In this document: piece after piece, positions 1 to 11,624 of the stretch
Numbering within the stretch: the stretch's first letter is position 1
Layout of the letters: each line of letters opens with the position of its first letter
From: Promethearchaeota archaeon
GTDB taxonomy: Archaea; Asgardarchaeota; Lokiarchaeia; Sigyniarchaeales; SOKP01
Reading direction: 5' to 3'
NCBI GenBank assembly: GCA_048941265.1
Contig: JBHLNT010000129.1
Location: 1-11,624 of the forward strand
DNA: 11,624 bases
Position numbers and translations under genes: made by a program
The notes under the pieces: model-generated
Databases searched by the model: none
The model's input: the letters and a program-made list of their open reading frames with translations, nothing else
What the model was told of the DNA's origin: nothing

Positions 1-50
1 CTAAATTAACGTTTACACTCTTTAAAAAATATCAATTTCTTCCAAAAACT

Positions 51-332
51 ATGAAATTAATAGAAACTGAGATTGTATTTGGATCTGAAGAAATGGAATA
101 TTTTAATAAAGCGAAAATCCTTAGCCAAAACTACATGTTTTTCTCTAAATGGGAGGCAGTAATTCCGAAAATCTTAGAGAAAAATCAGTTTGTTGTGGTA
201 TTGCTCTTTTTAGCCGAAAGCTATGCCAATGGAAGAGCCTACACGCTTGAAGTTGTTTTTGATAAAAATTCAAAAGAGGTAGTACATATAGCTGATGGAT
301 TTGGTCGTGATTTAACCGATCACCACGGCTAA
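51..332 (+). CDS. Hypothetical protein, possibly 5'-truncated by the window edge
   Basis: 93-aa ORF. The same frame is open without stops from position 3, so the real start may lie outside the window. No family recognised. Confidence 0.6.
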   Translation: MKLIETEIVFGSEEMEYFNKAKILSQNYMFFSKWEAVIPKILEKNQFVVVLLFLAESYANGRAYTLEVVFDKNSKEVVHIADGFGRDLTDHHG

Positions 333-381
333 AAAGTTGAAAAATAAAAAAATGGTTCTACTTTTTTTAAATCTAAATATT

Positions 382-516
382 CTAGTTAGCAAAAGGCAGT
401 GCTAAAGTTAGGAAATACGAGAAATCTTCAGTACAAGAGTATATCTCAGAGCATCTCCTTTGTTTTTCATACCTTTCTTCCAACGTTCGAGCTTTTTCAT
501 GCTTTAATTCATTCAT
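382..516 (-). CDS. Small hypothetical protein, 44 aa (MNELKHEKARTLEERYEKQRRCSEIYSCTEDFSYFLTLALPFAN)
   Basis: Translated by hand; not in the ORF track. ATG at 516 is preceded by a strong AAGGAGGT Shine-Dalgarno (532-525) with an 8-nt spacer. TAG at 384-382. Confidence 0.7.
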   Translation of the reverse strand: MNELKHEKARTLEERYEKQRRCSEIYSCTEDFSYFLTLALPFAN

Positions 517-666
517 ACTTTTTTACCTCCTTTTGTGAAACATAAAAGATTTCAAAAATATTGTGAAAAATTACTATTAATAATCTTCATATGAGTTTTT
601 ATTGAAAAATAAATAAATCTAATTATGCAGATTAACGTTCAAAGTAATTTCTTTTTTAAAATATAA

Positions 667-828
667 TTATTTATCTCTATTGGATGATTCCAAGCTTTTT
701 CTTCTTATATATAGCAAAATCTTAACTATAATATACACGCCTATTATAATTATACCTATTGCTCCAACAACCATTAAGAAATATGCAGCACCCAAATTTC
801 CTTCAAAATTTACTGTATCTAAAATCAT
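667..828 (-). CDS. Small single-pass membrane protein, 53 aa (MILDTVNFEGNLGAAYFLMVVGAIGIIIIGVYIIVKILLYIRRKSLESSNRDK)
   Basis: Translated by hand: ATG 828, TAA 669-667. Long hydrophobic segment followed by a basic RRK cluster (positive-inside pattern). Confidence 0.65.
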   Translation of the reverse strand: MILDTVNFEGNLGAAYFLMVVGAIGIIIIGVYIIVKILLYIRRKSLESSNRDK

Positions 829-914
829 CTTTTCTTATTAAGGAGTAAATTTTCAATTTTAATAATTGAGTTATGATTACTATATATAGAGTAAGATAAA
901 AGAACTTACCTTTC

Positions 915-1508
915 ATGTTAGAAAATGGCATTATTTTAAAAATTAGGAATTACGCAATTGATAACTCTGAGAGTAATGATATCCACGGATTTTCTCATGT
1001 TCAGCGAGTTTATAATACATGCGTTAAGATTGGTCAAAATTTAAATGCTAATATGAAAATACTAAAAATAGCGGCCCTTCTTCATGATATTGGCAGAATA
1101 GATGAGAAAAAAGATCCTTCTAAAAAAAATCATGCAGAAATTTCAGCTATAAAAGCAAAAGAATTTTTAGCTACTAACAATTTTAATCTTTCTCAAAAGG
1201 AAATTAATAATATTATTCATGCAATTAGCGCTCATTCATTTTCAAATAATATATCTCCTCAAACTCTTGAAGCAAAAATTCTTTCGGACGCTGATAAATT
1301 AGATGCAATTGGTGCTATAGGTATATTTCGAACAATTGGTTTTACATTACAAAATAGTGGGAGTATCGACCAAATAATAGAACATCTTAAAAATAAGATT
1401 TTAAAATTAAAAAATAAAATGCATTTAGATTATTCAAAAAAGATTGCTCAAGATCGTCATAAAATTACATTGGAATTTTACAATAAATTAAAAAAAGAAA
1501 GAATTTAA
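915..1508 (+). CDS. HD-domain metal-dependent phosphohydrolase (YedJ/YpgQ-like)
   Basis: Motifs HGFSHVQRV, AALLHDIGR, NHAEISA, AISAHS and DADKLDAIGAIGIFR are typical of this HD subfamily. Confidence 0.9.
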   Translation: MLENGIILKIRNYAIDNSESNDIHGFSHVQRVYNTCVKIGQNLNANMKILKIAALLHDIGRIDEKKDPSKKNHAEISAIKAKEFLATNNFNLSQKEINNIIHAISAHSFSNNISPQTLEAKILSDADKLDAIGAIGIFRTIGFTLQNSGSIDQIIEHLKNKILKLKNKMHLDYSKKIAQDRHKITLEFYNKLKKERI

Positions 1509-1518
1509 ATTTTAAATT

Positions 1519-1547
1519 AAAATCTTAGCCTTTAATTCTAGGATTTT
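1519..1547. terminator. Imperfect hairpin between convergent genes, possible terminator
   Basis: AAAATCTTAG (1519-1528) pairs with CTAGGATTTT (1538-1547), with one G-U pair and a 9-nt loop. It lies between the convergent HD and Fe-S genes. Confidence 0.3.
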
Positions 1548-1589
1548 TGTGAATTTAGAGTAAAGAATAAAAAATAGAAGTTAGATTCT

Positions 1590-2168
1590 TTATAATCGTC
1601 TCCTTGGTTTTGGAGGACAATAATAAACCGATGGACTTGTCCCAACTTCAGGTTTTAATTGAAATACCTCCCTTGATCCAATTTTTTGCGAAATAAGACT
1701 GTTAGGGTCATTTAGATCTCCAAAAAATATAGCTTGTCCCTCACAGCAAATAACACAAAATGGTTCAAGTCCCTTATCTATTCTATGAACACAGAGATTG
1801 CATTTTTCTATTATGTTTTTTTCTTGAATATAAAGGATAACATTATAAGGACAAGCATTCACACATGCTTGGCATCCATCACATTTTTTTTCCTCATAAA
1901 TAACGGGTCCATCTTCTCGTTTAATCAATGCATCATTAGGGCAAGCATCTACACAAGGAGGATTGGCACAATGATTACAAAGACGCAACAACCATTCCAA
2001 TTTTACATCAGGATATTGACCCGAAGGAGTATCTTTTTGAGGTACATTTTGAGTCTCAACCTGAATCCAGTGCCCTATTGAGTTATTCTCAATTTTACAC
2101 GCTACTGTGCAAGCTTCACAGCCAATACATCGTTCTTGATCTATAACTAAACCTAATCTTTTGCTCAT
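1590..2168 (-). CDS. 4Fe-4S dicluster electron-transfer subunit (DmsB/NrfC/TtrB-like four-cluster protein)
   Basis: Four Cys groups: CIGCEACTVAC, CNHCANPPCVDACP, CDGCQACVNACPY and KCNLC...PFCVICC, plus FGDLNDP. Its start overlaps the stop of the catalytic subunit (ATGA). Confidence 0.95.
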   Translation of the reverse strand: MSKRLGLVIDQERCIGCEACTVACKIENNSIGHWIQVETQNVPQKDTPSGQYPDVKLEWLLRLCNHCANPPCVDACPNDALIKREDGPVIYEEKKCDGCQACVNACPYNVILYIQEKNIIEKCNLCVHRIDKGLEPFCVICCEGQAIFFGDLNDPNSLISQKIGSREVFQLKPEVGTSPSVYYCPPKPRRRL

Positions 2169-4438
2169 CTTCCGCCCTCCTTATATTTGATAACTTCCAC
2201 AGCTACATCGTTCATGTGCATATTCGGTTCATAAACTTTATTCTGAACTGGATTGATTTTATCATGTGTAAGATGATTAACACTTCCCTCTTTAAATTGT
2301 TCAATCCACCAGCCCTCGGTGATATTAACTACTCCAGGTCCCACGGATTCACTAATCCTCGCTTTGAGAGTGGTACGGGCTCTATCATTAAGTACAGTTA
2401 CTATATCATTATCGGAAATGTATCTTGCCTTGGCATCAATCGAATTAATTTCTACAATTGGTTCCGGGTTTAGTTCAAGCAGAGACTTTACATTTGAGAA
2501 CATTGAATGGGTTCGAAAACGACTATGACCTTGGATAAATGTTAAAGGATATTTTCTCTTTTCTGGAGTAATAGGAGCTTCAATCGGAGGTAAATAGACT
2601 GGAAGAGCCTGACCATCTTCTACAAGTTGTTCAGCATAAAGTTCAATTTTTCTCGAGGGCGTTCTAAAATTTAAAGGAAAATTACCACCTTCAGGGAGTT
2701 CTCTTAAGAGCATAGCACCTTTACTTAGTGTCTCTCGATTATATCCTTCTAATGAGGAATGATTCGTAATAAGATCTATCATGCCTTCTTCTCCGCCCTT
2801 AAAATATTCTCCATATCCTAATTTTTCGGCAAGTCCTGCGACGATATTTACATCTGATTTGGATTCATACAGCGGCTTAATTACTTTCTGTTGAAGCTGT
2901 ACATAGGGATAAGGATGAGATACAAAATCAGAAAATTCTAAAAAACTACAAACTGGTAATAAAAGATCTGCATAGCGAGCAGAAGGAGTCATGAACAATT
3001 CTGATTGTACAATAAACTCTAATTTTGGATAAAATTGATTTATAATTTTGTTATAGTCAACACATTGATTTAAGAAATTGATAAATGCAAACCAAAGCGC
3101 TTTTATAGGATATGGTTTTCCAGAAATTACTGCTTCATATAAATTTAAAATACCAAGCCTATGAAAACTTGGCTTATCAGGAACGGCTTTAAGAAATGGA
3201 TCCCAATTTAAAATCGCCGGAATATAACCTGAGCTAAAAGAAGTAGATACATGACCGGTAATACTCGCGACGGAACATAAACCTCTTAATGAGATATCTC
3301 CATGATACGTTCGGGTAAATCCCATATATGTGAAAAAAGTAACATTATCAGTAGTTCCTAATTTTTTCGCTAATTTGATTATTAAGTTGGCCTCAACTCC
3401 AGTTATCTCTGCTGCTTTTTCGGGTGGATATTCTTGAGCTAAATCTCTCAAAAGTTGAAAGGCAGGTTTACATTCAATCCCATTTACTTCATAAGTCCCT
3501 GTTATGCTCGCAGATTCTATACCTTTTCGCCGAATCGGTTTTGCAGAATTTGAACTTTCATCCCAAATAATATATGAGTCTGCTTTTTTATCTCCAATAT
3601 CTTTGCCGCGAAGAAGTTTGCCATTATCATTTCTTACTAAATAAGGGCCATTTGTATATTCCCGAATAAACTCTATATTATGTAGCTTATTTTGAAAAAT
3701 CACGTTCATAAGTCCTAAAGCAAGAGCACTATCCGTACCGGGTTTTAACCCAAGAAACTCATCGGCCTTAGAAGCAGTTACAGTAAATCGGGAATCAATA
3801 ACTACAAGCTGTGTACCTGCTTCTTTCGCATCCATTATTTTTCGCATAGTCTGAAGAGGCATAGATTCACCAGGATTCGCACCCCACACAACCAATAGTT
3901 CAGGCCAATTTCTCTGCCAAAACTTACCAAAAAGATACATATAAGGAAATTGACTGCCAAAAATAACCCTACTCCCGCAAGGTAGACCCGCATCTCCATA
4001 CCCCCAAGCACTTACCCGAGTGCTTTGTGTCAAACTTGCTATTCTAAGATATGCTCCAAACTTAGTGGTACCAGCACCAGGACCACCTAATACCCAACCT
4101 ATTGATCTCCAACCATATTTGTCTGATATTTCCTTAAATTTCTTGACAATGATTTCATACGCTTCATCCCAGGAAATGCGTTCGAATTTTGCTTCACCTC
4201 TCTCTCCAATCCTTTTCATCGGATATTTCAAACGATCTGGATGATAGGTAATATCTAAACTGGAAAGTCCTCTTAGGCAAATTCTACGATCTACTTTGTT
4301 TGGAAACTCGGCGGGTTCCAACTTTATAACCCGATCTCCTTTTACATGAGCTAAAATACCACAAGCATCAATACCACAGTGTGCTGGACAAGCTGTCCTG
4401 ATTAGTTTTATTTCATTGTTTTCATTGCTTTCTGTCAT
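2165..4438 (-). CDS. Molybdopterin (Mo/W-bisPGD) oxidoreductase catalytic subunit, DMSO reductase family
   Basis: N-terminal Fe-S motif C17-x3-C21-x4-C26...C54. Family motifs YHPDRLKYPMKR, ERISWDEA, WGANP, PGTDSALALG, TPSARYADLLLP and HSRFRTHS, plus a C-terminal molydop-binding domain. No twin-arginine signal. Confidence 0.95.
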   Translation of the reverse strand: MTESNENNEIKLIRTACPAHCGIDACGILAHVKGDRVIKLEPAEFPNKVDRRICLRGLSSLDITYHPDRLKYPMKRIGERGEAKFERISWDEAYEIIVKKFKEISDKYGWRSIGWVLGGPGAGTTKFGAYLRIASLTQSTRVSAWGYGDAGLPCGSRVIFGSQFPYMYLFGKFWQRNWPELLVVWGANPGESMPLQTMRKIMDAKEAGTQLVVIDSRFTVTASKADEFLGLKPGTDSALALGLMNVIFQNKLHNIEFIREYTNGPYLVRNDNGKLLRGKDIGDKKADSYIIWDESSNSAKPIRRKGIESASITGTYEVNGIECKPAFQLLRDLAQEYPPEKAAEITGVEANLIIKLAKKLGTTDNVTFFTYMGFTRTYHGDISLRGLCSVASITGHVSTSFSSGYIPAILNWDPFLKAVPDKPSFHRLGILNLYEAVISGKPYPIKALWFAFINFLNQCVDYNKIINQFYPKLEFIVQSELFMTPSARYADLLLPVCSFLEFSDFVSHPYPYVQLQQKVIKPLYESKSDVNIVAGLAEKLGYGEYFKGGEEGMIDLITNHSSLEGYNRETLSKGAMLLRELPEGGNFPLNFRTPSRKIELYAEQLVEDGQALPVYLPPIEAPITPEKRKYPLTFIQGHSRFRTHSMFSNVKSLLELNPEPIVEINSIDAKARYISDNDIVTVLNDRARTTLKARISESVGPGVVNITEGWWIEQFKEGSVNHLTHDKINPVQNKVYEPNMHMNDVAVEVIKYKEGGR

Positions 4439-4477
4439 AAAACAAAAAACACACAGTTTTTATTCAAATTCTTAAAA

Positions 4478-4514
4478 TCGTTATATTATATTCAAATTGT
4501 CTTGATATATCAAG
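4478..4514 (-). promoter_or_regulatory. Putative promoter/operator of the molybdoenzyme operon
   Basis: Minus-strand TATA-like ATATAACGA (4486-4478), 40 nt upstream of ATG 4438. Perfect 14-bp palindrome CTTGATATATCAAG at 4501-4514. Confidence 0.4.
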
Positions 4515-4549
4515 TTTTATATTATTTTTGTAAAATTTTTTGTTTAAGT

Positions 4550-4561
4550 GAAAGTTTATAA
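4550..4561 (+). promoter_or_regulatory. Archaeal BRE + TATA box for the 4594 small ORF
   Basis: Purine-rich GAAAG followed by TTTATAA (4555-4561), about 33 nt upstream of ATG 4594. Confidence 0.5.
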
Positions 4562-4593
4562 CCTAGTTAGATAATTATTGATATGACTATATT

Positions 4594-4764
4594 ATGGCTG
4601 AAGAAGAAGATTTTGAAATGGAAGATGAATCTGATAACGAAGATGTCAAAAAGGAAAAGGCTCAATTAGACAGTTTAGGAGTAGCTAGTACATGGAATAT
4701 CCTGACTGATTCTAAAAAAGAGAAAAAAGAAGAAAAAAAGCCCGAATTCAGAGGGTTCAAATAG
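4594..4764 (+). CDS. Small charged, probably disordered protein, 56 aa (MAEEEDFEMEDESDNEDVKKEKAQLDSLGVASTWNILTDSKKEKKEEKKPEFRGFK)
   Basis: Translated by hand; not in the ORF track. Protein-like composition, upstream BRE-TATA and downstream T-rich tracts. Confidence 0.75.
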   Translation: MAEEEDFEMEDESDNEDVKKEKAQLDSLGVASTWNILTDSKKEKKEEKKPEFRGFK

Positions 4765-4883
4765 ATATCTTTGGTTATTTTTACATTTCTTTTCATAACA
4801 ACTCATTCTTAATATTTTTGAGCAGTTATAATAGCTTTAAAAAAAAAGAAAATAAAAATTGTTCTTTTTTAATTGAAATGTCC

Positions 4884-5018
4884 TTATTGTTCCTTTAGGA
4901 ATCTCTTTTTAATCATTTCAAGCATCATAAAGCCAATATAAAATATAATCGCACTTAAGACAAGTATTAACCGAAAAGGTGGAAAAGATAAAACTGTTTC
5001 TAAGGTATCAATCGCCAT
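4884..5018 (-). CDS. Small single-pass membrane protein, 44 aa (MAIDTLETVLSFPPFRLILVLSAIIFYIGFMMLEMIKKRFLKEQ)
   Basis: Translated by hand. ATG 5018 is preceded by AAGGGA; one hydrophobic helix followed by KKR; TAA 4886-4884. Confidence 0.6.
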   Translation of the reverse strand: MAIDTLETVLSFPPFRLILVLSAIIFYIGFMMLEMIKKRFLKEQ

Positions 5019-5116
5019 ATTCCCTTAACTCAAATAACTACAAAATTAATACATCTATCATATTTTATTCTTATTTAAAACTATTTAGAGTAAAGGAAAA
5101 ATAAAAGAAGATAAAT

Positions 5117-5674
5117 TTAATAATCAAGAGAAAATGTTTTTTTAACCCAATTTTCAATATCTTCACGAGAATTAGATTGGGGCTGTGCGTCCTTATATAC
5201 GTCCCTTTTCCGCTCTTCCTCCATATTCTTCGAAAAATCACGTATTTCTGTTATGGTGCCATTTTCCACTTGAATCTCAACTACGATCTTAAACGCCATT
5301 GGCCGCTGAAACCCCATATGGACGTACATTTGTTCAATGAAGTCTTTTGCTAATAAAACTTTTCCTGTGAATTTAGTCTTAAAATTTAAATTTTGATAGC
5401 AATAGTCAAATAAAGAATTACCAGTTTCTTTGGCAGTTTAAGGCTCGATTCCATTAATCTTAGGAGGTTTTTTTGTATTTACTAGCATTCCATCTAAGAT
5501 TAATTGGTCGTTTTTGAAGCTATATTTCATGACATACCCTCTCCAGCTGGCCGTACATCTAAAATAAGGTTGTATTCCAAAAACTTCAGGAGTTGGCAAT
5601 TCATTCCCTTTAAGACCTACAAGGGAAAACTTCTCTTCGTTATAGATAAATTCATCCGGAATTTGTGCTGTCGT
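5117..5674 (-). pseudogene. Interrupted conserved hypothetical gene (TAQIPD...TAxWRGY...YVHMGFQRP type)
   Basis: ORFs 5438..5683 and 5117..5329 share a frame and are joined through one TAA (5440-5438) by stop-free sequence TAKETGNSLFDYCYQNLNFKTKFTGKVLLAKDFIEQ. The codon 6 nt after the GGAGGTG SD (5687-5681) is ACG (5674-5672) where ATG is expected. Confidence 0.8.
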
Positions 5675-5686
5675 TAACAACACCTC

Positions 5687-6976
5687 CTAATAGAGTTTTA
5701 AAATAATATCCATTATATTCTGAAATTTCTCTTCTGAGCCCCATATTACATAAATTACATTATCGATAGGGATGGCAACTTCTTTTATTGCAACAATCCA
5801 ATCAGGACCAATATTATTTGCTATCTTACTATCTTCTTTAAACTTGAGAAAAATGGATGCTCCAAGATATTCTTGGACCTTAGTATATTCGATTTTCATT
5901 TGTTCAAAACCGGGGATTACTCCCTCTTTTTTTAATTTCTCAATCTGCTCTTCAATTTTATTATATACAAGGTCTAACTTATCTCGAACTCTTAATTCAT
6001 CGATTATATCTTTATCATATTCAAAAAAAATAATCCCAAAATCCTTTTCAAGTCCCATTATGCCTAAAACATCAATATCAAAAACCTCTCTCCCTAATGA
6101 CTGAGAATCTTTATAGCGTTTAGAGATATCTTCCCATCCATTACTCACATATTCGTCAATTAATAGTCTGAAACTTTTAAGAATTTTTATTTCTTCTTCT
6201 TTTTCCTTAATTATTTTATTTACTAAATCTCCTATAGGCCTTGCAACATAAACCTGTGTGCCTCTTGGAGTTTCTAAAACCTTTTCAACCCAATTTTTTT
6301 TTAAAAGCCTTTCGATTATACGATATATTGTTGTCCTTTTTATAACTAATTCTTTATTCAAATTCCCTACTGTTTCTCCCTTTTCACCTTTATTCAGCAA
6401 GGCTAAGTATACCCTTGCCTCATCTGGGCTTAGTCCAAATTTCTGTAATCCCAAAGTTTTTAATATTTTAGAGGTATCAAATAAAAATTTAGGAGAAACA
6501 GTCTGTGCAAAGGGAGTTTCATCCCCTAATAAAGCATCGGGGGATATATAAGGTTCTTTTGTACTCATTAAGCTTAATGCTCTTGAACATAATGTTATTA
6601 CATCAATTAGCTGAACTAACCGATCCTCTTCATCCAAAGAAATTTTACAAATTATTTTTCTATCCTCATCTTTATACCCAACAATAAAATCTCTTCGATT
6701 TGAAGAAAAGGCAACTAGCTTGTCATAGGTGTTTTGAATTATTCTATAAATTATTCCCATTAGCTCTATAATTTTTACATTTTTAAATTCCTCAGAGCCC
6801 CATATTACAGTAATATTTTCTAAATCTCCGCTAATATCCCAATTAAATGTGTAATACACTAAAATACTCTTTATTTCTTCACCTTTCGCATTTTTAATTG
6901 ATTCTATAATTGCTAAGGAATTTATATTTAAATCAGAATCCATAAAAGAATCTGCAATTTTCTCGTAATTGGTCAT
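5687..6976 (-). CDS. Transcriptional regulator: N-terminal profilin-like domain + TrmB-type winged HTH + uncharacterised C-terminal domain
   Basis: ORF-track aa ~185-257 (LQKFGLSPDEARVYLALL...IKRTTIYRIIERLLKKNWVEK...VYVARP) match the TrmB N-terminal HTH pattern. Aa ~10-150 (SLAII...YTFNWDISGDL...LMGIIYRIIQNTYDKLVA...IVG) resemble Loki profilins as recalled. The start is probably ATG 6976; the ORF track gives 7003. Confidence 0.8.
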   Translation of the reverse strand: MTNYEKIADSFMDSDLNINSLAIIESIKNAKGEEIKSILVYYTFNWDISGDLENITVIWGSEEFKNVKIIELMGIIYRIIQNTYDKLVAFSSNRRDFIVGYKDEDRKIICKISLDEEDRLVQLIDVITLCSRALSLMSTKEPYISPDALLGDETPFAQTVSPKFLFDTSKILKTLGLQKFGLSPDEARVYLALLNKGEKGETVGNLNKELVIKRTTIYRIIERLLKKNWVEKVLETPRGTQVYVARPIGDLVNKIIKEKEEEIKILKSFRLLIDEYVSNGWEDISKRYKDSQSLGREVFDIDVLGIMGLEKDFGIIFFEYDKDIIDELRVRDKLDLVYNKIEEQIEKLKKEGVIPGFEQMKIEYTKVQEYLGASIFLKFKEDSKIANNIGPDWIVAIKEVAIPIDNVIYVIWGSEEKFQNIMDIILKLY

Positions 6977-7012
6977 ATAAAGAGAAATTCTATTACATTT
7001 CATGCTATCATT

Positions 7013-7037
7013 TCGTTATATAATTATAGTATAATTA
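7013..7037 (-). promoter_or_regulatory. Putative promoter of the profilin-like/HTH gene
   Basis: Minus-strand ATATAACGA (7021-7013), 37 nt upstream of ATG 6976, abutting the palindrome TAATTATA-G-TATAATTA (7021-7037). Confidence 0.35.
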
Positions 7038-7073
7038 AAAAAATAAAATAATTTACCCGCCAATTTTTAGACT

Positions 7074-7304
7074 TCAAAGCAGGCTGTTTTGTTTGTTTTT
7101 AAATTTTTCTTTTAAATCTTTCAGCAAATCTCTCATACAATCATTTTCTTTAGATCTTTGAATACGTGTGAAATCATTTAGCCTTGAAAAATGCTCCGAC
7201 TTGATATTATGCTCCTTTTTATTGTCATCGATTTCATCTGGGCCATCTGACAAAACGATGCAGGGAATTTCGTCTATTACTTTAATTTTTACCAATCTTC
7301 TCAC
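7074..7304 (-). CDS. Small hypothetical protein directly downstream of actin, with a C-terminal amphipathic helix
   Basis: 76-codon ORF starting 30 nt after the actin stop. GGTGA (7305-7301) lies 5 nt before TTG 7295, which suggests a 73-aa product starting MVKIKVIDEIP. The protein ends MRDLLKDLKEKFKNKQNSLL. Confidence 0.7.
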   Translation of the reverse strand: MRRLVKIKVIDEIPCIVLSDGPDEIDDNKKEHNIKSEHFSRLNDFTRIQRSKENDCMRDLLKDLKEKFKNKQNSLL

Positions 7305-7334
7305 CCATATTTGAAATTTAAACCAAATTGGATC

Positions 7335-8474
7335 TTAAAAGCACCGATGAATTACCTGCGGTCCCATTTCCTTATATTCACGCCGGGTTATCCACATCCT
7401 ATCAAATGTTTTCAGTGATGCCAATATCGAACCTCCAATCCACACGGAATACATTCTTTCGGGAGGGGATATGATCCTTACATCTACCGAATCAGGGATC
7501 TGTTCCTTGATTTCTTTAGCTAGGCGCTCTTTAAATCCCGGATACATGGTAGAGCCTCCCGAAAGAACGATATTTGAAAAAAGTTCTCTCCTTAAATCTA
7601 CATCGCACTCGTAGATCGCCCCCACTATTAGATCATCTAATGGATCTAATTCCTTTCCGACAGCCGACGGATTGAAGAAACATTCGGGAGCGAGAAACCT
7701 CTCAACACCTACATTAATAGTTTCTCCGTCAGGTAGCATGAAGCTCTTCTCCATTCCTGCCACTTTTTTGGAAAGCATTACCTCCTTTTCAGGATCTAAA
7801 GCGACATAGCAGAGCTTTTCTTTTACGTCCCTGACAATCTCCTTCTCGGCTGAAGTCATAAGGGTCACTCCTTTTTGCCTTAATAGTCTCTGTAAATAAT
7901 TTGTAACATCACGCCCGGCAAGATCGACTCTTTGGATTGCATGACTTAACGCAAATCCTTCAAAGATCGGTACAATATGAGACACGCCATCGCCAATGTC
8001 TATGACAGTCCCCGTTACGCGCCCTGAGGCATACAGCGATAAAACCGCCTGTGTTGCAACGTATAATGCAGGTACGTTGAAAGTTTCAAACATGATTTCG
8101 CCCATTCTCTCCCTATTTGATCGTGGATTTAATGGAGCCTCAGTCAAGAGTACCGGATGCTCTGAAGGATCCACTCTTAAGTCTGTGTAAAATGTATAAT
8201 GCCAGATTTTCTCCATAGCCGTCCAGTCATCAACAATTCCATGCTCAATCGGAAAATTAAATTTCATAATACCTGAGAGTTCCGCCGCCTCCTCACCTAT
8301 ATAGTATTCTCTTGTAAAATGTTTATATTCAGCAAGAATATTATGATACTTAGGAGTACCAATCATAGTAGGAAACACGGAACGAGGCTGGTCTTCGCCT
8401 GCATATCCGTTTTTTGAAATTCCCGTACCATTGTCCAAAACGATTGCCTTTGAAAATTGCCCATTATCTGCCAT
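7335..8474 (-). CDS. Asgard actin (Lokiactin-like, eukaryote-type actin homolog), 379 aa
   Basis: Actin hallmarks throughout: IVLDNGTGISKNG (phosphate 1), PIEHGIV, EHPVLLTEAPLNP, QAVLSLYASGR, DIGDGVSH (phosphate 2), DLAGRD, KEKLCYVALD, LPDG, NIVLSGGSTMYPG, PPERMYSVWIGGSILASL and C-terminal HRCF. GGAGG (8487-8483) lies 8 nt before ATG 8474, favouring it over GTG 8489. Confidence 0.97.
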   Translation of the reverse strand: MADNGQFSKAIVLDNGTGISKNGYAGEDQPRSVFPTMIGTPKYHNILAEYKHFTREYYIGEEAAELSGIMKFNFPIEHGIVDDWTAMEKIWHYTFYTDLRVDPSEHPVLLTEAPLNPRSNRERMGEIMFETFNVPALYVATQAVLSLYASGRVTGTVIDIGDGVSHIVPIFEGFALSHAIQRVDLAGRDVTNYLQRLLRQKGVTLMTSAEKEIVRDVKEKLCYVALDPEKEVMLSKKVAGMEKSFMLPDGETINVGVERFLAPECFFNPSAVGKELDPLDDLIVGAIYECDVDLRRELFSNIVLSGGSTMYPGFKERLAKEIKEQIPDSVDVRIISPPERMYSVWIGGSILASLKTFDRMWITRREYKEMGPQVIHRCF

Positions 8475-8676
8475 AATCTTTTCCTCCACTTTAATATCTT
8501 ATTTTATTTAGATTAATTTAAAGGAATCAAACATAGATTTTATGATAATGCTATTGTTTAGACTGAATTTACCTAAAATCATCTACCGCAATATATTATC
8601 TAAATCCAATCTTGATTCCGTTGTTTTTTACAATTGTTTTGTTAAAATATTAATGGTAAAACACCTATTTAAACTT

Positions 8677-8694
8677 TGTCACCATTCCGTGACA
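8677..8694. promoter_or_regulatory. Inverted repeat TGTCAC-N6-GTGACA upstream of actin, candidate operator
   Basis: Perfect 6-bp arms (8677-8682 and 8689-8694), followed by palindromes GTCATGAC (8695-8702) and ATGATCAT (8705-8712). Confidence 0.35.
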
Positions 8695-8937
8695 GTCATG
8701 ACACATGATCATAACATAAGATCCAACAATCGAGGAAAAGCTATGTATTGAGCAAAAGATTGTAAATTTAGAAATATAAATATCATATGAACTATAGAAA
8801 TATGTTATTCTTTAGAAAAAATGAATTAAATATATCTAAAAAAAAAAATAATTAAATAAAAAGATAAAACTACAAAAATCACTAAATTTATAACGTCAAA
8901 TGATTTAAATAGTCGGGATTCCTTATTATTTCTAGAT

Positions 8938-9327
8938 ATATCGAATTTAAATCCTAAAAAAATTTATGAAGAATACGAACAAGGTAGTTTGACAAAGTCA
9001 GCTACTTCCGAAAAGCTCATATTCATAATTGATAATCAAGATGATGAGGAGATTAGAATCGAAGCAATTGAACTACTTCAAAAGGTCGGCTTTACAAGCG
9101 AAAACGTATTCAAATGCATGTAATCTAATCTACTCTCAGATATGAATTATAGAATAAGGAAGTTGGCAGTTAAACAACTTTTAAATCTTTTTCCAGTCAA
9201 ATGCATAAAGTCGTTGAGATCAATCATTGAACAAGAAAATTCAATCAAGATGATTGCTTCATTTTTTGATATTTTGAAGCATCCGATTCGTTCCATAGCT
9301 TTTCGCAATAATTATTTTATTTTTTAA
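8938..9327 (+). pseudogene. Degraded HEAT-like helical domain gene, resembling the N-terminus of Lokiarchaeia LRR proteins
   Basis: The frame reads ISNLNPKKIYEEYEQGSLTKSATSEKLIFIIDNQDDEEIRIEAIELLQKVGFTSENVFKCM*SNLLSDMNYRIRKLAVKQLL... with one TAA at 9121-9123 and ATA at the expected start. HEAT-like patterns (DEEIRIEAIELL, SDMNYRIRKLAVKQL) occur on both sides of the stop. Confidence 0.7.
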
Positions 9328-9403
9328 TATTTCTTAATTTAATGAAATAGATTAGAAATCAATAAAAGAAATATTAAAAATTTACTATTAAGAAGGTGGC
9401 AAT

Positions 9404-10120
9404 ATGGAATTGTTAAGAGATATTTTGGATAATGATGAGAAAATATTCTGGATGAAAGAATTAAGTCGCAGAACTATATTACCTTTTTATTATGATAAGA
9501 AAGGAAAAAAACGAAGGACAAACAAAAGAATTCAGAACTATTATGAAGTAATGAAAGTATATCGCTCTGATAAGGTTTTAGAAGACTATCCTATTATTCT
9601 TACTCTTACCAATAAACACATCATTAGACATGAAGTTAATGATTATGATTATCCTTTATGGTATGGGGAATGTGATATTTCCCATATTTACGAATATCGT
9701 AATGAATTTTGCTTCTATAATTTGAATGAATTAACAGATATATGCAAGAATATTAATCCTAAAAGAAATAAATATGAACTTGGACTCTATTTTGATTTGA
9801 ATGAAAAATATATGGGCGATGATGCACCAAATGTTTGGTTAGATAACTTATCGAAAAAGGATTACAAAGAAATTTTAGAATTTTTATTAAGAATTGTTCC
9901 TCATGTAAAAATCGATTATCTTTTTAAAAAACAAGAGAAATATGAAAAGGATCTCTCTAACGAACCAATTAAAGATCTCTTACCCTCATATTTAGTAAAA
10001 GAAGAAATAAAAAAGAGCGAATCGTGTAAATTCTGTAATGAGAAAGTTAATGCGGATGCAATTTTCTGTCCCAACTGTGGAAATAAAATTGACCCTAATT
10101 ACTTTATTTCTAAAGATTAG
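9404..10120 (+). CDS. Hypothetical protein with C-terminal zinc ribbon and possible bacterial-PH-like N-terminal domain
   Basis: C-terminal CKFC-x10-CPNCG zinc ribbon. ILDNDEKIFW and LTLTNKHII resemble bPH-type motifs. AGAAGGTGG precedes the ATG. Confidence 0.8.
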   Translation: MELLRDILDNDEKIFWMKELSRRTILPFYYDKKGKKRRTNKRIQNYYEVMKVYRSDKVLEDYPIILTLTNKHIIRHEVNDYDYPLWYGECDISHIYEYRNEFCFYNLNELTDICKNINPKRNKYELGLYFDLNEKYMGDDAPNVWLDNLSKKDYKEILEFLLRIVPHVKIDYLFKKQEKYEKDLSNEPIKDLLPSYLVKEEIKKSESCKFCNEKVNADAIFCPNCGNKIDPNYFISKD

Positions 10121-10698
10121 TTTATTTAATTAATATTTGAATGAATTTTAGAATGAAAATAGCGGAATTGTTATTCTACCTGACTCAATTTACGAGATGA
10201 TCATCACATCTCAAGGCTTTAAAGATAAATTGAGTAAAATTTTCAAATACCTTGGGCATGACATCAAATTCAGGGTATGAAATCAATTTGGATTAATAAA
10301 AAAAAAGCTTCATAAATTCAGCTCCTTAATGATTTTTTCGTCATGAAATCTGATATCAGAACCTTTTTACAGAAAAGTAAGAATTTAAATATTTATATAT
10401 TATTTTCTTTATTAATTCTCAGATAACCAAAAATTGAAACATTTTCACAAGAAATTCAATTAAATTAGGCTACATTTTGATAACCAAAATTCTAAATATA
10501 GCGTCAATGGTTATGTTTTTAGATATCAAAAGAAAGAAGAGAACAGGATTAACTTGAGATATTATAAAGTATTTTTCAAATACATGTGAAGACGAAAATT
10601 TACTAAGGATAATAATAGAGAGTTAAAATTATTAGGAAATATTAAAGACATAAAAGAACTAAAAATAGAAGTTATAATAAGAGGCTTGTTTTTCTTAA

Positions 10699-11624
10699 AT
10701 GAATATTGAAATTCCTACTAAGCAAAACTTCAGATGGAAAAAAATTTTATTGATTAAGCCCAATTACCGTCTCAGTAATGCTGATATTCAATTTGTTCAT
10801 ATGAATTTACCTCCAATAAATTTATCCTATATTGCAAGTTATTTGGTTGATTTGGATGTCGTGGTAAAAATCCTTGATGCAAAAGTAGCTAACTTAAATT
10901 ATAAACAAATTAGGAAAAATATTAAGAAATTTAATCCAGATATTGTAGGAATTACAGTTTTTATTTCAGCAGCTATTAATGTATGTTATGATATTGCAAA
11001 AATTGTAAAAGACTTTAATCCAAATTGCATTGTCGTATTTGGAGGGCGGCATTTCATCTCTGAATCAGATGAAACATTAAAAATTAATGAGGTTGATATT
11101 GTTGTTAGAGGAGAAGGAGAATTAACCTTTAGAGAATTGATTAAAAAAGGAAATCCTGAAAATGTGAAAGGAATTTCTTATATTTCAAATGGGAAAATTG
11201 TGCATAATCCAGAGAGGAGTCTAATTAAAGATTTAAGAAACTTGAGGTATCCAGCAAGATATCTTATTAAAAATAACAAATATAAGATGTTAACCGTCAG
11301 AATCGAAACGATAGAAACCTCAAGAGGATGCCCTTATAGATGCAAATTTTGTGTCACCCCTATTTTTAATAAAGGATTATGGAGACCACGACCAGTTGAG
11401 AATATAATTACAGAATTAAAAATGATTTCACAAAGCAGAAAAATTTCTGATATATTATTCATCGATGACAATTTTACTCAAGATACAAAAAGAATTGAAA
11501 GAATGTGTAAAAGAATAATTGAATGCAAAAAAAAAAAAGAGATAAATGATTTTAAATTTCTTGCTCAAGTAAGAGCTGATTCCATAGTAAAATCTCCTCA
11601 AATGGTAAAAAAAATGGCTGAAGC
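10699..11624 (+). CDS. Cobalamin-binding radical SAM protein (class B methyltransferase/BchE-like), 3'-truncated by the window
   Basis: Not in the ORF track because there is no stop in the window. Hand translation from ATG 10699: KILLIKP...PPINLSYIASYL...PDIVGIT...VVFGGRH...DIVVRGEGELTF (B12-binding domain), then ETSRGCPYRCKFC (CxxxCxxC) and FIDDNFT. Confidence 0.93.
   Translation, partial: MNIEIPTKQNFRWKKILLIKPNYRLSNADIQFVHMNLPPINLSYIASYLVDLDVVVKILDAKVANLNYKQIRKNIKKFNPDIVGITVFISAAINVCYDIAKIVKDFNPNCIVVFGGRHFISESDETLKINEVDIVVRGEGELTFRELIKKGNPENVKGISYISNGKIVHNPERSLIKDLRNLRYPARYLIKNNKYKMLTVRIETIETSRGCPYRCKFCVTPIFNKGLWRPRPVENIITELKMISQSRKISDILFIDDNFTQDTKRIERMCKRIIECKKKKEINDFKFLAQVRADSIVKSPQMVKKMAE

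Follow-up and report, generated by a model that had tools for sequence, protein, structure and literature searches.

An actin paralog with a conserved promoter palindrome beside the gene of a predicted profilin-TrmB protein in Lokiarchaeia

Do an actin gene, a small gene and the gene of a predicted DNA-binding protein that lie side by side in a Lokiarchaeial genome form a unit by which the cell reads its own actin? The ORF listing of the 11,624-nucleotide stretch of Promethearchaeota DNA analysed here (contig JBHLNT010000129.1; the window) gives these three genes, the last encoding 438 amino acids, in the same orientation on the minus strand, and a reading of the sequence alone had proposed that they constitute an actin-sensing transcriptional circuit with an operator upstream of actin. 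In the following the three genes are referred to as the cassette, its actin as actin-2 and the 438-aa protein as the regulator.

Gene order and linkage across genomes

The ORFs were found where the sequence-only reading had placed them and its gap sizes were reproduced, with 30 nt between the actin stop and the small ORF, and from the stop of the latter 70 nt to the ATG of the regulator at 7003 or 97 nt to an alternative ATG at 6976 (Table 1). The actin ORF is listed as 7335–8489, but the ATG at 8474, which is preceded by GGAGG, is its likely start. The decay remarked upon in that reading was not seen in the three cassette genes; the heterogeneous GC content it mentioned is real, with a G+C of 0.42–0.44 in the actin gene and 0.25–0.32 around it, and fits a strongly conserved coding region inside an AT-rich genome.

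Table 1. Position of genes, promoter elements and protein domains in the window.
Feature	Position	Strand	Remark
Actin-2, 379 aa	7335–8474	-	Pfam Actin, E 2e-129
Small protein, 73–76 aa	7074–7304	-	Likely TTG start at 7295
Profilin-TrmB regulator (predicted), 438 aa	5687–7003	-	Alternative start 6976
81-aa ORF	5438–5683	-	Begins 3 nt past the regulator stop
70-aa ORF	5117–5329	-	Companion of the 81-aa ORF
Oligo-T tract T7, candidate archaeal terminator	7037–7043	-	Between small gene and regulator
Perfect palindrome TGTCAC-N6-GTGACA, candidate operator	8677–8694	.	TGTCACCATTCCGTGACA
TATA box	8666–8673	-	TTTAAATA; 3 nt downstream of the palindrome
Putative long 5' leader of the actin-2 mRNA, about 165 nt	8475–8640	-	Inferred from the TATA position
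Profilin domain, residues about 10–147	6563–6976	-	Profile, hhalign, Foldseek
TrmB-type winged helix-turn-helix (wHTH), residues 186–254	6242–6448	-	PF01978
Long helix 257–287, low-confidence linker and C-terminal alpha/beta domain about 320–438	5690–6235	-	AF2 models

Linkage was assessed in two sets of loci, 20 loci and 41 full-length loci, which share some genomes. An actin gene is located directly upstream of the regulator and in the same orientation in 20/20 of the former and in 39/41 of the latter, the remaining two having no upstream DNA. Among 121 sampled genomes of the family, 40 encode the regulator; they belong to 4 of the 13 genera, and the actin adjoining it is intact in 37 and truncated or frameshifted in two, whereas in one the contig ends at this place. 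More than 138 homologues of the regulator, 400–474 aa in length, were identified, all from Promethearchaeota/Asgard archaea wherever the source is named. Synteny had been suggested as a check on the proposed circuit, and the linkage of actin and regulator proved to be strict, effectively universal across the assessable loci. The sequence-only reading had cautioned that the three genes could be neighbours by coincidence; apart from this caution nothing speaks in favour of it, the synteny counts contradict it, with linkage in every assessable locus and regulator identity down to about 40%, and such a coincidence is hardly conceivable.

The possibility that the actin of the window is the ortholog of the canonical Lokiactin, which is near-invariant and carried by every genome of the family, was ruled out, as it is a separate copy, 84% identical to the canonical one and found together with it within the same genomes, and separates from it in the tree. 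Both the canonical Lokiactin and the linked actin-2 were found in 5/5 regulator-bearing genomes tested; in genome G000 the canonical copy (contig C89) is partial. A single branch of the tree splits 17 actin-2 from 12 canonical sequences (support 87/34), with branch lengths of at most 0.02 for the canonical sequences compared to 0.03–0.16 for actin-2, and invariant columns amount to 208/376 in actin-2 versus 352/372 in the canonical group. Fixed differences between actin-2 and Lokiactin are concentrated at positions 40–48, which we take to be the D-loop by actin numbering. By sequence comparison the actin of the cassette is a second, faster-evolving Lokiactin paralog, specific to the cassette. 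Because of this the proposed circuit would govern a spare actin and not cytoskeletal genes in general, so that of the earlier claim that it controls cytoskeletal gene expression the link to an actin gene stands and the general scope does not.

Of 38 loci, 18 contain the small gene, which there separates actin-2 from the regulator; identities are 21–38% apart from the closest relative, and 16 close homologues of its product were found in the protein collection. The protein contains the motif IKxIDGIPCI close to its N-terminus and LxELKxKF at its C-terminus. It had been labelled WH2-like, the WH2 consensus being an amphipathic helix followed by an LKKV-type motif. A Pfam search gave no family above threshold and no WH2 (PF02205) match at E up to 0.1, and the sole resemblance is the C-terminal LxELKxKF within a predicted continuous basic stretch; with no WH2 match and a gene present in fewer than half of the loci, the label is unsupported.

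Nearly all of the 27 loci shown have a run of at least five T (mostly T7 to T12) between the upstream gene and the start of the regulator, and in the window the region 7004–7073 contains the T7 tract together with an AT-rich, TATA-like sequence. Since the oligo-T tract divides the regulator from the actin/small-gene unit, a single operon is doubtful, and the tract, judged from its sequence, argues against simple co-transcription of the three genes. The same region had been named in the sequence-only reading as a second one to check for DNA binding, and the search for an operator-like repeat within 7004–7073 gave none.

The palindrome at the actin-2 promoter

The inverted repeat claimed upstream of actin is both real and specific. 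The pattern is matched in the window by a single site when allowing up to one mismatch and in 0 of 200 shuffles, and the exact TGTCAC-N6-GTGACA occurs once in the 5,011,874-bp assembly, compared to 0.11 expected from base composition. Its proximal half-site occupies the position expected for the BRE. Other inverted repeats in the regions 8400–9000 and 6950–7400 are long-range, AT-rich and imperfect and were given no weight.

Upstream of the linked actin the full 6+6 palindrome was identified in 23 of 37 loci, and a GTGACA or TGTCAC half-site 2–6 nt upstream of TTTA[AT]ATA in 35 of the 37; a few loci contain three half-sites, the highest number seen. Among the 121 family genomes the palindrome is present in 26, as a single copy in each, and 23 of those 26 carry the regulator, while the reversed control pattern was found in 0/121. 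These 23 palindromes share the contig of the regulator at a distance of 1.2–3.3 kb (judged by comparing coordinates), a 24th lies next to a TATA at a contig end, and two exact palindromes are located off-promoter in genomes without a detected regulator (G270 and G323). The exact palindrome is missing, with variants in its place, in 17 of the 40 regulator-bearing genomes, and in one subgroup the variant is TGTCGC-N6-GCGACA with both arms altered symmetrically. No palindrome was found in 27 promoters of canonical Lokiactin, 23 from regulator-less and 4 from regulator-bearing genomes. Unique in its genome, placed on the actin-2 promoter and conserved between loci, the palindrome is of the TrmB type and agrees with the earlier claim of an upstream operator for a TrmB-type protein, of which it is the putative site. 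Since it occurs once per genome, the putative circuit would be a dedicated local switch and not a regulon.

It may be asked whether another factor, for example a neighbouring TrmB paralog without profilin domain, binds the palindrome, with the profilin-TrmB protein acting elsewhere, for example as a general chromatin protein. In several loci a paralog with the same wHTH and tail is indeed found within a few kb, no covariation of the half-site sequence with the KRTT/KRTH variants of the recognition helix was seen, and the regulator shows a similarity to TrmBL2 (see below). However, no such paralog is nearby in the window or in many other loci that contain the palindrome, and the palindrome tracks the regulator across the 121 genomes, 23 of the 26 sites being on its contig, which makes this explanation very unlikely.

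The distance from promoter to start codon is about 200 nt or about 65 nt depending on the locus. A hairpin is predicted in the leader (z -2.6), and an Rfam search of the actin-2 leader gave no family match.

Domain make-up of the regulator

A profile was built from 18 N-domains of the regulator and run against PDB sequences, revealing Loki profilin-1 (5yed, E 4e-14), Loki profilin-2 (5zzb, 8e-13), Odin profilin (5zza, 4e-10) and Thor profilin (7pbh, 9e-8), and an hhalign comparison with the genome's own profilin gave a probability of 98.3% (E 2.5e-14). As a single sequence the N-domain reaches E 0.09 against profilins, and the Pfam Profilin model (PF00235) gave no match at E up to 1. In Foldseek Loki and Odin profilins take the first five places for the N-domain (E 5e-7 to 4e-6, TM 0.65–0.78), with the roadblock structure 9jq8 ranked 28th. 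The AF2 model of the regulator has a mean pLDDT of 71.9, and mostly 83–91 in the profilin domain, which is predicted to have seven strands (H13–23, E27–37, E43–51, H58–67, five strands in 78–121, H125–146) and contains a profilin-type multi-strand insert replacing half of the central helix of roadblock. Extra strands separate profilins from roadblock and longin proteins and contact actin in 5yee, according to PMC10933270. The best-conserved stretch common to the N-domain and solved profilins, GIKYxIxxNTxER, seems from the alignments to be situated within this actin-contacting part. By sequence homology and predicted fold the N-domain is a genuine Asgard-type profilin domain.

The wHTH matches PF01978 with 54.5 bits (cut-off 25.6) and thereby completes the profilin-HTH fusion that the sequence-only reading had recognised; it is internal and not N-terminal as in the TrmB family, and VIA gave Z 10–11 to wHTH regulators including TrmBL2 (5bpd), in rows that cover the wHTH only. 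In the helix that follows, the pLDDT is below 50 from residue 274, and residues 272–438 matched no Pfam family, including the sugar-binding TrmB C-domain. The model of wHTH plus tail shows a weak match to TrmBL2 (5box/5bpd; Foldseek E 1.4e-3, about 290 columns, TM about 0.33), the whole model reaching E 2.8e-4. In paralogs of 283–305 aa the profilin domain is missing, while wHTH and tail are the same as in the regulator. The genome also encodes a stand-alone profilin matching 5yed at E 3e-60, and in the tree the profilin domains of the regulators form a clade of their own apart from stand-alone profilins (support 95/92). Independent wHTH-profilin fusions with reverse domain order exist (P0256, P0266). 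The profilin-like domain occurs in addition joined to Ras GTPases, LRR, SIR2 and LCM methyltransferase domains, and because of these latter partners it may be a general interaction module.

This versatility is one reason to consider a regulator that acts locally on the palindrome but does not sense actin, its profilin-like domain instead binding for example a phospholipid, the small protein of the cassette or a GTPase, or aiding oligomerisation, and its C-terminal domain binding the effector. Such a sensor at the C-terminus would be as in TrmB and TrmBL1, the profilin-less paralogs retain this domain together with the wHTH, the N-domain escapes the Pfam Profilin model, and the core fold of profilin, roadblock and longin is common and has many partners (PMC10933270). 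Why the regulator is so strictly paired with actin would then be left unexplained, however, and the nearest solved relatives in both sequence and fold are profilins crystallised with actin (5yee, 5zzb, 5zza), with GIKYxIxxNTxER apparently in the part that touches it. This alternative is unlikely, although it deserves to be kept in mind.

Compared to the stand-alone Asgard profilins (5YED/5YEE, 5ZZB, 5ZZA and 7PBH) the domain is homologous and of the same fold but here occupies the first 150 residues of a predicted DNA-binding protein of 438 aa. In CodY (GAF sensor and wHTH; Foldseek match E 1.5e-3), which senses branched-chain amino acids and GTP, a helix likewise connects a sensor of profilin-like fold with a wHTH, but domain order and family differ. 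In TrmB and TrmBL1 (Tgr) of Thermococcales, as in the model of the regulator, a PF01978 wHTH leads into a long helix and then a C-terminal domain. The TGM operator of TrmBL1, given as TATCAC-N5-GTGATA in PMC4706686, has the same TCAC...GTGA core and is also found at promoters, whereas the palindrome here has an N6 spacer and a TGTCAC half-site and is the sole target site of its genome rather than one of a regulon, and the protein has an added profilin domain and no match to the sugar-binding C-domain of TrmB. The best full-length structural match of wHTH plus tail, though weak, is the archaeal chromatin protein TrmBL2 (5BOX/5BPD), which coats DNA without sequence specificity (PMC4877046), in contrast to the specific and conserved palindrome of the cassette.

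A possible actin-sensing switch

The palindrome on the actin-2 promoter suggests that the cell controls its extra actin by sensing actin itself. The regulator, expressed probably through a weak promoter of its own or through transcription past the oligo-T terminator and probably dimeric via wHTH and long helix, would bind the single TGTCAC-N6-GTGACA abutting BRE and TATA and set transcription of actin-2 and, where present, the small gene. Its profilin domain would bind monomeric actin, be it actin-2, the canonical Lokiactin or both, and actin occupancy would alter DNA binding or the recruitment of TFB/TBP so that the actin-2 promoter follows the monomer pool. Both steps, regulator on palindrome and profilin domain on actin, are what we infer from the features above. 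Repression by occlusion of the BRE would seem the simplest sign of regulation, and activation would be possible. The cassette is best read as an optional "spare actin" unit of one Lokiarchaeial family, consisting of actin-2, the small gene in half of the loci and a dedicated TrmB-family factor with a profilin N-terminus. The explanation as a whole, spare-actin cassette together with the two-step mechanism of palindrome binding and actin-monomer sensing, has in our judgement an even chance of being correct.

The proposed logic is alike that of MRTF-SRF in animals, where RPEL motifs and a MADS box are used and MRTF is a cofactor regulated via nuclear import; in both an actin-monomer module would couple transcription to the G-actin pool. 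The likeness is an analogy between unrelated parts; here actin and DNA would be bound by one and the same protein chain. To our knowledge, this actin-to-transcription logic is in animals known only from MRTF-SRF. If true, the cassette would offer a testable prokaryotic case of actin feedback on transcription in a compact system, one protein encoded beside its own actin gene, one 18-bp site and one target gene. The cassette also shows that some Lokiarchaeia maintain a second actin isoform that evolves rapidly and is presumably controlled separately, which bears on the origin of actin isoform diversity. No description of the cassette was found in the papers searched, in agreement with the earlier statement that no described archaeal example is known.

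The gene order also recalls type II ParMRC, where the parC site lies in the promoter, followed by the actin-like parM and the DNA-binding adaptor parR, and where ParR autoregulates on parC. The cassette could accordingly be read as an Asgard counterpart coupling actin to DNA, with a DNA-bound dimeric profilin adaptor holding actin-2 monomers or filament barbed ends at the palindrome and thereby placing or moving DNA, autoregulation being secondary. In line with this, profilin contacts the barbed-end face of actin (5yee), which the regulator here could touch, its tail resembles a DNA-coating chromatin protein, actin-2 is separate and fast-evolving with its fixed differences in the presumed D-loop, and some loci have three half-sites. 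A ParMRC-type centromere of iterated adaptor sites was nevertheless rejected, as one TATA-fused palindrome per genome is not an iteron array; in addition, the cassette is located on large chromosomal contigs of up to 1.28 Mb that are not plasmid-like, a degraded actin-2 is found beside an intact regulator in two genomes, and the actin is eukaryote-like and the adaptor a wHTH instead of a ribbon-helix-helix protein. There is thus only a slight chance for this reading, which, if true, would tie an actin and a profilin of eukaryotic type directly to the positioning of DNA and to autoregulation.

In the accessible text of a 2026 study of L. ossiferum (PMC13716822) only profilins, gelsolins, BAR proteins and an ARF GTPase are named as candidate actin regulators. 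In its supplementary Lokiactin co-IP table, one of two proteins annotated as TrmBL1 is present but fails the quality filter of the table; no protein there could be identified as an ortholog of the regulator, so that this carries little weight either way.

Downstream of the regulator two further ORFs, neither with a match in a Pfam search, accompany some of the cassettes. The 81-aa ORF follows the regulator immediately in 14 of the 41 full-length loci (L026–L066) with 55–80% identity, the same pattern being seen in the set of 20 loci, and the 70-aa ORF is present in the same loci, always together with it (54–83% identity). The 81-aa ORF is possibly part of the transcription unit of the regulator.

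Gene order and conserved linkage to actin

Listing of the open reading frames confirmed the three adjacent genes described in the sequence-only reading: on the minus strand, between 5687 and 8489, three ORFs (actin-2, a small protein and the regulator) all lie in the same orientation, and the gaps of 30 nt and 70 nt between them agree with the sizes proposed (Table). Two short ORFs that follow the regulator are kept as a pair in many loci, the same loci for both, with an identity of 54–83%, and may belong to its transcription unit. In the closest relative a paralog of the regulator consisting of wHTH and tail without the profilin domain is located between the 70-aa ORF and a 56-aa ORF (L026:5893-8476), and at this position (~4765–5116) the window is ~2.2 kb shorter than the relative's locus. 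The gene of an HD-domain protein (915–1508; Pfam HD, E 9e-19) often neighbours the cassette, being seen in most related loci; in many it is convergent with the regulator and comes directly after it.

Table. Features of the actin-2 cassette and their positions in the window
Feature	Position	Strand	Remarks
Palindrome TGTCAC-N6-GTGACA	8677–8694		upstream of the window's actin
TATA box TTTAAATA	8666–8673	minus	3 nt from the palindrome
Actin-2	ORF to 8489	minus	likely ATG start at 8474 behind GGAGG; Pfam Actin, E 2e-129
Small ORF, 76 aa	7074–7304	minus	gene callers: TTG start three codons later, 73 aa
T7 tract	7037–7043	minus	between the small gene and the regulator
Regulator, 438 aa	5687–7003	minus	TrmB-type winged helix, residues 186–254, 54.5 bits (cut-off 25.6)
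81-aa ORF	5438–5683	minus	start 3 nt past the regulator stop; no Pfam family
70-aa ORF	5117–5329	minus	next after the 81-aa ORF; no Pfam family

The regulator family comprises more than 138 members of ~400–474 aa, and wherever the source gives a name its members are all labelled as Promethearchaeota or another Asgard group. The proposed linkage is conserved: an actin gene is located immediately upstream and co-oriented in all 20 of the 20 loci retrieved from the surroundings of regulator matches, and likewise in 39 of the 41 full-length loci of a second set of named records, which overlaps with the first; the other two are without upstream DNA. In the Lokiarchaeial family the regulator is present in 40 of 121 sampled genomes (4 of 13 genera), and comparison of its coordinates with those of the actins detected in these genomes placed an intact actin beside it in 37 of the 40; of the remaining three, one has an actin cut to residues 194–379, one has a frameshifted actin, and in one the contig breaks off 639 nt upstream. 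Coincidental adjacency of the genes, a reservation of the sequence-only reading, is ruled out by these counts. A ParMRC-like role in coupling actin to DNA comes into consideration as well, and we hold it to be very improbable.

Damaged actin-2 genes were observed next to an intact regulator in two genomes (loci L028 = G306:C205 and L037/L102 = G331:C46), one with two frameshifts and an internal deletion and the other consisting of residues 194–379 only; the assembly of L028 is of low coverage according to its record title and could contain errors. Another genome, in which no regulator was detected (L105 = G276:C48:2620-6487), contains two tandem actins, 82% and 80% identical to that of the window and without the palindrome.

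The small gene is real but optional; members of its family were detected in 18 of 38 loci, with the motifs IKxIDGIPCI and a C-terminal LxELKxKF, and in loci without it the gaps range from -16 to 67 nt. A word-index search of the protein collection retrieved 16 close relatives only. The earlier label "WH2-like" is unsupported, since searches of Pfam and of the protein atlas gave no match and nothing in the WH2-like microprotein set resembled the small protein.

Between the stop codon of actin or the small gene and the start of the regulator there is a T7–T12 tract in nearly all of the 27 loci inspected. T tracts of this kind terminate transcription in archaea, which suggests that the regulator is probably expressed separately or via read-through. 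A long hairpin with -29.1 kcal/mol and z -2.6 is predicted for the inferred 165-nt leader of actin-2 (8475–8640, minus strand); 3 of 200 shuffled sequences fold equally well. Long leaders of this kind occur in about half of the loci, the rest having short ones. An Rfam search of the window gave no family.

The profilin domain and the remainder of the regulator

When the regulator sequence of the window was compared by itself with the PDB sequences the best matches were Loki profilins, at E 0.09–0.17 only. A profile built from the N-domains of 18 different loci matched Loki profilin-1 (5yed, E 4e-14), Loki profilin-2 (5zzb, E 8e-13), Odin profilin (5zza, E 4e-10) and Thor profilin (7pbh, E 9e-8), and hhalign aligned the N-domain with the stand-alone profilin of the same genome (contig C320; E 3e-60 to 5yed) with a probability of 98.3% (E 2.5e-14). 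An AF2 model built from a 41-sequence alignment (mean pLDDT 71.9, N-domain mostly 83–91) shows the N-domain as a seven-stranded sheet with terminal helices, and the top five matches in a Foldseek search against the PDB were Loki and Odin profilins (E 5e-7 to 4e-6, TM 0.65–0.78). The Pfam Profilin model did not match the N-domain of the window; a 201-aa paralog encoded at another place in the genome scores above its cut-off (26.3 bits, cut-off 25). The profile matches, the hhalign alignment, the predicted fold with its Foldseek matches and the Pfam wHTH uphold the profilin-HTH architecture first proposed from sequence; the regulator is a genuine profilin fusion.

In the remainder of the protein the wHTH is followed by a long helix, then by a linker modelled with low confidence and an alpha/beta tail. 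The best whole-length structural match of this remainder, wHTH included, is TrmBL2, a weak one; the tail matches no named family, and VIA-align of the wHTH-plus-tail model gave matches to the wHTH only and none covering the C-terminal domain. The profilin-like domain or this C-terminal domain could bind a ligand other than actin, an alternative that we regard as rather unlikely. When 1.84 billion representative proteins were searched in full with HMMER (E up to 0.001), the profilin-like domain was found in just 136. Some of these have it joined to Ras-family GTPases, leucine-rich repeats, SIR2 or a leucine carboxyl methyltransferase, and two carry it at the C-terminus, behind several wHTH domains (fusion proteins P0172, P0179, P0206, P0223, P0203, P0205, P0267, P0158, P0161, P0256 and P0266). 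In a tree of the domain the N-domains of the regulator form one clade (95/92), and the proteins with wHTH first and profilin second group separately, in a clade close to the stand-alone profilins, which points to an independent fusion. The survey can be read in two ways: profilin is paired with DNA-binding domains repeatedly, yet the domain is also a promiscuous module.

The genome of the window encodes two more profilin-domain proteins, of 201 and 257 aa (C212, L003:1336-1941, and C282, L002:1162-1935), in both of which the domain is followed by a conserved K-x-P-Y motif and the tails are helical. In a search of the 121 family genomes most had a protein of the ~205-aa type, which clusters with the GTPase-fused domains.

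The palindrome at the actin-2 promoter

The inverted repeat noticed upstream of actin in the sequence-only reading was recovered as TGTCAC-N6-GTGACA, the sole match in the window (0 of 200 shuffles match) and the sole copy in the 5.01-Mb assembly, where 0.11 are expected. Since it is separated from the TATA box by 3 nt, its proximal arm is located at the position expected for a BRE. Upstream of the linked actin, 23 of 37 loci have the full palindrome, and 35 of 37 have a GTGACA or TGTCAC half-site 2–6 nt ahead of the TATA box; one subgroup has TGTCGC-N6-GCGACA together with a GTGACA half-site, a symmetric change of both arms. The distance from promoter to start codon is ~65 nt or ~200 nt depending on the locus. 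None of the usable canonical Lokiactin promoters contains the palindrome, neither in genomes lacking the regulator (0 of 23) nor in genomes containing it (0 of 4).

Of the 121 family genomes, 26 have the exact palindrome, each with one copy (reversed control 0 of 121). Coordinate comparison showed that 23 of these contain the regulator, with the site on the same contig 1.2–3.3 kb away; of the other three sites, one abuts a TATA box at a contig end and two (genomes G270 and G323) are not promoter-like. Seventeen regulator-bearing genomes have variants in place of the exact palindrome. The recognition-helix variants KRTT and KRTH were not found to covary with the half-site across the loci. Another factor acting at the palindrome is an explanation to which we give little credence.

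The palindrome resembles the TrmBL1 operator TGM, TATCAC-N5-GTGATA, as given in PMC4706686. According to the same source, TrmBL1 acts as an activator when bound upstream of BRE/TATA and as a repressor downstream of them, and TrmB represses by overlapping BRE/TATA. The analysis establishes the domain architecture, the linkage to actin and the conservation of the candidate operator; that the regulator binds DNA and actin, and with which sign it would control the gene, we infer. A dedicated switch is the explanation with most support: the profilin-TrmB protein would bind the one palindrome of the actin-2 promoter, and its profilin domain would render this binding responsive to actin monomers. For this proposal as a whole the chances for and against appear evenly balanced; a local regulator of actin-2 is rated above a sensor of actin. 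In the portions of the literature consulted, including PMC10869688, PMC13716822, PMC9834061, PMC10933270, PMC12962969 and bioRxiv 10.64898/2026.10.28.762692, neither a profilin-wHTH fusion nor a regulator-linked second Lokiactin is described.

Actin-2 and the canonical Lokiactin

Genomes lacking the regulator still carry an actin 84% identical to that of the window, and in all five regulator-bearing genomes tested both the canonical and the linked actin are present; in the genome of the window the canonical copy is partial (contig C89). In a tree of the actins a single branch divides 17 linked from 12 canonical ones (support 87/34), with end branches of at most 0.02 for the canonical actins, whose proteins are identical in four genomes, and of 0.03–0.16 for the linked ones. 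Invariant columns amount to 352 of 372 in the canonical versus 208 of 376 in the linked actins, and of seven fixed differences between the groups four are at positions 40–48, which by actin numbering we take to be the D-loop. From these comparisons the actin of the cassette is a spare, fast-evolving paralog, and the cassette thus concerns this copy and not the main cytoskeletal actin.

The supplementary tables of PMC13716822 list L. ossiferum Lokiactin as GNAMCCOK_03343 and, numbered next to it, GNAMCCOK_03344, a 6.04-kDa hypothetical protein with abundance rank 125 of 3,061 expressed proteins, which was detected in the Lokiactin co-IP and fails the quality filter; the protein that follows is hypothetical with abundance rank 1317. 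Orthology of these neighbours to the small protein or the regulator was sought in the proteome and co-IP tables and not established, and no conserved small ORF follows the canonical Lokiactin in 11 loci checked, so nothing is drawn from them here.

An ATT appears to be the start codon of the linked actin in 16 of 37 loci, 7–8 nt past a strong GAGGTGG-type Shine-Dalgarno sequence (L030, L031, L034-L036, L040-L045, L048, L052, L053, L059 and L062). Thirteen of these have no in-frame ATG, GTG or TTG from the upstream stop to the ATT, and none of the 16 offers a canonical start downstream before codon 7. The same start codon is TTG in four loci and ATG in the window (8472–8474) and in the canonical Lokiactin genes inspected; a weak start codon on actin-2 may add another level of control.

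Follow-up and report, generated by a model that had tools for sequence, protein, structure and literature searches.

A putative profilin-headed DNA-binding regulator beside a second actin gene in a Loki-type Asgard archaeon

The cassette and its second lokiactin

The window, the whole stretch of 11,624 nucleotides analysed here, comes from a Loki-type Asgard archaeon and carries an optional cassette: a second actin gene followed by the gene of a predicted profilin-headed DNA-binding regulator. The cassette would consist of a putative operator and TATA box, the second lokiactin, in some loci a small ORF, and the regulator. The order operator, actin, regulator, all in one direction, is repeated in 36 related loci. 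Its surroundings are chromosomal and conserved, with an HD-domain gene close by in about 30 of 41 loci, and no mobile-element genes were seen in the window.

The actin gene (7335..8474, minus strand) encodes 379 residues from ATG 8474 and matches the Pfam Actin family with an E-value of 2e-129. GGAGG stands 7-8 nt upstream of this ATG, and GTG 8489 is probably not the start. The product is a faster-evolving, accessory second lokiactin (actin-2), not the canonical lokiactin. Pairwise identity is 82.8% among actin-2 pairs versus 98.3% among canonical pairs, and actin-2 is 83% identical to canonical lokiactin. The actin-2-specific changes cluster at the D-loop region 44-54, a filament contact. 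A quick actin tree left the backbone unresolved, with the ARP outgroup on very long branches, and actin-2 may have arisen once or several times.

The regulator ORF (5687..7003, minus strand) encodes 438 residues from ATG 7003, while the usual start of its homologues corresponds to M10 (ATG 6976). We found 138 homologues at E ≤ 1e-3, about 400-474 residues long, and PF01978 is present in all of the best 120 of these 138. A sequence-only reading of this DNA had placed a profilin-like domain and a TrmB-type winged helix at 6233-6976 on the minus strand. This span corresponds to residues 10-257 of the ORF, and every string cited in that reading (AII, NWDISGDL, MGIIYRIIQNTYDKLVA, IVG, KIIC) is found there. 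The protein continues for 180 further residues that the reading left unmentioned, comprising a helix (257-287) and an alpha/beta domain (314-438).

Between the two genes lies a small conserved ORF (7074..7304, minus strand; 76 residues from GTG). It has homologues at the equivalent place in 8 related loci and matches no Pfam family above cut-off. Directly ahead of the regulator gene, a T7 run (7037-7043) and the TATA-like TTATATAA (7016-7023) may mark a leaky terminator and/or an internal promoter (7016..7043, minus strand), as far as the letters alone can suggest. Runs of T5-T14 follow the actin stop in 16 of 16 short intergenic regions among those listed.

In 39 of 41 loci with a near-full regulator, an actin gene immediately precedes it on the same strand; the other two have less than 640 nt of upstream DNA, so that the linkage holds in 39 of 39 testable loci. 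Among 61 genomes of one GTDB family, 15 carry the regulator-actin pair. The adjacent second lokiactin is present in 14 of the 15 regulator-bearing genomes, and an actin-2-type copy in none of the 46 family genomes without the regulator. The pair is absent from every other Asgard family sampled, and full-length regulator matches occur in 10 of 151 genomes of a GTDB-based sample, all in the same family. The fusion is therefore limited to this one GTDB family, where about a quarter of the genomes have it. NCBI locus labels (Hod-, Hermod-, Odin- and Thorarchaeota) had pointed to a broad Asgard spread, which the GTDB-based sample contradicts; the sequences so labelled nest among near-identical 'Promethearchaeota' ones.

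We also considered UYP47030.1 of Lokiarchaeum ossiferum, encoded two genes after Lokiactin, as an orthologue and dropped it. One report gives this organism a single Lokiactin and three ARPs (PMC9834061); the cassette accompanies a second lokiactin, so the assignment is probably wrong. The protein is in the L. ossiferum proteome (rank 1317) and not in the CoIP sheet (PMC13716822), and its absence from the latter is evidence neither way.

Domain structure of the regulator

The N-terminal domain (residues 10-150; 6554..6976, minus strand) is homologous to profilin by PDB profile, Foldseek and secondary structure. An AlphaFold2 model built on 61 homologues gives helix 13-23, strands 27-37 and 43-51, helix 58-67, five strands within 78-122 and helix 128-146, which is the profilin order that had been read from the sequence. 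Searched singly against the PDB, the sequence has 5zzb_A and 5yed_A as its best matches (E 0.09-0.17). The profile of 61 homologues finds the Loki profilins 1 (5yed_A, 1.4e-13) and 2 (5zzb_A, 1.1e-12), followed by those of Odin (5zza_P, 2.1e-9) and Thor (7pbh_A, 3.5e-8).

Foldseek against the PDB likewise places Loki profilin-2 first (5zzb_A; E 4e-7, TM 0.74), followed by Loki profilin-1, Odin profilin and then poxvirus and eukaryotic profilins. The top five matches are the Asgard profilin entries found by the profile (E 4e-7 to 2e-6; TM 0.69-0.75, normalised to the target), and the first six are all profilins or profilin-like. Roadblock, longin, GAF or PAS folds, any of which would have spoken for a different assignment, contribute no chain to the first 11 matches (E ≤ 0.001), and the 50 matches listed include none under such a name. 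Low-probability matches to GATOR1/KICSTOR complexes stand at ranks 29, 42 and 44. CodY (GAF plus winged helix) is a loose whole-chain match (TM 0.24). With Asgard profilins leading both the structural and the profile search, the original assignment of this domain to the profilins stands, and its likeness to Loki profilin is not due to chance.

The Pfam profilin model PF00235 does not match the regulator at E ≤ 1, and a six-frame search of its own genome with this model lists two other genes and not the regulator. A 201-residue profilin paralogue from the same genome is 28% identical to the N-domain (E 6e-16). The nearest relatives of the domain are 'profilin plus tail' paralogues of about 205 residues, present in 28 of 29 genomes of the family. 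This genome has at least four further profilin-fold genes, which indicates that the fold has diversified. The domain shares the motifs NW(D/N)IS and Y.I..NT.ER with stand-alone Asgard profilins, and the strand motif NTxER with Loki profilins crystallised on actin. An insertion of about 10 residues noted earlier (SIKNAKGEEIKS) is real, with extra residues at this place in just 4 of the 61 aligned homologues; the domain also carries a 3-residue KII/IEL insertion.

A linker (residues 151-185; 6449..6553, minus strand), modelled with low confidence, contains the conserved motif S(S/T)KxPY..LG, which also follows the profilin domain in stand-alone paralogues. The TrmB-type winged helix-turn-helix that the sequence-only reading had recognised follows at residues 186-254 (6242..6448, minus strand; PF01978, E 1.1e-14, 54.5 bits against a cut-off of 25.6). 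Its recognition helix reads KRTTIYRII, and its columns are nearly invariant among homologues. As that reading had also stated, the HTH is central, starting at residue 186 behind the profilin domain, unlike the N-terminal HTH of TrmB. The long helix at residues 257-287 (6143..6235, minus strand), seen in the AlphaFold2 model and in a Foldseek match to TrmBL2, is a candidate dimerisation coiled coil as in TrmB-family proteins. The TrmBL2 match (5bpd_D) extends over 303 columns (E 7e-4) at a TM of 0.29 and an rmsd of 19 Å.

The C-terminal alpha/beta domain (residues 314-438; 5690..6064, minus strand) is modelled as b-b-a-b-b-a-b-b-a with a pLDDT of 77. Foldseek returned no match to this model at E ≤ 1e-3. 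In the VIA wide search the best Z-score was 7.5 (Apa), not above background, followed by DcrB (6.9), Mog1/PsbP (about 6.5) and class II synthetase cores (about 6). ESM Atlas scores reached at most 0.88, with FilR1_middle as a weak lead and no fold assigned. The sugar-binding TrmB effector domain PF11495 had no Pfam match at E ≤ 1. The domain is common to HTH-only paralogues of 283-308 residues. VIWGSEE is present in the N-domain and again in the C-domain, and BLASTP finds nothing beyond that 14-residue stretch; the two stretches lie in different structural contexts, so we rejected an internal duplication. The ligand site of TrmB proteins is usually in the C-terminal domain, and by analogy the C-terminal domain could be the real sensor here.

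The model of the N-domain with the neighbouring actin scored 0.66 (runs 0.70, 0.66 and 0.64; best of three controls 0.00), against a mark that 116 of 157 solved complexes attained, as did 2 of 215 mismatched pairs; the pair is a textbook one for which relatives have been solved (5yee, 5zzb, 5zza), so the pass may be recall and shows likeness only. The runs share at least 94% of contacts, and the pLDDT of the partner is at least 82. Predicted contacts join actin residues 144-178 and 351-379 to regulator residues 87-112 and 123-144, placing the classical profilin face on the actin barbed-end cleft. The actin face is therefore not visibly degenerate; a degenerate face would have spoken against the sequence-only reading. 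At the 28 predicted actin contact positions, actin-2 and canonical lokiactin have the same majority residue. The contact residues of the regulator average 2.16 bits versus 2.48 for the rest of the domain, and are not better conserved (one-sided Mann-Whitney p 0.97). The full-length model has a pTM of 0.38, at which the exposure of the actin face in the whole protein cannot be judged. We infer that the profilin head binds actin, and the profilin domain would be the input of the regulator.

A palindrome at the actin-2 promoter

Comparison of promoters places the TATA box of actin-2, TTTAAATA, at 8666..8673 on the minus strand. Beside it lies the main candidate operator, the palindrome CTGTCAC-GGAATG-GTGACAA (8676..8695; consensus TTGTCAC-N6-GTGACAA), and a second, weaker palindrome, TGTTAT-GATCAT-GTGTCA (8699..8716), is found 22 bp upstream of it. 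The TATA box is at most 13 nt from the main palindrome in 37 of 37 loci, at a distance of 2-3 nt in 27, 5 nt in one and 12-13 nt in nine. Exact arms recur throughout the 37 promoters: TGTCA-N8-TGACA in 24, GTCAC-N6-GTGAC in 23 and TTGTC-N10-GACAA in 19, compared with at most 2 in twenty shuffles. The best 20-mer of the promoter agrees with at least 12 of the 14 palindrome positions in 32 of 37 loci. In five loci both arms are altered together (TCGC/GCGA) and the palindrome is kept. The weaker palindrome, counted where at least 10 of 12 positions fit TGTYAY-N6-RTRACA 21-22 bp away from the main one, is present in 15 of 37 loci; shuffled sequences averaged 1.8 such loci, with at most 5 at any offset.

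The palindrome is specific to the actin-2 promoter and unique in the genome. In the 5.0-Mb genome it has one site with at most one mismatch (control pattern, none) and four sites at two mismatches (control pattern, four). We looked for a wider regulon and discarded the idea, as the rest of the genome gave no operator matches in excess of the control pattern. Among 19 canonical lokiactin promoters no match exceeds 10 of 14 positions, and no conserved palindrome was found between the actin gene and the regulator.

Variants of the operator follow the clades of the regulator. The recognition helix variant KRTHIYRII goes with A...T spacer ends in 5 of 8 cases versus 0 of 19, and the TCGC operator group has distinct helix-flank residues in its regulators. 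This apparent covariation rests on one or two clades and hence on few events. Taken with the promoter sequences, it suggests that the profilin-TrmB protein would bind TTGTCAC-N6-GTGACAA.

Interpretation and alternatives

The regulator is best explained as a genuine Asgard profilin fused to a TrmB-type protein with its winged helix, dimerisation helix and C-terminal domain. We favour, at about an even chance, a one-component regulator linking transcription of the spare actin to the pool of actin monomers. A dimer would sit on TTGTCAC-N6-GTGACAA, in many loci with a second dimer on the weaker palindrome two helical turns upstream. As the promoter-proximal half-site lies at the position of the TFB recognition element, the bound regulator would most likely block TBP/TFB and repress. 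Thermococcus TrmB represses the trehalose/maltose promoter by blocking TBP/TFB; TrmBL1 activates from a position upstream of the TATA box. The operator here also precedes the TATA box, and regulation could have either sign. Each profilin head would hold one actin monomer at its barbed-end cleft, and monomer occupancy would shift operator occupancy, most likely upward, in which case free actin would exert negative feedback on spare-actin synthesis. We infer both the sign of regulation and that of the monomer effect. The regulator gene, behind the T-run in the same direction and probably transcribed by a lower level of read-through, would be autoregulated too.

It is also conceivable, if unlikely, that the protein is a dedicated regulator of the spare actin whose profilin-like head has lost actin binding. 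The head would then be a dimerisation module or bind a proline-rich partner, a lipid or another protein, or the C-domain would receive the signal. The predicted contact residues are not specially conserved, the domain has no Pfam profilin match, and the diversity of the fold in this genome (at least four further genes) would allow for such a change of role. Paralogues with HTH and C-domain and without a profilin head indicate that the C-domain can work alone, and sensing in the TrmB family is C-terminal. However, the invariant link to the actin gene would be puzzling if the protein had nothing to do with actin, the complex is modelled on the canonical faces with clean controls, and the contact strand motif is shared with actin-binding Loki profilins.

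Very unlikely in our estimation is a DNA-moving device resembling ParMRC, in which the palindromes would serve as a centromere-like site, actin-2 would form the filament and the regulator would be a barbed-end adaptor that holds DNA on growing ends as ParR does with ParM, promoter control being a side effect. DNA-bound dimers would offer two to four profilin heads to the barbed ends of actin-2 filaments, either capturing or feeding them. Such an actin-based DNA-handling machine would use polymerisation to push or position the unique site, as ParR/parC/ParM does but with eukaryote-type actin and profilin, and promoter control would be coupled with it. Site, actin-like gene and DNA-binding adaptor follow one another as in parC-parM-parR, where the site also overlaps the promoter, and the modelled face of the adaptor is the barbed-end cleft, as for ParR on ParM. 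The palindrome is unique, the cassette optional, actin-2 fast-evolving (82.8% versus 98.3%), and its specific changes fall on a filament contact. Yet ParMRC relies on an iteron array, and here the 930-nt intergenic region (positions 8480-9410 of the window) contains only the two palindromes, with no repeat family of the operator. The main palindrome abuts the TATA box in every locus. The cassette is chromosomal, in the conserved neighbourhood described above with its lack of visible mobile-element genes, the adaptor is unrelated to ParR, and actin-2 is a true lokiactin that, at 83% identity to the canonical protein, would probably co-polymerise with it.

We also hold it improbable to a similar degree that the main role of the protein is that of a profilin or chaperone specific to the actin-2 isoform, with DNA binding serving only to store or localise it on the nucleoid. 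TrmBL2, a chromatin protein, provides the model; the Foldseek match to it covers HTH, helix and C-domain, and its gene has the place in the actin-2 operon that a dedicated accessory factor would have. The TrmBL2 match is poor in geometry, however, as its TM and rmsd show, and a palindrome that is specific, unique and next to a promoter suits a sequence-specific regulator better than a general chromatin protein. The least probable reading, that the palindrome belongs to another factor and profilin-TrmB regulates other genes, can draw on further TrmB-type proteins in the genome (for example C180); against it, no alternative site for the regulator was found, and the palindrome occurs once in the genome, is restricted to regulator-bearing genomes and loci, and varies with the regulator clades.

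Returning to the coupling of actin pool and transcription, its parts have known relatives. The head is homologous in sequence and fold to stand-alone Asgard profilins (5YED/5YEE, 5ZZB, 5ZZA, 7PBH) and is predicted to use the same actin face, but it forms the head of a 438-residue DNA-binding protein, has a lineage-specific hairpin insertion and escapes PF00235. Like TrmB, TrmBL1/Tgr and TrmBL2 of Thermococcales (PF01978 plus PF11495), the regulator has a winged helix followed by a long helix, and the palindrome that would be its operator lies beside BRE/TATA with a TCAC...GTGA core. The glycolytic motif of Thermococcales, TATCAC-N5-GTGATA, is similar to this core. Unlike in the TrmB family, the HTH is central, PF11495 is not detected, and the presumed signal is a protein, not a sugar. 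CodY shares the order sensor, linker, winged helix, with Foldseek matches over about 300 columns, but its sensor is a GAF domain for small molecules where the regulator has a profilin.

Akil and Robinson reportedly described stand-alone Asgard profilins in 2018, and Ponlachantra et al. are said to have surveyed Asgard profilins in Bioessays in 2023. In the published work that could be searched, Asgard profilins are treated solely as free actin-binding proteins. We found no paper on a profilin-HTH fusion or on two lokiactin isoforms; surveys of Asgard profilins may mention fused forms.

With a profilin-headed regulator beside a second actin, the cell may tune that actin by sensing actin itself. 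If this is true, profilin head, second actin and 20-bp operator would form a direct wire from the state of the cytoskeleton to prokaryotic transcription. It would be a counterpart in logic of MRTF-A/SRF, where a transcription factor with an actin-monomer-binding module lets free actin control cytoskeletal genes, that of actin among them. There is no homology between the two systems: MRTF uses RPEL motifs and nuclear shuttling, whereas the regulator would use a profilin and direct operator occupancy. Some Loki-type lineages keep two lokiactin isoforms, one nearly frozen and the other fast-evolving and apparently separately regulated, which bears on the beginnings of actin isoform specialisation.

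A profilin domain at the head of a TrmB-type regulator

The sequence-only reading had placed a profilin-like domain and a TrmB-type helix-turn-helix (HTH) at 6233-6976 (-), a span corresponding to residues 10-257 of a single ORF at 5687-7003 (-) that encodes a 438-aa regulator. Both assignments are borne out. PF01978 matches residues 186-254 (E 1.1e-14, 54.5 bits, cut-off 25.6), behind the profilin-like part; a Pfam search of the ORF returned this TrmB-type winged helix only, with no profilin model even at E ≤ 1. Searched alone against the PDB, the regulator has Loki profilin-2 (5zzb_A, E 0.089) and profilin-1 (5yed_A, E 0.17) as its best matches. A profile built from an alignment with 61 regulator homologues matches 5yed_A (E 1.4e-13), 5zzb_A (1.1e-12), the Odin profilin 5zza_P (2.1e-9) and 7pbh_A (3.5e-8; entry name 'Profilin', title Thorarchaeota profilin), and MarR-type HTH proteins come next at E 0.1. 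The AF2 model on the same alignment (mean pLDDT 76.9, pTM 0.38) gives the N-terminal domain as helix 13-23, strands 27-37 and 43-51, helix 58-67, five strands within 78-122 and helix 128-146. Its top Foldseek matches in the PDB are 5zzb_A (E 4.2e-7, TM 0.74 on the target), 5zzb_C, 5yed, 5yee_A and 5zza_P, then a poxvirus profilin-like protein and eukaryotic profilins; the roadblock, longin, GAF and PAS folds raised earlier as competing identities do not lead the list. By homology and predicted fold, the N-terminal domain is a profilin. The insertion of about ten residues noted earlier, SIKNAKGEEIKS, is real and lineage-specific, with extra residues at that place in 4 of the 61 aligned sequences.

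The nearest relatives of the domain are paralogues of ~205 aa consisting of a profilin plus a tail, not the small classical Loki profilins. Of 29 other genomes of the family, 28 were found to carry such a paralogue, and that of this genome (L001, 201 aa) aligns with regulator residues 19-172 at 28% identity (E 6e-16), including the linker motif S(S/T)KxPY..LG. This genome contains at least four further profilin-fold genes, at C282:7684-8118 (-), C212:6883-7302 (-), C320:17998-18270 (-) and C343:14226-14501 (-). Among its profilin-fold genes, one is Loki-profilin-1-like (~135 aa), one encodes 125 aa, and two longer ones (201 aa and ~250 aa) have, behind the profilin domain, the same S(S/A)KxPY..LG tail with additional helices.

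Behind the N-terminal domain, AF2 places a low-confidence linker, the winged helix, a long helix (257-287) and an alpha/beta domain (314-438), the last absent from the sequence-only description. TrmBL2 (5bpd_D) loosely matches the whole model (Foldseek E 7e-4, 303 columns, TM 0.29). Modelled alone (pLDDT 77), the C-terminal domain has no Foldseek match at E ≤ 1e-3, VIA Z-scores within the background range of the tool (7.5 for Apa, 6.9 for DcrB, ~6.5 for Mog1/PsbP) and sub-threshold leads only in the ESM Atlas. An internal duplication of the N- and C-terminal domains was rejected, the repeated VIWGSEE being a coincidence of 14 residues only. Because related genomes encode 283-308-aa proteins made only of HTH, helix and the same C-terminal domain, the regulator likely arose by fusion of a profilin-plus-tail gene in front of such a protein. 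In a large protein collection, 138 homologues pass E ≤ 1e-3; the top 120 of these are all ~400-474 aa long, contain PF01978 and are 40-86% identical over nearly the full length. A full-text literature search found no description of a profilin-HTH fusion or of two lokiactin isoforms. In their accessible parts, the L. ossiferum papers (PMC13716822, PMC9834061) describe free profilins and gelsolins only, and a comparison of the profilin, roadblock and longin folds (PMC10933270) describes no fusion.

A second lokiactin linked to the regulator

The same-strand upstream neighbour of the regulator is an actin (PF00022, E 2e-129), actin-2, at 7335-8474 (-). Its listed ORF begins at GTG 8489; the corresponding codons hold a stop in six related loci and GGAGG lies 7-8 nt before ATG 8474, which is therefore probably the real start. 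Scanning a single genome for each species yielded 45 loci, 41 of them with a near-full regulator. An actin gene, 62-95% identical to that of the window, lies directly upstream on the same strand in 39 of the 41, the other two having less than 640 nt of upstream DNA, by which they cannot be judged; the gap from the actin match to the start of the regulator match is 52-605 nt.

Across a phylum sample of 151 genomes (≥ 80% completeness), a full-length regulator (E ≤ 1e-150) occurs in 10, this genome included, all in one GTDB family, and in none of 121 genomes of 24 other families. Within a sample of 61 genomes of that family, 56 have lokiactin, most copies being 83-84% identical to the window's actin with nearly equal score everywhere. 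The full-length regulator is present in 15, distributed over four genera (g1, 3/10 including this genome; g5, 6/11; g6, 5/7; g2, 1/11), and in 0/22 genomes of nine other genera. A second lokiactin adjoins it in 14 of the 15 (75-81% identical to the window's, 95% in G162); the fifteenth genome, G181 (71% complete), yielded a canonical copy only. No actin-2-type copy was found in the 46 family genomes without the regulator, and the two lokiactins of G170, which lacks it, are both canonical. In this genome, the canonical lokiactin is a partial copy lying at the end of a contig (C89:12466-13299; 87% identity to the window's actin), with no regulator behind it.

In a quick maximum-likelihood tree with ARP outgroups on very long branches, 17 canonical sequences, including the C89 fragment, form one tight clade (SH-aLRT 99), and the 37 regulator-linked actins have much longer branches and an unresolved backbone. 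Canonical copies are on average 98.3% identical in pairs and linked copies 82.8%; across the two sets the average is 83.4%. Thirteen diagnostic positions separate the two, four of them within residues 44-54 of the D-loop region (G44, P48, K51 and S54 in linked actins versus E, T, E and T), and further differences lie at 65-85. These differences hint at altered filament contacts in the spare isoform.

Several observations concern the surroundings of the pair. In ~30 of 41 related loci, an HD-domain gene (PF01966; 915-1508 (+) in the window) lies within a few kb downstream of the regulator, usually on the opposite strand, a recurrence that fits a conserved place on the chromosome better than a mobile element. 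The linked actin at L005:1652-2719 has seven in-frame stops clustered at residues 284-328 and a degraded operator (11/14), indicating either a decaying cassette or an assembly error. Seven MAGs (L007, L009, L016, L020, L036, L040, L041) bear Hod-, Hermod- or Odinarchaeota titles at NCBI; their class labels look unreliable, since 'Promethearchaeota' MAGs have nearly identical linked actins and the GTDB-based sample shows the regulator in a single family.

All 16 loci with a regulator match ≤ 160 nt from the actin stop have a run of 5-14 T after that stop, often with a GGAGG-like site before the regulator start. In the window, a conserved 76-aa ORF at 7074-7304 (-) intervenes; behind it come a T7 run and a TATA-like TTATATAA ~20 nt before ATG 7003. 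Expression of the regulator by leaky read-through or from a weak internal promoter is possible on this arrangement. The small ORF (~65-76 aa, pattern IKIKVIDGIPCI...FT.IQ.SKE...KKKF) has homologues of 38-70% identity at the equivalent position of 8 related loci and matches no Pfam family above cut-off; in the accessible L. ossiferum text, an abundant 6-kDa protein is reported behind the canonical Lokiactin. Two further small ORFs lie behind the regulator at 5438-5683 (-) and 5117-5329 (-), of 81 and 70 aa and without Pfam family. The pair recurs in 11/41 related loci at 54-83% identity, always ~100-110 nt apart, and may belong to the cassette or be simply conserved neighbours.

Predicted actin binding by the profilin head

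We favour, at an even chance, a one-component regulator dedicated to the spare lokiactin, whose profilin head would sense actin and whose TrmB part would bind a promoter palindrome. The window's actin (alignment of 25 linked actins) was modelled with regulator residues 11-150. The complex scored 0.66 (runs 0.70, 0.66 and 0.64; best of three controls 0.00), passing a benchmark mark reached by 116/157 solved complexes and 2/215 mismatched pairs, with at least 94% contact agreement between runs and partner pLDDT of at least 82. Actin residues 144-178 and 351-379, the barbed-end cleft, contact regulator residues 87-112 and 123-144, comprising the strand motif and C-terminal helix. Profilin and actin are a textbook combination whose relatives have solved structures, and the result shows likeness to known profilin-actin complexes, not binding by this copy.

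Clearly less likely, though to be taken seriously, is the same regulator whose profilin-like head has lost actin binding. The regulator's contact residues show no higher conservation than the remainder of the domain (2.16 versus 2.48 bits, one-sided p 0.97); Q90, T92, E94, F110, D112 and R141 are conserved, and the head has the NTxER strand motif in common with Loki profilins. Linked and canonical actins have the same majority residue at all 28 actin contact positions, so the head, if it binds, could report on both. A protein acting mainly as an isoform-specific profilin parked on DNA is improbable. Equally so is a ParR-like adaptor joining DNA to filament: the 930-nt intergenic region contains no repeat array.

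A candidate operator at the linked-actin promoter

For 36 loci and the window (n=37), we compared the 300 nt preceding the linked actin, leaving out L014, L032 and L041 (upstream DNA missing or match partial) and L004 and L026 (without actin). A palindrome recurs as TGTCA-N8-TGACA in 24/37, GTCAC-N6-GTGAC in 23/37 and TTGTC-N10-GACAA in 19/37; across 20 shuffles, two loci were the most that any palindrome reached. Against TTGTCAC-N6-GTGACAA, the best 20-mer agrees at ≥ 12/14 positions in 32/37 loci and at ≥ 10/14 in all 37. A TATA box ([TC]TTA[AT]ATA) follows after 2-3 nt in 27 loci, 5 nt in one and 12-13 nt in nine, the gap in those nine being filled by an extra GTGACAA-like half-site. A weaker second palindrome (TGTYAY-N6-RTRACA, ≥ 10/12) lies 21-22 bp upstream in 15/37 loci (shuffles: mean 1.8, maximum 5 loci at any offset). 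In the window, the second palindrome (8699-8716), main palindrome (8676-8695) and TATA box (8666-8673) lie ~190 nt before the actin-2 ATG.

The 5.0-Mb genome (91% complete) has one consensus site at ≤ 1 mismatch, that of the window, versus none in a reversed control, and four versus four at two mismatches; half-site plus TATA is no commoner than in controls (2 versus 1-2). In 19 canonical lokiactin promoters (515 nt each; a 20th stretch of 60 nt is uninformative), the best operator match is ≤ 10/14 and both arms occur in none. The actin-regulator intergenic region holds no conserved operator-like palindrome. Canonical lokiactin promoters (L049-L068) have in common, across genera, a conserved AAAAAAATTTATAAA ~200 nt upstream, an extended AT-rich leader and a GGCTGAAAA preceding the ATG, and they contain no palindrome.

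The operator core TCAC...GTGA resembles the Thermococcales glycolytic motif of TrmBL1, a TrmB-family regulator. Five loci have TTGTCGC-N6-GCGACAA, both arms altered and the palindrome preserved, and such loci carry distinct regulator residues beside the recognition helix. Spacer ends are A...T in 5/8 KRTHIYRII loci versus 0/19 KRTTIYRII loci with TCAC arms. In the latter, the window site at 8676-8695 included, both ends usually carry one letter (G...G or C...C) and so are non-complementary, making the site slightly asymmetric. Operator variants appear to track regulator clades, with weak support because few evolutionary events are involved. That the palindrome serves another factor is likewise improbable.

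In the favoured reading of a dedicated regulator, the head would sense actin in its monomeric form and the TrmB part, bound at the BRE/TATA edge, would most likely repress. The spare isoform and the regulator itself would then both be made under feedback from free actin.
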